NCBI GenBank assembly: GCA_002428685.1
Contig: DIXL01000034.1
Span: forward strand, 49-64,048
Source of the DNA: Cloacimonetes bacterium UBA6081
GTDB lineage: Bacteria > Cloacimonadota > Cloacimonadia > Cloacimonadales > Cloacimonadaceae
Reading direction: 5' to 3'
Length of the DNA stretch: 64,000 bases
Part shown: in pieces, positions 1-64,000 of the stretch
How positions within the stretch are numbered: the first letter of the stretch is position 1
Layout: the number at the start of each line of letters is the position of its first letter
Program-made: the position numbers and the translations under genes
The notes under the pieces: model-generated
What the model saw: the letters and a program-made list of their open reading frames with translations, nothing else
Told to the model about the DNA's origin: nothing
The model's database searches: none

Positions 1-62
1 ACTTGCATGTGTTAGGAACGCCGCCAGCGTTCGTCCTGAGCCAGGATCAAACTCTCCATCAT
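1..62 (-). rRNA. rrs: 16S rRNA gene, 5' end only (the rest lies left of the window)
   Basis: Reverse complement of 1-55 reads AGAGTTTGATCCTGGCTCAGGACGAACGCTGGCGGCGTTCCTAACACATGCAAGT, the universal 27F site and first helices of bacterial 16S rRNA. The exact 5' end (about 55-62) cannot be fixed. Confidence 0.93.
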
Positions 63-297
63 AATTAAATATGACTGAAGTGACAAGAGCTTCATTCTCA
101 CATTCCCACTCTATAAACTTGGTAAAAGAACTGGTGATCGCCGCAAAATCAATCATGTTGCGATCACGTTTTATCAAGAGATCTAACCCCCCTATTTTTG
201 TCAATACATATTTTTGAGCTATTTCTGCTCATAATGCTTGTAGGTTTCATAATACATTGAATAACAAAATGTTAATGAAAGCAGAAATTTCTTTGCT

Positions 298-327
298 TTG
301 GTAGATTTAATTCCCATTTGGTATAAT
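298..327 (+). promoter_or_regulatory. sigma70-like promoter candidate with extended -10 (TTGGTA-N18-TGgTATAAT)
   Basis: TATAAT at 322-327 is preceded by TG at 319-320. TTGGTA at 298-303 lies 18 nt upstream. The site is about 110 nt upstream of the ORF starting at 440. Confidence 0.4.
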
Positions 328-439
328 TAGTGCAGATTAGAAAGCCTGTTTGTGTCTGTTCACAAGTATTAATTGACAGCTCCACGCAGTCTGATTTTAT
401 GGGGATATCATAATTTGAGAGGCTAATTTGAGAGACTGG

Positions 440-1078
440 ATGATCGTATCAGCTTGTGTGTTTGTAATCATAGTCACAGCGTTGTTTGTTTACCAAAGCT
501 TTACTGCGCCTTACAGCACCAAAGCTGCAGAGACTGACAAGATTGATGTCAGTATAGAACCCTTACAAACAGCTAAAATTGATACCATTATTCCAGTGCT
601 CATGCTTTCTGGCTCCAAATATAGCATCACTCCCAAAGCTAAGTATCAAATATCGGGTATGCTTGTAAGCAAACGTCATTATTTGAGAGGGTATATGAAA
701 CATTTATCCCCTTACGATTATGCCCTTATCTGGGGTGATGTTCCGCAATATCTGGAGTTTTTGAAATTTGACCAGATTGTTCGTTTTTGTTTGTTCAAAT
801 ATAAACCTGGGTTGCCAATTAGCGTAGAATATGTAGGTAATCACCTAAGCAATAACCATTTGATCCCAGCCACAAAGAACATTAGAAAAGCTTTGGGCAA
901 GCCCAAAAGGAAAGACCTTATTACTCTTCACGGTTATCTGGTAAAGGTTTATGGTCAGGATAAAAAGGGCAGAACAACTACTTGGAACAGCAGTATGAAT
1001 CGCACGGATGATGGCAACGGCGCGTGCGAAATCATCTACGTAACTCGGCTGAGAATTAATGACGACATCTTTGAATAG
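440..1078 (+). CDS. hypothetical membrane-anchored protein
   Basis: The ORF track gives 428..1078 (TTG start). The ATG at 440 gives an N-terminal hydrophobic helix (IVSACVFVIIVTALFVY) followed by a soluble domain. No family recognised. Confidence 0.6.
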   Translation: MIVSACVFVIIVTALFVYQSFTAPYSTKAAETDKIDVSIEPLQTAKIDTIIPVLMLSGSKYSITPKAKYQISGMLVSKRHYLRGYMKHLSPYDYALIWGDVPQYLEFLKFDQIVRFCLFKYKPGLPISVEYVGNHLSNNHLIPATKNIRKALGKPKRKDLITLHGYLVKVYGQDKKGRTTTWNSSMNRTDDGNGACEIIYVTRLRINDDIFE

Positions 1079-1253
1079 ATTTTACAAATCAGCCAGCATA
1101 GATTCATCTTCTTTAGATTATTTTTACTCACTATTTATTTGAATTAAAATGATGTTACTTCTCAAAAACTGTTACTTATTGGCCTCTGTGCTAATTCATG
1201 TTTCAACCTTGCTTGAATTTTCCTGTAATTGCCCTGTTATTAGCTACAAATTG

Positions 1254-1282
1254 GACAATAACAAGACAATAACATGACAATT
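1254..1282 (+). promoter_or_regulatory. three direct repeats GACAATAACA / GACAATAACA / GACAATT with 11-bp period
   Basis: Repeats start at 1254, 1265 and 1276. They lie about 50-75 bp upstream of a TTGACA (1331-1336) and 120 bp upstream of the ATG at 1401. The one-helical-turn spacing resembles a transcription-factor site. Confidence 0.3.
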
Positions 1283-1400
1283 CGACCCGGCAAGATATCT
1301 GCCCATAGCAAGAGACCAGAGAAAATGGACTTGACATAAACCGCCATTTTTCTGCCCTTGCAGAATGTGTAAAATACAATACGAAAATGGAGTTTATCCG

Positions 1401-2669
1401 ATGAGATTCAGGCTGCTTTTACTACTGATAGTCATTGCCATGATAAATAGTTCCTGCAGCAGTAGCGGCAGACTTTACCGCAAGGCTAACAAACACTATC
1501 AGAAAGGCTTATATGAGGTTTCTGTTCAAGAGGCAGCAAACTCTCTGCGTCAAAAACCCGATAACGCCAAAGCTCAGGATTTGTTAGTGCAGGCCTGGGA
1601 AACAGCGGTAAAAAACCGTGAAGACAGAGTAAGCAACCTGGCGCAAAGTAGCAATCCCAATAAATGGGAACTGATTTTGGAAGAATATACTGCGCTTCAG
1701 GCTTTGGGTAGCAGTTTACAAACCTTACCCACTTTGGTAAACCCCTATTCCGGTTACAGAGTGCTGATCAATATCCCAGACTTAAGCGAAAAGATAAACA
1801 ACAGTCGTGAAAACGCAGCCGAAAACCGCTACCAGTCCGGCATTCGCTATGCAAAAATCTCCAACGATATCGACACACAAAAAAAAGCAGCCCTCGAGTT
1901 TAAGGCAGCTTTGAACTTTATCCCAGATTACAAAGACGCCTCCTTGCGCTATGACCAGTGCCGCAAACAAGCCATCAAGCGTATCGCTATCAGCCCCTTT
2001 GAAGATAAAAGCAACAGCCGCAGCCGCTTTGGAGCTATAGCAGATTTACTCACAGACCACATCATCAGCCAGATAATTTCCTACACAGCCAATAGCGATT
2101 TTATAGAAGTTATAGCCCGTTCGCAGATGGATGCAGTGCTGGCAGAACAACAGCTCAGTGCTTCGGGTTTGGTTAGCGAATCCAGCACGGTTCGGCTTGG
2201 TCAAATCTTAGGTGCCCACGAAATCCTCACCGGGCGCATTTTGCAGGTTAGCGTTACTCCCTCACGCACCGTCAGCGTTACCCAGGAAGCCCGTGCTAAG
2301 GTTGTAATAGGCAAAGAAGACTACATAGATGAAGAAGGTAAAACCCGTCAAAGAGACGTCCATGGCGAAGTTAGCTGTCAATATCGTAAATACACCAAAT
2401 CTGCAGGAGTAAACGTATCCGGCTCTTTTAGCATTATAGACGTGGAAACGGGCAAAATTAAGCTACAGGAAAGCCTGGAGGTCAAAAACCCCTGGGCAGA
2501 CAGCTGGTGCCGTAAAATCTCTGGCGATGACCGCGCTTTAAGCCACAGCCTGAAAACCCAGATTGCCAAAGCAGAGCCCTTTCCACCTGAAGATAGTGAG
2601 ATGGTAATGGACGCTTTGAGGCAGCTTGGTTCTGCAGTTGTATCCAAAACCCGCAATTATCTGAATTAA
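1401..2669 (+). CDS. CsgG/LpoB-like (TolB-N-like fold) lipoprotein with helical N-terminal region
   Basis: The ATG at 1401 follows GGAG and gives signal peptide MRFRLLLLLIVIAMINSSC (lipobox Cys). The segment KRIAISPFEDKSN...FGAIADLLTDHIISQI...IARSQMDAVLAEQQLSASGLVSE...LGQILGAHEILTGRI matches the CsgG/HfaB/LpoB-type pattern. Confidence 0.6.
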   Translation: MRFRLLLLLIVIAMINSSCSSSGRLYRKANKHYQKGLYEVSVQEAANSLRQKPDNAKAQDLLVQAWETAVKNREDRVSNLAQSSNPNKWELILEEYTALQALGSSLQTLPTLVNPYSGYRVLINIPDLSEKINNSRENAAENRYQSGIRYAKISNDIDTQKKAALEFKAALNFIPDYKDASLRYDQCRKQAIKRIAISPFEDKSNSRSRFGAIADLLTDHIISQIISYTANSDFIEVIARSQMDAVLAEQQLSASGLVSESSTVRLGQILGAHEILTGRILQVSVTPSRTVSVTQEARAKVVIGKEDYIDEEGKTRQRDVHGEVSCQYRKYTKSAGVNVSGSFSIIDVETGKIKLQESLEVKNPWADSWCRKISGDDRALSHSLKTQIAKAEPFPPEDSEMVMDALRQLGSAVVSKTRNYLN

Positions 2670-2672
2670 ACC

Positions 2673-4001
2673 ATGAAGAATATCATATATCTTGCGCTTT
2701 TACTAATCGTTAGCTCTTGTGCGCTTGGAAACAATGAGCCCGCCTGGGTGCAACAAAATCCCACCGACAACTTATACTACAATGCCGTGGTTAGGATAAA
2801 CAAAAAAGCTCCCAACTACGTTGATTTGGCCAGAGATAATGCTTTGAAAGACATCTCCATGCAGATTAGCGTGGTTATTGATTCCAAAGTTGCTTTAACC
2901 GAAGGCGAGATAAACGGTGTTCCCTCTGCCGAGATTATCAACCAAATCCGCACCTCCAGCCGTAACAAACTGGCCAACGTCCAACTGGCAGGCAGCTATC
3001 AAACCGATAAGGACTACTGGGCATATTACCGCCTGTCCAAAAGCGAATACCATCACTGGAGGCAAGAACAGCGCAATCTGGCCATGCAACAAGCCATCCC
3101 TTTGCTTCAGGAGTTCGACGCTGCAACCAGCGATATCGCCTCTGGAATAACCGCCCTGCTAAAGGCTATGGAGCTGACAATTGATTTTGCAGATATGGAT
3201 TTGACAACCAGTTATAAAGGACAAAACATCAATCTTTACAACGAACTCTTAGCCAGGCTGAATCGCATGCCGGAGAGCATAGAACTACACTACTCGGTAA
3301 AAGAGCTAACCCTGGTGGCAAAACAGCGAAACCGCCACATCGTTCCTGTAAGTGTTGCCTATCGCAGTGTTCCCTGTAAAAGCTTTCCGCTATCCTTCAA
3401 TTTTCGTGGGGGTGCCGGCGACATTGTGCAGAAAACATTTACGGACAGCGAGGCAAAAGCGGATTTGATTATCCGCAGAATTACTGATTTTGCTGACCCT
3501 CAGTTCATAGAAATGAAAGCAGATAAAGATTATTGGCTCACCCGCATCGAAAGCCCGGTGATAAAGCACATGTTGGAACTATTACAATTCCAGCCTGCTA
3601 CGTTAAAGCTGAATGTCAGCCGGCCAAAGGCATTTATAGACTATAGTTTTGATAACACATCCGGAAGCTCATACCGTGATTTATTGACCAAGAAGCTACA
3701 AGACCTTGACCTGGAAGTGGTGGCAGACAGTGCTAAAAGCGACTATATCTTTAAAGTAATAATCATTAGCAAGGATGGCGATTTCGTTTCCCGTTTGAAC
3801 CTGTTCTCCGCTTCTGCAGATGCCTTTGTGGATTTAAGACAGACCAAAGGCTACAAAAGCCTCTATAATACGAACTTAACCGGCACAAAAAGCACCGGCT
3901 CCAGTAGAGACGCTGCCATCAAAATGAGTGAATTGAATGCCATTGCGGAAGTATGTGATAAGCTGCTGTATATGCTTGTGGAACAGCACATTATGCAATA
4001 A
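2673..4001 (+). CDS. LPP20-family-like lipoprotein
   Basis: Signal peptide and lipobox MKNIIYLALLLIVSSC are followed by PAWVQQNPTDNLYYNAV, typical of LPP20-type lipoproteins. The gene starts 4 nt after the preceding gene, so it is probably co-transcribed. Confidence 0.5.
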   Translation: MKNIIYLALLLIVSSCALGNNEPAWVQQNPTDNLYYNAVVRINKKAPNYVDLARDNALKDISMQISVVIDSKVALTEGEINGVPSAEIINQIRTSSRNKLANVQLAGSYQTDKDYWAYYRLSKSEYHHWRQEQRNLAMQQAIPLLQEFDAATSDIASGITALLKAMELTIDFADMDLTTSYKGQNINLYNELLARLNRMPESIELHYSVKELTLVAKQRNRHIVPVSVAYRSVPCKSFPLSFNFRGGAGDIVQKTFTDSEAKADLIIRRITDFADPQFIEMKADKDYWLTRIESPVIKHMLELLQFQPATLKLNVSRPKAFIDYSFDNTSGSSYRDLLTKKLQDLDLEVVADSAKSDYIFKVIIISKDGDFVSRLNLFSASADAFVDLRQTKGYKSLYNTNLTGTKSTGSSRDAAIKMSELNAIAEVCDKLLYMLVEQHIMQ

Positions 4002-4027
4002 ATTGGGTTACAAGGTGATTTGGCGCA

Positions 4028-4181
4028 GTGGAAAAGTGGAAAGGTGAAAACCGTTTTGATCTGACACCGTTCTAAGTGTGGAGTCGTTTCAGCCCTTACC
4101 TTCAACAAAGTTGTATCCCAATTTCGAGGCTGAAAGGACTACACATGTCTGAGCTGACACCTGTTACCTGAAACCTGACAC
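4028..4181. repeat. composite intergenic repeat: word block GTGGAAAAGTGGAAAGGTGAAAACC, family-A palindromic element (4076-4145) and CTGACACC/GAAACC words
   Basis: Arms GTGTGGAGTCGTTTCAGCC (4076-4094) and GGCTGAAAGGACTACACA (4128-4145) are imperfect reverse complements (15/17 pairs). The same element occurs at 11628-11698 and 33397-33465. The 4028-4052 block recurs at 50032-55. Confidence 0.85.
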
Positions 4182-5084
4182 CTATTTTAATTCCAACCAT
4201 GAACCAGCTTTCATTTTCCCGCCCTTATACTTTTTGCTATTCTGTTTGTATTCCCTCAATTCCAGTTCCTTCCAATCCCAAGCAAGGTTTTCTCCCAGCT
4301 CTGTTATGTCCTTTAAGGCAGTTTTGCGAATAAAGGCAATAGGCCCGCATTGCAGATAAATTATCTCACCCATTTGGTCAAAGGCTTTCAGTTTGTTTGC
4401 TGCCGATGATTCTGCGGTAAGGTGAAGCTTATTATCCTGCTTTGCGATAATAGAACAACCCACCAAATCATCCGGATAGCGCAACCTTATACTCTGCATC
4501 TGTTTATCCACCAAAAGCACCTCTGCAGCTTCCTGGACAAAAGCTTCACGCATAAGTGTCTCCATGGAAACGCTACGATCACCCATATTCCCTTGCATTT
4601 TAAGCGTGTCAAACCAATTGTCCCAAACATAAATCTGTCGGGGTGCTAACATCGGCTTAAAATCTTCCAGTTGGATGCTCTTTAAATTCCGCGGCCATTT
4701 ACTTTCGCGAAAACTGGGGACTATAATTCTGATATCGTAGTCCGAAAGTTGCCTTCCGTCTTGTTTCAAGGCCAGATATGCGGTATTGGATTTTAGTTCA
4801 AGACGGCTGAAATTCAGCACATAGCCATCGTTCGTCGCCAAACGCATACTGTGCCATTTATCACCTGCCAGGCTTCTCAACCAGGGCAGCAATTCTATGC
4901 CTTGCCATTTTTCTTTCAATTGTGTTCCATCTTTGTCTCGCACCGTTTCAAACCCAAGCAGTTTGCTTTGTTGCAATTCACTGGTGTTAAGCCTCCAGCT
5001 ACGCCCATCATGGTGCCTTAGCTCAATTCCGGACAAGCTGCATAGCATAGATAAGAGCGAGATAATCATTACTAATCTGCGCAT
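4182..5084 (-). CDS. secreted hypothetical protein
   Basis: N-terminal signal-like MRRLVMIISLLSMLCSLSG. The internal pattern WQGIELLPWL...MRLATNDGYVLNF...DIRIIVP...W weakly recalls the sulfite-oxidase/YedY-type fold, which is unverified. Confidence 0.55.
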   Translation of the reverse strand: MRRLVMIISLLSMLCSLSGIELRHHDGRSWRLNTSELQQSKLLGFETVRDKDGTQLKEKWQGIELLPWLRSLAGDKWHSMRLATNDGYVLNFSRLELKSNTAYLALKQDGRQLSDYDIRIIVPSFRESKWPRNLKSIQLEDFKPMLAPRQIYVWDNWFDTLKMQGNMGDRSVSMETLMREAFVQEAAEVLLVDKQMQSIRLRYPDDLVGCSIIAKQDNKLHLTAESSAANKLKAFDQMGEIIYLQCGPIAFIRKTALKDITELGENLAWDWKELELREYKQNSKKYKGGKMKAGSWLELK

Positions 5085-5329
5085 TTTATTTCCTTTTTAG
5101 TTTATGATCCCAATGTTTCTGACATACATAATTTTGTCAATTAGGCCGAAAATTATTGACATAAACTCCCTCTTGTTTTTGTTTGTGCATAGGCCGAGTG
5201 AAAGTTCCTAAACATTAGCATGGGCTTATCACCGATAGGGTATAGCGGGAAACGGCTATGCCTCCCTTTGGAAAGGCTTTGACGGAAATCTTATCCGCGA
5301 TAGCCTCCTGCTTTTCATGGAGGATAAAA

Positions 5330-6133
5330 ATGAAAAGAACTTTATTTATTACAGCAATGCTGCTTGCGCTGTTAATCTTTGCCTGCAGCGAAAAGGACAA
5401 CAACCCCACCGACACAAACATCTATGGCTACAGCCTGGAGCAATTTATCACCAAACTAACCGTGCGTAATCTTGTAGATCCAACTGTGGCTGATACAACC
5501 GATTTTCGTGCTTTGTTCAATTACGAAATTGTCGGCAGTGATGGCTGGAGCCCGCGGCAGTCCTCCAATGCAGGTTACGACCTTGGCTGGAACATCTTTA
5601 AAATAGGATTCCTTGTTCCATCCGATAACCGAAAAACCTGGTTTTCCGACACCTCTTTACCCAGTGCTTTCAAGGTTAAAAACGCTGAAAGTGTAAAACT
5701 CTACCGCAAGGTGGATGTTGAAACCGGAAGGGCTGTAAATTCCATTGAACTTAAAGGTTTACAGTTGCATAGCATAAACAACTGGAGTCAAACCCCCGAG
5801 GATGCCATCAAGCTAAGTGACCTTTTGCAGGGAGTGGATTCGTTAACATCGGTTAGGCTAATTGCAATTGACGGCTATACAATGGATTACACGCCAGAGC
5901 AAATTGCTGATGGCTACTATTTATTGAATTCAGAAGTAACCACCTTCCCCACTTTCAATAGCGAAATGGACGGTTCCCAAAAGAAATTCAAAAAGCTGCT
6001 GCGTATGGAAGTTCTGGGTTCCCTCAGCCAAACCTTCTCTTTCTCTTTGGCCAGCCATGATCTTGCAAGCCTAAGTTTCACTATTCCGCAAGATCTAACT
6101 GGCTACGAAGCTACGATTTTAACGGGATACTAA
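5330..6133 (+). CDS. hypothetical lipoprotein
   Basis: The ATG at 5330 is preceded by GGAGG (5319-5323) and gives MKRTLFITAMLLALLIFAC (lipobox). The longer track ORF from 5258 lacks a signal peptide. VRLIAIDGYTMDY repeats the motif seen in the 4182-5084 protein. Confidence 0.6.
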   Translation: MKRTLFITAMLLALLIFACSEKDNNPTDTNIYGYSLEQFITKLTVRNLVDPTVADTTDFRALFNYEIVGSDGWSPRQSSNAGYDLGWNIFKIGFLVPSDNRKTWFSDTSLPSAFKVKNAESVKLYRKVDVETGRAVNSIELKGLQLHSINNWSQTPEDAIKLSDLLQGVDSLTSVRLIAIDGYTMDYTPEQIADGYYLLNSEVTTFPTFNSEMDGSQKKFKKLLRMEVLGSLSQTFSFSLASHDLASLSFTIPQDLTGYEATILTGY

Positions 6134-6156
6134 TACATTGTCAAGCCTGCTAACAA

Positions 6157-6298
6157 ATTGTCGTTCCCGCGGAGGCGGGAATCCAGCTCAGTAAAAGCTC
6201 TGAAAGAGCGGTAGAAAGGTAAGTATATGCTTCGACATTTTGTGTCATCCCTGCGGGATTATAAAGGGCTGGATTCCCGCCTCCGCGGGAACGACAAT
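6157..6298. repeat. perfect 31-bp inverted repeat flanking an 80-nt spacer, with nested small hairpins
   Basis: ATTGTCGTTCCCGCGGAGGCGGGAATCCAGC (6157-6187) is the exact reverse complement of 6268-6298. Each arm contains TCCCGC-GGAG-GCGGGA. The spacer contains GCTCT-GAA-AGAGC (6197-6209) and ATCCC-TGC-GGGAT (6247-6259). Confidence 0.9.
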
Positions 6299-6366
6299 AT
6301 CATCAAAGACATTTTGAGGCACTAATCTGAAAATGAATATCTGCGAAATCTGCGTGCAAATATATT

Positions 6367-8247
6367 ATGCGTAATCTACTCTGTCTATCAGTGTTTATCC
6401 TACTTGTTTCAAATCTATTTGCCAGCCAAACCCCCGATAGCCTGAAGACCTTTTATCTACCAACCGTTAGGGTTATAGTGAGCAAAAACTCCGAAGCCAT
6501 TGGTATTTTATCTCATCTTTCGGGTGATAAAATTGCTTCTGCCGGTACCATTCAAGAGGCAATGCAAAACACTCCGGGTATAACTGCAACCAGTGGCAGC
6601 AAGGACGAAAGCAATTTGCGCTTAAGGGGATTTCGCAAGAATGAGGTGAAAATCCTGATTGATGGCAGGCCTCTCACCAATGGCTATTTTGGCAACGTGG
6701 ATATTAGTAAACTGGCTTTGCTGGACATCGCCGAAATTCAGGTTATCAAAGGGCCAGCATCTCCCCTATTTGGCACAAACACAATGGGTGGAGTGCTGAA
6801 TATCATCACCAAAAACCCCAACCCCAAAGACTGGATGCAGCTTAATCTTGCCCTTAAACGCAATAATACTCAGCAGGTTAGCATCGAGTCTTCGCATCGC
6901 TTTTTGAATTGGGATTATGCCTTGGGCATGGCGATGGACAACACCGCTGGCTTTGTGCTCTCGGACGATTTTTCTCCTACTTATTCTGAAAATGGAGGAG
7001 TCCGAAACAATAGCGACAAAAGAGGTTACAACCTTCGCGGCTCGTTGGGAAGTGAATTGTTCACCTATCACGGCGTTCATCTATCGTTTGGTTACAGCGG
7101 TATGGACAAAAAAGACATCCCCTCTTCCATTTACGAGCGCAAATTCCGCCGATATGAGGCTTGGAATCGCTACAATGCAGGTGCAAGCGGAGAATTCAGA
7201 TTATCCGACTACGCCCAGCTATTCACGCTGATTTCTTTGGACGGAGCAGCAGACCGCTATTTGGAATACCGCGAACCCACTTTATCGGTGGTTGATGTAG
7301 ATTCGGACATGAAAAATACTTCTCTTGCCATAGCTCCCCGGATTAAATGGCAACTAAACGGCAATAAATCGCTGGATTTTGGCTACCGCCTCGAACTGCA
7401 AACCAACAAACGCAAAGATAATGGTGAGTATCTAAACTGGACGCAAAGTTCCTTGCAGCTTCACAGCCTGTTCTGCCAGTTCGAACAGCAGCTATCAGAT
7501 GCCTGCAGGCTTACTTCCGCGCTTGGTTTAGCCGGCAGTATCAACGATCTCAAAAGCAAAATGCAGCTTATTCCGGAACCTGCTATAGGCTTGGTTTATG
7601 AGGGTGCAAAAGGTCAAAACACTGCTATATCCCTGGGGATTTCCAGTGCTCGGCCAACTATGCGCCAGCTTTTTTCCACTTCCAAAGGTAATCCCCGGCT
7701 AAAACCCCAATATGCCTATAAAGCTGAAATCAGCCATTTTCAACCCTTGGTCAAGCAGTCTATCAGCCTTTCCAATAGCGTGTTTTACAACGACACCCAC
7801 CGCTTGATTGATCTTTATCAGGGGAAATACGAAAACATCTATGCGGTACAAAGTTATGGGCTTGAATCATCCCTAAACATAAACCCTATAAACCGTTACG
7901 ATTTTTCTATCTCTTACTCTTATCTGGATTACAGTGTGGGTAGTGATTACCGTTTAACCGAAACCCCCAAACATTCGCTTGACTTTGCTCAAAGGCTGAA
8001 ATTGCCATATAATATGAAACTACAAGCAAACTCTTCCTACCGACATAATCGCCTGTCTCAGGATGAAATAGGCACATATCACAAACTTCCCTCATATTGG
8101 TTGCATAATGTATTATGGCAAATCCCCTGGCAGCGGATAACGTTCTCGCTGGGAATTCAAAATATCCTGGACGCCAATTACCAGGGAGAATATGGCTTTC
8201 CTGCCGAGGGCAGAAACTTCTCCCTTGGCATTAAGCTAACTATATAA
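6367..8247 (+). CDS. TonB-dependent outer-membrane receptor
   Basis: Signal peptide is followed by plug-domain motifs (NLRLRGFRKNEVKILIDGRPLTN...IAEIQVIKGPASPLFGTNTMGGVLNIITK) and a long beta-barrel region. At 626 aa it is typical of small TBDRs. Confidence 0.85.
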   Translation: MRNLLCLSVFILLVSNLFASQTPDSLKTFYLPTVRVIVSKNSEAIGILSHLSGDKIASAGTIQEAMQNTPGITATSGSKDESNLRLRGFRKNEVKILIDGRPLTNGYFGNVDISKLALLDIAEIQVIKGPASPLFGTNTMGGVLNIITKNPNPKDWMQLNLALKRNNTQQVSIESSHRFLNWDYALGMAMDNTAGFVLSDDFSPTYSENGGVRNNSDKRGYNLRGSLGSELFTYHGVHLSFGYSGMDKKDIPSSIYERKFRRYEAWNRYNAGASGEFRLSDYAQLFTLISLDGAADRYLEYREPTLSVVDVDSDMKNTSLAIAPRIKWQLNGNKSLDFGYRLELQTNKRKDNGEYLNWTQSSLQLHSLFCQFEQQLSDACRLTSALGLAGSINDLKSKMQLIPEPAIGLVYEGAKGQNTAISLGISSARPTMRQLFSTSKGNPRLKPQYAYKAEISHFQPLVKQSISLSNSVFYNDTHRLIDLYQGKYENIYAVQSYGLESSLNINPINRYDFSISYSYLDYSVGSDYRLTETPKHSLDFAQRLKLPYNMKLQANSSYRHNRLSQDEIGTYHKLPSYWLHNVLWQIPWQRITFSLGIQNILDANYQGEYGFPAEGRNFSLGIKLTI

Positions 8248-8387
8248 CACACAAACACATACCCGCTCCCCTCTTTTTCCTTCCTTGCTTCAAAGCCTTA
8301 ATCAAGTGTTAATCTACCCTTAATTAACGCTTTGGATAATGCAAGAATGATGGAATTGATTAGGATTTTTATTGGATTAATTGTGGA

Positions 8388-9500
8388 TTATTCTTGGTTT
8401 AGAGAGGCTTTTTGGATAAGCTGTGCCACGGCCAATGCTACGGGAATATCGCCTTTGGCAACCTGCTGCTTCAAATGTGGTAACAGAGTTTTGATCGTGT
8501 TTTGATGATAAAAGCTGGATAGAACCTGTTCCGAAATCAAGCTCTCGAACCATTGGATGTTCTGCTGAGAACGCTGGGCAACAAATTCTCCACTCTGATT
8601 AGTTGCCTGCCGATATTCCAGAATCAGGTTCCAAATATCTACAATCCCAGTGCCCAACAGGGCGGAACACGTTATTGCCTTGGCATGCCAGGCTTTATTT
8701 GACGGGCGAAGGTAGTGCAGGGCGTTGTTATATTCACGGGCAGCCAGTTCGGTGCGCTGAACATTGTCACCATCGGCTTTGTTGATCACAATCAAATCGG
8801 CAAGCTCGATTATTCCCTTTTTAATGCCTTGAAGCTCATCTCCGGCACCTGCAATCTGCATCACAAGGAAGAAATCTACCATGCTTCGCACCGTGATTTC
8901 GCTTTGCCCCACGCCAACCGTCTCCACTAAAATTACATCATAACCCGCTGCTTCGCAGAGAATCATGGTTTCGCGGGTTTTTCGGGCAACTCCACCCAAA
9001 ACACCTGCACTGGGAGAGGGGCGGATAAAGCTGTTCTCTTGGCGTGAAAGCTTTTCCATTCTGGTTTTATCGCCCAAAATGCTACCCTTGCTGATAGTAG
9101 AGCTTGGGTCTATGGCCAAAACCGCAACTTTGTGTCCCTGCTGGATTAAAAACTGGCCAAAACTTTCGATAAAAGTGCTTTTACCGGCTCCGGGCACACC
9201 GGTTATGCCGATGCGGATTGATTTGCCGGACATGGGTAACAACTGCTTCAGCAGCTCCTGTCCCGGCGAAAAATGGCTGTGAGCGTTACTTTCTATCAGG
9301 GTGATTGCTTTGGAGAGCAGGGTGCGGTTTGAGCTCCGCACCCCTTCTACCAAGGTATTAAGGTCAAAACGCCTTTGCCGGTGAGCCTTTGCTGCCTGAG
9401 ACACAGAGCCGGAGGAATTTTCCTTCCCTGCCACAATGCGGCTGGCAAATTCTGCTCCAGAATCCTGCGGTGCCCATTCGGGTTTGCGTTTATCGTCCAA
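8388..9500 (-). CDS. meaB: methylmalonyl-CoA mutase-associated GTPase (MeaB/ArgK)
   Basis: P-loop GITGVPGAGKSTFIE, then ILVETVGVGQSE and VINKADG. It lies immediately downstream of the mutase large subunit, and its TTG start abuts the mutB stop. Confidence 0.85.
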   Translation of the reverse strand: MDDKRKPEWAPQDSGAEFASRIVAGKENSSGSVSQAAKAHRQRRFDLNTLVEGVRSSNRTLLSKAITLIESNAHSHFSPGQELLKQLLPMSGKSIRIGITGVPGAGKSTFIESFGQFLIQQGHKVAVLAIDPSSTISKGSILGDKTRMEKLSRQENSFIRPSPSAGVLGGVARKTRETMILCEAAGYDVILVETVGVGQSEITVRSMVDFFLVMQIAGAGDELQGIKKGIIELADLIVINKADGDNVQRTELAAREYNNALHYLRPSNKAWHAKAITCSALLGTGIVDIWNLILEYRQATNQSGEFVAQRSQQNIQWFESLISEQVLSSFYHQNTIKTLLPHLKQQVAKGDIPVALAVAQLIQKASLNQE

Positions 9501-11801
9501 TTAATGCGCCAACAGGGCTTCCATAATGGTTGTAGCTGCTTCGGGAAGCTTTGTGCCCGGGCCAAAGATGGCTGAAGCTCCATGCTGATACAAAAATTCA
9601 TAGTCCTGGGCTGGGATTACTCCACCCACAATAACCATGATGTCTTCCCTGCCGTGCTTTTTCAGCTCGTCCATTAGCTGTGGCAACAGGGTTTTGTGTC
9701 CGGCCGCCAAAGAACTCATGCCAATGATGTGGACATCGTTTTCCACAGCCTGACGTGCAGTTTCTTCCGGAGTTTGGAACAAAGGACCCATATCCACATC
9801 AAAACCCATGTCTGCATAGGCTGTGGCCACCACTTTGGCACCACGGTCATGCCCGTCCTGCCCCATTTTGGCAATTAGGATACGGGGACGGCGGCCTTCC
9901 TGTTCGGCAAATTTATCGGTTAAAGCCCGAACCTTTTCAATATCATCCATTTTGGCATACTCACTGCTATATATATTGTTTATCATTCTAATCGTGGCCT
10001 GATGGCGACCATAAACCTTTTCCAGGGCGTCCGAAATTTCTCCCAGAGAAGCACGTTTGCGAGCAGCATCAATTGCCAGTTCCAACAAATTTCCTTCCTT
10101 GGTTTCGGCACATTTGGTCAAAGCTGCCAAACTGGTGGTTACCTCTGTGTTATTACGCTCTTTGCGCAGTTTTGCCAAACGGGCTAATTGCGAGGTTCGG
10201 ACTGCGGTGTTGTCAACTTCCAGGATGTCCATGGCAGCTTCTGTATCAGGACGATATTTGTTGACGCCAACAATTACGTCTGCACCGGAATCAATCTTGG
10301 CCTGACGCCTGGCAGAGGCTTCTTCTATGCGCATTTTGGGAAGGCCGGTTTCGATGGCTTTGGCCATGCCACCCAGCTTTTCCACTTCCGTGATGTGATC
10401 CCAGGCTCTATGCATCAAGGCATCTGTTAAAGATTCCACATAATACGAGCCTGCCCAAGGGTCAATAACTTTACAAACGCCTGTTTCGTGTTGCAAATAA
10501 AGCTGTGTGTTGCGGGCAATGCGGGCACTGAAATCTGTGGGGAGGGCAATGGCCTCATCCAAAGAATTTGTATGTAGCGATTGGGTATGCCCCATTGTAG
10601 CGGCCAGGGCTTCGATTGTGGTTCTGGTGATGTTATTATAGGGGTCTTGTTCGGTAAGGCTCCAGCCGGAAGTTTGGCTATGAGTTCTGAGAGCCATGGA
10701 TTTGGGGTTTTTGGGGTTGAATCCTTTAATAATCTTTGCCCATAACACTCTGGCACCACGCAGCTTGGCAATTTCCATGAAATAGTTCATGCCTTCTGCC
10801 CAGAAAAATGACAGACGGGGAGCAAAGACATCAATATCTATGCCTGCATTTATGCCGGTGCGCACATATTCCAATCCATCGGCCAGGGTGTAGGCCATTT
10901 CCAAATCGGCAGTAGCACCTGCTTCGTGCATGTGATAACCGGAGATGCTGATGCTATTGAATTTTGGCATTTTCCGGCTGGTGTAACTAAAGATATCTGC
11001 AATAATTTGCATGGAGGGCAAGGGCGGATAGATGTAAGTATTGCGAACCATGTATTCTTTTAGAATATCGTTCTGGATGGTACCATTCAGAGCTTCGGGG
11101 CGGACGCCTTGCTCTTCGGCTGCCACAATATAAAATGCCATTATTGGTAACACCGCACCGTTCATGGTCATGGAAACACTCATCTGATCCAGAGGAATGT
11201 GATCGAAAAGGATCTTCATATCCAGGATGGAATCCACTGCCACACCGGCTTTGCCAACATCACCAACCACTCTTGGGTGATCGGAATCGTAACCGCGATG
11301 GGTGGCTAAATCGAAAGCTATGGATAAGCCCTTCTGCCCCATCGCCAGATTTCGGCGATAAAAAGCATTGCTTTCTTCGGCCGTGGAAAAACCTGCGTAT
11401 TGGCGAATCGTCCAGGGTCTTTGTATAAACATGGAAGGATAGGGACCGCGTAAAAAAGGTGGCAAACCGGAAAGATAATCCAGATGCTCCAGTTTTAGCA
11501 AGTCTTGCTTTGTATATAAAGCTTTAACGTCTATCTGCTCATTGGTTTTCCAGAGGCGTGAGTCTGGAGTCGATGTCGTCTTGTCAAGATTTAAATCCAT
11601 CTTAGATATAGAGGGGACAGAATTGTCGTGTGTAGTCCTTTCAGCCTTTGAATTGGGAGTTAAGTTTGAACCTGGAGAAGGCTGAAACGACTCCACACTT
11701 TGCGACTCCACACTTTGCGACTCCACACTTTGCGACTCCACACTTGGTGCCTTTACACGGGTTTTAAACTGCGGATTCAGAGTCATAAAATCAGGATTCA
11801 T
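9501..11801 (-). CDS. mutB: methylmalonyl-CoA mutase large (catalytic, B12-binding) subunit with a repeat-derived N-terminal extension
   Basis: Conserved mutase sequence runs from about [16 protein letters not shown] to the C-terminal B12-binding domain ([18 protein letters not shown]). The ATG at 11801 overlaps the mutA stop (ATGA) and follows GGGGGTGA. An alternative ATG at 11600 (MDLNLDK) has no SD. Confidence 0.88.
11628..11698 (-). repeat. family-A palindromic element copy (inverted orientation) inside the 5' end of the mutB ORF
   Basis: Plus strand reads GTGTGTAGTCCTTTCAGCC...GGCTGAAACGACTCCACAC, the reverse complement of the 4076-4145 and 33397-33465 elements. In the mutB frame it translates as [24 protein letters not shown]. 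Confidence 0.85.
11688..11747 (-). repeat. 4 x 15-bp tandem repeat (CGACTCCACACTTTG) encoding (VESQS)n
   Basis: Units lie at 11688, 11703, 11718 and 11733; the last has one substitution. The unit duplicates the outer arm of the adjacent palindromic element. Confidence 0.9.
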
Positions 11802-13696
11802 TGGTTCACCCCCATTTGCAATGCCAATTGGCTTAAAGTGTTAAAAACATCCGCACGAATATGGATAAACAGGTTTATACCCTGTTGCTTGTAGCTTTCC
11901 ACCAAGTCTGTTGGGTAACCAGCCAGAATTAATATCTGACCCATCAGTTCTTTGCGCAATTCCGGAACCAGATTTATATAGTTATCATCGGTGGAACATA
12001 GGCAAAAAGCCTTGGCACCAGAAGCTTTGGCAGCTTGAACAGCTTCAGAAACGGAGGCAAAACCATTGTTTGATATCACTTCAAAACCTCCAACTTGCAA
12101 AAAGCCGGAAGCGAAATCGGCTCTGGCTTTGAATTCTGCAATTGAGCCCATATTAAGCAGGAAGACCTGTTTGTTTGCTTGCGATTTGGCAAGGGATAGC
12201 CGTAGATTCTCCAGGATTTCCATAGCTCTGTGGCGCGGCAGGGCACCTTTATCCAGTTCTACTGCCTTAGAAGATTCTGGAACATCAGACTCGCTACCAT
12301 TTACCGGCTCTTTTTCCAGGGGATTTGCATACATATTAATGCCGACAAACACATCCTTGCGTTTGTTCACAGCTTCAATTCTGGCCTTTGCAATCGGCTC
12401 TATCAATTCGTGAATCTTTCCAGCGCGTAAACAACGAACCATGCCTCCCATCGATTCAAGGTCTTGCATCAAACCCCAAGCTTTTGTGGCTAGTTCGCTG
12501 GTGAGGCTTTCTATATAATAGCAGCCACCCGCCGGATCAATCACTTTGCCAAAGTGTGCTTCTTCTTTTAGGATTATCTGCTGGTTTCGGGCAATGCGAC
12601 GGCTAAACTCATCGGGGATTTCGGTAAGCTGGTTAAAATGGCCTATCTCCAAACTATCCACTCCGCCAATAACTCCTGCAAAGCCTTCTGTGCCTGTGCG
12701 GAGCACGTTTACATAATTATCATAGATGCTTTTATTGAAGTTGGCTGTTTTGCCATGAATCCAGATCTTTTGGTTTGATTCACTACCACCAAAAGCTTTG
12801 ATCATTTCTGCCCAAAGCAATCTGAAAGCCCTGATTTTGGCTATTTCCATAAAGAAATTTGAGCCTAAAGACAGTTTTACCTGGAACAAAGGCGCAAGCT
12901 GGTTTATTGTAAACCCAGAATACTGTAAACCCTGAATCAGTCCAATTGCATTAGATAACACAAAACCAAGTTCCTGCATGCTGGAAGCTCCGGCAGCTTC
13001 ATAAACTGTTCCATCCAGTGATAGCACCCGAATCCCAGGAGCTTTTTCGGAAGCCCATTTAACACTATCAACCAATTTTTGCCAGAAATCTTCCAAGGGC
13101 AGATCGCAATAACCAAGCCGGGCAAATTCGCCAGTGGGATCAAAGCCTATTCCTGCCTTCAAATCAGCCAGGGAGACGCCAATTTCATCCACATACTTTT
13201 CTAACAACAGCAAGAAGCCATCATCGCGGACATCCAACTGCATAAACAGAGGCGCAGCCAGCAAATCCACACCCGCAAAAGCTGTGCGCAGATCATCAAT
13301 ATTTTTAAAAACTACACCACGATTGTTGTCTTCGTGTTTAAGCGTGAGATTCACAGCCGTAAGACCGAGATTAAGCTCTTTCAACAGCTCTGCATTCAGC
13401 TTGTTCAAATCCGATTCATCATGGTTTTGAGCTACCAGCCAGCCCTGCTGTAAAAAACGCTGCGGATCGTTTCCCCGCAGATAGGGCGAGGTGCCAGGCT
13501 GGTTATCGGTAAAAGGTAAATCTGCCACGTCTGCTTTGGTATAAATGGGCTTAAGCGTTATCCCCTCATAGGTTTTGGTCTTCATTACTTTGTCAAAATC
13601 TGCACCTTTCAGGCTATCCTTCACCGCTTGCAACCACTGGTTGTAATCGTTGGGCGGAAAGGTTTCCTTCAGATTCAGTTTGGTTTCGCTATCCAC
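11798..13696 (-). CDS. mutA: methylmalonyl-CoA mutase small (beta) subunit
   Basis: 632-aa paralog of the large subunit. Its N-terminus ([36 protein letters not shown]) is typical of MutA, and it lies directly upstream of and overlaps mutB. Confidence 0.8.
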
Positions 13697-13708
13697 ACTA
13701 ATTCTCCT

Positions 13709-14980
13709 TTATTTTTCTATTAAAGCTTCTACTGGTTTCATCCCGAAAGCAGAGCCCTGCTGGATGGCATCAAGAATGGCTCCACCACCGGTAAAAAAGT
13801 AATATTTCGGGTCGTTTTGCGCTTTACTGAAAACGCCCGGCAGGTATTCTTTAAAATCTTGAATTGTATCCCCACCCCCAAACAGCTTGGTTGCTTTGGG
13901 ACAGGCATCAATTAGCGAATACATGGCTTTGGTTCCTTCCGGAAACAAAGCAGTGTAGCCCATCACAGCGTTTACAAAGATAGTTCCGGCTTCTTTGAAA
14001 ACCTTGACTAATTTCGCATCACTGAAGTTTTCAGCGGATACATCCAGCACATATCCAAGCTTGGTTCCAGCTGTCAAATCCGCCACATTGTGCACTTTAA
14101 AACCGCTGCGTTTTTCAATTCCCTGGTTTTCCACAATAAAAGGCAGTTCTACAATTTTGGCAGCGTGCTCTGCGCTATCGGCTATGAATTTGGCAGCCTG
14201 AGCAATATCCTCTGCCGCAACCCCCTCAATTTCAATACCATATTTATGGCACAAATAGGCATTGTAGATAACTCCACCCAAAACCAGATGATCGGCAATT
14301 TTGATAAGTGAAGAAAGCGGACCAATCTTAGTATCAAACTTAGCTCCAGCCACCACAGCCAATAAAGGTCGTTTGGGCTGAAGGACACTATGCAAACTCT
14401 GCACTTCCTTTTGCATTAAAAGCCCGGCATAGGAAGGTAAATATTTAACGATGCCATAGGTGCTGGCATGTGCTTGCCACGAGCCAAAAGCATCATTGAT
14501 GTAAAGATCGGCATATTGAGCTAAGGCTTTGGCCAATTTATCTGCGCTGTCATCTTTGGCTTCTTCGCCATAAAACCAGCGTGTATTGGGCAAATAAACA
14601 AAATCTATGGCACCGCTTTTAAGCTTGGAAATGCCTGTAGCAATGGGGCTGAGATCAATAATTCCCTGCTTACCAGCTGCTTCACACTTGGGTATGAAGC
14701 CCTTTAGTTGCAATTTCGCATACAAATAATCCACAATTGGCTGCACCGAATCGCCTTCTGAGATGGTAATTTCGCCGGTTTTCTTGTCATAAGGACGCCC
14801 CACATGCGTCATTAACACTGGTAAGCCACCCTTTTTATAAATATGTAAAAGTGTTGGGATGGTAGCATCGATACGCATTGTGTCTTTTACCACACCTTTT
14901 TTAACCACATTATGGTCAAAACGCACCAGGCAAACCTTGCCAGACAGGTCTGCATCCATCATGTTTGCTAACTTGCTCAT
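13709..14980 (-). CDS. pgk: phosphoglycerate kinase (divergent)
   Basis: N-terminal DLSGKVCLVRFDHNV...TIPTL...VLMTHVGRP and C-terminal FGGGDT and FFTGGGA motifs match PGK. Confidence 0.75.
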   Translation of the reverse strand: MSKLANMMDADLSGKVCLVRFDHNVVKKGVVKDTMRIDATIPTLLHIYKKGGLPVLMTHVGRPYDKKTGEITISEGDSVQPIVDYLYAKLQLKGFIPKCEAAGKQGIIDLSPIATGISKLKSGAIDFVYLPNTRWFYGEEAKDDSADKLAKALAQYADLYINDAFGSWQAHASTYGIVKYLPSYAGLLMQKEVQSLHSVLQPKRPLLAVVAGAKFDTKIGPLSSLIKIADHLVLGGVIYNAYLCHKYGIEIEGVAAEDIAQAAKFIADSAEHAAKIVELPFIVENQGIEKRSGFKVHNVADLTAGTKLGYVLDVSAENFSDAKLVKVFKEAGTIFVNAVMGYTALFPEGTKAMYSLIDACPKATKLFGGGDTIQDFKEYLPGVFSKAQNDPKYYFFTGGGAILDAIQQGSAFGMKPVEALIEK

Positions 14981-15116
14981 TTACCTTATCTCCTTATTGT
15001 GTATATAGTTAAAGCGATATATTAAGAAAGCGAATAAACATTTCCAATTTAAGAGATTGTTTATCTGCCCTCTGCTAAACGTCAAGCAAAATCTATATCA
15101 TTGTTTTACTATGTGA

Positions 15117-15160
15117 CTTGTCACTGTCTTGTTAGTATCGCTAAACAAGACAGTGACAAG
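15117..15160 (-). terminator. perfect 17-bp stem / 10-nt loop hairpin downstream of the nuclease gene (no U tract)
   Basis: CTTGTCACTGTCTTGTT (15117-15133) is the exact reverse complement of AACAAGACAGTGACAAG (15144-15160). It lies between the stop of the 15191-15655 gene and the pgk promoter region. Confidence 0.35.
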
Positions 15161-15190
15161 CCAATAAAAGCCTATGAAGTATAAGGTTTA

Positions 15191-15655
15191 TTAGTGTTTT
15201 CGGCGAAAATTCCACGGAGGAATGGGGTTTTTATCTACCCACAAGCCAAGGCGATTTTTGCGAGCCAAGTTTTCCAGTTTTGCCAGATAGACATCTTTGT
15301 TATATGTTTTGTAATGCCAGGCAAGACCGGCTTTTAGAAGCTCTTGATTAAGGTTTTTCCCGTTATCGTAAAATACCCGCCCCAAGATGCGCTGATAGCG
15401 ATCTTTGCCTTTGTATTCCACTCGAACTTTCTTTCCAAACACTTGCTGAGAGGCAAATTGACTGGCACGATCTCCAAAAGCTTGTTTCTTTTCGGGACAA
15501 TCAATACCGTCCAGGCGAATTGTGTGAGTTGTTTTAGCCTTTAATACCACAATTGTGTCGCCATCTTTGATAGCAGTAACTTTACCGGTAATGGTTCTTG
15601 CAGAAAAGCTTGTAAAGCAAAGAGCAAGAGCTATTAGAATAAAGAGTTTACGCAT
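15191..15655 (-). CDS. secreted thermonuclease (staphylococcal nuclease homologue)
   Basis: Signal peptide MRKLFILIALALCFTSFSA is followed by SNase motifs: GKVTAIKDGDTIVV, IRLDGIDCPEKKQ, DRYQRILGRV and ELLKAGLAWHY. Confidence 0.8.
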   Translation of the reverse strand: MRKLFILIALALCFTSFSARTITGKVTAIKDGDTIVVLKAKTTHTIRLDGIDCPEKKQAFGDRASQFASQQVFGKKVRVEYKGKDRYQRILGRVFYDNGKNLNQELLKAGLAWHYKTYNKDVYLAKLENLARKNRLGLWVDKNPIPPWNFRRKH

Positions 15656-15663
15656 GGAATATC

Positions 15664-15969
15664 TTACTTATCGGTTTTAAATCCCACATGTTTATTATCG
15701 TTCTGCCCCTGAACCTTAATTTCACCAAACTGGGTTTCGTAGGTTTCGATATTCTTTTCCAACAGTTGCATAAGCTGTTTAGCATGCGAGGGCGTCATCA
15801 GCACGCGAGTATAGATTCTGGCATCTGGAATTCCGGGAAGAATGCGCCCGCAATCCATGATGAATTCGGAGGGAGAATTGGTAATTACGAAGAAATTAGC
15901 ATAAGTTCCTTCTCCAACCTTTTCGTCGATTTTAATCTGGATTTGGTTTTGTTGTGGTTGATTGGCCAT
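15664..15969 (-). CDS. DUF3467-like small protein
   Basis: GTYANFFVITNSPSEFIMDCG...TRVLMTPSHAKQLMQLLEKNIETYE fits the DUF3467 pattern. It is tightly packed between the helicase and nuclease genes. Confidence 0.55.
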   Translation of the reverse strand: MANQPQQNQIQIKIDEKVGEGTYANFFVITNSPSEFIMDCGRILPGIPDARIYTRVLMTPSHAKQLMQLLEKNIETYETQFGEIKVQGQNDNKHVGFKTDK

Positions 15970-15982
15970 GATGTATCTCCTT

Positions 15983-18900
15983 TTAGGTATAATTTACTTG
16001 AAGTTGTTGTAAAGCCAAAGCAGAATCGATTATTATTCCTTTTTGGCCAATGTCGTAGATCAATTTGGCATAATGAACCCCAGTTTGGCAAAGTTCTAAG
16101 TTTCCCAAAACAATGATTCGTTCTTTAGCCCGGCTGAGAGCCACATTCAGCTTGCGGTCTATGCAACCATCATCCGAAAGTGATTGTAGCTGTGATAGGT
16201 TATTGCTGTGTTTTAAGGGTAGCGCAATGATAATAATGTCTCGTTCTGAGCCTTGAAAGCGTTCCACAGTATCAATTGTAAGCATAGAATAGTCATCCCC
16301 AAGCTCTTTACGTAGGGCATGGATCATTGCTCTGAAGGGAGCCACAACCCCCAGGCTTTTATTAATGTCGCTTACTACACCTGAATCAACAAGTTTGGCG
16401 GCAATTGCACAAACCAGGCTAACCTGCAAGGCATCAAAGTGTAAGGTGGTAGAGGGAGGACAATTTATCCAGACCAAACGTTGGTTTAAAAAGCCAGGTA
16501 ACTGGTGGTTGAGCTGAAGTTCGCCGGTCTGCTGGGGCGTAGCACTTATCAGTTTATCATTATAATAGTGTCCTATCAGCGAAGCAATGCTTTCGTGCAT
16601 GCGAAAGTGAGATCGCAGCATTGCCAAAACTGCTGCCTCCGGTTTTGCTATATAAACGGCAAACAAGCGTTCCATTAGCGATTGATTGAAGCTGCCATAA
16701 TGCAAGACTTGTAGCAACCGGTTCTTAAACTCAAAGGGCATAGGACTTTGCACCACAATTGGCGGAAGCTGGTTTTGGTCGCCGATTAAAATTGTTTTGG
16801 GGCTTTGGGAGATAAGTCCCAAGATACTGCTTTCCACAATCTGCGAGGCTTCATCAATAATTATCTCGTCGAAGTGAGTGATTTTTAAGATGTCCAGATA
16901 CCAGGCATTTGCGCTTTGCATAGTGGCCACCCAAATGCGGTTATTCAACACAATTTCAGCTATTTCTTCAAAGCGTTTGTCTTTAATCTGTTCGCTTAGC
17001 AGTTGCTGCTCTATTGTGGTAGAACTGCCAGAGCGCAGAAAGGGAATGCCTTTGCGGATAAAGCATTGGCAGATTTCGTCAACCGCACGGTTGGTAAAGC
17101 TGAGAATAAGCAGATTCTTAGCACTCTGCTGAAACACATCACTTACATAAGTTCCAAGTAAACCGGAAGTTTTGCCTGTTCCGGGAGGTCCTTGCACTAT
17201 GAAAAGTTCTTTTGCACTGTGCATTCTACTAATGATGTCGGTCAATGAGTCTGATTGGGTTTCAGCTACCTCAAAGAGTGGGTTTTGCAAGCCAAATATT
17301 ACTTTTCTTGTTTGCGGACTGGCCGATAAAAACGCCACCAGTGAAGCCAGAGGGCTGTATAAAGATGTTTCTAAGGTGTCATGTTCTATTGCCCACAAGC
17401 CACCTTCGGTAAAGCTTCGGTTGTTTTTCAAGCCACCGCGCACAGAGATTTCCAAGCAATCCTGCTGAAGTTTGTGAATAATGCCGCGTAAAATCTCCTG
17501 CCTGGTAATTGATGTATTTTGCTTATATAAAACTACAATATCCCCTTGACGGAAGTCTGCTATCTCATCGGAAACAGGGATATTGAAGCAAATCAAGTTT
17601 TTGTGCTGGTCAGTGGGAACCAAATCCGGGATAATTTTATATGTTGCCTTTTTTTCTGTAGAACTAAGCTGCCAAAGAGCATTATGTCCATAACTGCTAT
17701 CGCTTCTGGAGCCATTATCACCTGTTTTCACAAACCAAATCTCGCGTACAACCCTTTGCACCTGGGCAGTAAACCATTCTGCTTCATAATCGGTTAAATT
17801 GGTGGCCAGGCATTGATAACGTTCATATTTACTGCGAATAATTGGGTTGGAAGGGAATTTATTAAAGGTTTTGAGCCAGGCAAACAGCTTTTCCGGCTCT
17901 GATGCCAAAGTATGCATCAGGCCAATTATCCGATTGCGGCACATTAGCAAATCCTGCTCTAAAATGCTAATGTTTACCACATGACGCAATGAGTTTTCCT
18001 TACTGGCAGAATACAGGATGGAGGCATTGCTAACGCGTCTTGCTCCATAGGCATTTCGAATAAGCATATTATAGGCAATCACCTGCATCTGATGGCTAGT
18101 CCAAACCTCCGTAGGATGTGCTTTTCCGCTTTTTAGCTCTACAATACTATAGCTATCACCTTGTTTGGCAAGCAAGTCCAAACGTCCCTGCAAGCCATAA
18201 TCGGGGCAAATATAAGACGGCTCCAGCAGGATTTCCGCTTCGCATAAATTTGCAATAAAGCTCTTTAATTGGGGCAAATGCTCATCCCTGATGCAGTTGT
18301 AAATATTCATGGCAGCTTGCCTACCTAGCGATACAAAAGCAATTGGCATATTCGCCAGACCATGTTTGAACAATTCCAAATAATCTGCGCTAGGATTCAA
18401 GATCAATTCGTCAAAGATGCTATTTACCATAGAACCTTGCAAAGCAGCTTCGCTGGAAGCATCCCGAAACAGGGAATTGAGGAAAAAGACAAGCGGATCG
18501 CCACTACTTGTGGCAAAACAAGCAGCCAGTGCCGATGCATCAATCAAAAAATCCGGCTCCAGAACAATTATGGTGCGCGGATTGTTCATATAGCTGTCTG
18601 CTTTTCCACTTATGGCAGTTAGCTCATGACATCGCAAGTCGGCATATTGCCAAAGTGATTTTGCCAGCATAGTCCATTGCCTGCCGTCATGACCAGCCTG
18701 TTTTGCATCGTTATTCAGGCTAATCTGGCAAGAAGAGCCGTCTTCGCGGACTACTTCCAAACATAGGCAGTTGGCGTCCACTTTCCAGCTTTTTAGCATA
18801 CATGAAAAGCTCTGTTTGGATGCTTCCGGTAAAGTTTTAATAGTGGCAACCGGCTTCTTTGCCAGGTAATCTGCAAGGGAGGCATTGGAATATTGAGGAC

Positions 18901-19132
18901 AAAAATATTCTATAAGGGCATTGCTAATCCCCACTGCGCTAACAAAATCGCTATCAGTAATTGTAGTATGTTCCTCATGAGCGATTCTATTGCACAAAAT
19001 ACGCAAACGATTGCTTTGTACCTGCAACTGAGCAGAAACCTTGTGCGCTTCGTTGGCATATTGCATGCGGGCAAAGAGCCCACTGAAGCTTAATTGTTCA
19101 TTCTCCGTGACAGATTTATAAAGCTGTTCCAA
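15983..19132 (-). CDS. Dna2/Nhi-like nuclease-helicase: DUF4145-like N-terminus, PD-(D/E)xK nuclease, SF1 (UPF1/DNA2-type) helicase
   Basis: LRILCNRIAHEE (DUF4145-like). GRLDLL...YSIVELKSGK plus QMQVIAYNML form a RecB/Cas4-type nuclease core. Walker A is VQGPPGTGKTS, Walker B is IIIDEASQ, and VERFQGSERDIIIIAL follows. The track start is a TTG, and the frame stays open 42 codons further upstream without ATG/GTG/TTG. Confidence 0.75.
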   Translation of the reverse strand: MEQLYKSVTENEQLSFSGLFARMQYANEAHKVSAQLQVQSNRLRILCNRIAHEEHTTITDSDFVSAVGISNALIEYFCPQYSNASLADYLAKKPVATIKTLPEASKQSFSCMLKSWKVDANCLCLEVVREDGSSCQISLNNDAKQAGHDGRQWTMLAKSLWQYADLRCHELTAISGKADSYMNNPRTIIVLEPDFLIDASALAACFATSSGDPLVFFLNSLFRDASSEAALQGSMVNSIFDELILNPSADYLELFKHGLANMPIAFVSLGRQAAMNIYNCIRDEHLPQLKSFIANLCEAEILLEPSYICPDYGLQGRLDLLAKQGDSYSIVELKSGKAHPTEVWTSHQMQVIAYNMLIRNAYGARRVSNASILYSASKENSLRHVVNISILEQDLLMCRNRIIGLMHTLASEPEKLFAWLKTFNKFPSNPIIRSKYERYQCLATNLTDYEAEWFTAQVQRVVREIWFVKTGDNGSRSDSSYGHNALWQLSSTEKKATYKIIPDLVPTDQHKNLICFNIPVSDEIADFRQGDIVVLYKQNTSITRQEILRGIIHKLQQDCLEISVRGGLKNNRSFTEGGLWAIEHDTLETSLYSPLASLVAFLSASPQTRKVIFGLQNPLFEVAETQSDSLTDIISRMHSAKELFIVQGPPGTGKTSGLLGTYVSDVFQQSAKNLLILSFTNRAVDEICQCFIRKGIPFLRSGSSTTIEQQLLSEQIKDKRFEEIAEIVLNNRIWVATMQSANAWYLDILKITHFDEIIIDEASQIVESSILGLISQSPKTILIGDQNQLPPIVVQSPMPFEFKNRLLQVLHYGSFNQSLMERLFAVYIAKPEAAVLAMLRSHFRMHESIASLIGHYYNDKLISATPQQTGELQLNHQLPGFLNQRLVWINCPPSTTLHFDALQVSLVCAIAAKLVDSGVVSDINKSLGVVAPFRAMIHALRKELGDDYSMLTIDTVERFQGSERDIIIIALPLKHSNNLSQLQSLSDDGCIDRKLNVALSRAKERIIVLGNLELCQTGVHYAKLIYDIGQKGIIIDSALALQQLQVNYT

Positions 19133-19251
19133 AATCTGCCTGATTTTTAGCAGGCGATCGGCATACGAACTACTCTCAATCGTTAGTTCTGAAAGCCTTT
19201 GTCCTAGTTCCTCAGCTCTTGATAAGTTTAAAATACTTATTTCTCTTAGAA

Positions 19252-19497
19252 TTAGGAATTAGCTCTTTTTTTCTTCTTGATGCCAAATATATTCGTCTTT
19301 ATCCAAGCCCAATTTAGATAAATATGAATCAAAGCCACAAAAAAGAACAATATCCCTGATAACTGATGCATTACAGCCAGCGTTTCTGTTCCTCTCCAAG
19401 CCGCAGGACCAAATTTATACAGCCCTGCTACGATAATTGTGAGTAGAAATAGCGTCGCTAAAATGGGATTAATGAATTTCAAGGCAGTGTTTTTCAT
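19252..19497 (-). CDS. small two-helix membrane protein (DUF4405-like)
   Basis: 81 aa with two hydrophobic helices and a basic tail (KKKKRANS). It overlaps the ftsY stop by 4 nt. Confidence 0.5.
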   Translation of the reverse strand: MKNTALKFINPILATLFLLTIIVAGLYKFGPAAWRGTETLAVMHQLSGILFFFVALIHIYLNWAWIKTNIFGIKKKKRANS

Positions 19498-20450
19498 GCT
19501 TCTTCCTCCATGTTTTCGTTTTCTATCGCAAAAAATGCTTTAATAAAATCTACCACTTTAAAGCCCATCAAGTCTTCAATTCCTTCCCCCACACCCAATA
19601 ATTTTACAGGTAACTTCAAATTATGCCGAAGGTTGAGAATAATTCCGCCCTTTGCAGTCCCATCATATTTGGTAAGGGCAATACCGGTTAAGTGTATGGA
19701 CTTGTCAAAATTCATGGCTTGCGAAATGGCGTTTTGTCCGGTTGTTGCATCTACCACCAAAATTGCTTCGTGTGGTGCTTCCGGTAACAGTTTTTTAATG
19801 GTTCTATCAATTTTCCCCAGCTCTTTCATCAGGTTTTCTTTGGTATGCTGGCGTCCGGCTGTGTCTATTAAAACTACATCGTATCCTTTTGACAGGGCGG
19901 AATTTATGCCGTCATAAATCACCGATGAAGGGTCGCTATCTGCCTGAGAACGAATTATTGATACTCCAGCCCGATCTGCCCAAATTGCAATTTGCTCAAT
20001 TGCCGCAGCTCTAAAAGTATCGCCCGCTACAATCAAAACTTTCTTTCCCATCTGAGCAAATTTGTAGGCTACTTTGCCAATAGTGGTAGTTTTTCCGGTG
20101 CCGTTAACTCCCACAAAAACAATTACATGCGGCTTATTTGGAGTAGAGGTAAAGAAATCGGGCGGGTCTTCATCTGCGGCTATCAGCATATCACGCATGA
20201 TATCAACCAGATAAATCTGCACTATCTCTGCATCGGTGATTTTCTCGTTGCGGATTTGCTCTCGCAAGGTCTGCAATATCAGTTCTGTCATTTCTACGCC
20301 GGTATCACATCTCAGCAAGATATCTTCAATTTCTTCCAACAGTTCTTCATCCACCTTACCACGCAAGCGGACAGCTTCTGCAATTTTCCCAATGAAACCA
20401 CTTTTGGTTTTTGATAGTTTTTGTCTCAGATTTCGGACAATACCAAGCAC
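19494..20450 (-). CDS. ftsY: signal recognition particle receptor FtsY
   Basis: NG domain motifs VGVNGTGKTTTIGK, DTAGR and TKYDGTAKGG. Confidence 0.9.
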   Translation of the reverse strand: MLGIVRNLRQKLSKTKSGFIGKIAEAVRLRGKVDEELLEEIEDILLRCDTGVEMTELILQTLREQIRNEKITDAEIVQIYLVDIMRDMLIAADEDPPDFFTSTPNKPHVIVFVGVNGTGKTTTIGKVAYKFAQMGKKVLIVAGDTFRAAAIEQIAIWADRAGVSIIRSQADSDPSSVIYDGINSALSKGYDVVLIDTAGRQHTKENLMKELGKIDRTIKKLLPEAPHEAILVVDATTGQNAISQAMNFDKSIHLTGIALTKYDGTAKGGIILNLRHNLKLPVKLLGVGEGIEDLMGFKVVDFIKAFFAIENENMEEEA

Positions 20451-20477
20451 TATTTTCTCCCATCATTATGATTATTA

Positions 20478-20505
20478 TTGACACAGTTATGCTGTGCGTT
20501 AAAAT
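20478..20505 (+). promoter_or_regulatory. sigma70-like promoter candidate TTGACA-N16-TAAAAT
   Basis: TTGACA at 20478-20483 and TAAAAT at 20500-20505, in the divergent region between ftsY and the membrane-protein gene. The track ORF start at 20478 is the TTG of this -35 box. Confidence 0.5.
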
Positions 20506-20591
20506 TGCACCACAGCCTTGGACGTCAACATAATTCTGTTAAAATGACATTTATCCCCAGTGTGTTCATGGCAAAAAAGGATTTTATTTAT

Positions 20592-21212
20592 ATGGAACGA
20601 ACCAAGCTTATGCCCCGCCATCTACTGCTGATTGCTGTGCCTCTGGTAGTTGCTTTTTTAGGTGGCTTGCTCTTTAGCGGAAACTTTAATAGTTTCATGC
20701 AGGAAAAGGGCGGAATCAGCACTGCTCAACAGTTTATTGGGATCAGTTTGCTGTGTGGTGCCTTGGCTTTCAGTTGGAAGTGTTTGCCCAAACCCTTCAG
20801 TTGGGCAATAATTATCTTCAGCCCTTTGCTTTTGGCATTATTGACTATCCTGAAAACAGGTGGCGGCCAGAACCTGGCTATTACTTTTATGCTTAATCTG
20901 CTGTTTACGGTTGGGCTGTGGGGAGTGTTGCAACTAACCTTTTTCGCCAAATCGATGCTGAAAATCCGCACTGCTGCTTTTGCTCTGTTGGCTTCGGTTT
21001 TGCTTACTCTTTACTTTCGGGTTCTGTTCATTTTCCTAAAAATACCCTTTAGCAAAGCAGATTGGACTACATATTTTATGAATGCCCTCTTTCTGTTTAT
21101 TTTCATTGGTTTTGGGCTTTCCCTGGCAGACGTGTCCATCATTCGCAAGGAAGTAGAGGAAGCAAAAAGACAAAAGAGAACCCAAGAGGATGACGAAACC
21201 GATGATCAGTGA
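20592..21212 (+). CDS. polytopic membrane protein, unknown function
   Basis: Several hydrophobic helices and an acidic C-terminus (QEDDETDDQ). The start is uncertain: ATG at 20568, 20592 or 20610. The 20592 ATG follows AAGGA. Confidence 0.55.
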   Translation: MERTKLMPRHLLLIAVPLVVAFLGGLLFSGNFNSFMQEKGGISTAQQFIGISLLCGALAFSWKCLPKPFSWAIIIFSPLLLALLTILKTGGGQNLAITFMLNLLFTVGLWGVLQLTFFAKSMLKIRTAAFALLASVLLTLYFRVLFIFLKIPFSKADWTTYFMNALFLFIFIGFGLSLADVSIIRKEVEEAKRQKRTQEDDETDDQ

Positions 21213-21828
21213 CGGAGACTATTTCATAATTAAAACTCCGACTGGCGATAACGGTAAAAGCCAAATGCTTGATTTAGAGGGGATTTTCCCCAAAATTCAA
21301 CCTCTGTATCTGGAAATAGGCAGCGGGAAAGGCGAATTTATTTCTTCTTATTCCATTCAAAACCCGGCATTTAACATCCTTGGTTTGGAAGCAGCCAGCA
21401 AAAGAATCAATAACACCCTAAAAAAGCTTAGCCCGGACAGGCATCCCAATGTTCGCCTCATGCGTGTGTTTGTGGATGAATCTATCAAGGATATCTTTCC
21501 GGCGGAGTCTGTTTCGGGAGTATTTATCCAACATCCGGACCCCTGGCCAAAACGCAAACATCATCGTCGCCGTTTGATTCAGCCAGGCTTTCTGAATGCC
21601 CTGGCTCATATCTTAAAACCAGATGCACAAATCCAAATCTCTACTGACCACAGCGGTTATGCAGCCTGGATTTTGGAAGAGTTTTTGGCAAATCCATGCT
21701 ATATATCTGTGTTCGATGATCCCCTTCGTCAGCAATCAACTTTTGAAGATCATATCACTACCTGGTTTGAAGCAGAGCAACGCCGCCAGGGTTTTGACCC
21801 CCAATTCATGCTTTTCAAACGCATTTAG
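21190..21828 (+). CDS. trmB: tRNA (guanine-N7)-methyltransferase
   Basis: LEIGSGKGEF SAM-binding motif and FIQHPDPWPKRKHHRRR, both typical of TrmB. Confidence 0.85.
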   Translation: MTKPMISDGDYFIIKTPTGDNGKSQMLDLEGIFPKIQPLYLEIGSGKGEFISSYSIQNPAFNILGLEAASKRINNTLKKLSPDRHPNVRLMRVFVDESIKDIFPAESVSGVFIQHPDPWPKRKHHRRRLIQPGFLNALAHILKPDAQIQISTDHSGYAAWILEEFLANPCYISVFDDPLRQQSTFEDHITTWFEAEQRRQGFDPQFMLFKRI

Positions 21829-21838
21829 GAGATACCAC

Positions 21839-23530
21839 ATGAGCTACGATTTTAGCCCTAATCACGACGTTAACAAAATGCTGAACAACGTGGTGCAAAG
21901 CATTACACATCTTGCCGAAGAGCAGCTATTGCACATCAAACGTCTCACCAGAATTGGCGAATCACTATCTTCCGAAACCGATCTGGACAAAATCTTCGAC
22001 ATGATTCTGGAAGAAGGCATCGAATTCACCCGTGCCGATGCAGCAACTATTTATAAGGTAACTGAAGATGGACAATTTCTGGAATTTGAAATTGTTTACA
22101 ACGCCACTCTGAATATGAGGCTGGGCGGGACAAGAGGTATGGTAAACTGGCACAAAATTCAGCTCTATGACGCCGATGGTAAGCCGAATAGCAACAAAAT
22201 TGTAACCAGCGTCTATCACAACAAGATTAGCCTTTGTTTTGACGATGTATATGAAACCCAAGACTATGACATCAGCGGAACCATCCATACTGATATAGAA
22301 AACAATTACCGCTGCAAGTCCATGCTGACCATACCCTTAAAAAACCACGAAGACGAAGTTTTGGGCGTAATCCAATTTATCAATGCCATGGATGAGGCCA
22401 AAAACATCGTCTCTTTTACCGATGAACATAAGGCCATGCTATCTTCTTTGGCCTCACAAGCAGCAATTGCCTTGTCCAACCGCAAACTGATCCAGAGCCT
22501 GGAAGACCTTTTAAACCAGTTCATGCGCTCAATTGCAGGTGCCATCGAAAAGAAGACCAAATACACTTCGGATCATATCACCAGAGTGGCCACCCTCACA
22601 GAGCTTTTATCTGCCAAAATTAATGAAGCTCCTCCAGAATACTTCGGTGGCCGCCGCTTTTCCGAGAACGAACTGAAAGAGCTTTCAATGGCAGGGTGGA
22701 TGCATGATGTGGGCAAGATTATCACTCCCGAATACATCATGGATAAAAGCACTAAACTGGAAACCATTACAGATAGAATAGAGCTTGTAACGCTGCGCTT
22801 GGAAAAGATAGATTTGCTTCTATCATGTTTATCTACAAGTATTAGTGCTGATGAATTTAATAGTTTTGTTCAAGAACATATCGATAATGATATGGATATT
22901 AGCAATTTCCATGAGTTAATGGCAGATTCCATCGCTTTTTTAACTAAGTTCAATTTTGGGGAAGAGTTTGTAGCCGAAGAGGATTTACAGCGGGTGGAGC
23001 GAATTTCGAACATAGACTTTGAGTATAGTGGCAAACGCTACTACGTTTTCACCGAAGACGAAAAGAAAAACATGATGATTAAAGGGCGTGGAACCCTTAC
23101 CGGAGCGGAATATCAGATTATGAAAGACCATGCTTCCATCACTTGGGATATGCTTTCTCAGCTCACTTTTCCCAAGAAGTATAAAAACGTGGCCTTCTAT
23201 GCCTCCACTCATCACGAAGCTTTGAATGGCAAAGGTTATCCCCGTGGAATTGGCGCAGATGAACTTCCCATTCAATCACGCATTCTCGCTGTGGCAGATA
23301 TTTTTGAAGCTCTGACAGCTTCCGACAGACCCTATAAAAAAGCTAAAACTCTTTCCGAATCGCTTACCATGATGGCAGTTATGACCAAGGATGGTCATTT
23401 GGACAAAGATTTGGTCAGTTATTTTCTGGATTCCGGATTATATCTGGAATATGCCAATCGCTTTATGAAACCTGAATACATCGACAAGGTGGATATCGCA
23501 GCTCTGAAAGCAAAATATACCAGCCTATGA
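21839..23530 (+). CDS. GAF-domain HD-GYP phosphodiesterase (cyclic-di-GMP signalling)
   Basis: HD motif WMHDVGKI and HHEALNGKGYPRG (GYP). The ATG at 21839 (MSYDF) is chosen because the longer track ORF (21623) overlaps trmB. Confidence 0.8.
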   Translation: MSYDFSPNHDVNKMLNNVVQSITHLAEEQLLHIKRLTRIGESLSSETDLDKIFDMILEEGIEFTRADAATIYKVTEDGQFLEFEIVYNATLNMRLGGTRGMVNWHKIQLYDADGKPNSNKIVTSVYHNKISLCFDDVYETQDYDISGTIHTDIENNYRCKSMLTIPLKNHEDEVLGVIQFINAMDEAKNIVSFTDEHKAMLSSLASQAAIALSNRKLIQSLEDLLNQFMRSIAGAIEKKTKYTSDHITRVATLTELLSAKINEAPPEYFGGRRFSENELKELSMAGWMHDVGKIITPEYIMDKSTKLETITDRIELVTLRLEKIDLLLSCLSTSISADEFNSFVQEHIDNDMDISNFHELMADSIAFLTKFNFGEEFVAEEDLQRVERISNIDFEYSGKRYYVFTEDEKKNMMIKGRGTLTGAEYQIMKDHASITWDMLSQLTFPKKYKNVAFYASTHHEALNGKGYPRGIGADELPIQSRILAVADIFEALTASDRPYKKAKTLSESLTMMAVMTKDGHLDKDLVSYFLDSGLYLEYANRFMKPEYIDKVDIAALKAKYTSL

Positions 23531-24489
23531 TCACCAAACTTTTTGCCAAACCTTTGCTCTATCTTGCTCCCTTGGCTGGCTATACAGATCAACCCTACCG
23601 TTTGCTATGCAAAGAATGGGGAGCAGAAGTTCTTATCAGCGAAATGGTTAGTGCTGATGGTCTGATCCGTGATTCTGCCAAAACAGTCCAATTCATCAAT
23701 TTTGCTGCAGCAGAACGTCCCTTTGGCATTCAAATCTTTGGGCATGATGCACTTACAATGGCCAAAGCAGCGGAATTCATAGTACCCTATCAGCCGGATT
23801 TTATCGATATAAACATGGGTTGTCCGGTTAAAAAGGTCGTGCGTAGAGGAGCTGGTAGTGCTTTGATGCAAGCCCCTGCTCTGGCAGCTCAAATTGTCCG
23901 GGAAGTAAAAAGTGCTCTTTGTGGTCAAATACCCTTAAGCGTAAAATTCCGCAGTGGTCGGGATCTGCAAAGCCTTAACTATATTGACTTCGGCCTCCTT
24001 ATGCAAGATAGCGGAGCAGATTTTATCACTCTTCATCCCAGAACTGCCAAACAGATGTTTGCGGGAAAAAGCAACTGGGAGCATATTGCAGCCTTGAAAG
24101 CCAAAGTCCATATTCCCGTGATTGGCAATGGCGACATCACAACCCCCGAGGAAGCCTCACAGATGCTTTCGCAAACGCATTGCGATGGACTGATGATAGG
24201 CCGCGGAGCCTTGGGTAAACCCTGGTTTTTTAAACAGTGTCGCGATTTTCTGTCCCTGGGCAGCTATGCACCCATCACCAAAACGCAACTACTGGACACT
24301 GTTCTAAAGCACATTGACAACGCTCTGCTTTTTAAACGTGAAATTGTGGTTGTGCGGGAAATGCGTTCACAACTGTGTTTTTACACCAAAGGTCAGCTTG
24401 GCGGAGCGGAACTTCGCAATAAAATAAACCACACCGAGACAGCAGACGAGCTTAAGAACTTACTGATAAATGGTTTGGACAGTCTGTAG
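23527..24489 (+). CDS. dus: tRNA-dihydrouridine synthase
   Basis: LAPLAGYTDQPYR, DINMGCPVKKV and HPRTAKQ motifs of the Dus/NifR3 family. ATGA overlap with the upstream gene. Confidence 0.85.
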   Translation: MITKLFAKPLLYLAPLAGYTDQPYRLLCKEWGAEVLISEMVSADGLIRDSAKTVQFINFAAAERPFGIQIFGHDALTMAKAAEFIVPYQPDFIDINMGCPVKKVVRRGAGSALMQAPALAAQIVREVKSALCGQIPLSVKFRSGRDLQSLNYIDFGLLMQDSGADFITLHPRTAKQMFAGKSNWEHIAALKAKVHIPVIGNGDITTPEEASQMLSQTHCDGLMIGRGALGKPWFFKQCRDFLSLGSYAPITKTQLLDTVLKHIDNALLFKREIVVVREMRSQLCFYTKGQLGGAELRNKINHTETADELKNLLINGLDSL

Positions 24490-24757
24490 ATAATTATAAG
24501 TTAAGCTCAATTTCACCTGTCTAATCACTGCCATAACATTTTCCTTAACTCCTTAGCCCAACTTTACCACAGACAGTAGTTATATACTTGCCCTACAAAT
24601 ACATACATTTTTATGGGGGACTACATTTTCCCATTTTTTCTGGGTTTTATACGAGGGTTTGGGTTTAGGTTTAATGCATTATAAATCAATAAATGCGATG
24701 GATCTGCCTTGGAATTGATTCGCTTTGAATACATCTTTTTGTGAGTTGTAAGGCCAG

Positions 24758-25347
24758 TTACTGTAACTCTTCTATGATTTGATAATGTGCTTCTGCTCGT
24801 AGGCCGGTTTGGTGGTAGATTGGGCGAAAAGCAAGCTCATGTTTCAAACTTCTAAATGCAGATTCAATCCTCTTGAGCATCATATAAGTTTCCCATATTT
24901 TGCGCTCATTCCATTTTAAGAGGTTGGTTCTAAGCCAGTAGGTTCCCGAAAAACGTAAATCCTCTTCCTGTTGCTTAATTTTATGAAAATCAATGCTTAC
25001 TGCCTTGCCATTGCTTTCTTTTACGTCTATGTGATAAAAATGGCTAACAAAGGGATAGCACTCTCGCAATCTTCCTATTCTTTCCTGTATCTTCCCATCA
25101 GACTTGTTGCTATATCTCTTTGTAAGAGTGGGGATAATGTTGCTCAAGTCATCCTCAAACTTTTTGCAGAAGCTGTCCTGGATGGCTCTCTCTTTGAATT
25201 CCATTTTCTTACTGTGGCAAAAGAGCAATACCTCATTATCAAGCTTGTATATCTTCGCTGTTACAAGGTTTTCTTTGTCCTTATAACCTCAATCATGCCT
25301 TCATCACTTTTGCTGTTTTTGCTTGCAAAATCGCTAAAATTTGTCAT
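24758..25347 (-). pseudogene. internal fragment of an IS4/IS1634-type DDE transposase, frameshifted
   Basis: FRSLKHELAFRPIYHQTGLRAEAH matches the conserved ...LK..L..RP.YH motif. The frame breaks near the A-run at about 25270 (MTNFSD...VIRTKK continues as ENLVTAKIYKLDNEVLLFCHS). N-terminal region, C-terminal region and terminal repeats are all missing. Confidence 0.7.
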
Positions 25348-25367
25348 TTTCGCTTTGGCAGTGGTAA

Positions 25368-25526
25368 AGTTGGGTGAAGGGGCAGTTGGTAACCACACAC
25401 AACATGACGGCGCAAACCAAACATGTCAGCATCCCCTTTGCCGGCTACGCTTCCGGAGTATATCTGGCACGTTTGCATACCAAAACCGGCTTTTCCAAAA
25501 CCATACGTTTTAATTTGCTTAAATAG
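25368..25526 (+). pseudogene. orphan 3' remnant of a gene encoding a T9SS C-terminal sorting domain
   Basis: The frame opening at 25368 reads SWVKGQLVTTHNMTAQTKHVSIPFAGYASGVYLARLHTKTGFSKTIRFNLLK*. This is comparable to the tails at 40680-40941 and 26196-26400. It abuts the transposase fragment and has no upstream body. Confidence 0.7.
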
Positions 25527-25626
25527 ACTGCTGGATAATTAGAGCATATAAAGTTGGAAGGTCAGGTAAGCATCCGTAATCTCTATTCTGCAAAAAGTTC
25601 CGTATCACTCCCTTATAAGCATTCCT

Positions 25627-25680
25627 ATATCATTGCCATATCATTCCCAATATTATTGACATTGATACGGGAATGATATG
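25627..25680. repeat. 12-bp perfect inverted repeat CATATCATTCCC / GGGAATGATATG around a TTGACA, plus adjacent direct half-repeat
   Basis: Arms at 25637-25648 and 25669-25680, with TTGACA at 25656-25661 in the spacer. ATATCATTGCC (25627-37) is directly repeated as ATATCATTCCC. Confidence 0.8.
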
Positions 25681-25980
25681 GGAATTCATGCAAGGAACAA
25701 CCTCGTTTGACCTAAAAAGAGCGAGGACCTTTGATTTGCAGTTGCAACGCTCACTTCAAGGCTTTTTGCTCATTATACAATCACAAATCCGCTCTTTTTG
25801 GGTTAAACGGAGTAGTAGTATCAGTTTTCGAAACAAGGATTTTAGGATTAAAGGGGAAAAAGGATTAGTAGAATTTCTGCTTTGCATTAATCATCCTGTT
25901 TTCACATGATCCACCGCACACTAAAAATTCAACGCCTATAATCCTGAAATCCTCGCAAGTAAACCCAGATGTGCACTTCC

Positions 25981-26156
25981 GTTTTAATGCAAAACGAGCG
26001 TTATGTTACCGTATAAATTGGGGTAAGCAGATAAACTTCAGTTGCAGTTATGAACAGGGAGTCGCTCTCGTTTAACATCAAAACTGTCTTCAGTTGCAGA
26101 CATGAATCAAGGAGCCGCTCTCGTTTTGCATCAAAACTACCTTCGGTTGTTGCCCT
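25981..26156. repeat. 2.3 copies of a 52-53-bp tandem repeat plus an upstream inverted partial copy
   Basis: Units start at 26036, 26088 and 26141 (CTTCAGTTGCAG..ATGAA..GGAG.CGCTCTCGTTT..CATCAAAACT). GTTTTAATGCAAAACGAGCG (25981-26000) is the reverse complement of the unit's 3' part. Confidence 0.8.
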
Positions 26157-26195
26157 TTGCCCAAAAATGCTTATAAACTGTCTATTTTGCTATCA

Positions 26196-26942
26196 TTACT
26201 TTCTGAGTAGAGCTCTTGCCTTGTTGGTTGGAAGGCGCACAAGGTAAACACCATTTGGTAAATCAGGAACAATTAGCTCCACTACCCCTTTTTGCCAGTC
26301 GGTATCCCTTAGTTCGCTCTTCATTACTAACTGTCCCTTCATGTTGTAGATGCAGAAATTATCCGGGGATGGAAGGCTGTTCTCAGATTTGATTATAGAT
26401 ATCCCCAACCTTCCATGCTGCACGGGATTGGGATAAATATTCAAGTTCCACCCCTCACTCTGCACTGCTGGAATAACCTCATCCTCCACGCCCACTGCCG
26501 AATCCTGCAACAGAGTATTGCCGGAATAGATGTAAACCTTGCCGTTTGTAAGGGACGGTTGGCCTTCAAAATACCACGGGGCAGATATGGCAAGATCGCA
26601 AAGTGCGTCCCCAATGAAATCCCCCGTGGCCTTAGCCCAGCCAAAATTACAGTATTCGTAGTTCGAAGGTGGCCAGAGAAAGAGGTCAATATCGCCGTTT
26701 AGGTAGCTATTGCTTGTTTCCACCCAGATACCCACCTGTCCGCTATGTCCATTTATAACGGTATCGGAACCCACAATATCGTCTTTGCCGTCTCCATTCA
26801 GGTCTCAGTAAACAAGCGGATTTCCGCCATTGTGCTCCAGAGTTTGCCACTCATGAAGATGGGAGTTGTAATTCAATCTGAGGTTATGCGATGCGTGGGA
26901 AAGACTTTTGCAATTCAACAAGAATAAATTCTTCAAAATGTA
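26196..26942 (-). pseudogene. 5'-truncated FG-GAP-repeat protein with T9SS C-terminal domain and an in-frame TGA
   Basis: The C-terminus IYPNPVQ...IYNMKGQLV...LPNGVYLVRL is a T9SS tail. DLNGDGKDDIVGS and GDFIGDALCDLAIS are FG-GAP repeats. An in-frame TGA lies at 26807-26805, and the frame is open up to 26942 with no signal peptide or start. Confidence 0.7.
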
Positions 26943-27425
26943 TCAAGAAGAAGTTATGGTTCCGATTGGAGATTGGGCTCAGAAAAGGCTTTCAAGTCTC
27001 AGTGAAACTGATAAAACAAGAGATATATCCAAGGTTGGTTGCGGAATTGGGGTAATAGCAGACAGATATCCAAAATGAAAGATGACTTTAATAAAGCGAC
27101 TCGCATTCTCCGAACAAGCAGCAACCAAGTAGCACTTATTGCTATAAACGGATGCTGTTATGGTAAAGACGATTTACCAGATAAGGGGAGTTATTTCAAA
27201 TATTGTGGACAGTGCTTCTGGGAATTTCTTTCAGGAGATTCTGAATTATACACTAAGATCATTGTTCCTTTGGGGCATAAAGCTAAAGAAAAGAATGATA
27301 ATTTTATGACTGAATACTCTAAAGTACTGAATAACTTCACGGCACAATTCATTGCTGATTTCTGTGAAGACGGAGAAATTAACTGGAAGAAGCTTCTCGA
27401 ATATAATTCTGGGAAAAAGACATGA
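26938..27425 (+). pseudogene. frameshifted, 5'-truncated restriction-endonuclease-like fragment (recalled as PmeII-like; unverified)
   Basis: Frame a (26938-27078) reads ...PIGDWAQ...TRDISKVG. Frame b (27039-27425) reads NWGNSRQISKMKDDF...NGCCYGKDD...YFKYCGQCFWEFLSGDSELYTKIIVPLGH...INWKKLLEYNSG. The join requires a shift near 27040. The region looks A+T rich, and no methyltransferase is nearby. Confidence 0.4.
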
Positions 27426-27516
27426 CAGATAGATTTGCGATTAATGTAAGTCCTTGATATATATACACTTGATTAATAGTATTTTTGTAACCCTTTAGTT
27501 TGTTCAGAAAAGCTTA

Positions 27517-28164
27517 TTAACAATTAGTAAAAGGACGGGTATGTTTTTTATTAAGTTGGGGCAACTTTGCTATTAATGCTTGGGCTGAAACCTCTAATTG
27601 AGTAGGATTGGAGCTGTTATCAACTGCCATATCCACCATAAACAGCTTATCCTCATCCGGTATCTGGTGTTTCATCCGCAGCAAAGCACTTTCTTTGCTT
27701 TCCCCTTTTGCAATTATGCGCTGTAAACGCAGCTCCAAAGGAGCCATCACCAAGACCAGATAGTCGAAGCAATTTGTGAGGCCAGCTTCAAAAAGCAAAG
27801 GAACTTCAAAAGCCAGGTATTTGTCATCACAATTAGCCGCAGCCTCGGCAAAATCATTCAGGACAAGAGGATGTATTAGTTTATTTAAGTATTCTGTTTC
27901 ATCATAGCTATTAAACACTATGTTTGCCAGTTGTTTATGGTCAATTTTTCTCTTATCGGATTGTCCACTCTTAAGCAGAATGGATGAGGAATACCTGTTT
28001 ACCAAGGCATCAATAACTGCTGCATCTTCCAGGCGTTGTTGAGCTATGGTGTCTGCAGAAATCACTCGCAAACCATTGCTCTCTAACATATTACAAAAGC
28101 TGCTCTTACCGCTGCCGATGTTGCCTGTGATGCCAATAAGCAGGGGTTGGTTATTTGGAAACAT
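27517..28164 (-). CDS. coaE: dephospho-CoA kinase
   Basis: N-terminal P-loop IGITGNIGSGKSS and overall CoaE length. Confidence 0.85.
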   Translation of the reverse strand: MFPNNQPLLIGITGNIGSGKSSFCNMLESNGLRVISADTIAQQRLEDAAVIDALVNRYSSSILLKSGQSDKRKIDHKQLANIVFNSYDETEYLNKLIHPLVLNDFAEAAANCDDKYLAFEVPLLFEAGLTNCFDYLVLVMAPLELRLQRIIAKGESKESALLRMKHQIPDEDKLFMVDMAVDNSSNPTQLEVSAQALIAKLPQLNKKHTRPFTNC

Positions 28165-28897
28165 CGGTTAAAATTTGCATTAGCTCTTCGAAAGCCACAT
28201 TGGTTTGGATGATACCACTTTTAGCCACAGCTACCTGGCCATTTTGCTCAGAAACAATTATCGCAATGGCATCACTTAGTTCGGTTATCCCAATTCCTGC
28301 TAAATGCCGGGTTCCGAATTTGCGGGCATAATCTGGATTTTTAGATAGAGGTAATACAACTTTTGCAGCCATAATTCGTTCGTCACGAATAATAATGGCT
28401 CCATCGTGCAAAACGCTTTTGGGATTGAAAATGGTAAGAATCAAACGCATGGAAATTGCCGCATCAAGTGGTTCTCCACTATGGATGAATTCATGGAGTT
28501 TTCGTTTGTTTTCCAGAACAATCAAAGCCCCCGTTTTGCGGAAACTCATAGAAGATACAGCGTCTATAATGGGAGAATACAGGCTTGTCTTTTCCTGTTT
28601 GCGAAAGGCTAAGCCTAATTCCCTCGATAGATTAAGACGTGCTAAGATTGAGCGTAATTCTGGTTGGAAGAGGATCACCACGGCAATAATCCAGTAATTG
28701 CGAATAGCACTTAACAGAGATGAAACCACCTTCAGATCAAAAACTACAGCCAAAAAATACAGTAGCAGGATGAATAACAATCCCCATAGAACTTGGTAAC
28801 CCCCTGATTTGCGAAAAATTAGCAATGATTGGTAAATAAGGAAGGCTATTAGCAGAATATCTACAATGTCTTTAAAGCGTGGGATTAGAAAGTCCAT
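28151..28897 (-). CDS. cdaA: diadenylate cyclase (c-di-AMP synthase), membrane-anchored CdaA type
   Basis: Three N-terminal helices are followed by DAC motifs DGAIIIRDERI and GTRHLAGIGITE...AIIVSEQNG. The start is set at MDFLIPRF (TGATG junction with the folP stop); the track start is 28927. Confidence 0.85.
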   Translation of the reverse strand: MDFLIPRFKDIVDILLIAFLIYQSLLIFRKSGGYQVLWGLLFILLLYFLAVVFDLKVVSSLLSAIRNYWIIAVVILFQPELRSILARLNLSRELGLAFRKQEKTSLYSPIIDAVSSMSFRKTGALIVLENKRKLHEFIHSGEPLDAAISMRLILTIFNPKSVLHDGAIIIRDERIMAAKVVLPLSKNPDYARKFGTRHLAGIGITELSDAIAIIVSEQNGQVAVAKSGIIQTNVAFEELMQILTDVSK

Positions 28898-29721
28898 CAG
28901 TTTACTCCTGCCTTGGACAGATGGCAAAAGACATCCAAAAATCTCTTATGGGCAAGGACGTCATGAACTCGTAGAATCTCTACCCCTCCCAAAACAGCAA
29001 ATGCCGCAGCAGCCAAGCTACCCTCCAGCCTTGATTCCATTGGAGTGGGGCTAATCATATTGATAAAGCTTTTGCGGCTGGCTCCCAATACCATTGGCAA
29101 GCCTAATGTATTAAAATAGTAAAGTTTAGCTAGGATTATAGAGTTGTGTTCCAACGTTTTGCCAAATCCTATCCCCGGATCAAGCAGGATGTTTTTATGC
29201 TTTATACCGCCATGCAGGCAAAACTTTATTCTCTCTTCAAAAAAATCTTTGATTTCGAATAAAACATCATCGTAATATGGATTCAGTTGCATGTTTTGCG
29301 GGGTTCCCTGCATATGCATCAAGATTACTTTTACCTGTGGATGCGCTGCGATAACTCCGACCATGGCGTTATCGTAGCGTAAGGCAGAAATGTCGTTAAT
29401 AATATTAGCACCCATTTTGATGGCTTCTCTGGCAACGGAAGCTTTCTGAGTGTCGATAGAGTAAATGATTTCGGGATGGCTTTTCTTTAAGGCCGTTAGA
29501 ACAGGAATAACTCGCTCCAATTCTGTCTCTTCTGAAACAGGAATTGAACCCGGACGCGTGGACTCCGCCCCAATGTCTATAAGCTGTGCTCCGTCATGAA
29601 TCATTTGTTCAGCGTGATTTATGGCACTGGCACAATCTAAAAACAGTGCTCCATCCGAGAAGGAATCTTCGGTGAGATTTAAAATTCCCATAATCCTGGG
29701 GCAGGTTTGTTTACTGCTCAT
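28897..29721 (-). CDS. folP: dihydropteroate synthase
   Basis: GILNLTEDSFSDG, DIGAESTRPG and DPGIGFGK motifs. Confidence 0.9.
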   Translation of the reverse strand: MSSKQTCPRIMGILNLTEDSFSDGALFLDCASAINHAEQMIHDGAQLIDIGAESTRPGSIPVSEETELERVIPVLTALKKSHPEIIYSIDTQKASVAREAIKMGANIINDISALRYDNAMVGVIAAHPQVKVILMHMQGTPQNMQLNPYYDDVLFEIKDFFEERIKFCLHGGIKHKNILLDPGIGFGKTLEHNSIILAKLYYFNTLGLPMVLGASRKSFINMISPTPMESRLEGSLAAAAFAVLGGVEILRVHDVLAHKRFLDVFCHLSKAGVN

Positions 29722-30400
29722 CCACTACAAACTTACAGCGAATTCGATACAAACGTTCGGGATTATAAGCTCCCCGAAATCCAAATTTCCAGGAAGCCAT
29801 GGCTTTGCGCACAGATTCCAGATAAGCGGCAGAATTGTAACTAAGGACATTTATGGAGCTGGAATCTACTTTGCCTGTGGGAGTTAGCTTAAATTCCAGA
29901 TAGACTTCACCTTCTTCTGTGGGAACTATTTGGGGTTTTGGTTGCGAAATTATGTAGGCTTCTCCCCCACCCTGTTCCATACTTGCTGAAAAGCCAAGAT
30001 TCCCCGTAGCCAAATTTTCACCCATGTTACGCAAGGTAGAGGAAAATTTTCGTACTGCCCGAACCGGAGCATTCGTGCTGGCACTGATATCAATAGGCTT
30101 GGGCACATCTAAAATGGGAGCAATTTCCGCCGGAATAACATTGGCAGGACTGGTGCCTTTGTTTTCTTCTCTAACTGTTTCCTGAACAGGTGTGCTGTCC
30201 TCTTCAACCGCCTTTCCAGAAACTCCTTTGTTAGAAGCTGGTTCTTGTAGCGGTTTGGCAGGATCCAATTCCCATTCAAAGCTATGCCACCGGCTGGGAA
30301 CAAAGGGTTTAATTATCAGCAACGCCAGAATAATAAGCAGAATAAGATGGACAAAGGCAGAAACCGTGTATCCGTTTACAAGGCGTTGATTTAGCTTCAC
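29711..30400 (-). CDS. TonB-family energy transducer
   Basis: The GTG at 30400 overlaps the exbD stop (GTGA). A single N-terminal helix (SAFVHLILLIILALLII) is followed by a Pro/Glu-rich linker and a C-terminal beta domain, directly after exbB-exbD. Confidence 0.65.
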   Translation of the reverse strand: MKLNQRLVNGYTVSAFVHLILLIILALLIIKPFVPSRWHSFEWELDPAKPLQEPASNKGVSGKAVEEDSTPVQETVREENKGTSPANVIPAEIAPILDVPKPIDISASTNAPVRAVRKFSSTLRNMGENLATGNLGFSASMEQGGGEAYIISQPKPQIVPTEEGEVYLEFKLTPTGKVDSSSINVLSYNSAAYLESVRKAMASWKFGFRGAYNPERLYRIRCKFVVDEQ

Positions 30401-30804
30401 TGCTGCTTTCCCACTTCTGTAGTGGCAACAAAAATGCGTTCGTAACCACAAGAACGAATTATATCCATCAAAGTTATAAGTTTTTGCACCTGAACGGTGT
30501 TTTCGGTAGCAATCCGAACCACCTGCTCATTGCTTTTGAATTGCTGTTTCAGTAATTCAGGAAGTTGCGAATAGCTTACCGGTTGCTCCATAAAAAACAA
30601 GTGCTCATCATCATAATAGGTAATCAACAGGGTTTGATGGCTTTGCCGCACCGAGGTTGTAGAGCTTGGAAGCTTGATAGGCAGTCCGGTTTGGCTGGCA
30701 AAATTGGACGCTATCAACAAAAAGATTAACAACAAAAAAATGACATCTGTCATAGAAATGAGCATGGTTGAGGCTATTCGCTGTTTGCTAACCCTAAGCT
30801 TCAT
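30397..30804 (-). CDS. exbD: biopolymer transport protein ExbD/TolR
   Basis: Single helix MTDVIFLLLIFLLI and a periplasmic domain. It is 135 aa and overlaps exbB by 4 nt. Confidence 0.8.
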   Translation of the reverse strand: MKLRVSKQRIASTMLISMTDVIFLLLIFLLIASNFASQTGLPIKLPSSTTSVRQSHQTLLITYYDDEHLFFMEQPVSYSQLPELLKQQFKSNEQVVRIATENTVQVQKLITLMDIIRSCGYERIFVATTEVGKQQ

Positions 30805-31430
30805 TGTTTGGCCTGGCTTTTTAGGTTTTGATATTTAATTGTGTATTCCACAGCACTATCCTGCATGTCTTTTACGATGTTTTCCAAGTATTGCACGAGG
30901 TCGTTGTAAAATATAATTACCACAATACCCACAATCAAGCCACCGATAGTAGTTAATAAGGCTTCCCAGATTCCGCCAGCCAGCATGGAGATATCCACGC
31001 CGCTTTGGCTGTTGCCCTGGATGTTCATAAACACTTTAACCATACCGATAACAGTGCCCAAAAAACCAATTAGCGGAGCTATGGCCGCAAAAGTGGAAAG
31101 CCAACCCATCCCGCGCTCCAATTCGTGCAGTTGTAAATTTGCCGTAGATTCCATGCTTTGGTTAATTAGATCCGGATTGTCAGTTTTGCTGTTTAGCAGC
31201 TTATCCAGCATTACTCCCAGGGGACTTTGCTCGCCATGAATCTGCAGCACACTGCGCATATTATCCAGCTTGTCTTGTTGGCCTAAAGCATTTTGCAGTT
31301 TATGATTAGCAGCTTTCACTTTTTTTAGTTGGCGGTATTTTTCTATCACGATGCCAAGGGCAATTACCGAAATTACCATCAGCACATACATCAGGATTCC
31401 ACCGCGGACTATTAAACTGAGAACAGACAT
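30801..31430 (-). CDS. exbB: MotA/TolQ/ExbB proton-channel protein
   Basis: The conserved C-terminal half LSTFAAIAPLIGFLGTVIGMV...GIWEALLTTIGGLIVGI is typical of ExbB/TolQ. Confidence 0.85.
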   Translation of the reverse strand: MSVLSLIVRGGILMYVLMVISVIALGIVIEKYRQLKKVKAANHKLQNALGQQDKLDNMRSVLQIHGEQSPLGVMLDKLLNSKTDNPDLINQSMESTANLQLHELERGMGWLSTFAAIAPLIGFLGTVIGMVKVFMNIQGNSQSGVDISMLAGGIWEALLTTIGGLIVGIVVIIFYNDLVQYLENIVKDMQDSAVEYTIKYQNLKSQAKQ

Positions 31431-31480
31431 TATACCTCTCGTAGATTATTATTTGTTTAGCAGTTATATATGCCAGTAGT

Positions 31481-31518
31481 CCTTGCCACCGGAACTATTT
31501 AAATAGCCGATGGCAAGG
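31481..31518 (-). terminator. 12-bp stem hairpin between serC and exbB (no U tract)
   Basis: CCTTGCCACCGG (31481-31492) pairs with CCGATGGCAAGG (31507-31518), with one G-U pair in the minus-strand RNA. The loop is itself palindromic (CTATTTAAATAG). Confidence 0.3.
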
Positions 31519-31573
31519 CTATCTGGCTTTCTTGAATATTGTGTTTTAATCTTTCCTTTTTTTTCTCTGGTTT

Positions 31574-32659
31574 CTATCCATGCTGCTTTTGAAAGCTCTT
31601 CATAAATTCTGATAAAGCATGTGCTGAAGTTAAGGGCAAAGAGTTATAGGTAGAAGCTCTGCAACCACCCACATCACGATGTCCTTTCAAGCCAATCATA
31701 TTCTGCTTTTTGGCTTCGCTGATGAACAGATTTTCCAGTTCTTCACTGGGCAAGCGGAAGGTGATATTCATCAAAGAGCGGTCAGCTTTATCCACTGTGC
31801 CCTTGTAAAAGCCGTTGGAGGCATCAATGGCGTTATAGATATAATTGGCTTTGGCAATGTTATTCAGTTCAATCTTTTCCAGCCCGCCATAGTTTTCAAT
31901 CCATTTTACTACTAATCCAATCATATAAATGGCAAAAGTGGGCGGAGTATTATACATACTGCCGTTTTTGGCATTGATTTGATAATCCAGCATACTGGGA
32001 AGACCCGAAGCAGCACTGGCTAAAAAGTCCTTTTTAATCAGCACAACCACACAACCTGCGGGGCCAACATTCTTCTGTGCACCAGCGTAAATCAGAGAGT
32101 ATTTTTCCACATCAATCGGTTTGCTCATAAAGTTGGAGCTCATATCAGCAATCAAAGGTATTCCGGCCGGAACATCGGGATCAGTTTTCCACTCAGTGCC
32201 AAAGATAGTGTTATTTGTGGTTATATGCAGATAGCTGGGATTGTCCGAGAGAGCCCAGGTTTTGGGAATGTAAGCAAAGTTACGATCTTCGGAAGTGGCG
32301 GCTACATGCACGTTTTTGCCTATCTTTTTAGCTTCACTGATGGCTTTTTTGCTCCACTGTCCTGTGTTGATGTAGTTGGCTTCCTTGCCCTCATGCGCAA
32401 AGCTCATCGGTACCATCAGGAATTGCATACTGGCTCCACCTTGAACAAATAGCACTTCCCAATCGTCACCAAGCCCATAAACCCGCTTGATTGCCGCATT
32501 AGTTTCGTCGATAATTGCCTGATACTCTTTGCTGCGATGGCTCATTTCCATTACAGAAAGTCCCATCCCCTTATAATTTACAAAATCTGCCTGTGCTTCA
32601 ATCAACACTTCTTCTGGCAGAACCGCTGGACCTGCGTTAAAGTTATGTAAGCGTTCCAT
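31574..32659 (-). CDS. serC: phosphoserine aminotransferase
   Basis: FNAGPAVLP N-terminus, a PLP-binding region (YAGAQKNVGPAG) and 361 aa overall. Confidence 0.9.
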   Translation of the reverse strand: MERLHNFNAGPAVLPEEVLIEAQADFVNYKGMGLSVMEMSHRSKEYQAIIDETNAAIKRVYGLGDDWEVLFVQGGASMQFLMVPMSFAHEGKEANYINTGQWSKKAISEAKKIGKNVHVAATSEDRNFAYIPKTWALSDNPSYLHITTNNTIFGTEWKTDPDVPAGIPLIADMSSNFMSKPIDVEKYSLIYAGAQKNVGPAGCVVVLIKKDFLASAASGLPSMLDYQINAKNGSMYNTPPTFAIYMIGLVVKWIENYGGLEKIELNNIAKANYIYNAIDASNGFYKGTVDKADRSLMNITFRLPSEELENLFISEAKKQNMIGLKGHRDVGGCRASTYNSLPLTSAHALSEFMKSFQKQHG

Positions 32660-32799
32660 GTGTATCCTCCTGGATATTTTTGTTTACATTGGAGCAAGGA
32701 TTTCCAAAGCCAATTTTTAAGGCAAGCTATTTTTTTGCTTTTTAGAATTCTATTGACGGAATAGGCCATAACAGTTAATTAGCCCAAAGGTGTAAACGT

Positions 32800-33609
32800 A
32801 TGATACATGAAATGTTAAAAGATAAAAAGGTCATTCTGGCTTCTGCCTCGCCACGCCGGGCAGAGCTTTTTAAGTTATTAGGAATTAATGCCAAAATAAT
32901 CCCTGCTGATGTGGCCGAACCGTTAACAGATGAACTACCTCCAATTCAAGCAATTCACCATGCCTCAAACAAGGCTTCGTTAATCTCGGAAAAGTATGGT
33001 GCTAGTAACCTCGTTGTTGCCGCGGATACGGTAGTGGCCATCGATAAACATATTTTAGGCAAGCCAGATAGCGTAGCACAGGCCTGTCAGTATTTAAAAT
33101 TGCTTTCTGGGCGCAAGCACAGCGTTTTCACCGGACTATGTCTGATGCTTGAGGGTAAAACACTTAGTTCCTACGAACACACCTTTGTTCAGTTTGCCGC
33201 ATTAAGCGAAACCGAGATAGAGGCTTACATTGCCACCCAAGAACCCATGGACAAGGCCGGTGCTTATGGCATCCAAGGTTACGGAGCACAGTTCATCGTA
33301 TCAGTTCAAGGCTGCTATTTTAATGTGATGGGGTTACCGATCCGCTTGTTTTACAATACTTTGCAAGCATTGTTAGGGATACAGAATTCAACAGATGTGG
33401 AGTCGTTTCAGCCTTACCCAGGCTCAAATATGTCTCCCATTTTCAAGGCTGAAAGGACTACACACGACACCCAGTCAACCCAGCAATCGCCGTTTATAGT
33501 CCATTCCGCCGTGAAGACTGAGCCTTATTTAAGCCAGAACAAGGCAGAATCGACTCCAAACTTTCAATCATCCCCTCAGCTTCCGACCCTGCCCAAGGAT
33601 ACATTATGA
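32800..33609 (+). CDS. maf: Maf-like nucleoside-triphosphate pyrophosphatase with about 75-aa repeat-derived C-terminal extension
   Basis: ILASASPRR, ADTVV and KAGAYGIQG motifs. Canonical Maf would end near ...RLFYNTLQALL (about 33375). The ORF continues through two palindromic elements to a TGA that overlaps the next gene's ATG (ATGA at 33606-33609). Confidence 0.85.
   Translation: MIHEMLKDKKVILASASPRRAELFKLLGINAKIIPADVAEPLTDELPPIQAIHHASNKASLISEKYGASNLVVAADTVVAIDKHILGKPDSVAQACQYLKLLSGRKHSVFTGLCLMLEGKTLSSYEHTFVQFAALSETEIEAYIATQEPMDKAGAYGIQGYGAQFIVSVQGCYFNVMGLPIRLFYNTLQALLGIQNSTDVESFQPYPGSNMSPIFKAERTTHDTQSTQQSPFIVHSAVKTEPYLSQNKAESTPNFQSSPQLPTLPKDTL
33397..33465 (+). repeat. family-A palindromic element copy inside the 3' end of the maf ORF
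   Basis: GTGGAGTCGTTTCAGCC (33397-33413) ... GGCTGAAAGGACTACACAC (33447-33465), translated as [24 protein letters not shown]. Confidence 0.85.
33511..33561 (-). repeat. degenerate, shorter family-A element in opposite orientation
   Basis: GTGAAGACTGAGCC (33511-24) ... GGCAGAATCGACTCCAAAC (33543-61) resembles the reverse-complement form of the element (GTGTAGTCCTTTCAGCC...GGCTGAAACGACTCCAC). Confidence 0.5.
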
Positions 33610-35060
33610 CCCTATACACCAACGCTTATCTCTGGATAAATGATGCTTGGACTGCCCAACCTGCTGCACTCCTTGTAGATAATGGCATCATCACAGACAT
33701 CCTTTATCACAATCTCCCAACCAATGTTGCAAGTATAAATCTCTATGGCGCATACTGTTATCCAGGTTTTACCGACACCCACACTCATAGTTTTGAGGGC
33801 GGGTTATACAGCCTAGGAGTGGATTTATCCGTGGTAAGAACCATCCCTGAGCTACTTGCCCTGCTTGGCGCAAATAAACACAACTCTGCCGACACCCTCT
33901 TTGCCTGGCAACTGGATGAAGCCCAACTGGCCGAAAAACGCTTTCCTACGATAGCAGAACTTGATTCTGTGATAAACCTCCGCCCGCTTGTTTTGCGTCG
34001 CATAGACGGCCATTCCTGCATGTTGAACACCGCTGCCCGAGCCTTGGTGCCTGGCTTAACCACCAAAGACGAAATCCTCCGTGGAACCGAAAACGACCAC
34101 GCTGTGCATTATTTCCACAAACAGATACAGCCGGATACCATCTTACAAGCTTACCAAGCCGCTGCCAAAATCGCCTTACAAGGTGGCTTTACGGGCATTC
34201 ACACTATGATTGGCGACGCAGATAACAGCATTGGCCATTACAGCCTTATCCGCGACAACCTAAGCAAGTTCCCCATCTCATACACCATTTATCCACAGTC
34301 TTTTAACCTAAAGGCCGCTTTGGACGCAGGTGCTTCAAGGATAGGCGGTTGCATCCTGGCTGATGGTTCAATTGGCTCTATGACTGCTGCACTCAATTCT
34401 CCCTACGAAAACAGCGACAGCCGAGGAGTTTTATACCAAAGCGACCAGTTCTGGGCTGATTTTATCACCCAAGCCGCCAAACACAAGTTTCAAGTGGCGG
34501 TGCACTGCATCGGCGACCGTGCCATCAAACAGATAAATGACGTTTATAAGTCCCTTGATAGCACTCCTTTACTGCGCCATCAGTTGATTCATTGCGAACT
34601 GACAGATAACACCCTGATAGAGGAAATTTATGCTTCGGGAGCTGTGCCCGTGATGCAGCCCAATTTTGATTTATTGTGGGGTGGTGATGAGGGTTTTTAC
34701 GCTCGTAAACTTGGTGGACAGCGCAGCCGGATCATGAACCGCTTTGCCAGCCTAATGAACCATAGCATCAGGGTTTGCGGTGGTTCAGATTGGTATATTA
34801 CAGCTCTGAATGCACCCATGTCCATCATCGCTGCCATGAATCATCACAACCCTGCGGAACGGCTAACCCATGCCCAAGCGATAGCTATATACACCAAAAA
34901 CGCCGCCTGGTTAAGCCACGAGGAAAACTCGCGCGGGGCTATCAAACCAGGCTGTCAGGCCGATTTTACAATTGTAAACCAACCTCTTGACAACTTTGGC
35001 ACTCAACCTATAATCCAAAAGGTTATCTGTAAAGGAGTTATCCGCTATGAACAAGTTTGA
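33606..35060 (+). CDS. metal-dependent amidohydrolase (YtcJ-like, amidohydrolase-3 type)
   Basis: PGFTDTHTHSFEGG (HxH metal site), AVHCIGDRA and GSDW motifs. Confidence 0.7.
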   Translation: MTLYTNAYLWINDAWTAQPAALLVDNGIITDILYHNLPTNVASINLYGAYCYPGFTDTHTHSFEGGLYSLGVDLSVVRTIPELLALLGANKHNSADTLFAWQLDEAQLAEKRFPTIAELDSVINLRPLVLRRIDGHSCMLNTAARALVPGLTTKDEILRGTENDHAVHYFHKQIQPDTILQAYQAAAKIALQGGFTGIHTMIGDADNSIGHYSLIRDNLSKFPISYTIYPQSFNLKAALDAGASRIGGCILADGSIGSMTAALNSPYENSDSRGVLYQSDQFWADFITQAAKHKFQVAVHCIGDRAIKQINDVYKSLDSTPLLRHQLIHCELTDNTLIEEIYASGAVPVMQPNFDLLWGGDEGFYARKLGGQRSRIMNRFASLMNHSIRVCGGSDWYITALNAPMSIIAAMNHHNPAERLTHAQAIAIYTKNAAWLSHEENSRGAIKPGCQADFTIVNQPLDNFGTQPIIQKVICKGVIRYEQV

Positions 35061-35616
35061 TTTTTATTTATCGGGAAAGGACACCACCGCTGTTGTGGAA
35101 ACCGAGCTTGCATTGCATCCCAATTTGGAGCTGAAAGACCTCTATAAGCTGATTTATCAGGCATTTTATGGACCCGCCCATATCGTACAAAATGTGCAAA
35201 CTGTGGCTGCCAGTATCTATAACGAAGTTATGGACATGAAGGATACCTATTTCCCTTTGTATCAGGATATTGGCAATAAGCAAGGATATTGGCGGCTGAG
35301 CCTGGGTTGGCTACTGCCGGACAAGCTTCAGGGCGAGACGGCTTTGCGCGCCAAGGCTGAAATCCTGGCCGAGCTTATGCGGCTGTCTATCCCGGAAATC
35401 CCTCATCAAATGAGCATAACTGAGCGGTGGAACCTGGAAAGCATCATAATCAAAGAGCTTTTCCCTGCCTCTGAAATAGCCTGGCAAGAAGTTAACGCCT
35501 TGGCTTTAGCCGGGCAAATCCCCAGCCATTCACTTGTCTATAAACAAGCCTACAATCCCCACTATCGCTTAATCCATCCCTGCGTAAGCGAGAAACTGAT
35601 CCAGATCATGAACTAA
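35047..35616 (+). CDS. hypothetical protein
   Basis: 189-aa ORF overlapping the amidohydrolase stop by 14 nt, with plausible coding composition. No family recognised. Confidence 0.55.
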   Translation: MNKFDFYLSGKDTTAVVETELALHPNLELKDLYKLIYQAFYGPAHIVQNVQTVAASIYNEVMDMKDTYFPLYQDIGNKQGYWRLSLGWLLPDKLQGETALRAKAEILAELMRLSIPEIPHQMSITERWNLESIIIKELFPASEIAWQEVNALALAGQIPSHSLVYKQAYNPHYRLIHPCVSEKLIQIMN

Positions 35617-35639
35617 AATTTACAATATATGGAGAATAA

Positions 35640-37082
35640 ATGAATCCTGTCCGAGTCCGTTTTGCTCCCAGTCCCACTGGTTATTTGCACATCGGGGGGC
35701 TTCGCACCGCTTTATACGACTACCTTTTTGCCCGCTCTACCGGAGGGAAATTTATCCTGCGCATCGAAGACACAGACCAAAGCCGCGAAGTGCCCGGTGC
35801 GGTGGAAAACCTGATTGATGCGCTACATCAGCTTGGCATGGATTTTGATGAAGGCCCCGGTGTGGGAGGCCCCTTTGCACCATACATCCAGTCTCAACGC
35901 CTGGATTCATACCGCGAACATGCCCAAAAACTACTGGACAGCGGACATGCCTATCACTGTTTTTGCACCTCAGATACTCTTACTCAAATGCGCAAAGCAC
36001 AACAAGCCAAGGGGCAATTTGTGAAATATGACAGACGCTGTTTAAACCTGAGTAAAAGTGAAGTTGACGCACGTTTGGCAGCGGGAGAAAAGCATGTTGT
36101 CCGCCTAAAAATGCCCGATAATAGAAAGTTTGTGTTTAACGATCTCATCCGCGGACAGGTGGAGATGGATGCCAGCCAATCGGACGACCAAGTTCTGATT
36201 AAAAGTGACGGATTCCCAACCTATCATCTTGCCGCTGTTGTAGATGACCACTTTATGCATATCAGCCATGCAATTCGGGGAGAGGAATGGCTTTCAAGCA
36301 CTCCCAAGCATATCTGGCTTTACGAATGCCTTGGCTGGGAAGCTCCTAATTGGGTGCATCTTCCTCTCATACTTAATACTGACCGCAGTAAGCTAAGTAA
36401 ACGCATGAATGATGTATCGGTAGAAAGCTATATAACAAGGGGATACCTTAAGGAAGCTCTGCTAAACTTTGTAGCCTTAATGGGTTGGCACACTGCTGAT
36501 GACCGCGAACTATACAGCCTGGAAGAACTTTGTGAAGTATTTTCTTTAGATAGGGTAAACAAAGCCGGAGCAGTATTTGATCTCAGTAAGCTGGATTGGA
36601 TGAATGGCCAATATCTGCGCAGTTTACCTTTGGAAACCATTGCAAAACGCTGTAAGCCATATTTCACCGCAGCCGGACTGGACACTGGTTCGCAGGAAAT
36701 GTATCATAAAGCTGTGGCAGCAGCACGGGAAAGAAGCACCTTGCTACCAGAAATTGTGGATTACTGCAAAATGTTCTACTCCTCCGGCGAATTGGGAACA
36801 GCGGATTTGGAACAAATCTCCAGCCCGGATTCTCAAAGAGTGCTTGCTTGGTTTATTGCCAATTTGCCTGCCAATTTGCCTTTGGATGTAGATAAAGTCC
36901 ATGCTCTTACCCAAAAGGCCATCACCGAGCTTGGCATTAAAGGTAAGGCTTTTTACACACCTCTGCGCCTGGCGTTAATTGGTCAGGCACATGGCCCTGA
37001 TTTACCTACAACCTTCTCTATTCTGGGAGATTTCGAAGCATTGTCCAGACTGACAAAATTCTACACGGCTAAACCGCTATAA
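35640..37082 (+). CDS. gltX: glutamate--tRNA ligase
   Basis: RFAPSPTGYLHIGGLRTAL (HIGH) and KLSKR (KMSKS) motifs; 480 aa. Confidence 0.92.
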   Translation: MNPVRVRFAPSPTGYLHIGGLRTALYDYLFARSTGGKFILRIEDTDQSREVPGAVENLIDALHQLGMDFDEGPGVGGPFAPYIQSQRLDSYREHAQKLLDSGHAYHCFCTSDTLTQMRKAQQAKGQFVKYDRRCLNLSKSEVDARLAAGEKHVVRLKMPDNRKFVFNDLIRGQVEMDASQSDDQVLIKSDGFPTYHLAAVVDDHFMHISHAIRGEEWLSSTPKHIWLYECLGWEAPNWVHLPLILNTDRSKLSKRMNDVSVESYITRGYLKEALLNFVALMGWHTADDRELYSLEELCEVFSLDRVNKAGAVFDLSKLDWMNGQYLRSLPLETIAKRCKPYFTAAGLDTGSQEMYHKAVAAARERSTLLPEIVDYCKMFYSSGELGTADLEQISSPDSQRVLAWFIANLPANLPLDVDKVHALTQKAITELGIKGKAFYTPLRLALIGQAHGPDLPTTFSILGDFEALSRLTKFYTAKPL

Positions 37083-37085
37083 ATG

Positions 37086-37250
37086 CCCCAGCTTGCTTGC
37101 TTAGTCAGATAGAATCTAAAACATAGCCACCAAATAAACTCCCATAGATTCTTTTGGAGGCTATTAGCACGTTATTTTGTCAAAATAAACGGGGTGAGCA
37201 AGTAAGGTGTCAGGTGTTTGGAGAAAGATGTTAAGGGCCAGGTTTCAGTG
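37086..37250. repeat. mosaic intergenic repeat words (CTTGCTTGCTTAG; GGGGTGAGCAAGTAAGGTGTCAGGTGTTTGG; CCAGGTTTCAGTG)
   Basis: CTTGCTTGCTTAG (37092-37104) recurs at 46584-46596. GGTGTCAGG/GGTTTCAG words are the complement of CCTGAAACCTGACACC at 4165-4181. The two ends are loosely complementary. Confidence 0.6.
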
Positions 37251-37335
37251 AGTTAGCGGGCCACGTGTATGTATAGGGGCAGCTTTACTAAGAAAAAGCT
37301 TCAATTGGAATAAGGCTTGCTTAATTGATAAATAG

Positions 37336-40300
37336 ATGAAAATTAAAAAAAGGTTGGCGATAATGAAACATCTCATTATGCTCATTGTTCTACTATCGGT
37401 TACGGTGGCTTTGATAGCTGGCGTAAGCAACTCTTACTCTCTTACTGCACCTAAAATTTCAACAGATGCAAATTTTTCTTATGTTAGCCTGGAAAATGCT
37501 CAAGGTTGGGGTGAACCAGGTAATCCGGATTTACCCTGGTATGGCATCAAATTGTTATTACCCATTGGCAGCGAAGCGACTAAGATTACAGTTAATCGCA
37601 GCTTACCCACTGTTTACACTTTAAGCAAACCGCTACACCCCCGGCAGCGGCAATATCCTTTTTCACATAAAACTTTAGAAGCTCCAACAGAACCCAATGA
37701 TCTGATTTATGGCTCAAATGGCGTTTACCCAAATCAAAGCGATAACGGGTTAACCACGGCCTTTTTAAGCGGCCATCCCATTGCTTGCACCGCTATAAGT
37801 CCTTTTGAATACGAGCCTCTAAGCGGCAAACTAACTTTTTATCAACAGCTTAGTGTAAATATCAGTTACGAGTTATCTGCCCGCGCCACCGAAGCTCAAC
37901 GCTTATTAAAACAGGATGAGTTTACAGCCAACCGCCTGAAAAAATCCGTAGATAATCCCGAAACCATAAGCATAAACCGTAACCGTGAAACCGGTGTGGA
38001 ATATCTGATTGTGTTAGACGGCGAAAAGCTTAGCCAGTGGCAACCACTGCAAAGCTTTTACGAACAGCGCGGACGTAAAGTTTTAATGAAGCCCATCGGT
38101 GAAATTGTTGCCTCCAGTGCCGGATCCGACACTCAGGAAAAACTGCGCAATTACATAATTGGGCTTTATACCACCAACCCCCTGCGTTATGTGCTGTTAG
38201 CCGGAGATACCGATGTGATACCTCATCGTGGCTTTTATGTAAACATGGGAACCAGCAGCGAAAGCGATACCGATATCCCCGCCGACATGTATTATTCCTG
38301 CTTGGACGGCAATTGGAACACTGATGGTGATACATATTGGGGCGAAATGTATGAAGCGGATTTCGCGGCAGAATTTGCCATCGGCCGTGTTTGTTACAAC
38401 AGCGATACGGAGATTGGTAATTTTATCAACAAACTTATGTGCTATCTGATTACCCCCATTGAATCTGAAATCAAAAGTGCTTTCTTCGCTGGCGAATGGC
38501 TGTGGGAAGGGCCTACCTGGGGTGGTGATTATATGGACGAAATGATAGACGGAAGCAGCATGCATGGCTATACAACAATTGGCGTTCCGACAGACTGGAA
38601 TATAACCACTCTATACGACCGCACCTATGGAGCAGCCGATTCCTGGGGAGCAAATGAAATCCGCCCCTTGCTTTCTAATGGACCAAACTTTGTAAATCAT
38701 CTGGGACATTCCAATACAACCTATACAATGAGGCTTTCGAACAATCAGGTTAGTGCTAACACAATAACCAATAATGGCGCAAATCACAACTTTTCCACCT
38801 ATTTTACCCAGGGTTGCTACTCCGGCTCATTCGACAATCGCGAAACCTCCCCTGGTAGCTATACCAGCGATTGCATTACCGAAAAGATGATGTCAATCTC
38901 CACAGGTCCTGTAGCAATGATAGCTCATTCGCGTTATGGTTGGGGTTCGCAAGGCAGCACAGACGGTGCATCGCAGTATTTGCACCGCCAATATAACGAT
39001 GCCATATTTGGTGAGGATATTTTGGAGCTTGGCTACACAATGGTAGATAGTAAAATAGATAATATTCCATTTATCAGCAACACTCCCGTTATGTATTGGG
39101 TTACTTACGAAACCAACGTGTTTGGCGATCCGGCCATGATGCTGTGGTCCAATACACCTCAATATGTGTCGGCTACCCTGCCCACACAGTGGTTGGTGGG
39201 CGTAAACAGCTATCAGATAATCACCAATGCCCCCTTTGCAGAATTTATCCTGAAACGTGATGGCTCTACTGTTGTAAGCACTATCGCCGATGCTAACGGC
39301 CTGATATCGGTAAGCCTGCTCGAAACCCTTAGCCCCGGAGTTTATCAGATATACATAAATGCTCCAAACTTCTATGCTTATGCTACCTCAGTAACCGTTT
39401 CAGCAGCCCAAATGCCATACATAGTAGCAACAGCGATTAGTTATAACGATGCAGACGGTCTCTATCATACCGGTGAAACCGTAAACGTGAACTTCTGGGC
39501 AAAGAACGTAGGAATGGTAAATCTGGATGGCAATGGAACCTTTACCTTAAGCTCTTCTTCCCCAAATATTCAGATTCTTACTGGAACAGTTGACTTCAAT
39601 GCCATCGCCAGTGGAGATTCGGTTTCCATTGCTATGCCCCTACAATTTGGAATAGTTGGCAACTATAATGACCTTGCCCGGGCTTTACTTACTTTCACTG
39701 CCTCCTACGCATCTTATACTTCCCAATCCACCAGTATCATAGCTCTAAATGCTCCTCAGCTTGATCTGGTTTCTTATCAGATAAACAATCCCACAATGTT
39801 GATAAATCCCGGCGACAGCCCTTCCCTTAGCTTTTCTGTGCTTAACAATGGTAGCGGAAACGCCTATAATCCCATGCTTATCTTGTTTTCGGAATCAGCT
39901 GATGTAGTGCTATCTGCCTACGAGCTGAGCCTTGGTCCAATTGGCCACAATAGCACCGGTAACTTCCCAAACGCATTTAGTGTTCAAATCCTCCCTTCAG
40001 CCGATATAGGCAGTAACATATCTATCGGTTACATCTTAGGCTCGGAAAATGGAGATAGCGTGGAAGGCAATTTTGTGATACATATCGGGCTGATCAGCTA
40101 TAGTTTTGAACCGGATTTTATGGGCTGGGAAACTGCGGTGATAAACCCCAGTTTCACCAATCAATGGCATCGTTCCAATGCACGCAACTGGACTCCCGAT
40201 GGAGTTTATAGCATGAAGTTTGGCAGCACAGGTACAGGCACTTATTCCGGAAGCTCTTATGGTGCCTTGATTAGCCCGATTATGACTGTTAATCCTGACT

Positions 40301-40944
40301 GCCAACTGAAGTTTTATCATTGGATGGATGCGGAAGTTCATACTACTGCCACAGCTTTTGCCTGGGATGGCGGATTGGTGCAAATGAGCCTGAATGGTGG
40401 AGAGTGGAACCAAATTACCCCCGTGGGCGGATACCCTTACCGGATCTATAATAACACCGCATCTCCCTTCTCTGCCAATACCTATGTTTATAGCGGCACT
40501 TTTAACTGGACGGAAGCCATATTTGAGCTTGGTTCCGTTACCGGCACTGCCCAATTCCGATTCGTTTTTGGCAGTGATGGCTATGTGGGAGGTGAAGGCT
40601 GGTACATTGATGATGTTCATATTACTGGAATTGTGGATGCAACAGACTACGTATTGCCAACAGTTACCCAGGTTATGCTTCACGAAAACTACCCCAATCC
40701 CTTTAATCCAAGTACTTCGCTTAGTTTTAGTTTACCCACACAAATGCCTGTCCGCCTTGATATTTACAACGTTAAGGGGCAATTAGTTAACACACTAATA
40801 AATAGTCCATTACCCGCTGGAGACCACACAGTGGTATGGAATGGTCTGGATAGCGGTAATCGCAGCGTATCCAGCGGAGTTTATTACTATCGGATCAAGA
40901 CTACCCAGGGAGAGCAAACTCGCAAGATGTTGCTGTTAAAATGA
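37336..40944 (+). CDS. C25 (gingipain-like) cysteine peptidase with T9SS C-terminal sorting domain
   Basis: Signal peptide, then VLLAGDTDVIPHRGF, a catalytic His region NHLGHSN and a Cys region YFTQGCYSGSFD. The C-terminus is ENYPNPFNPSTSLSF...IYNVKGQLV...SGVYYYRIKT. An alternative start is the ATG at 37363. Confidence 0.8.
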   Translation: MKIKKRLAIMKHLIMLIVLLSVTVALIAGVSNSYSLTAPKISTDANFSYVSLENAQGWGEPGNPDLPWYGIKLLLPIGSEATKITVNRSLPTVYTLSKPLHPRQRQYPFSHKTLEAPTEPNDLIYGSNGVYPNQSDNGLTTAFLSGHPIACTAISPFEYEPLSGKLTFYQQLSVNISYELSARATEAQRLLKQDEFTANRLKKSVDNPETISINRNRETGVEYLIVLDGEKLSQWQPLQSFYEQRGRKVLMKPIGEIVASSAGSDTQEKLRNYIIGLYTTNPLRYVLLAGDTDVIPHRGFYVNMGTSSESDTDIPADMYYSCLDGNWNTDGDTYWGEMYEADFAAEFAIGRVCYNSDTEIGNFINKLMCYLITPIESEIKSAFFAGEWLWEGPTWGGDYMDEMIDGSSMHGYTTIGVPTDWNITTLYDRTYGAADSWGANEIRPLLSNGPNFVNHLGHSNTTYTMRLSNNQVSANTITNNGANHNFSTYFTQGCYSGSFDNRETSPGSYTSDCITEKMMSISTGPVAMIAHSRYGWGSQGSTDGASQYLHRQYNDAIFGEDILELGYTMVDSKIDNIPFISNTPVMYWVTYETNVFGDPAMMLWSNTPQYVSATLPTQWLVGVNSYQIITNAPFAEFILKRDGSTVVSTIADANGLISVSLLETLSPGVYQIYINAPNFYAYATSVTVSAAQMPYIVATAISYNDADGLYHTGETVNVNFWAKNVGMVNLDGNGTFTLSSSSPNIQILTGTVDFNAIASGDSVSIAMPLQFGIVGNYNDLARALLTFTASYASYTSQSTSIIALNAPQLDLVSYQINNPTMLINPGDSPSLSFSVLNNGSGNAYNPMLILFSESADVVLSAYELSLGPIGHNSTGNFPNAFSVQILPSADIGSNISIGYILGSENGDSVEGNFVIHIGLISYSFEPDFMGWETAVINPSFTNQWHRSNARNWTPDGVYSMKFGSTGTGTYSGSSYGALISPIMTVNPDCQLKFYHWMDAEVHTTATAFAWDGGLVQMSLNGGEWNQITPVGGYPYRIYNNTASPFSANTYVYSGTFNWTEAIFELGSVTGTAQFRFVFGSDGYVGGEGWYIDDVHITGIVDATDYVLPTVTQVMLHENYPNPFNPSTSLSFSLPTQMPVRLDIYNVKGQLVNTLINSPLPAGDHTVVWNGLDSGNRSVSSGVYYYRIKTTQGEQTRKMLLLK

Positions 40945-41651
40945 TCCAATTTTCTCCCAGTTCAAAAGTTATAGCACTTACCGGCTCAGGCATAAGTGCC
41001 GAATCGGGCATAAAGACTTTTCGCGATAGCGGTGGTTTGTGGGAAAACCACCGCATCGAGGATATAGCCTCGGTAGATGGATTCAACCGCAATTCGCTGA
41101 GGGTGTGGAACTTTTACAAACAACGCTATACGGAAAGCCTTGACTGCCAGCCTAATCCGGGGCATTATGCTTTGGTGAAGCTGGAAGAATATCTGGGCAA
41201 AAACTTCACCCTGATTACGCAAAACGTGGATGGCCTGCATGGCAAAGCCGGAAGTAAACATGTTTGGGAAATTCATGGAAGTTTACAACGCTGCTATTGC
41301 ACTTCGTGCAAAGCGAAATATAACATGCAGGAAGTATTGAACGAACTGCCTACTCCCACATGTAAACTTTGCAACACCATCTTGCGTCCCGATATTATTT
41401 GGTTTGGTGAAATACCATATTTTTTGGCAGAGATAGAAACTGCCCTAAGAAACTGCGAATACCTGATTGTGGTTGGAACCAGCGGGATAGTTTATCCTGC
41501 TGCAGGTTTTGTGATGAGTGCTAAGTTGTTGGGAGCCATGACCATTGGTATAAATTTGGAAAAACCGGCCAACCTTAGCTTTATTGACGAATTTTACCAA
41601 GGCAAATCCGGAGATTTATTGCCCGAATTGGTGCAACAGTGGATTGCTTAG
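40941..41651 (+). CDS. cobB: NAD-dependent protein deacylase (Sir2 family)
   Basis: LTGSGISAESGIKTFR, QNVDGLH and a Zn ribbon CxxC...CxxC (CTSCKAKY...CKLCNT). ATGA overlap with the peptidase stop. Confidence 0.85.
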   Translation: MIQFSPSSKVIALTGSGISAESGIKTFRDSGGLWENHRIEDIASVDGFNRNSLRVWNFYKQRYTESLDCQPNPGHYALVKLEEYLGKNFTLITQNVDGLHGKAGSKHVWEIHGSLQRCYCTSCKAKYNMQEVLNELPTPTCKLCNTILRPDIIWFGEIPYFLAEIETALRNCEYLIVVGTSGIVYPAAGFVMSAKLLGAMTIGINLEKPANLSFIDEFYQGKSGDLLPELVQQWIA

Positions 41652-41756
41652 TCTCTGTATAAAGAAAATCATTGACTTCATCCCCCCTGCTTTATTAGTT
41701 GGGTTCAAGGGTTCATTGCCTGTTTAGTGGCGATTTTGTGAACCAAGGAGCTATGG

Positions 41757-43046
41757 ATGCGTAAGTTCATAATACTGATTTTGGCAATTGTGTGTATGGT
41801 TGGCGGGTGTAAAAGTGCTCTGAATTCCGACAAGGTGAAAGTTACCTTCTGGCATGGGCTTAGCGGTCCGCTTGGCGATACCTTGAATGAAATGATCAGG
41901 GAATTCAACCGCACTCACGACGATGTGGAAGTGGTGGCCAATCCCATTAGCAGCTATACTGCTCTTTCCCAAAAGTTGATGGCCTCTATCCAGGCAAAAA
42001 AGCAACCCGATATTGCCCAGGTATTTGAATCATGGACATCCAAATACATCGAAGCAGGGGTGCTTTGCAGCTTTGAAGAACTAATGGCGGCAGATAAGGA
42101 CTTCAGCAGCGAAAGCCTGAACGATATCTATCCGGTGTTTTTAAAATCCAACACCTTTAATGACACCATCTATAGCTTTCCCTTTAACAAAAGCGTCCGG
42201 GCTTATTTTTATAACAAAGACGAATTTTATCGCGCCGGTCTTGATCCCAACCATTTCCCTGCTAATTGGACAGAATTCCGGTCTTACTGCCAAAAAATGA
42301 CCACAGACACCAATAAAGATGGTAAACCGGATAAGTTTGGCACAAATTTTAACGTGAATGAATGGCAGTTCGTAAATTTACTCCACCAATCCGGAGGCTC
42401 AATATTGGATGAGAAGGGAAATCCACAGCTAAATAGTGCTCAGGGTGTGGAAGCTCTTAGTTTTGTCAGCGACCTGATAAATAAAGACAAAACCGTTTAT
42501 TTAGTGCGCGAATTTGAGGGACAAAATGACTTTTTGGCCGGAATTGCCGCCATGTATGAAGGTTCCAGCGTCTCCATTACCCATATGCGTCAACAGCCCA
42601 TCAATTTTAATATTGGCTATGCTCCGCTACCTATCCATAAAACAAATAAAAGCGCAGTCAGCGGGGCAAACATTGTAATTTTTAAAAGCGGAAACAAAGC
42701 CAGAGAACAAGCAGCCTGGAAGTTTATCAAATGGTTTACCGACACAGAGCAAACCGCCAAGTGGAGTGCTGCCACCTGCTATATGCCGGTGCGCAAAAGT
42801 GCCATGCAATCTCCCACTCTGGTAAACTTCTTAAAGGAATATCCCCAGTTTCAGGGTATTTATGACCAACTGGAAAATGCTGTGTATGAGCCTCAAATCC
42901 CTGCCTGGTTTAAAGCCAGACCAGAGCTGAAAGGTTTTTTGGAAAAGGCCATGCGTGGAAATTCCACTCCCAAAGAAGCCTTGGATGAAGCAAATGCCAA
43001 GTTCAAAGCCATTATTGCCGAGGAGCTATACGTAAAGAAATTGTGA
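41757..43046 (+). CDS. extracellular solute-binding lipoprotein (ABC family-1, sugar-type), with no permease or ATPase nearby
   Basis: AAGGAG RBS and lipobox MRKFIILILAIVCMVGGC. The VTFWHG...QPDIAQ...W pattern is typical of family-1 SBPs. Confidence 0.7.
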   Translation: MRKFIILILAIVCMVGGCKSALNSDKVKVTFWHGLSGPLGDTLNEMIREFNRTHDDVEVVANPISSYTALSQKLMASIQAKKQPDIAQVFESWTSKYIEAGVLCSFEELMAADKDFSSESLNDIYPVFLKSNTFNDTIYSFPFNKSVRAYFYNKDEFYRAGLDPNHFPANWTEFRSYCQKMTTDTNKDGKPDKFGTNFNVNEWQFVNLLHQSGGSILDEKGNPQLNSAQGVEALSFVSDLINKDKTVYLVREFEGQNDFLAGIAAMYEGSSVSITHMRQQPINFNIGYAPLPIHKTNKSAVSGANIVIFKSGNKAREQAAWKFIKWFTDTEQTAKWSAATCYMPVRKSAMQSPTLVNFLKEYPQFQGIYDQLENAVYEPQIPAWFKARPELKGFLEKAMRGNSTPKEALDEANAKFKAIIAEELYVKKL

Positions 43047-43056
43047 GTGTAACGTA

Positions 43057-44991
43057 GTGAAACAGGTTTTCAGCCCCAATACCAATATGGATACTCTAAA
43101 ACCCCAAAGACCCATACTGCTAAAGCTGTTGCTTTCAATTCTTCTGCCTTTGTGCATTATCTATATTGTCATTTTGCTGGTTTCCTACAAGCTAAATCGC
43201 AACAACGCCGAAAAGAAGGCGGAGGACTATCTTAGCGAGCTTTGTGCCCACCATGCCTCTGTGTTGGATGGCAACCTGAAACAGGTTATGCGTCAAACAG
43301 AAAGCACCTCAGCCGCAATAAAATTAATCCCCCAGCCGGATAGCCTTTCCTTAAGAGAATACCTACGTAAGAACGTTCAGGTAAATCCTTTCTTATCAGG
43401 CTTGGCTTTTGCCTTTGAGCCATATCGCTATACCATAGAAAAACGGCTTTATTGCCCCTATCTTTGCCGCAAAGAATTTGACATTATCCCTTTGGATGTT
43501 GCTGATAGTTATGATTATACTTTGCAAGACTGGTATATAAATCCCACCTTGAAATTAGACGGCTATTGGACAGAGCCCTACCTTGGGGGAGCAAGCGGAA
43601 TTTTAAATGCAACCTATACTTATCCTTCTTATAAAGAGGGCATTCTATATGGAGTAGCAGCAGCGGATTTGTCCCTAACCGAATTGACCAAGGAACTTGG
43701 CGAGCTAAAGTTACCCGATGCCTATGTTTTTTTAGTTAGCAAAAAAGGCAATTTTATTGCCCATCCCAAGCAAGATTGGATTTTGAAGCAAAGCCTTGTC
43801 AGCGTGTCCGATAGTCTTGCTCCAGAGCTGAAGAATCTAAATTCCATAATGGGAAAATCACCAAGCGGTATCTTAAAAACCAGCTCAGTAATAGGCAAAA
43901 CTTGGATTGTTTATCGCCAAATACCTGCCACAGGCTGGACTTTTGCCGCAGTCTTAAGCGAAAAAGGTGTTTTAGCGGCAGTTCACAAACAGTTGCTTAC
44001 TCAGCTTGGACTGATGCTTTTGGGCTTGGCTATCATCATATTTTTCATCATCGCCTCAGCCATAAATATTACCAAACCTATCAGCCTGCTTAGCTCTCAT
44101 GCCCATCAAATTGCCCAAGGTGATTTGGATACTCTGCTTCCAGAAAGCGGCGGCAGGGATGAGCTTAGTGCTTTGAGCGTAGATTTTAACACCATGACGA
44201 AAGAGCTAAAAGAGCAAATTGCTCAAACCAAAGCCATGGCGATTGCCACAGCGAGAGTGGAAAGCGAACTAAGCATTGCGCGCAACATCCAACAATCCCT
44301 TTTACCCCATGTGTTTCCCCCTTTTCCTCAACGCAAGGAGTTTTCGCTATTTGCCCAAATGATCCCAGCCCGTGAAGTTGCCGGCGATTTCTTCGATTTC
44401 TTCTTTTTAGACCCTACGCATTTGGTTCTAATCATTGCCGATGTCTCCGGCAAAGGCATTCCTGCTGCTTTGTTTATGGCAGTAACACGCACTTTACTAA
44501 AAACTGCCTGCGAGGCAAATACAACCCCCTCGGAGGCATTGAACAAGGTGAATAACGTGCTTAGCATGGATAACGACAATTGCATGTTCACAACTCTCTT
44601 TATCGGGATTTATAACGTGTTGTCAGGACAGCTTTGCTATGCCAATGCAGGGCACTTAACACCCTTGCTTTTTGCACCGGATGGCAGTTTCACCTGTCTG
44701 CAAAGCTTTGGTGATCCAGCTTTGGGCATTTTGGAAGAGCATCAGTATCATGAAGCCTGCACAATTTTGAATATAGATGACCGCTTAGTGCTTTACACAG
44801 ATGGAGTTAGCGAAGCCCAGGATGCAGATGACAACCTCTATGGTATGGAACGTTTCATCGGTTTGCTTAATTTGACTCTGAATCAACCGTTCGAAGAGGT
44901 GCAGCGCGTGATTCAGGAAGACCTTTTCACTTACCAAAATGGCGAATTGGCTGATGATATCACTATGCTCTTCTTTAGCAGGAAACAATGA
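43057..44991 (+). CDS. membrane sensor: Cache-like periplasmic domain, HAMP, PP2C/SpoIIE serine phosphatase (RsbU-like)
   Basis: Two TM helices bracket a periplasmic region of about 270 aa (DWYINP...YWTEPY). The HAMP-like segment is ITKPISLLSSHAHQIAQGDLD. PP2C motifs are REVAGDFFDFF, IADVSGKGIPAALFM and LYTDGVSEAQ. Confidence 0.8.
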   Translation: MKQVFSPNTNMDTLKPQRPILLKLLLSILLPLCIIYIVILLVSYKLNRNNAEKKAEDYLSELCAHHASVLDGNLKQVMRQTESTSAAIKLIPQPDSLSLREYLRKNVQVNPFLSGLAFAFEPYRYTIEKRLYCPYLCRKEFDIIPLDVADSYDYTLQDWYINPTLKLDGYWTEPYLGGASGILNATYTYPSYKEGILYGVAAADLSLTELTKELGELKLPDAYVFLVSKKGNFIAHPKQDWILKQSLVSVSDSLAPELKNLNSIMGKSPSGILKTSSVIGKTWIVYRQIPATGWTFAAVLSEKGVLAAVHKQLLTQLGLMLLGLAIIIFFIIASAINITKPISLLSSHAHQIAQGDLDTLLPESGGRDELSALSVDFNTMTKELKEQIAQTKAMAIATARVESELSIARNIQQSLLPHVFPPFPQRKEFSLFAQMIPAREVAGDFFDFFFLDPTHLVLIIADVSGKGIPAALFMAVTRTLLKTACEANTTPSEALNKVNNVLSMDNDNCMFTTLFIGIYNVLSGQLCYANAGHLTPLLFAPDGSFTCLQSFGDPALGILEEHQYHEACTILNIDDRLVLYTDGVSEAQDADDNLYGMERFIGLLNLTLNQPFEEVQRVIQEDLFTYQNGELADDITMLFFSRKQ

Positions 44992-45428
44992 AAACCTATA
45001 CAATCAAGCTTCGTCCCAATCTGTCAGAGCTGGAAAGCCTATTCACCTGGCTGGAGACAATTCCTCTACCGCAATATGTTGCGCCTCAGCCGGTTGCCTT
45101 GATCTGCGAAGAAGTTTTTTGCAATATTGTTACCCATGCCTATGATAGCTTTTCCGATCCGCTAAATAGAGATATTGAAGTCCGCATATATTTTTCGGAT
45201 GAGATGTTCGTACTCAAGTTTAGCGATTTTGGGCTTCCTTTTACCAGCGGGGAAAACAAGGAAAAGCTAAGTTCCCAAAGCCTGGAAGACCGCCCTCTGG
45301 GGGGAGTTGGCTGGCCTTTGATTCGTCATTTTTCGGATGAGGTGCAATACCAAACCCGTAACGACAACAATATTTTAACCATTAAAAAGCTAAATCAAGG
45401 AGTAAAACATGGAAATAACCACGAATAG
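44988..45428 (+). CDS. anti-sigma-factor-type serine kinase (RsbW/SpoIIAB-like HATPase)
   Basis: N-box EEVFCNIVTHAY, then DFGLPF and GGVGWPLI G-boxes. It is 146 aa with an ATGA overlap with the phosphatase gene. Confidence 0.75.
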   Translation: MKTYTIKLRPNLSELESLFTWLETIPLPQYVAPQPVALICEEVFCNIVTHAYDSFSDPLNRDIEVRIYFSDEMFVLKFSDFGLPFTSGENKEKLSSQSLEDRPLGGVGWPLIRHFSDEVQYQTRNDNNILTIKKLNQGVKHGNNHE

Positions 45429-45741
45429 TATCAATGATGCCACGATTGTAGCAATCAATGGCAAATTGGATGCACTCACCTGTGGAAATGTGGAAACCGC
45501 CCTGGCGCAATTGATAGATAGCGGAAAAACCAGTTTGGTGATAGATTTTACCGAGCTTAGCTACATCAGCAGCGCGGGCTTGAGAATTTTGCTAAAGACG
45601 GCCAAGCAACTTAAAGGAATCAACGGCAGCCTCGTGCTTTGCTGTATGAAGGATTTCATTAAAGAAGTGTTTGATGTGTCTGGCTTTAGCAGTATTATTC
45701 CAATTACGGATACTGTGGAAAATGCCCTCCAGTTACGATAG
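45409..45741 (+). CDS. STAS-domain anti-sigma-factor antagonist (RsbV/SpoIIAA-like)
   Basis: 110 aa, with the phosphorylatable-serine context LSYISSAGLRILL. Confidence 0.8.
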   Translation: MEITTNSINDATIVAINGKLDALTCGNVETALAQLIDSGKTSLVIDFTELSYISSAGLRILLKTAKQLKGINGSLVLCCMKDFIKEVFDVSGFSSIIPITDTVENALQLR

Positions 45742-45750
45742 GAGAAAACG

Positions 45751-46395
45751 ATGCTAAACTGTGCGGAAGAGCTAATCCTTTTGGCCATAGACGATGAAAG
45801 TGGCGCATTTTACCGGATGACGAATGTAAATTTTAACCTTGCTTTGGTGGGGGCTTTGTTAATGGATTTAGCCCTCAGAAACCGCCTGGATGCAGATTTG
45901 AGCCACATCTATGTAATAGACAAAACCCCAACCGGTGATCCTTATCTGGATCAAATTTTGCTCACCATCAGTTCTCCCGATGCCAGCGGAGATACTGCCA
46001 CTCTGGTGCGCCAGCTATATAACAACCTTGAGCTGCTTAGAGACAAGCTGCTAAAGAGTCTGGAAGAAAAGGGCGTGATCCGGGTTACCGAAAGCAAAGT
46101 CCTCTGGCTGTTCAAACAGCGTAGATATCCTGTGATAGACAACCGCGAAGAAAAAGAAGTGCTCTCGCGCATCAGAGAAACAGTAACAACCGATGTAATC
46201 CCCGAGCCGAAAGATGTAGTACTTATTTCTCTGCTTTACACCTGTGATCTGATGGATAAGATTTTTACCAAAGAAGAACTTCATAAGCATCAAAAGCGCA
46301 TTGAGATAATTCAAAAGATGGATCTCATCAGCCATGCTGTCAATCGTATCATCGGCGAAGTGCAAGTGATGATTAATTCGGCTTTCATTACATAA
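45751..46395 (+). CDS. GPP34/GOLPH3-family protein
   Basis: EELILLAIDDESG... and LVGALLMDLALRNRL match the bacterial GPP34 signature; 214 aa. Confidence 0.6.
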   Translation: MLNCAEELILLAIDDESGAFYRMTNVNFNLALVGALLMDLALRNRLDADLSHIYVIDKTPTGDPYLDQILLTISSPDASGDTATLVRQLYNNLELLRDKLLKSLEEKGVIRVTESKVLWLFKQRRYPVIDNREEKEVLSRIRETVTTDVIPEPKDVVLISLLYTCDLMDKIFTKEELHKHQKRIEIIQKMDLISHAVNRIIGEVQVMINSAFIT

Positions 46396-46451
46396 TATTT
46401 CAGCTTTTGCTTGACTTATAACCTGCGTATAAGATTTTTGCATCACTGTGA

Positions 46452-46527
46452 GCGGGCATAGCTCAGTTGGTAGAGCATTAGCTTCCCAAGCTGAGGGTCG
46501 CGGGTTCGAGTCCCGTTGCCCGCTCCA
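46452..46527 (+). tRNA. tRNA-Gly (anticodon CCC), CCA encoded
   Basis: Cloverleaf by hand: acceptor GCGGGCA/TGCCCGC, D arm GCTC-AGTTGGTA-GAGC, anticodon stem TTAGC/GCTGA with loop TTCCCAA, T arm GCGGG-TTCGAGT-CCCGT. The CTTCCCAAG context matches E. coli glyU. Confidence 0.9.
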
Positions 46528-46565
46528 TTATCTCATCGGAACAATGCTCTTTTTTTTTGATAAAA

Positions 46566-46700
46566 ACTCCCCACACACTCTCCTTGCTTGCTTAGTCTCT
46601 CTCTTATCACCTGCAATCCTGCCGAACAGCTCCCGAACTTAGTTCAGGAAGTGTGCGGGAAATAAGTTGCCGGGAAGCCAGTAGGTGAGCAAGGAAGAAG
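46566..46700. repeat. C-rich mosaic palindromic repeat downstream of the tRNA
   Basis: CCTTGCTTGCTTAGTCTCTCTCTTATCACC (46582-46611) resembles the reverse complement of 56183-56213. CTCCCGAAC..TTCAGGAAG (46630-46651) resembles 56135-56155. GTAGGTGAGCAAGGAAG (46681-97) is loosely complementary to the left arm. Confidence 0.7.
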
Positions 46701-46798
46701 CTTGTCCTGCCTCCCCAGCGCACAACCAGAAAATCTGTGCTTGACATAAAAGGGGTATTTTTGATTTTAAGCTTACAAGAATAGGAGATGCAATACAG

Positions 46799-49700
46799 AT
46801 GAACGAATTACAAGATTTCATTAGCCGATACCGGCGTCAGATAAACCTCCGCTTTACCCTGCAAGCCTTGCTAAATAGCTTGGTAGGCTTTGTTATGGGT
46901 TTGCATCTGTATTATATCTTGTGGCTGAATATTGATACCCAGTCTGCTGCCTTGATCTATGCAAACATCGGCATTCGAGCTTGCATTGCGTTGGTAATTA
47001 TCTACTTTTTGTGGCAAGGATACCGTAGATTTTGGGATAAGCTGTTGGTGGCCAGGTTTTTTGACAGGCAAAGCGAACATAATGACGACCTGTTTCAAAA
47101 CACTCTGGAGCTGGCGAATAAAGAAGGCGAAACAATTATTGTCCGGGCTTTGGGCTCGCAAGCAAAACAGCGGCTTGAACAACAGCAATACAGAATCCCA
47201 CCTCTTTTCCCCTCTTGGTTGGTGTTTGGCTTGCTGTTCCTACTTTTGGGAATAGGAAGCATCTGGGCTATGTCAATTGACGATTTTCAGTTGGCTTTCC
47301 GGCAATTTTACACAAACAAACGGCAAGAAATTGTCTATAAAGACTTTATAGAACTAAGCCCCGGCAACCTGCTTATCGGACGCAATCAGGGCATAGAAAT
47401 CAAGATTCTGAATCCCGAACCCCGTTTAAAGCACAGGCTTTTTTACCGCATTGATAAACAGTGGCGCGAATTGGGCTTGGCAGGAAACAGCTATATCTTT
47501 AACCGGATGGAAAATAGCATTGAATACTATGCCGAAAACGAGGTGTGCAAATCGGCTATTTACAAGATCACGGTATTGGATGAACCAATTGCCAAACAGT
47601 GGTGGGTGGAATACAATCCCCCTGCCTACACTGGTTTGCCGGCCTGGACAGATACGCTTGGCTATGGTAATATTGAAGCCCTTAAGCATAGCAAGGTAAA
47701 GCTTTCCATCACCACAAACATCCCCGTGGAAAACGCAGTCATGGTGTTTGATGATGCCAAACGCATTCAAATGCAAGCCCTTGATAAACAAAGCTACATA
47801 ACGCAGCTTAGCATCACTGCTCCGCATACCTGGTATTTGGAATTGACTGATGCTTTGGGACGCAAAAGCAAACCGGAAGAAAAGAGCATAAAGCTTTTGG
47901 CAGATAACCCTCCGGAGATTAGAATCAGCTTTCCCGGTGAGGACATAACCCTGAATCAAAATATGCTGTTACCGCTGATTATTAATACAGATGATGATTT
48001 TGGATTGCGTAACTTATCCTTGCACTATCAAATACAGGCCAGCGAAATCCGAACCCTGAATGTGCAAAGCGTTATCGCCGGTAAGATGTATGCCACAGAA
48101 TTTCTGTTGGATTTTAAAGAGGCCGACCTTTTCCCTGGAGACGTAGTTACTTATTGGGCATCGGTTTATGACAATTCTCCCGATCAGCAAAAAGCTGAAA
48201 GCACCAAGTTTAAGGCACGGTTCCCTTCCATAGAAGAGATTTATAAGGAAATTGAGCGGCAGGAACAATCCAAGAAAAACGAACTGGAAACAGCTCTGAA
48301 CAAATCCAAAGACCTGCAAAAGGATTTTGAGGATAAACGCAGGGAGCTTTTGAAGCAAGATACTCCCAAATGGGAAGATAAAAAACAGCTTGAAAAGATG
48401 CTTTCTGAGCAGGAAAAGCTTTCTCAGCAAGTGCAAAACGTGGCGGAGAACTATCAAAACCTGATAGAAAAGATGCAAGCGAATGACACCCTTTCACCGG
48501 AAACTTTGCAGAAAATGCAGAAGATTCAAGAACTGATGCAAGAAATAAGTAACGAACAACTGCAAGAAGCCATGAAAAAGTTTGAGAATGCGCTGCAAAA
48601 CGTTAAACCCGAAGACCTGAAGAAAGCCATGGAAAACTTCAAATTCTCGATGGAAGATTTTGCCAAAAAGATAGAACAAACCTTGCAACTTTTGGAAAGC
48701 ATAAAAAAAGAACAAGCCATGCAAAAGGCTTTGCAGATATCCGAAGAAATGGAAAAGATGCAAAAGAACCTCAGCGACCGCACCATGGATGACAAAAAAG
48801 ACAATAAAGAACTGGCCGCTGATCAAAAAAAGATTGCTGATACCTATGACAAGCTAAAGGAAGAACTGGATAAGATATCAGATATGCTCAGCTCTCCCAA
48901 AGATAGTGAAGCTAAAAAGCAACTGAATGAACTGCAACAAGATATGAAGAATAGCGAACTCCAAAAAGATATGCAAAATAGTCAGAAATCGCTGGAGCAA
49001 AATCAACGCAGCCAAAGCCAGGGTGAACAGAAAAAAGCCATGGAAAAAATGCGCCGCTTTTCGATGAAGCTTGGACAGATGAAGAATTCGATGAGCTCTG
49101 GCAATCAACAGCAAACCATGCAGGCAATTCAAACCGCCATTCGCGAATTGCTTATCTTTTCCAAAAAGCATGAAGCTACTACAGCGCGGTATCGCAATGA
49201 TCCCTATGCAATTGTGCAGGATTTGATTGCCCACTCTGAAGGGATGCAAATATCTTTAAACAAGCTGTTTAGCGAAGGGCAGGTTCTGATGATTGTGCCG
49301 CCTAAGTTTTTTATAGATTTAACGGATACGAACCGGAGCTATCTGGATGCCTTTAATAGCATTAACGAAAACCAGTATTACTACTTGCCAAATCACCTGG
49401 CCGGCATTCAAAAGGGAATTAACCTGATGGTTTACGATCTGATGCAAGCCCTGCAAAATGCATCATCCGGTGGTGGGGGTGGCAGCGGAGGAATGCAATC
49501 TCTAATGAAGATGCTGGAGCAAATGGGTCAGGAACAAATGGCGATGAACATGCTAACCGAACAATTGATGATGCAAATGCAGAACCAAGGCGGAAGAATG
49601 GACAGTGCTATGCAACAACAGATTCAAAAGCTGGCACAGGACCAGGAACGCCTGGCCGAGAACCTTAAACGCGCCTTGCAAAACAGTCCGGAAGCCCAAA

Positions 49701-50032
49701 AACAAGGAAACGCCATCAAACAGCTTACGGAAGAAATGGATGCCATCACCCGTCAACTGCGCAAAAATCAGCTTTCTCCAGATTTACTTGAGAGGCAGGA
49801 ACGCATCATTAGTAAAATGCTTGATGCCCAACGGTCTATTAATAAACGTGAATTCAGCGAAAAACGCAAAGGCGAAACCGCAGACCCCACCAAAAACAAC
49901 AGCAGTAATAAAATAGACCTTAACAGCCTAAAAAAGAGCAGCCTGCTGGAAGACAGTTACCGCAGCTATCCGAAAGAATATCAACAGGTTATAATGCAAT
50001 ATTTGAAAGCTTTGAGTGAATTGGAGCAATAG
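46799..50032 (+). CDS. 1077-aa membrane-anchored coiled-coil, Gln/Met/Lys/Glu-rich protein (possibly DUF4175-like)
   Basis: AGGAG RBS and N-terminal TM helices (LVGFVMGLHLYYILWL, ACIALVIIYFLW, LVFGLLFLLLGIGSIW). A beta-rich region of about 300 aa is followed by about 500 aa of heptad-like low-complexity sequence, including SGGGGGSGGMQSLMKMLEQMGQEQMAMNML. The family assignment is from memory only. Confidence 0.6.
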   Translation: MNELQDFISRYRRQINLRFTLQALLNSLVGFVMGLHLYYILWLNIDTQSAALIYANIGIRACIALVIIYFLWQGYRRFWDKLLVARFFDRQSEHNDDLFQNTLELANKEGETIIVRALGSQAKQRLEQQQYRIPPLFPSWLVFGLLFLLLGIGSIWAMSIDDFQLAFRQFYTNKRQEIVYKDFIELSPGNLLIGRNQGIEIKILNPEPRLKHRLFYRIDKQWRELGLAGNSYIFNRMENSIEYYAENEVCKSAIYKITVLDEPIAKQWWVEYNPPAYTGLPAWTDTLGYGNIEALKHSKVKLSITTNIPVENAVMVFDDAKRIQMQALDKQSYITQLSITAPHTWYLELTDALGRKSKPEEKSIKLLADNPPEIRISFPGEDITLNQNMLLPLIINTDDDFGLRNLSLHYQIQASEIRTLNVQSVIAGKMYATEFLLDFKEADLFPGDVVTYWASVYDNSPDQQKAESTKFKARFPSIEEIYKEIERQEQSKKNELETALNKSKDLQKDFEDKRRELLKQDTPKWEDKKQLEKMLSEQEKLSQQVQNVAENYQNLIEKMQANDTLSPETLQKMQKIQELMQEISNEQLQEAMKKFENALQNVKPEDLKKAMENFKFSMEDFAKKIEQTLQLLESIKKEQAMQKALQISEEMEKMQKNLSDRTMDDKKDNKELAADQKKIADTYDKLKEELDKISDMLSSPKDSEAKKQLNELQQDMKNSELQKDMQNSQKSLEQNQRSQSQGEQKKAMEKMRRFSMKLGQMKNSMSSGNQQQTMQAIQTAIRELLIFSKKHEATTARYRNDPYAIVQDLIAHSEGMQISLNKLFSEGQVLMIVPPKFFIDLTDTNRSYLDAFNSINENQYYYLPNHLAGIQKGINLMVYDLMQALQNASSGGGGGSGGMQSLMKMLEQMGQEQMAMNMLTEQLMMQMQNQGGRMDSAMQQQIQKLAQDQERLAENLKRALQNSPEAQKQGNAIKQLTEEMDAITRQLRKNQLSPDLLERQERIISKMLDAQRSINKREFSEKRKGETADPTKNNSSNKIDLNSLKKSSLLEDSYRSYPKEYQQVIMQYLKALSELEQ

Positions 50033-50177
50033 TGGAAAGGTGGAGAAGTGAAACCAGCTTTGAAGTTTGAGGTCAATTCGTATGCAGGGGCTTATTGCAT
50101 GCGCCCTAAAGCGATGTTATCAGGTAACACACTATCTGATCAGCGTGTTACACCTTTCCTCCTTTCCTCCTTTCCAC
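50032..50177. repeat. about 146-bp palindromic mosaic element at the junction of the 1077-aa and TPR genes
   Basis: GTGGAAAGGTGGAGAAGTGAAACC (50032-55; compare 4028-4052) is roughly complementary to CACCTTTCCTCCTTTCCTCCTTTCCAC (50151-77). Inner stems are GTAACAC/GTGTTAC and ATGCA/TGCAT. Confidence 0.75.
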
Positions 50178-51904
50178 CTACCAAAACCTGGCTGATTTTA
50201 ATTGTCCTGCTACTGCTTTCTACCTGCCTGCTATCCCAATACAATGAACGTGAAATCCTTTCTCAACAGGCAAATCAGCTCTTAGCTCAGCGTCAGTATG
50301 CCCAAGCAGAGCAAATCTACAATCAGATCCTGGATAAATTCCCCGGAGATGTAAATGCCATATTACAGTTACTAAATCTGCATTTCAGCCTGTCGCAAAC
50401 CGATAAAGCAGAGGCTTTGCTGCAAAAATATCAGCGTAATATTCCAGCTCCTACCTATGACGAACAGCGAATTCTATTGCTGGTTATGCAGGCCAAAGTG
50501 GCTGAATCATGGCAAGCAAGCCTAATCTTTTTGGATACTTATGGACATGATGAATCCAAATACCGGCGTCTGGCTTCGTTCTTTGAACGCAAAGGCTTCT
50601 ATGACAAAGTGTTAGACCTGTATGCCATGGGAAGTAAACGGTTGGGAAATTCTGAACTCTTCCGCCTGGAAATTGCCAATACCGGGATGAATTATCGCCG
50701 TTTTGATCTTGCCATTCGTGAATATCTGGCTTATCTGGATAAGAACCCGGTTAATCTGTTCTTTACAAGTAATCAGATCAAAACCATTTTGCAGGAAGAT
50801 TCTACCATGATAAAGATTGTAGCGGCAATTGCAGATAGCAGCCAAAACCAGGTGATAAAAGAGGTTTATGCCAATGCGCTGCTTAGCTTTAAGGATTATG
50901 CAACCGCCCTAACCATTTATAAACAGCTTGATCCCCAAAAAACAGCCCGGTTTGCGGAGGAACAAGCTGCTGCAGGCAATGATAGCATCGCTTTTGCTGC
51001 CTATGAATATCTTGTGGCCATAGAAAACGACCAGATTAAGCAAGTAGGCTATCTGTATTGGATGGCTGGGATTAAATACCGTGATGCCCAGTATGCCACA
51101 GCCAAAGAGATTTTGCATAATGCAATTGAGCTACCTTTGTGGAAAGATAGAAATCTTAGCTACCGTGCAGCAGTGGGGGTAAAACTTCGCAAGCTGATGG
51201 CCGACACAGAATTGGCCATGGGTGCAAATGTGGATAGCGCAGTTGTTTGGCTGGAGGAAGCCAAGAAGTTTGCAAGAGACAATAGCGAAAAGCAGGAAAT
51301 GGACCTAGAGATTGCCCGCTTGATGATTATGACCGGCAACCAAACTAAGGCCGATAACTTACTAAACAGTATTACTTTGCCAAACCATAACGAGCTTAAG
51401 GAATACCTGGGCTTTTTGTCCGCAATGCTCTTTAACAATGTTCCATTTGCCGATTCGCTGATGAACAGCTTTATTATCCGCTACCCTGGCAGTCCCTATA
51501 CAAACGATGCTATCTATTTGATGATGTTGACTTTGGGTATGCAACCAGCCGATCAGCTTAGTTTCTTTTCCGCAGTGCGCTTGCTGCAATTGAACCAGAA
51601 AAGCGGAATTGATTCTTTGGAGCTTGTGTTCAGCCATAACCAGGATGAAGAATTGCGTTTGCTGGCTGTAGAATGGGCAATTGGATTCAGCGAATTTCAG
51701 CATGCCAAAGTATTACTCAATTACGAATTTAAAGATGAGGTGGCCGCAGAATATGCCGAACTGCTAAAGCTTGCTTTGGTAAATGACACTGCTGAAGAGC
51801 AAGCTCTTGCCAGAGAATTTCTTAAAGCAAAACCAAACAGCATTTTTTCTCCCGGTTTCAGGCAACGAATCAGCCGCTGGTCTGCATCAAAACCAAATTT
51901 ATAA
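50048..51904 (+). CDS. TPR-repeat protein with one N-terminal membrane helix
   Basis: TWLILIVLLLLSTCLLS is followed by TPR-like repeats (AEQIYNQILDKFPGDVNA...). The start is uncertain (GTG at 50048, ATG at 50099 or 50114) because the 5' end lies inside the palindromic element. Confidence 0.65.
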   Translation: MKPALKFEVNSYAGAYCMRPKAMLSGNTLSDQRVTPFLLSSFPPTKTWLILIVLLLLSTCLLSQYNEREILSQQANQLLAQRQYAQAEQIYNQILDKFPGDVNAILQLLNLHFSLSQTDKAEALLQKYQRNIPAPTYDEQRILLLVMQAKVAESWQASLIFLDTYGHDESKYRRLASFFERKGFYDKVLDLYAMGSKRLGNSELFRLEIANTGMNYRRFDLAIREYLAYLDKNPVNLFFTSNQIKTILQEDSTMIKIVAAIADSSQNQVIKEVYANALLSFKDYATALTIYKQLDPQKTARFAEEQAAAGNDSIAFAAYEYLVAIENDQIKQVGYLYWMAGIKYRDAQYATAKEILHNAIELPLWKDRNLSYRAAVGVKLRKLMADTELAMGANVDSAVVWLEEAKKFARDNSEKQEMDLEIARLMIMTGNQTKADNLLNSITLPNHNELKEYLGFLSAMLFNNVPFADSLMNSFIIRYPGSPYTNDAIYLMMLTLGMQPADQLSFFSAVRLLQLNQKSGIDSLELVFSHNQDEELRLLAVEWAIGFSEFQHAKVLLNYEFKDEVAAEYAELLKLALVNDTAEEQALAREFLKAKPNSIFSPGFRQRISRWSASKPNL

Positions 51905-54284
<2,380 letters not shown>

Positions 54285-54325
54285 CAAAGATTAGATACAA
54301 ATCAAGAGAAATATATGGAGACATT

Positions 54326-55315
54326 ATGAAAACACTACGCATCTTACTAATTCTGCTTCTGGCTGTTTTTGCGCTTAGTGCATGCAAAAAGAAAGCCGTC
54401 GATCAAGCTCCCGCTTTGCAAAAAGTCGGCATAACTTTGGATTGGACTCCCAATACCAATCACACAGGTCTTTATGTGGCCAAAGAACTTGGATATTTTA
54501 CTGCCGCAGGACTTGATGTGGATATCCTGCAACCAGGCCAGGGAGTAACGGATCAGATTGTGGCCACAGGTAAAAGCGCGTTCGGCGTCAGTTATCAGGA
54601 AAACGTAATCCGAGCCCGCAGCGAAAGCATTCCTCTGGTTTCCATAGCCGCAGTAATTCAGCACAACACCTCAGGTTTTGCCTCGCTAAAAAGTGCCAAT
54701 ATCAAAACCCCCGGTGATTTTATCGGCAAGCGTTATGGCTCGTGGGATTCACCTTCAGAGCAGGCTATTTTAAAATCTGTCATGGATAATGTCCGTGCCG
54801 ATTTTAGCTCTGTGAAGATTATCTCAGGTGTTTACGATTTCTTTTCCACCATTGGCAAAGATGCCGATTTTGAGTGGATTTATTATGGTTGGGACGGGGT
54901 GGAAGCCAAACGCCGGGGCATAGAGTTTAATTATATTGCCTTGAAGGATTTGAATCCCGTGTTTGATTATTACACGCCTGTTATCATTAGCAGCGAAACC
55001 TATCTGGCACAAAACCCCGAGCTTACTGCAAAGTTCATGTCAGCCGTAAAAAAGGGTTATGAATTTTGTATAGCTCAGCCGGATTCTGCGGCTTCAATTC
55101 TGCTGAAGCACGTTCCGGAGCTAAACGCAGAACAGGTTCGCCTTAGCATGCAATATCTGGCGAAGGAATATCAGGCAGATGCTCCAAGCTGGGGAATTCA
55201 AAAAGCAGAGGTTTGGAAACGTTTTATCGACTGGATGTATATTCAACGCTTGATTCCGCTTAGTGTGGAAGCTGACAAAGCCTTTAGTAATAATTATCTG
55301 CCTCAAAACCAGTGA
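54326..55315 (+). CDS. NMT1/THI5-like (NitT/TauT-type) ABC substrate-binding lipoprotein
   Basis: Lipobox LLAVFALSAC. LDWTPNTNHTGLYVA is typical of ThiY/NMT1-like binding proteins. Confidence 0.7.
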   Translation: MKTLRILLILLLAVFALSACKKKAVDQAPALQKVGITLDWTPNTNHTGLYVAKELGYFTAAGLDVDILQPGQGVTDQIVATGKSAFGVSYQENVIRARSESIPLVSIAAVIQHNTSGFASLKSANIKTPGDFIGKRYGSWDSPSEQAILKSVMDNVRADFSSVKIISGVYDFFSTIGKDADFEWIYYGWDGVEAKRRGIEFNYIALKDLNPVFDYYTPVIISSETYLAQNPELTAKFMSAVKKGYEFCIAQPDSAASILLKHVPELNAEQVRLSMQYLAKEYQADAPSWGIQKAEVWKRFIDWMYIQRLIPLSVEADKAFSNNYLPQNQ

Positions 55316-56076
55316 ATTCAAGCAGCCCTTCTATAGCCTGCATCTTGGAAGCCAGAGAGCTAAAGAAATCCTTTTTGTTCAAAGGCGAACTTTCCACGGT
55401 TTTAGAAGGGCTGAATTTTTCACTTTCTCAGGGGCAATTCATCAGTATCATCGGCCCCAGCGGATGTGGCAAAAGCACCTTTCTGGAGCTGCTTTGTGGC
55501 ATTACCAGACCGGATAGGGGACAGATATTCTTCTGCGGCGAGGAGATCACCGGCAAAACGGGAATTTTGGGATACATGCCTCAGGACGATCTGCTCTTCC
55601 CTTGGCTAACCACCATGCAAAATATCCTTTTACCGGTTCGGGTAAGGGGAGCAAACATGAACGAAGCCAGACAAAGAATAGCTGAGTTAATCCCCCTTTT
55701 TGGGCTACAGAATCACCTCAATTATCTTCCTAATCAGCTTTCCGGTGGCCTAAAGCAGCGTGTAGCCCTAATGCGAACCTACATGAGCAGCGCAAAAGTT
55801 CTCTTGCTTGACGAGCCTTTAGCCAAATTGGATGCCCTCACCCGCGCCCAACTTCAAACCTGGCTGAAAGAGATTGTGGCCAAGCTTCAGCTCACGATTA
55901 TTCTGGTTACCCACGATATTGACGAGGCTATTATGCTTTCCGACCGGATAGATTTGATGAGCATTGCCCCGGGCTGCATCTCCGAAAGTATCAACATAGA
56001 TAGAACCACTACTCATAGCGACTTAGACCTATATAATCTAAAACAACAAATTCAAGCCATGTTTATAGATTTGTAA
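55312..56076 (+). CDS. ABC transporter ATP-binding protein (NitT/TauT type)
   Basis: Walker A GPSGCGKST, signature LSGGLKQR and Walker B LLLDEP. ATGA overlap with the SBP gene, and no permease gene follows. Confidence 0.85.
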   Translation: MNSSSPSIACILEARELKKSFLFKGELSTVLEGLNFSLSQGQFISIIGPSGCGKSTFLELLCGITRPDRGQIFFCGEEITGKTGILGYMPQDDLLFPWLTTMQNILLPVRVRGANMNEARQRIAELIPLFGLQNHLNYLPNQLSGGLKQRVALMRTYMSSAKVLLLDEPLAKLDALTRAQLQTWLKEIVAKLQLTIILVTHDIDEAIMLSDRIDLMSIAPGCISESINIDRTTTHSDLDLYNLKQQIQAMFIDL

Positions 56077-56095
56077 TTATTCAATTGTTCCCAAG

Positions 56096-56213
56096 CCCTT
56101 CCTTACTCTCTCTGTTGCATGTCCCGGCTCATTCTCCCGAACCCTTCCTGAACTTTCTTCAGGTGGTGTTCAGGTGAAGCATGGGATAAGCGAGAGAGGG
56201 TAAGCAAGCGGGG
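56096..56213. repeat. mosaic palindromic repeat between convergent ABC ATPase and ffh genes
   Basis: CCCTTCCTTACTCTCTCTG (56096-56114) is roughly complementary to CGAGAGAGGGTAAG (56191-56204). 56183-56213 is the inverted counterpart of 46582-46611. RNA read from either strand is C-rich at its distal end. Confidence 0.7.
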
Positions 56214-56222
56214 TAAAAGCGG

Positions 56223-57551
56223 CTACTTTCCGCCCATCATGCGTTCCATTTGTTTCATGCCATCGGGGGTGCTCATTTTTTTCATCATCTTTTTCATGTC
56301 TTCAAACTGGCGGAGTAAACGGTTGATTTCCATCACACTGCGTCCGCAACCCTTGGAGATACGCAACCGGCGGCTGCCATTAAGAATGTCGGGGCGTTCA
56401 CGTTCTTTATCTGTCATGGATTGGATGATGGCTTCCACGTGCCTTAGGGCGTTATCGTCAATCTTCATATCTTTGGGTAGTTTAGAGCCCAAACCGGGGA
56501 TCATGCGGATGATGGATTCCAGCGAACCCATTTTCTTGATGCTTTGAAGCTGCTTTAAGAAGTCGTTTAAGGTAAACTGGTTCTTCATCATCTTGCGTGC
56601 CAGTTTCTCTTCGGCTTCCATATCCATGGCTTCCTCTGCTTTTTCAATCAGAGAAAGCACATCACCCATGCCCAGAATGCGGCTGGCCATGCGTTCGGGA
56701 TAGAAAATCTCCAGATCTCCAATCTTCTCCCCCACTCCCACAAAAGCCACCGGTCGTTCGGTTACAGCTTTGATAGAAAGGGCTGCACCACCGCGGGCAT
56801 CGCCATCCAGCTTGGTGAGAATTACTGCGTCGAAAGCCAGCTTCTTATAGAATTCTGCGGCTACATTCACGGCATCCTGACCGGTTGTAGAATCAGCTAC
56901 AAAGAAGATGTAGTCCGGTTTGATATGAGCTTTCAGGCGTGCCACTTCGTCCATCATAACTTCATCAATATGTAAACGGCCGGCTGTATCGAAAATCAGT
57001 AGATTGGTATATTCCTTATTTGCTTGAGCCAAAGCGGAATCTGCGATTTTTATCACATCTTTGGTATCTTCAAAAACCACAGGGATATCTATCTGCTTGC
57101 CAAGAATCTTTAGCTGATCAATGGCAGCCGGACGATAAACATCGCAAGCCACCATCATGGGTTTGATGCCTTTCTTACGGTAAAAGGCGGATAACTTGGC
57201 ACAGGCAGTAGTTTTTCCCGAACCTTGCAAGCCCACCATCATAACCTTGGTGAGGCGATTGTTGTAAACCTTAACTTCAAAACCTTCGGTATCCATAAGG
57301 TTGATAAGCTGCTCGTGCACAATCTTTACCACTTGCTGTCCGGGGGTTAAGGATTTTAGCACATCAGCACCCAGAGAGCGTTTCTCCACTTCGGTGATGA
57401 AGTTTTTAACAATCTTGAAGTTTACGTCGGCTTCCAACAATGCCATACGAATTTCACGCATGCTGGCTTTGATGTTGTCTTCAGTTAAGTATCCTTTGCC
57501 TTTCAGGTTGCGAAAAACCTTATCAAGCCGTTCGGAGAGGCTGTTAAACAT
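56223..57551 (-). CDS. ffh: signal recognition particle protein Ffh
   Basis: GLQGSGKTT, DTAGR and TKLDGDARGG, plus a Met-rich M domain at the C-terminus. Confidence 0.93.
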   Translation of the reverse strand: MFNSLSERLDKVFRNLKGKGYLTEDNIKASMREIRMALLEADVNFKIVKNFITEVEKRSLGADVLKSLTPGQQVVKIVHEQLINLMDTEGFEVKVYNNRLTKVMMVGLQGSGKTTACAKLSAFYRKKGIKPMMVACDVYRPAAIDQLKILGKQIDIPVVFEDTKDVIKIADSALAQANKEYTNLLIFDTAGRLHIDEVMMDEVARLKAHIKPDYIFFVADSTTGQDAVNVAAEFYKKLAFDAVILTKLDGDARGGAALSIKAVTERPVAFVGVGEKIGDLEIFYPERMASRILGMGDVLSLIEKAEEAMDMEAEEKLARKMMKNQFTLNDFLKQLQSIKKMGSLESIIRMIPGLGSKLPKDMKIDDNALRHVEAIIQSMTDKERERPDILNGSRRLRISKGCGRSVMEINRLLRQFEDMKKMMKKMSTPDGMKQMERMMGGK

Positions 57552-57566
57552 AGGTATGTCCTTTTT

Positions 57567-58214
57567 TTATCTTAAAGCGTTGATGGCTTGTTTGTAGTCT
57601 GATGAGGAAAATATGAAAGAAGCAGAAACAAGGATGTCTGCACCTGCCGAAACAAGCGCGGAAGCATTCTGGTCTGAAACTCCTCCATCCACTTCAATTA
57701 GAAATTGCAGATGCCTGTCCTGTCTAATCTGGGATAAGTACTTTATCTTATCCAGAACAAACGGGACAAAGGATTGAGCGGAATAACCCGGATTGACGCT
57801 CATCATCAAAACATAATCCAATTCCGGTAAAATGCTTTCCATAGTGTTAATCGGTGTGGCAGGATTTAACGCCAAACCGGCTTTGATGCCAAATGCCTTG
57901 ATCTGCTGAATCAAGCGATGGCTGTGGTGCACAGTTTCCTGATGAAAGCTGATCCATTGCACCCCAATTTCTGCCAATAAGGGCACATGAAAATCTGGAT
58001 TTGTTACCATCAAATGAACATCTAAGGGTAATTTACTCAAGCGTTTAATGGTTTTGATCAGGGGAAAGCCGAAGCTGAGATTTGGCACATAATGCCCATC
58101 CATTACATCAAGGTGAAGCAGATCTGCATGTGCGGCTTCCAAGGCAGAAATTTCTGTGCTAAGCCGCCCAAAGTCCGCTGAAAGCAAAGAAGGGGCTATT
58201 TGTGTTTTTTGCAT
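57567..58214 (-). CDS. rpe: ribulose-phosphate 3-epimerase
   Basis: IAPSLLSADF, HLDVMDG and MSVNPG motifs. Confidence 0.9.
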   Translation of the reverse strand: MQKTQIAPSLLSADFGRLSTEISALEAAHADLLHLDVMDGHYVPNLSFGFPLIKTIKRLSKLPLDVHLMVTNPDFHVPLLAEIGVQWISFHQETVHHSHRLIQQIKAFGIKAGLALNPATPINTMESILPELDYVLMMSVNPGYSAQSFVPFVLDKIKYLSQIRQDRHLQFLIEVDGGVSDQNASALVSAGADILVSASFIFSSSDYKQAINALR

Positions 58215-58528
58215 TTGCGCTTAGGACTGCTAATCAGGAAAACCAATTCAGCAATCTCCTCCTGATACATTAATTTGTATTTCTTTAAAATGTCTTTCTT
58301 AAGTAGAATCAGTTCCTGCATCCAGGTGTTATTTTGCACCGCCACATACAGAACTTCACCCTCAAGCTTCATAGGGTGTGAACGGCTGGATAAAAGATCT
58401 CCCACAACGTTTTTCCAGGCAAGGTAGATATGAATGAAACGCTGATAGTGTTCTCCGCCTATGCTGTAAAGCAGGTTCTCGCTCTGTTTGGAGATAGGAG
58501 TAAAAGCCATGACAACAAAATCCGCCAT
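58196..58528 (-). CDS. DUF721 (DciA-like) protein
   Basis: 110 aa. W..VVG......S.P..L.....LYVAV.N..W..EL is the typical DUF721 pattern. It overlaps the rpe start. Confidence 0.55.
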   Translation of the reverse strand: MADFVVMAFTPISKQSENLLYSIGGEHYQRFIHIYLAWKNVVGDLLSSRSHPMKLEGEVLYVAVQNNTWMQELILLKKDILKKYKLMYQEEIAELVFLISSPKRKCKKHK

Positions 58529-58575
58529 CGATGCATTAAGCGCATCGATGGCAAGATAATTTTTGGATATGGGGA

Positions 58576-59163
58576 TTATTCTTGATTAAAGATAAATCCG
58601 AAACCACTAAAGGCAAGGATCAACACAGCCATGGCCACATAGTAAACGGAACCAATGCTTGTTACGGTGCTATCTATTCTGCTCATTAAAATACCGGGCA
58701 AAGCAGCAGATAGGACAAATAGCATATAACCGATAATCCGTTTATTGGTGTCCTGACCTTTGAAATTAATCAGGTAAACTGCCAAGAGCATCAAAGCGAT
58801 AAAAACCAGGCTTGAACCAAGCATAATTCCAATGGCAGCACCAAGGCTAAGTGACGCAGGAAGGGTTATAACACTGGTTCGAATTGCAATAAACACCGGA
58901 ATAATTAAAGCCAGGGCAATTAGTACGTAACCAGCGATTTTTTTTAACAGGGGCGAAGAATCTTTGGTAATCTCAAAGTGATGCTGACGCTTGCGCATCA
59001 TGAAATACATCACTGCCACCACGGCCAAAAAGAAAGCTGCATAGGCTAAAATCATCAGCGGTTGCTGCGTAATCATTCCCATCAGGGACAAGGCCCCGAT
59101 AAACAGAATCAGAGTTATTATCTGTCTGATCTTGAACATCGTATCGGACATGGAAACCTCCAT
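58576..59163 (-). CDS. polytopic membrane protein, unknown function
   Basis: 195 aa with 5-6 hydrophobic helices. No family recognised. Confidence 0.55.
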   Translation of the reverse strand: MEVSMSDTMFKIRQIITLILFIGALSLMGMITQQPLMILAYAAFFLAVVAVMYFMMRKRQHHFEITKDSSPLLKKIAGYVLIALALIIPVFIAIRTSVITLPASLSLGAAIGIMLGSSLVFIALMLLAVYLINFKGQDTNKRIIGYMLFVLSAALPGILMSRIDSTVTSIGSVYYVAMAVLILAFSGFGFIFNQE

Positions 59164-59166
59164 GGT

Positions 59167-59616
59167 TTATTCTTGTTCTTGCTCTATAACTATATTTAAG
59201 GTAGTCTGAATTTCCTTATGCAAACGTACCGGCACGGCAATTTCGCCAAGCTCTTTATAATGTTTGTCCATTTGCAAAGCACTTTTGTGCAGGGTTATAC
59301 CCTGTTCGGCAATTGCATGAACAATATCATTTTCAGAGACAGAGCCAAACATGTTTCCATGTTCATCCACCTTACGCATGAAGACCAATTTAATGGCAGC
59401 TATTTTTTCGGCAAGGATTTTTAGCTCTGCCAGCATCTTTTGTTCTTCATCTGCCATTTTGTTCTGGATTGCGCCAAGCATTTTCATGTTGGCAGGAGTT
59501 GCGTAGATTGCTAATCCACGGGGAGTTAAGTAGTTTCTGGCAAACCCGCGTTTGACGTTTATAACTTCGCCTTGCTTGCCAACTTTTTCTATGTTTTTCA
59601 GCATAATGATTTTCAT
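59167..59616 (-). CDS. rplI: 50S ribosomal protein L9
   Basis: MKIIMLKNIEKVGKQGEVINVKRGFARNYL is the conserved L9 N-terminus. Confidence 0.92.
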   Translation of the reverse strand: MKIIMLKNIEKVGKQGEVINVKRGFARNYLTPRGLAIYATPANMKMLGAIQNKMADEEQKMLAELKILAEKIAAIKLVFMRKVDEHGNMFGSVSENDIVHAIAEQGITLHKSALQMDKHYKELGEIAVPVRLHKEIQTTLNIVIEQEQE

Positions 59617-60449
59617 GCTGTTGTTCCTCCAGGAATTGAATTTTGTTTACTCAGCCACATGTCTGCAAAGCCGATCAGGACAAGCAGAACATTGGCATAC
59701 AGGGTGATTATGATCATAAAAATGCTCAGGACAAAGCGGTTTGCAAAGATCAGTTTCATTTTCTGAGTAAGCACCGCAACACCCTGTAACAGCGGAATCA
59801 TACATAACGCGATGAGCGCATTTACAAAGAGCATTTTTGTGGGTTGAACTAAATATAGGGGAATAATGCCAATAATCAAAAGATTATACAAGCCCGGAAA
59901 ACGCATGTTCTGCAAGGTGTTTGGAATGTGCAACAGCTTTTGAAAGATTGCATAACCTATAAGCAATGCTAATCCCTGAGACACAATCCACACAGCAGGC
60001 ATAACTGATTTCCACAATGGCATTGTTTGTTCAATTGCGGCATTATCCATCAGTTGCGGCAATTGCTGCTTCATTGCTAACATCCCCCGGTCAAACACCT
60101 GATTGTGGTAATCTCCAAATAGGTAAGCACGTCCCAGGCCATAAGCCACTATCACGATAAAGGATATCATGAAAGCTTCGCTTAACACATGGTTGCGCTT
60201 TAAAACACTTAGAAATACACCAGTGGTAAGCCCCACTCCAGCTATAGCATCCAAAGCCATAAGCCGGGTGGAAATATCCGTATCCATAAATAGCATTATG
60301 GCAGGAACCGCAAAGAACAGCATAATCGCCTGAACAGGCTTTATCAAACTGACTCCAATTGTCCGTGCCATAAAAACAAACAGCAGGATTAACCCCATAA
60401 ATGGGCTTAACATGCTTAGGGCACCAATAATCAGGGGATAAAGCAGCAT
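59613..60449 (-). CDS. DUF2232 (YybS-like) membrane protein
   Basis: Polytopic membrane protein sitting between rpsR and rplI, the conserved position of yybS in many genomes. Confidence 0.5.
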   Translation of the reverse strand: MLLYPLIIGALSMLSPFMGLILLFVFMARTIGVSLIKPVQAIMLFFAVPAIMLFMDTDISTRLMALDAIAGVGLTTGVFLSVLKRNHVLSEAFMISFIVIVAYGLGRAYLFGDYHNQVFDRGMLAMKQQLPQLMDNAAIEQTMPLWKSVMPAVWIVSQGLALLIGYAIFQKLLHIPNTLQNMRFPGLYNLLIIGIIPLYLVQPTKMLFVNALIALCMIPLLQGVAVLTQKMKLIFANRFVLSIFMIIITLYANVLLVLIGFADMWLSKQNSIPGGTTA

Positions 60450-60450
60450 G

Positions 60451-60687
60451 CTACTCTATAACGTAGGCAATCAAGGCCATCTGACGAGCGCGCTTGATTT
60501 CGGCAGTAAGCTTGCGTTGATGCTTTGCGCAGGTTCCGGTAAGGCGTCCGGCTTCAATTTTGCCTACATCGGAAGTGAATTGGCGCATAATATCCAGGTT
60601 CTTGTAATCAATCTGGATTTCCTTGTTGGCGCAGAACTTACAATATTTCTTGCGAGTGAATTTCTTTTTTCTGTCGGTCATATTCAT
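60451..60687 (-). CDS. rpsR: 30S ribosomal protein S18
   Basis: CKFC...IDYKN...L..F......I...R.TG.CAKHQR.L...IKRAR..AL pattern. Confidence 0.92.
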
Positions 60688-60701
60688 AATAGTTTCATCT
60701 C

Positions 60702-61142
60702 CTAAAAGGGAACATCGTCGCTGGTGGCATTGTGAGGTGCGCTTTCTTCGGGAGGAAGCGGAACATCTTCATCTGGAGCAGCTCCACCTTCACGTGGTTT
60801 CCATTCCAGGGTTTGAATCATTTCCACTACAACTTCGGTGGTTTTGCGGTTTACGTTGTTGTTATCTGTCCAATTGCGGGTGTCGATACGACCTTCCACA
60901 ATTACAGCACTACCTTTGTGAGCCTGATTGGCCACAAATTCTGCCCATTTGCTCCAGGCAACACATTCAATCCAGCTTGTTACTTTCTGCCACTGATCTG
61001 ACTCGTCCTTGTAATTGCGGTCATTGGCAATAGTGAAACGCACAACCGGAGTTCCCTTCGGAGTGTATTTCAGCTCGATGTCGTTGGCGATTCTACCACT
61101 AACGATGAAGTGGTTTAGACGCGGAAGCTTCAAATCGGCCAT
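60702..61142 (-). CDS. ssb: single-stranded DNA-binding protein
   Basis: The ATG at 61142 follows AAGGAGGA. OB fold ([31 protein letters not shown]) and acidic tail ending DDVPF. Confidence 0.9.
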
Positions 61143-61155
61143 AGTATCCTCCTTA

Positions 61156-61440
61156 TCAGCGTGCCACAAACATGTGGCGCAGGATGTTTTCGTTGATGTT
61201 GAACAAGCGTTTCAGGGGTTTTACGGCCTGAGTGTCCAGCTTGAAATAATTCACGTAGTAGTAAGCGTCCTGAACTTTTTCTATTGAGTAAGCAAGCATG
61301 CGCTTTCCCCAGGGATCGGTCTTGATGATTTCGCCACCGTTTTCCCGCAACAGGGTCAATATGCTTTCGTTCAAGCTATTGGCTTCATCGGCGTTTAAAC
61401 GAGGGTTTAGGATCACCATCAGTTCATAATCCTTTGTCAT
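61156..61440 (-). CDS. rpsF: 30S ribosomal protein S6
   Basis: YELMVILNP......W G KRMLAYSI pattern; first gene of the rpsF-ssb-rpsR cluster. Confidence 0.92.
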   Translation of the reverse strand: MTKDYELMVILNPRLNADEANSLNESILTLLRENGGEIIKTDPWGKRMLAYSIEKVQDAYYYVNYFKLDTQAVKPLKRLFNINENILRHMFVAR

Positions 61441-62036
61441 TATTTTTCCTCCTTTGGACTAATGATTCCGCCACTAATAGCAGCGGAATAGGATTTTTTC
61501 CATATACTATATTCATTCAACACTTGGTTGAAATCATATTTAATAAAGGTGTCAACAAACTTGGCCGCAAGGGCAATTACTGGCCTCAGCCGGTCAATTT
61601 CATCATCACCAAATTCACTTAGGACATAATCAGCCATTGGCTCATTTGCGTTTTTGCCAATGCCAATGCGAATCCTCTTTAGCTGATCTGGAGCTAAAAC
61701 CGTAAACAATGATGCAACTCCATTATGGCCGCCATCACCGCCTCCGGCTCTTATCCTTATTTGGGCAGGTTCCAATTCCACATCGTCATAAATCACCAGC
61801 GTCTCCCCTATCTTCCACTTCTGCATTGCTTCTTTCAAAGCCGTTCCAGAGCGGTTCATATAGGTTAAGGGCTTAATCAGCACCGTTGAGCGGGTGGCAA
61901 TGTAATCAAAGTCTTTGGCCTTTGCCCAGTTCTTATCATGCTCAGCAGCCCAGCGATCCAAACACATAAACCCAACATTGTGGCGGGTTTTTTCGTATTC
62001 ACCCGTGGGATTGCCAAGCCCGATAACCAGCTTCAT
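61440..62036 (-). CDS. pth: peptidyl-tRNA hydrolase
   Basis: MKLVIGLGNPTGEYEKTRHNVGF and GGHNG motifs. Confidence 0.92.
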   Translation of the reverse strand: MKLVIGLGNPTGEYEKTRHNVGFMCLDRWAAEHDKNWAKAKDFDYIATRSTVLIKPLTYMNRSGTALKEAMQKWKIGETLVIYDDVELEPAQIRIRAGGGDGGHNGVASLFTVLAPDQLKRIRIGIGKNANEPMADYVLSEFGDDEIDRLRPVIALAAKFVDTFIKYDFNQVLNEYSIWKKSYSAAISGGIISPKEEK

Positions 62037-62048
62037 GCAATAGAGTCT

Positions 62049-62645
62049 TTAGGCTTCGGTGGGAGTCTCGGCAGCAGCAGCTTCTACAGGGGCTTCTTTC
62101 TTCTTGGGATGCACTACCACAAGCGCGATATCAGCATGGTCTTTCACGGTCCAGTTTCCCTTGGGTAAGTCTCTGACATGCAAAGAATCACCAACTTTCA
62201 GCTCGCTTACGTTAAGCTCCAAATCATCGGGGATATCAGTAGCTTTGCAGTTAATTTTAACATGTCGCTGCAAAACGTCCATCATTCCGCCTTCTTTCAG
62301 CCCGATTGCTTCACCCACATATTTAATTGGGATTTCCAATTCCATTAAATCATCTTTGGAAACTATCAAAAAATCAGCGTGTAAAAAACCGCGGGTAACA
62401 GGATGTATCTGCTTGGCTTTCAGGATTGTGTGGTATTTTTTACCATCTACTTCAATTTCCCAGAAGCTAAGTTCGGCAAAGCTCTTTTTATACAATTGAG
62501 TAAACTCGGCCTTATTCAGGGTTATGGATAAGCTTTCCATCTTTGGGCCGTAAATTACGGCAGGGATGCTTCCACCGGCTCTTAGGGTGGTCAGGTCTGA
62601 TTTTCTCACCGTGTGTCTTGGCGTGGCATTAAGAGTAAATATCAT
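62049..62645 (-). CDS. rplY: 50S ribosomal protein L25 / general stress protein Ctc
   Basis: R...GK....LR..G.IPAVIYG N-terminus and a two-domain Ctc length (198 aa). Confidence 0.88.
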   Translation of the reverse strand: MIFTLNATPRHTVRKSDLTTLRAGGSIPAVIYGPKMESLSITLNKAEFTQLYKKSFAELSFWEIEVDGKKYHTILKAKQIHPVTRGFLHADFLIVSKDDLMELEIPIKYVGEAIGLKEGGMMDVLQRHVKINCKATDIPDDLELNVSELKVGDSLHVRDLPKGNWTVKDHADIALVVVHPKKKEAPVEAAAAETPTEA

Positions 62646-62667
62646 TTATACCTCCATCTCTTATATA

Positions 62668-63615
62668 CTATCTAAATAAAATACTTATTGATTCTTCAAT
62701 GTGAATCTTCTTTATCGCAATCGCCAGCATTTCTGCAATGGACAACTGCACAATTTTGTTACATTTTTGCTTTTCTTCATCCAAGGCAATGGTATTGGTA
62801 ATAAACAGCTTTTCAATCGGCGATGCCTGCAAATTATCCACTGCATCACCGCTTAAAACGCCATGCGTGCAAGCGGCAAATATTTTCTTTGCCCCTTGAT
62901 CCTGTAAGGCTTTGGCCACTTTTATCAAACTACCGCCGGTGTCAATAATATCATCGAACAATATGGCTGTTTTGCCACAAACATCACCGATAATATTTAA
63001 CAATTCTGATTTATCATCATTTCCGCTACGGCGTTTATCACCAATGGCCAGGGAGCAATTCAAGCGTTTTGCCAAAGCCCGGGCTCGGTTTGCACCGCCT
63101 GAATCGGGTGACACCACCACTATATCTTCCATCTGCATAATGCTTTTAAAATAGCGGGCAAAACTGGGGATTGAAAACAGGTGATCAACCGGTATATTAA
63201 AAAACCCCTGAATCTGCTCGGCATGCAAATCCACCGTTATTACCCTGTCTGCACCTGCCACCGTAATCAGGTCTGCCACCAGTTTTGCCGTGATTGGCAC
63301 CCTTGGCTGATCCTTTTTATCGGAACGGGCATAGGCATAGTAAGGGATTACACAGTTTATCCGCTGAGCCGAAGCACGCTTTAAGGCATCTATGATAATC
63401 AGCAAATCCATCAAGCTATCGTTTACGGGATAACTGGTTGGCTGAATTATAAATACATCTGCTCCACGGACATTGTCATTAATCTTAACAAAGGATTCAT
63501 CGTTCGAGAATTTAAACAAATCAATATCCCCCAGAGGAATTCCCGCATGACGGGCTATTTCCTCGGCTAAGGGACGGTTGGCATTACCGGTGATCAGCTT
63601 AAGTTTCGAAAACAT
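62668..63615 (-). CDS. prs: ribose-phosphate pyrophosphokinase
   Basis: F.NDE..V.I...VRG.DVFIIQ, YYAYARSDKK and the PRPP-binding loop ILFDDIIDTGGS. Confidence 0.93.
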   Translation of the reverse strand: MFSKLKLITGNANRPLAEEIARHAGIPLGDIDLFKFSNDESFVKINDNVRGADVFIIQPTSYPVNDSLMDLLIIIDALKRASAQRINCVIPYYAYARSDKKDQPRVPITAKLVADLITVAGADRVITVDLHAEQIQGFFNIPVDHLFSIPSFARYFKSIMQMEDIVVVSPDSGGANRARALAKRLNCSLAIGDKRRSGNDDKSELLNIIGDVCGKTAILFDDIIDTGGSLIKVAKALQDQGAKKIFAACTHGVLSGDAVDNLQASPIEKLFITNTIALDEEKQKCNKIVQLSIAEMLAIAIKKIHIEESISILFR

Positions 63616-64000
63616 TATTTCTTATCTCTTTTTCCTATGTTATTGGTGCTTGCTAACTGTGTGCCGGTTTAATCTGCTTTATTTGCACACAATTAACTCT
63701 CTTTCATATAGATACGTTTTCCCTGCCTCGCACTTTATTGGCAAGTCTTACAAAGATTTTACAAGCCTGCTTTTTGTCAAAGCATATTTCGTGCAAGTTG
63801 CAGTTTCAGCTATATTAAGACCAAGAGTCATTTGCGCTTTTCCCCTGAATTATGCCTGGAGTCATAGCTTTTAAAGCAGCAGTAAATGGGGGATTTTATC
63901 CCTCATTGTTTGTTATACAGTGCCGCCGGTTCCAAACCGGCTGATACAACAGGATGCAATCCTATGTTATGAAAGGAGGGAGAGCTAAAGCAGGGTTGAT

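Follow-up and report, generated by a model that had tools for sequence, protein, structure and literature searches.

A copy of a hairpin-forming interspersed repeat family probably lies in frame within mutB of a Cloacimonadota bacterium

In the Cloacimonadota bacterium UBA6081, mutB, which encodes the large subunit of methylmalonyl-CoA mutase, carries a palindrome and a 15-nt satellite close to its 5' end, both within the open reading frame. This raises the questions of where the protein begins and how such a segment came to sit in a conserved enzyme. The gene (9501..11801, minus strand; 766 aa; Pfam PF01642 and PF02310) lies in a 64,000-nt stretch of contig DIXL01000034.1, here called the window. 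In the initial annotation, the palindrome and satellite were taken as an N-terminal extension at the mutA/mutB junction, with conserved mutase sequence beginning only around residue 85. However, MutB residues 1-12 are also conserved across Cloacimonadota orthologues, with D4, P10 and F12 invariant in 30 sequences; indeed, all of these orthologues, at 708-714 aa, open with MNPDFxTLxPxF. The start signals are as first described: the mutB ATG (11799-11801, minus strand) overlaps the mutA stop TGA (11798-11800) as ATGA and is preceded by the Shine-Dalgarno sequence GGGGGTGA (11806-11813, minus strand). All Cloacimonadota mutB orthologues share this Shine-Dalgarno sequence and the overlap of stop and start, and in the element-free relatives L001, L002, L004 and L005 mutB has the identical Shine-Dalgarno sequence and the MNPDF start. 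Because the start motif, the Shine-Dalgarno sequence and the overlap are kept in all orthologues, the ATG at 11801 is, on this comparative evidence, the ancestral mutB start. The junction itself (11798..11813, minus strand) is likewise ancestral and no part of it belongs to the element. By the same alignments, the mutA/mutB coupling is older than the element and unaffected by its insertion; to say that the element preserves translational coupling is therefore vacuous, since element-free orthologues have the same junction.

With the start, the Shine-Dalgarno sequence and the first 12 residues all ancestral, the element does not extend the N terminus. It is, as far as the orthologues allow it to be placed, an internal insertion, 19 codons downstream of the start and within a variable linker. 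Residues 1-12, the N-terminal motif, precede the insertion site and WKTNEQ, the first core segment, follows it; among orthologues this linker varies in sequence and slightly in length. The net extra coding segment relative to orthologues spans 11571..11744 (minus strand), residues ~20-77, or 58 aa from 174 nt, in keeping with a MutB of 766 aa here versus 708 aa in P0002/P0003 when the N termini are aligned.

The palindrome is interspersed, as had been proposed. Three copies occur in the window; chance predicts 0.07 arm matches and 7 were found, a count reached in none of 100 shuffles; the matches to the mutB copy lie at 4078-4144 and 33397-33463, and the three element peptides originally quoted were reproduced exactly. 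The element's basic unit, ~75 nt long, is imperfectly palindromic and consists of TGTGGAGTCGTTTCAGCC, a 33-nt loop and GGCTGAAAGGACTACACA, with two conserved 1x1 mismatches. The ~70-bp palindrome first taken as the element is thus real, but it is only module 1 of an element of ~175 nt with terminal inverted repeats. In this full form, module 1 is joined to a second, inverted and diverged module, and the terminal inverted repeats are 13-16 nt long (AAGTGTGGAGTCG ... CGACTCCARACTYA). The short form has module 1 only. Across copies, the terminal box is repeatedly duplicated in tandem, with a period of 15, 24, 42 or 109 nt.

The full element is predicted to fold into two long hairpins or a four-way junction, and the predicted folds of full copies have an outer stem formed by the terminal repeats plus three hairpins (z ~ -5). 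As DNA, the module-1 hairpin has a predicted stability of -14.6 to -17.8 kcal/mol (z = -3.9 to -5.9). None of 200 shuffles was as stable; the hairpin's stability far exceeds that of shuffled sequence. Across 13 copies, 93.9% of stem cells are paired, with compensatory changes at two pairs, and just 3 in 500 shuffles scored as high for stem covariation. The sequence varies in the loop but hardly at all in the arms. Within the arms, conservation extends to all codon positions, a sign of constraint on the DNA and not on the protein. Rfam, searched at gathering thresholds and at permissive E-values, held no family matching the element, and there is no terminator-like T tract at the element.

The mutB copy occupies 11556..11700 on the minus strand (nhmmer with the full-length profile, E = 7e-39). 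Aligned with the copies in maf, L006 and L008, it consists of hairpin module 1 (11622-11700; arms at 11630-11646 and 11680-11696) and a shortened module 2 ending in the 3' terminal inverted repeat. The 5' terminal inverted repeat, AAGTGTGGAGTCG (11688..11700, minus strand), is kept at the 5' end of 13 copies. Its 3' counterpart, CGACTCCAGACTCAC (11558..11572, minus strand), is the complement of the 5' box, and the same 3' end is found in the copies at L006, L008, L013, L014, L015 and L017. The satellite described earlier was recovered by TRF as a tandem array of the 15-nt unit CAAAGTGTGGAGTCG at 11688..11747 (minus strand; 3.9 copies, 100% identical), which translates as SVESQ x3. From its position and sequence we identify this array as an amplification of the element's own 5' terminal box.

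Searches with nhmmer found 10 loci on 5 contigs of one metagenome organism, the one studied here, and three more elsewhere. Of this organism's ten, four are in genes, namely those for MutB, Maf, MurB and RlmN. The full-length copy in maf (33393..33567, plus strand; E = 7e-52) is in frame and lies in the C-terminal tail of a 269-aa ORF (32800..33609) whose Maf Pfam domain stops at residue 190; despite the element, the stop codon of maf and the ATG of the following gene continue to overlap. In MurB the element is also in frame in the C-terminal tail. In RlmN it sits, in frame, in a loop within the radical-SAM core, where 74 residues take the place of the 7-residue loop of PDB 6FZ6, and there is an intact RlmN, 417 aa long, that carries the insert. 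On other Cloacimonadota contigs the element is in frame in the interdomain linker of a primase-helicase and in a hypothetical protein. The in-frame copies thus extend to at least six proteins, which supports the early proposal of an ORF-compatible insertion element of the kind of the Rickettsia palindromic elements (RPEs). All of the inserts lie outside Pfam domains or in a loop, and they lengthen the proteins by 57-70 residues.

Outside genes, the remaining copy in the window is short, with module 1 only (4074..4151, plus strand; E = 6e-23), and lies between the convergent genes 2673..4001 (plus strand) and 4182..5084 (minus strand). Several intercistronic copies carry a putative ORF in the direction of the operon: L008 10001-10237, L015 6867-7379, L017 225-608 and L019 1500-1877. 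Among such small ORFs, P0121 overlaps the upstream stop (ATGA), and P0170, P0172 and P0175 adjoin their neighbors within 2-30 nt. We considered whether copies are always co-oriented with transcription and rejected the idea, as the copy at L018 16252-16325 is antisense to its neighboring genes.

In the long copies, five of the six reading frames contain stops and one is stop-free. Translated, the stop-free frame gives a hydrophilic peptide in which Ser, Pro, Thr and Asn are abundant. With a single stop-free frame per element, shared use of that frame is forced, so the significance originally attached to the common relative frame, as though it were a sign of design, was rejected. In mutB, the insert is probably translated as part of the protein. 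An AlphaFold2 model of MutB built with 30 orthologues had a mean pLDDT of 52.9, with known folded regions also below 50, and was too poor to show whether the insert forms a disordered loop at the surface.

Relatives supply the empty sites that an insertion implies. The mutA-mutB site is unoccupied in L001, L002, L004 and L005, and the Maf of L004 (212 aa) ends ...LLNGDL* with no element. Primase homologues do not have the element peptide; in L006 the primase has exchanged an ancestral linker of similar length for the element, which is not a plain addition there. The MutB segment itself is in none of the 119 other best-scoring homologues listed, the closest of which (91% identity over the shared part) have 708 aa. 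An exhaustive profile search of 1.84e9 proteins found only 11 carriers, and those with contigs retrieved were all on Cloacimonadota-type contigs. A word-indexed protein search with the peptide profile had returned P0121 only; the further carriers came from the exhaustive search. A pattern requiring both arms had no match in GTDB representative genomes or viral contigs and one match, L006, in JGI metagenome contigs. When the arm pattern was relaxed in GTDB, one perfect palindrome appeared in a Pyrinomonadaceae MAG, which we set aside as chance-like and unrelated. The scanned collections hold neither the window's contig nor L007, and hence not this organism, so absence from them says little about rarity; with the GTDB and JGI scans yielding almost nothing, any genome-wide copy number is an extrapolation. 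The window's Maf ORF was absent from the contig index, phage and plasmid records gave no blastn match to the full element, and our literature search found no record of this Cloacimonadota element.

Could the segment be something other than a translated insertion? One alternative is that MutB translation starts at an ATG at 11600, leaving the element and satellite as untranslated mutA-mutB spacer that is open by chance. Such an ATG is present, and the PDB-aligned protein core begins after it, at residue 81, which aligns with residue 34 of 1REQ_A. However, this ATG is internal to the insert and lacks a Shine-Dalgarno sequence, whereas the upstream ATG is kept in all orthologues with its Shine-Dalgarno sequence, stop/start overlap and 12-residue motif. 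At the N-terminal codons, most differences from relatives are synonymous, and the 67 stop-free upstream codons have a chance probability of ~0.04. In addition, the copies in the RlmN radical-SAM core and the primase linker need read-through if those proteins are made. An internal start is, on this evidence, decidedly unlikely. That the segment is instead an ancestral, lineage-specific mutase linker or domain might be suggested by the variability of the MutB linker in sequence and, slightly, in length. But its absence from the 119 homologues listed, the presence of the same DNA with terminal inverted repeats in intergenic DNA and five unrelated proteins, and the DNA-level constraint on the arms effectively refute this reading, so far as sequence comparison can. 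That the insert is an error of assembly or sequencing, for example from repeat-bearing reads joined into a chimera, deserves mention for metagenome-derived sequence, particularly as the L007 assembly has a segmental duplication and an N run at element copies that L008 does not. Such an error is nevertheless highly improbable: three independent assemblies (JGI 3300002498, ENA ERZ27315036 and JGI 3300001567) agree exactly on the 766-aa, insert-bearing MutB, and the RlmN, P0170 and P0121 loci are each present in at least 2 assemblies.

A different kind of alternative accepts the repeat and makes it a functional cis-acting signal, for instance an mRNA-stabilizing or processing hairpin, a translation-rate modulator or a protein-binding array, with selected placement near gene ends. 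Copies do cluster near gene ends and between cistrons: at the 5' end of mutB, at the 3' ends of maf and murB, and after a dinG-like gene, thymidine phosphorylase, deoC and a metallophosphatase. Their hairpins are very stable, the strongly conserved arms show compensatory changes, and in several intergenic copies the open frame is a small ORF adjoining both neighbors, as in MIRUs. In contrast, the lack of an Rfam match and of a T tract, the orthologous operons of relatives that work without the element, the RlmN and primase-linker copies far from cistron boundaries, and the antisense copy at L018, which leaves orientation relative to transcription unfixed, all weigh against such a role. Moreover, placement at gene ends is equally explained by insertion tolerance, as argued for the Coxiella QMITEs (PMC5896051). 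We regard a cis-acting function as unlikely.

The reading we prefer, at a probability of roughly 0.8, is that the mutB feature is one of the copies of a non-autonomous family of interspersed, hairpin-forming repeats, MITE/REPIN-like in kind and RPE-like in function, of one Cloacimonadota lineage. Under this reading, an element copy would have inserted into the variable MutB linker and landed in its stop-free frame, which would leave mutB intact and the element read as an internal insert of ~58 aa. The 15-nt array would be a later amplification of the 5' terminal box, probably by slippage; other copies show comparable amplifications with other periods, of which coding copies can keep only multiples of three. 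No target-site duplication or target consensus is recognizable around 11 copies, the exact ends of which are not fixed by any same-species empty site, and transposition, presumably in trans by a transposase, is for these reasons putative. The CTGACACC repeats beside the 4074-4151 copy belong to a 7-nt tandem array. Neither the window nor the fetched loci contain a transposase or cognate IS with the element's terminal repeats, and ~140 kb of this organism's sequence contains no RAYT (Y1 HUH transposase). The sole recombinase in the window, a XerC/D-like tyrosine recombinase (53340-54284), has no visible link to the element. Speculatively, conserved asymmetric hairpins together with the lack of a target-site duplication would fit a hairpin-recognizing HUH/Y1 enzyme of the RAYT or IS200/IS605 type.

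The element is a new family of a known kind, and shares features with several described repeats. RPEs are palindromic interspersed repeats of ~100-150 nt with one open frame, many of them in frame in housekeeping genes at sites compatible with the host protein fold (Ogata et al. 2000, summarized in PMC10969869 and PMC3184786). The Cloacimonadota element is likewise palindromic and interspersed, with forms of 75 nt and ~175 nt at ten loci in one organism, and likewise in frame in conserved genes (MutB, Maf, MurB, RlmN, the primase-helicase and the hypothetical protein), with MutB and Maf orthologues that have no insert. It differs in its host, a free-living or syntrophic anaerobe where RPE hosts are obligate intracellular Alphaproteobacteria, and in its clear terminal inverted repeats, two-module/four-way-junction architecture, short form with a single module, and terminal box that is repeatedly amplified in tandem. 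In-frame bacterial MITEs include Coxiella QMITE1/2 (PMC5896051), and intragenic ERIC and Anabaena MITEs are also on record (PMC10969869). Like MITEs, the element is small (~175 nt), multicopy and strongly structured, with terminal repeats of 13-16 nt and no transposase gene, and MITEs also prefer 3' gene ends and alter C termini, as in Maf and MurB here. However, no target-site duplication (11 copies) or parent IS is recognizable in the sequence searched, and the inserts run to 57-70 residues, one of them in the RlmN catalytic domain, whereas MITEs overlap a gene end by a few codons.

Module 1, with inverted, conserved arms of ~18 nt, a variable spacer and a long hairpin, resembles a REPIN, and the full copies, which join two inverted modules, resemble a BIME (PMC3184786). 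The lack of a visible target-site duplication and the position of some copies between convergent genes also recall REP/REPIN sequences. Unlike REPs, the arms are not themselves small GC-rich palindromes, and ~40% of copies are genic, where REPs are extragenic by definition (PMC3184786). MIRUs (Supply et al. 1997, summarized in PMC3184786) may be similar in that the putative operon-direction ORFs of intercistronic copies adjoin or overlap flanking genes, and here too short tandem units vary in number; but the MIRU is itself the tandem unit (40-100 bp) and is not known in frame in enzymes, whereas in the Cloacimonadota element the tandem part is the terminal box only. Pneumococcal BOX elements are also modular, with a variable copy number of one internal or terminal module, and can carry ORFs (PMC10969869); they are essentially intergenic, and we saw no sequence relationship to them.

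In-frame palindromic repeats in conserved enzymes have been regarded as an oddity, frequent mainly in Rickettsia (PMC10969869). A presumably sequence-unrelated family in Cloacimonadota indicates that the phenomenon is not bound to reduced intracellular genomes. The Cloacimonadota are uncultured syntrophs that are important in anaerobic digesters and hydrocarbon-degrading consortia. For those who annotate their MAGs, the element creates spurious small ORFs (P0121, P0170, P0172 and P0175) and inflates protein lengths, and in assemblies it causes breaks and duplications, as in L007 versus L008. The family also shows, as a natural map, where MutB, MurB, RlmN and Maf tolerate insertions, and would make a clean model of how hairpin repeats spread without target duplications. 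A further, tentative idea, which we hold to be possible but doubtful, is that evolution, and not luck, gave the element one open frame and a peptide that is hydrophilic and probably disordered. The element would then be a selfish repeat compatible with translation and adapted to a genome where genes are dense and cistrons overlap, an independent second RPE-like origin in a free-living anaerobe, perhaps HUH-mobilized via four-way-junction or hairpin DNA. If so, read-through by the ribosome, as a protein insert or a bridging mini-ORF, would let the element persist without breaking operons, and tandem repeats of its terminal box would give rise to length-variable inserts in the essential enzymes MutB, MurB, RlmN and Maf.

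The palindromic element is a real, well-defined feature of the window. As the initial annotation had it, three copies are present: an intergenic one at 4074-4151 on the forward strand, one within mutB at 11622-11700 on the reverse strand, and one in the tail of the Maf ORF at 33393-33471, on the forward strand. The arm motif is found seven times in the window against 0.07 expected, a count reached in 0 of 100 shuffles, and the three peptides previously derived from the copies were reproduced exactly. Folded as single-stranded DNA, the hairpins of the element have energies of -14.6 to -17.8 kcal/mol (z = -3.9 to -5.9).

In mutB (9501..11801, reverse strand, 766 aa), codons 20-39 consist of 3.9 perfect tandem copies of a 15-nt unit (11688-11745), leading into the imperfect palindrome with its arms at 11680-11696 and 11630-11646. 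The mutA gene (11798..13696, reverse strand) overlaps mutB in ATGA, preceded by GGGGGTGA. It had been proposed that the palindrome and its satellite form an N-terminal extension of the mutase, and that the insertion preserves translational coupling. Neither part of this proposal survives comparison with orthologues. The mutase belongs to the Cloacimonadota (Ca. Cloacimonas / Cloacimonadaceae) type, and nearly all of the 119 other homologues listed are 708-714 aa long, the exceptions being one 657-aa fragment and one 723-aa protein. Every full-length homologue among these 119 has the N-terminus M(K)NPDFxxLxPxF, and an alignment of 30 sequences shows no variation at D4, P10 and F12. The expected empty site is present in the closest element-free relatives, at loci L001, L002, L004 and L005, all of which have the same GGGGGTGA, the same ATG AAT CCT GAT TT and the same stop/start overlap at the mutA-mutB junction. 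The spacing from F12 to WKTNEQ is 13 residues in these four, compared with 71 in the window MutB. From the conserved N-terminus, junctions and spacing, we infer that ATG 11801 is the ancestral mutB start, that the coupling to mutA is itself ancestral, and that the element is an internal in-frame insertion from 19 codons into the gene, with a net gain of 58 aa (174 nt). The ATG at 11600 is situated within the insert. By sequence alignment, the structurally characterised core starts at MutB residue 81, the counterpart of residue 34 in P. shermanii MutB (PDB 1REQ_A); there, the residues before the core presumably form an extended N-terminal arm touching the partner subunit. The window matches contig TOLCLC_10002140 of JGI metagenome 3300002498. 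An assembly artefact was rejected as the source of the insert, because the identical 766-aa protein was also assembled in ENA ERZ27315036 and JGI 3300001567.

An exhaustive HMMER search with a peptide profile from the three window copies returned only 11 carriers among 1.84 billion protein representatives. With nhmmer, 10 element loci were found on the carriers' contigs in what is apparently one organism (TOLCLC and ERZ27315036 samples), and none in the related species' loci L001-L005. About four of the 10 are genic and in frame. Besides the N-terminal linker of MutB, these are the C-terminal tail of Maf, a 269-aa protein whose Pfam domain extends to residue 190 (a relative's Maf has 212 aa and the C-terminus ...LLNGDL-stop); the C-terminal tail of MurB, a 416-aa protein in which MurB_C extends to residue 308 and whose stop codon has kept its overlap with the following gene; and RlmN, where 74 residues stand in place of a 7-residue loop of PDB 6FZ6, between the helix following the CxxxCxxC motif and the GMGEP strand. 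In the Draft_10012114 assembly (L013, about 2672) rlmN is split by a frameshift, probably a sequencing error since the TOLCLC assembly encodes an intact 417-aa protein with the insert. The six intergenic copies are that at window 4074-4151 and those after a DinG-like helicase gene (L008), between thymidine phosphorylase and a Na+/H+ exchanger (L015), after deoC and, in antisense, upstream of rplM (both L018), and after a metallophosphatase gene (L019). The genic share is rough, as the loci were partly ascertained through proteins; it is similar to that reported for the Rickettsia palindromic elements (RPEs) (PMC10969869).

Copies were also found in other samples: in a 241-aa hypothetical protein (L014), at an intercistronic site (L017) and, through a metagenome pattern scan that gave one further copy, in a Cloacimonadota primase-helicase (L006, 825-3488; BT4734-like_N, PriCT_2 and DUF3987 domains). 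In the latter, the linker between BT4734-like_N and PriCT_2 consists of 63 element-derived residues, whereas the closest homologue (P0122, 87% identity) has a different linker of about 50 aa, so that the element looks to have replaced an ancestral linker rather than being purely inserted. The element peptide is absent from the primase-helicase homologues; a decayed homologue (P0176, P0181, P0182) has a diverged element copy at the same site.

When the L006 copy and those of P0121, a protein recovered by the peptide-profile search on contigs L007 and L008 from the same metagenome samples as the window, were aligned with the window copies, similarity reached about 100 nt past the palindrome, as far as a conserved terminus, ATCGACTCCARACTYA. 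In order, the element consists of AAGTG-[TGGAGTCG]-TTTCAGCC-(33 nt)-GGCTGAAA-[GGACTACA]CACG-(10-30 nt)-CGCCGTT-[TGTAGTCC]-ATTCCGCC-(30-35 nt)-GGCGGAAT-[CGACTCCA]-AACTTA. The second half is a weak reverse-strand match to the core profile, and the full element reads as two inverted hairpin modules. In an alternative fold, adopted by full copies with z about -5, a terminal-inverted-repeat stem closes three hairpins with zero unpaired junction nucleotides. Module 2 is shortened in mutB and absent from the intergenic window copy and from two copies on L018, which have just module 1. In a set of 13 copies the arms are nearly invariant at all codon positions and the loop is variable, 93.9% of stem cells pair, and compensatory changes are seen at two stem pairs (TTGCAGC/GCTGCAA in MurB and L014, TTTAAGC/GCTTAAA in L018c); the covariation score of the stem was reached by only 3 of 500 shuffles. 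These features indicate that constraint acts on the DNA or RNA structure of the element, not on the peptide.

A trait of the family is that the terminal box is duplicated in tandem, with a period that differs by copy: mutB has four units of 15 nt, L008 four of 24 nt, RlmN and L019 three of 24 nt, and L015 three of about 109 nt; L017 has partial units at spacings of 36 and 51 nt, and in MurB the 3' end is duplicated over 42 nt. Replication slippage or template switching at the hairpin would be the likeliest origin of such units, and in coding copies only periods that are multiples of three could persist. Two assemblies of one locus disagree: L007 (10001-10520) repeats the entire element in tandem, together with 45 nt of the flank upstream of it, and L008 (10001-10290) does not; the two copies have 4 versus about 1.5 of the 24-nt units. 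L007 also contains a run of N within its MurB copy (11652-11735). The discrepancy is either population heterogeneity or a repeat-induced assembly error.

That the copies share a relative frame, as the initial annotation stressed, is correct. It is no independent sign of design, because exactly one of six frames is stop-free in each long copy and surviving genic copies must share frame and orientation. The same frame stays open through entire intergenic copies (ORFs P0170, P0172 and P0175 of 170, 127 and 125 aa), and so it belongs to the family consensus, as in RPEs. The consensus frame itself could be luck, since the chance of at least one of six frames being open in a 57-codon element is roughly one in three.

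Other repeats occur nearby. The intergenic copy at 4074-4151 is flanked by AGTGGAAA x3 upstream (4027-4050) and CTGACAC x4.3 downstream (4154-4183), the latter entering the stop codon of ORF 4182..5084 (reverse strand); these may be a target duplication, slippage or a binding-site array. CTGACACC is also found immediately upstream of this copy. A Moco/tungsten-cofactor riboswitch aptamer (RF01055, 61 bits) lies at 5180-5294 on the forward strand, between that ORF and a TonB-dependent receptor gene (6367..8247). Just upstream of the receptor gene, an element of a second, unrelated repeat family spans about 140 nt (6157-6298) and is bounded by terminal inverted repeats some 30 nt long, ATTGTCGTTCCCGCGGAGGCGGGAATCCAGC ... 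GCTGGATTCCCGCCTCCGCGGGAACGACAAT. Its GGGAACGACAAT box recurs in L019 (1540-1610), where 3-4 tandem units of 21 nt stand immediately upstream of the main copy of the first element. Elsewhere in the window are a 53-nt tandem repeat (26036-26149, 2.2 copies, 83% identity) and, within a 1077-aa DUF4175-like ORF (46799..50032), DNA repeats 411 nt apart (48557-49458), which indicate that the protein has internal repeats of 137 aa. The window opens inside a 16S rRNA gene (RF00177; 5' end at 1-62, reverse strand), 41 nt ahead of the start of TOLCLC_10002140, and so derives from a longer assembly.

No target-site duplication or conserved target was found at the element copies. Neither the window nor a further 75 kb or so of the organism's sequence yielded a transposase; the sole recombinase in the window is XerC/D-like (53340-54284). 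Rfam, phage and plasmid records gave no match. A perfect hairpin just past a stop codon in a Pyrinomonadaceae MAG (L012 6703-6761, DASWDX010000065.1; ATGTGGAGTCGTT...AACGACTCCACAT) matches the element in its 12-nt outer arm but not in its loop or inner stem; it occurs once and is most likely a chance match, as about 6 such matches are expected. Several features fit a non-autonomous element mobilised in trans: it has terminal inverted repeats, its copies are multiple and dispersed, orthologous sites are unoccupied, shared compensatory changes define subfamilies, and one copy is in a primase-helicase gene of the sort usually seen in mobile elements. Speculatively, and with low confidence, the mobiliser might be a hairpin-recognising HUH/Y1 enzyme, an assignment consistent with the lack of a target-site duplication and with the conserved hairpins, which are asymmetric and bulged.

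The literature records in-frame insertions of MITE type for the RPEs of Rickettsia, the QMITEs of Coxiella (with a preference for the 3' ends of genes), intragenic ERIC, the MITEs of Anabaena and BOX elements (PMC10969869, PMC5896051, PMC3184786), and MIRUs have ORFs overlapping the flanking cistrons (PMC3184786). In the literature searched, no paper ties Cloacimonas to palindromic repeats; the two listed that name it alongside repeats and transposases concern unrelated topics. The element differs from REPs in not being confined to extragenic sites, and it is placed outside the RPE families because the lineage differs and homology is not demonstrated. The analogy to RPEs drawn in the initial annotation holds. 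The Cloacimonadota element is a new family of a known type, RPE-like in its working and MITE- or REPIN-like in its build.

Follow-up and report, generated by a model that had tools for sequence, protein, structure and literature searches.

A lineage-specific palindromic repeat as the probable origin of a 77-residue C-terminal tail on a Maf protein of the Cloacimonadota

The window analyzed here, a continuous stretch of 64,000 nucleotides, contains a maf open reading frame whose stop codon overlaps the start codon of a gene encoding an amidohydrolase. Between the end of the conserved Maf domain and this overlap, the frame runs through a structured repeat of which further copies are present in the window. 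The features referred to below are as follows.

32800 to 33609, plus strand: maf open reading frame, 269 aa
32800 to 33375, plus strand: Maf domain proper, aa 1 to 192, ending in the conserved ...FYNTLQALL helix (Pfam, alignment, AlphaFold2)
33376 to 33606, plus strand: C-terminal tail of Maf, aa 193 to 269, 77 aa (homologue alignment, AlphaFold2)
33395 to 33468, plus strand: hairpin H1, with arms at 33397 to 33413 (GTGGAGTCGTTTCAGCC) and 33447 to 33463 and a loop of 33 nt (profile E = 1.6e-23)
33469 to 33489, plus strand: spacer between H1 and H2, varying in sequence and length among copies (comparison of copies)
33490 to 33563, minus strand: hairpin H2, a diverged inverted copy of H1 (nhmmer E = 1.3e-5; inverted repeats I1 and I2)
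33564 to 33574, plus strand: probable 3' extension of the element (AACTTTCAATCATCCCCT), proposed from a weak likeness, by eye, to the 3' end of the RlmN copy (AACTTACACCCTACCCCT)
33595 to 33609, plus strand: junction with AAGGA at 33595 to 33599 (Shine-Dalgarno-like), ATG at 33606 to 33608 and TGA at 33607 to 33609 (sequence)
33606 to 35060, plus strand: Amidohydro_3 gene, 484 aa (Pfam PF07969, 1.5e-57)
4074 to 4149, plus strand: intergenic copy consisting of H1 only, between convergent genes (profile search)
11557 to 11747, minus strand: copy in frame within mutB, with H1 at 11625 to 11700 and an array of 3.9 units of 15 nt at 11688 to 11745

The first 192 residues of the window protein constitute a complete conserved domain of the Maf/YhdE nucleoside-triphosphate pyrophosphatase family. 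Pfam PF02545 matches aa 10 to 190 (1.6e-55, 188 bits) over profile positions 1 to 186 of 187, all of the invariant Maf columns are retained in the alignment with homologues, and the block-mean pLDDT given by AlphaFold2 exceeds 85 across most of aa 1 to 192. The 77-aa tail, in contrast, has no counterpart in the family. The other Maf proteins in the alignment, which are the nearest homologues, end 0 to 8 residues past the conserved ...FY..L..LL helix, and those of the closest relatives are 192 to 204 aa long (192 to 200 aa in related Cloacimonadota) and lack the tail; a preliminary description of this DNA had likewise placed the normal end of Maf near 33375. Its recommended comparison of maf orthologues and junctions confirmed the tail as an addition, since among the best 120 homologues only P0002, from the same strain, shares the tail and the remainder align with 63 to 75% of the query, corresponding to the Maf domain only. 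An exact-sequence look-up of the window Maf protein returned no record.

The tail (GIQNSTD-VESFQP...AERTTH...STPNFQ...PKDTL) is hydrophilic, with a GRAVY value of -0.86 and P, S, T, Q, and N making up 53% of its residues; for inserts of the element in general, GRAVY ranges from -0.6 to -1.2 and the same residues account for about half. The preliminary description had also proposed structure prediction as a check on disorder, and in the AlphaFold2 model pLDDT falls below 50 for most of aa 201 to 254 (53 residues in total), where no secondary structure is predicted. The model suggests that the tail is probably disordered, with the qualification that the tail has no alignment depth and that low pLDDT is expected there anyway, which makes it weak evidence for disorder. 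Tryptic peptides predicted from the tail sequence are TTHDTQSTQQSPFIVHSAVK, TEPYLSQNK, and AESTPNFQSSPQLPTLPK. Taken singly, the open frame at the maf locus is only mildly improbable, as 3.8% of shuffled sequences lack an in-frame stop over 74 codons.

The element encoding the tail is a double hairpin of roughly 165 to 210 nt. The preliminary description had attributed a tail of about 75 aa to two copies of a palindromic element, and both copies are present, with the length corrected to 77 aa; it had delimited the degenerate inverted copy to 33511-33561, which is too short on the 5' side, as the profile places H2 at 33490-33563. Full copies found in the window by profile lie at 4074-4149 (+), 11625-11700 (-), and 33395-33468 (+), in addition to this diverged inverted one, and the 17-nt arm GTGGAGTCGTTTCAGCC occurs seven times in the window with up to three mismatches, against an expectation of 0.07. 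Including contigs fetched from other assemblies (among them L083 to L087, L091, and L092), copies were found at 12 loci in all. In the copies compared, H1 has an arm-to-arm spacing of 50 nt and the same two stem mismatches (GTGGAGTCG versus GTGTAGTCC). All 17 pairs of the H1 stem are conserved over 11 copies, one of them with a compensatory change, and over 7 copies of H2 compensatory double changes were found in 5 of 17 pairs, the inner stem varying yet staying paired. The predicted DNA fold of H1 has an energy of -15.9 kcal/mol (z = -4.2), and the whole 226-nt insert folds at -61.5 kcal/mol (z = -4.9). Searches of the element for an outward promoter or terminator found none.

The element is often accompanied by tandem arrays of its GAGTC-containing arms. 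Arrays adjoin it at 11688-11745 in the window, at 7136-7295 in L001 (an independent assembly of the maf locus), at 10022-10134 in L085, at 1632-1699 in L087, and at 285-371 in L092; the period is 15 nt at mutB, 24 nt at maf (in L001), at dinG/murB, and in L087, and 51 nt in L092. Most of the periods recorded are multiples of three (15, 24, 24, 24, 45, 48, 51, 21, and 15 nt), with exceptions of 40, 7, and 8 nt, and a period of 111 nt was deduced from a 37-aa repeat in P0245. This prevalence may be due to selection in translated DNA, or to ascertainment through searches based on open reading frames. On the 3' side of copies consisting of H1 only (window 4154-4183 and L086 10180-10260), there are short tandem repeats containing GACACCTGT, with periods of 7 nt and 40 nt, and the 3' region of the element therefore also appears prone to local amplification. 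At 10282-10560 of L084, compared with L085, the whole element, together with the final 24 nt of the dinG-like gene upstream of it, forms a 279-nt tandem duplication, which is present in the contig from JGI 3300002498 and absent from an ENA contig that is otherwise 99.8 to 100% identical.

Only one frame of the element is regularly open. Across six composites, frame +1 (VESFQP...AERTTH...STPN/D) contained no stop in five and a single stop in the sixth, and the other five frames had one to five stops each in every copy. Frame +1 remains open through H2 in the copies of L091 and L092. It is open in the intergenic composites of L087 and L092 as well, which shows that openness belongs to the element and not to the maf locus. 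In most stand-alone copies stops appear soon after H1.

This frame is fused to a set of unrelated proteins. At the C terminus of Maf the fusion is present in both the window and L001. In MurB, also a C-terminal fusion, MurB_C stops at aa 308 of 416 and the open reading frame overlaps the next gene by 11 nt. The fusions in MutB and RlmN are internal: in MutB the element follows 18 ancestral N-terminal codons, and in RlmN (P0246) it lies between ...AAKELA and RITNLVFMGMGEP, inside the radical-SAM domain and beyond the Cys-rich motif visible in P0246. The mobile-element primase carries it in the linker between BT4734-like_N and PriCT_2. The sites thus include C termini (Maf, MurB), a variable N-terminal linker (MutB), and an interdomain linker (primase), with Maf being the only one of these proteins that was modeled. 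The MutB case had been presented in the preliminary description as a second instance, at mutA/mutB, in which the downstream gene absorbs the element, and the comparison bears this out: relatives of MutB have M(K)NPDF..L.P.F(K/S), then 12 to 14 variable residues, and then WKTNEQ, and the window protein retains MNPDF..NPQFK and WKTNEQ with the element in frame between them. The position of the element precisely between coupled genes, to which the same description drew attention, results for the most part from the compactness of a genome in which genes overlap.

Two of the contigs carrying these fusions have features of their own. In L091, at about 2660-2672, the RlmN gene has a 1-nt frameshift downstream of the element (CGCTAATCC, where CGCTATCC would keep the frame), which splits it into calls of 300 aa and 85 aa; this may be a sequencing error or may mark a pseudogene, so the gene may be broken. 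In L083, the repeat lies in the linker of an 887-aa primase-helicase of a mobile element (825-3488; BT4734-like_N, PriCT_2, DUF3987) on a contig with 49% GC, compared with 44% in the window. It is possible that this mobile element is a vehicle for the repeat, or it may simply be co-resident.

The downstream junction was read correctly in the preliminary description: the TGA of maf overlaps the ATG of the amidohydrolase gene by 4 nt (ATGA, 33606-33609), with AAGGA before it. Judged by this overlap of stop and start, the two genes form a pair of the translationally coupled type, in which functional coupling is putative. Their order is the same in relatives (synteny across L001 to L005), and of the four related loci, L002, L003, and L004 have the same 4-nt overlap, and L005 has a gap of 26 nt between the genes. 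In L002 to L004 Maf is 196 aa long and 69 to 72% identical to the window protein, and the insertion is deduced from comparison with relatives at no higher identity than this. At the relatives' loci the N terminus of the amidohydrolase is homologous from the ATG onward, and the homologous junction sequence AGGGAAGTAGAATGA was found in L002 and L003. A profile search of the maf loci of L002 to L005 gave no match to the element. Because L002 to L004 have the overlap without the element, the overlap must be older than the insertion; by this comparison it is ancestral, it may simply have been kept or may have been rebuilt, and the comparison lends no support to the wording that the extension "restores" it.

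Two sequences in the window resemble the junction of the relatives, namely AGGGATACAGAAT at 33375-33387 (followed by TCA) and AAGGATACATTATGA at 33595-33609, and it could be that the junction at maf was duplicated. Their shared core, GGATACA, flanks the insert at 33377-33383 and 33597-33603, a match that is not significant (p about 0.14). If the junction was duplicated and its upstream stop lost, the ancestral end of maf may have been ...AGGGATACAnnATGA; under a plain in-frame insertion it may have been ...QLPTLPKDTL*.

We consider it probable that the tail arose by the lineage-specific insertion of a short nonautonomous palindromic repeat, similar to Rickettsia palindromic elements (RPE) or to MITE- or REPIN-type repeats, into the last codons of maf, and that it has persisted as a tolerated in-frame fusion. 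In such a scheme, a selfish repeat made up of H1, a spacer, and H2 in inverted orientation, in many cases with tandem copies of the 5' arm in front of it, would carry exactly one stop-free frame. Copies would survive in spacers; within genes, they would survive when they land in the open frame where extra residues are tolerated, as at a terminus, in an interdomain linker, or in a loop. The maf copy would sit upstream of the ancestral Shine-Dalgarno-ATGA junction, so that translation would continue for about 77 additional codons, the ribosomes melting the hairpins on their way, and would then terminate at the TGA overlapping the start of the amidohydrolase gene. The resulting tail, a by-product of the repeat, would be hydrophilic and probably disordered, and it would be tolerated rather than selected; its neutrality and its actual translation are both presumed in this scheme. 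A stronger version, in which the repeat is adapted to translated DNA and its single open frame, its fixed 33-nt loop, and its arrays, mostly of multiple-of-three period (15, 24, 45, 48, and 51 nt), have been selected, is a possibility that we regard as rather doubtful. If it were correct, the repeat could colonize coding sequence and coupled gene junctions without breaking translation, with length-variable in-frame tails of housekeeping proteins within a population as a side effect.

The frame at maf might instead have been kept open by selection, in that ribosomes must cross stable hairpins in order to reach the ATGA and reinitiate, so that coupling was preserved or rebuilt. The ancestral age of the overlap in this operon and the strong folding of the insert are compatible with this, and no promoter-like or terminator-like site was found on the gene strand in or just after the tail. 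Both C-terminal fusions are open right up to the start of the next gene (with overlaps of 4 nt for Maf and 11 nt for MurB), which hints at more than mere tolerance, while stand-alone copies mostly gain stops soon after H1; the two junction look-alikes would also fit a duplicated junction with a lost upstream stop. Selection for translational coupling at maf is thus possible. However, frame +1 is open in the intergenic copies of L087 and L092 and at internal insertions, for which coupling plays no role, no stop occurs in 15% of shuffles of the part after H1, the flanking GGATACA match lacks significance, and in the predicted RNA fold the Shine-Dalgarno sequence and ATG of the amidohydrolase gene are mostly unpaired, so that independent initiation looks possible. 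On balance we think it unlikely that coupling explains the open frame. It is distinctly unlikely, in our estimation, that the main role of the element is that of a functional RNA or DNA structure carried by operon transcripts, serving in processing, stability, or protein binding, with an incidental open frame. Stems held by covariation while loops drift, asymmetric mismatches conserved in all copies, the amplification of GAGTC-containing arms, and an orientation that agrees with the flanking genes at eight of nine loci would all be expected of such a structure, but the orientation of genic copies is forced by the single open frame, and conserved hairpins are equally expected of a mobile element recognized by its transposase. 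In addition, the element lies within the enzymes RlmN and MutB, in which it is not obvious what a regulatory RNA site would do, and a search with the covariance models of Rfam 15 gave no match at the gathering score and only noise at E > 4 when an E-value threshold was used; a known RNA family was rejected on this basis.

That the module might be a functional protein segment common to its carriers, such as a linker or an interaction motif, is suggested by the conservation of VESFQP, AERTTH, and STPN/D among copies, yet it is the stem arms that encode these residues, the residues encoded by the loop vary without an excess of third-position changes, the module is also present between genes, its carrier proteins have no functional relationship, and the tail is predicted to be unstructured. 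Variable sites in the H1 loop number 9, 8, and 10 of 11 at codon positions 1, 2, and 3, respectively, and since variation among copies shows no codon-position bias, the peptide itself does not appear to be under selection, and selection at the peptide level was rejected. We regard a shared protein function as very improbable, and we give hardly any weight to the read-through being an assembly or sequencing artifact. Repeats are mishandled by short-read assemblies, and at this locus L001 (ENA ERZ27315036, contig k141_356159), which covers it independently, differs from the window by mismatches at the four positions 33396-33399 and by six additional units of 24 nt (GAGTCGTTTCAGCCTTTAAGTGTG; 144 nt). 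The Maf call in L001 is 313 aa, and the two assemblies of one strain have maf frames of 269 and 317 codons, respectively. The 160-nt array of L001 is about the longest that a graph of k = 141 (k being taken from the contig name) resolves, and the true number of 24-nt units is therefore uncertain; the difference is possibly a length variant. Outside the array, however, the sequences of the two assemblies are identical over 17.3 kb, including 33360-33395 and 33400-33609. A stop near 33375 missed in sequencing, which the preliminary description had named among the findings that would refute its reading, is absent from L001. An error in copy number would leave the frame unchanged, since the period is 24 nt, and contigs of no fewer than four other samples (JGI 3300002498, 3300001567, and 3300037067 and the sample of Ga0172377) show the same in-frame architecture.

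The preferred reading, insertion of a nonautonomous repeat, raises the question of how such a repeat moves. The analysis drew on about 130 kb of sequence from this organism, and no transposase was present among the 10 window open reading frames scanned or in the precomputed Pfam annotations of L084 to L087. A consistent target-site duplication was rejected over the 12 loci: the best flank matches were nonsignificant at nine of them, including both internal insertions, and no flank duplication was found at the RlmN and primase copies. Coding sequence or a motif internal to the element accounts for the flank matches at mutB and win4078. The mutB insert is flanked by AACCAATGA (p about 0.03), which is not an insertion duplication because the ancestral N terminus of MutB separates the upstream copy from the element, and TAATAA(AA)TATGAA flanks the dinG/murB copy, which is suggestive but AT-rich. 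The element is presumably mobile. The conserved asymmetric stem mismatches resemble what we take to be single-strand hairpin substrates of Y1 transposases or integrases.

Among known systems, the closest analogue appears to be the RPE. Rickettsia palindromic elements make in-frame fusions with many unrelated genes (PMC10969869), and as they are described there, after Ogata et al. (2000, Science 290:347), both they and the window element are short palindromic repeats with a stable hairpin, dispersed in one lineage, and both have a conserved open frame that occurs in frame in unrelated housekeeping genes and also in intergenic DNA, with added peptides that appear to be structurally tolerated. 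The element described here is a dispersed repeat with stable, covarying hairpins, and its one stop-free frame is fused to Maf, MutB, MurB, RlmN, and the primase. Its host, in contrast, belongs to the Cloacimonadota, which are free-living anaerobes, and the likeness drawn here is one of behavior. It also differs in being a double hairpin with tandem amplification of one arm (periods of 15, 24, and 51 nt) and in that several copies of the window family lie at gene ends or junctions rather than in gene interiors. By analogy, the element would work like an RPE, and we do not file it as a member of an RPE family.

REPIN/BIME-type repeats and intragenic ERIC-type MITEs seem to be more distant analogues. 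By definition, REPs lie outside genes, and a single REP already forms a small palindrome; REPINs and BIMEs are REP doublets that are reportedly mobilized by RAYT transposases. The element shares with them inverted pairs of arms of about 20 nt forming a hairpin with conserved mismatches, one of its arms contains GTAG (GTGTAGTCC), copies are frequent between codirectional operon genes, and mosaics of alternating orientation occur. Its single arms, unlike REPs, are not palindromic, and at least five copies lie within coding sequence; membership in the REP/REPIN-RAYT group, judged by extragenic location, was rejected on the latter ground. Intragenic ERIC/IRU, BOX, and other MITEs with open reading frames (Delihas 2007, as cited in PMC10969869) are, in the account given there, small nonautonomous palindromic repeats that occasionally are fused in frame with host open reading frames or extend gene ends, as the element does. 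Classical MITEs have terminal inverted repeats matching an insertion sequence, together with target-site duplications, whereas the element has nonsignificant flanks, lacks a consistent duplication, and has no known parent insertion sequence, so that with respect to target-site duplications it departs from this group.

The family-wide result is of more interest than the single Maf tail. To our knowledge, Rickettsia provides essentially the only known example of palindromic selfish DNA that has spread in frame among housekeeping genes, and a second, unrelated case in a phylum of free-living anaerobes would show that the phenomenon is no quirk of reduced intracellular genomes. The movement of such repeats and the persistence of a single open frame could be studied in this system, as could the question of whether repeats seed new disordered protein segments. 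On a practical level, copies of the element inflate or split gene calls in metagenome-assembled genomes of the Cloacimonadota, producing long Maf, MurB, and MutB proteins as well as spurious "hypothetical proteins" (P0121 to P0124).

The module is rare. Peptide-profile and protein searches recovered it in only 12 of 1.84 billion representative proteins, and a scan of GTDB representative genomes with the 17-nt arm gave 77 single scattered matches, none of them labeled Cloacimonadota. A gapped two-arm pattern was found on one contig of the JGI metagenomes (L083), and a scan of viral contigs gave three single arm matches, all without the element. A search for literature on such repeats in Cloacimonas or the Cloacimonadota found no paper.

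A second and unrelated palindromic repeat family (ATTGTCGTTCCCGCGGAGGCGGGAATCCAGCTCAGTAAAA, with arms 90% complementary) is present in the window at 6157-6196 and 6259-6298 and, at 89 to 100% identity, at 6967-7108 in L084, 462-622 in L086, and 1528-1566 in L087; the "RLRGNDNKK" stretch of the spurious open reading frame P0124 derives from it. The region from 24500 to 27500 of the window has few long open reading frames, two overlapping open reading frames without a Pfam match, and tandem repeats at 25620-25685 and 26036-26149 (53-nt period). Elsewhere in the window, Rfam models identified a molybdenum/tungsten cofactor riboswitch at 5180-5294 (+), a tRNA at 46452-46524 (+), and the 5' end of a 16S rRNA at 1-62 (-).
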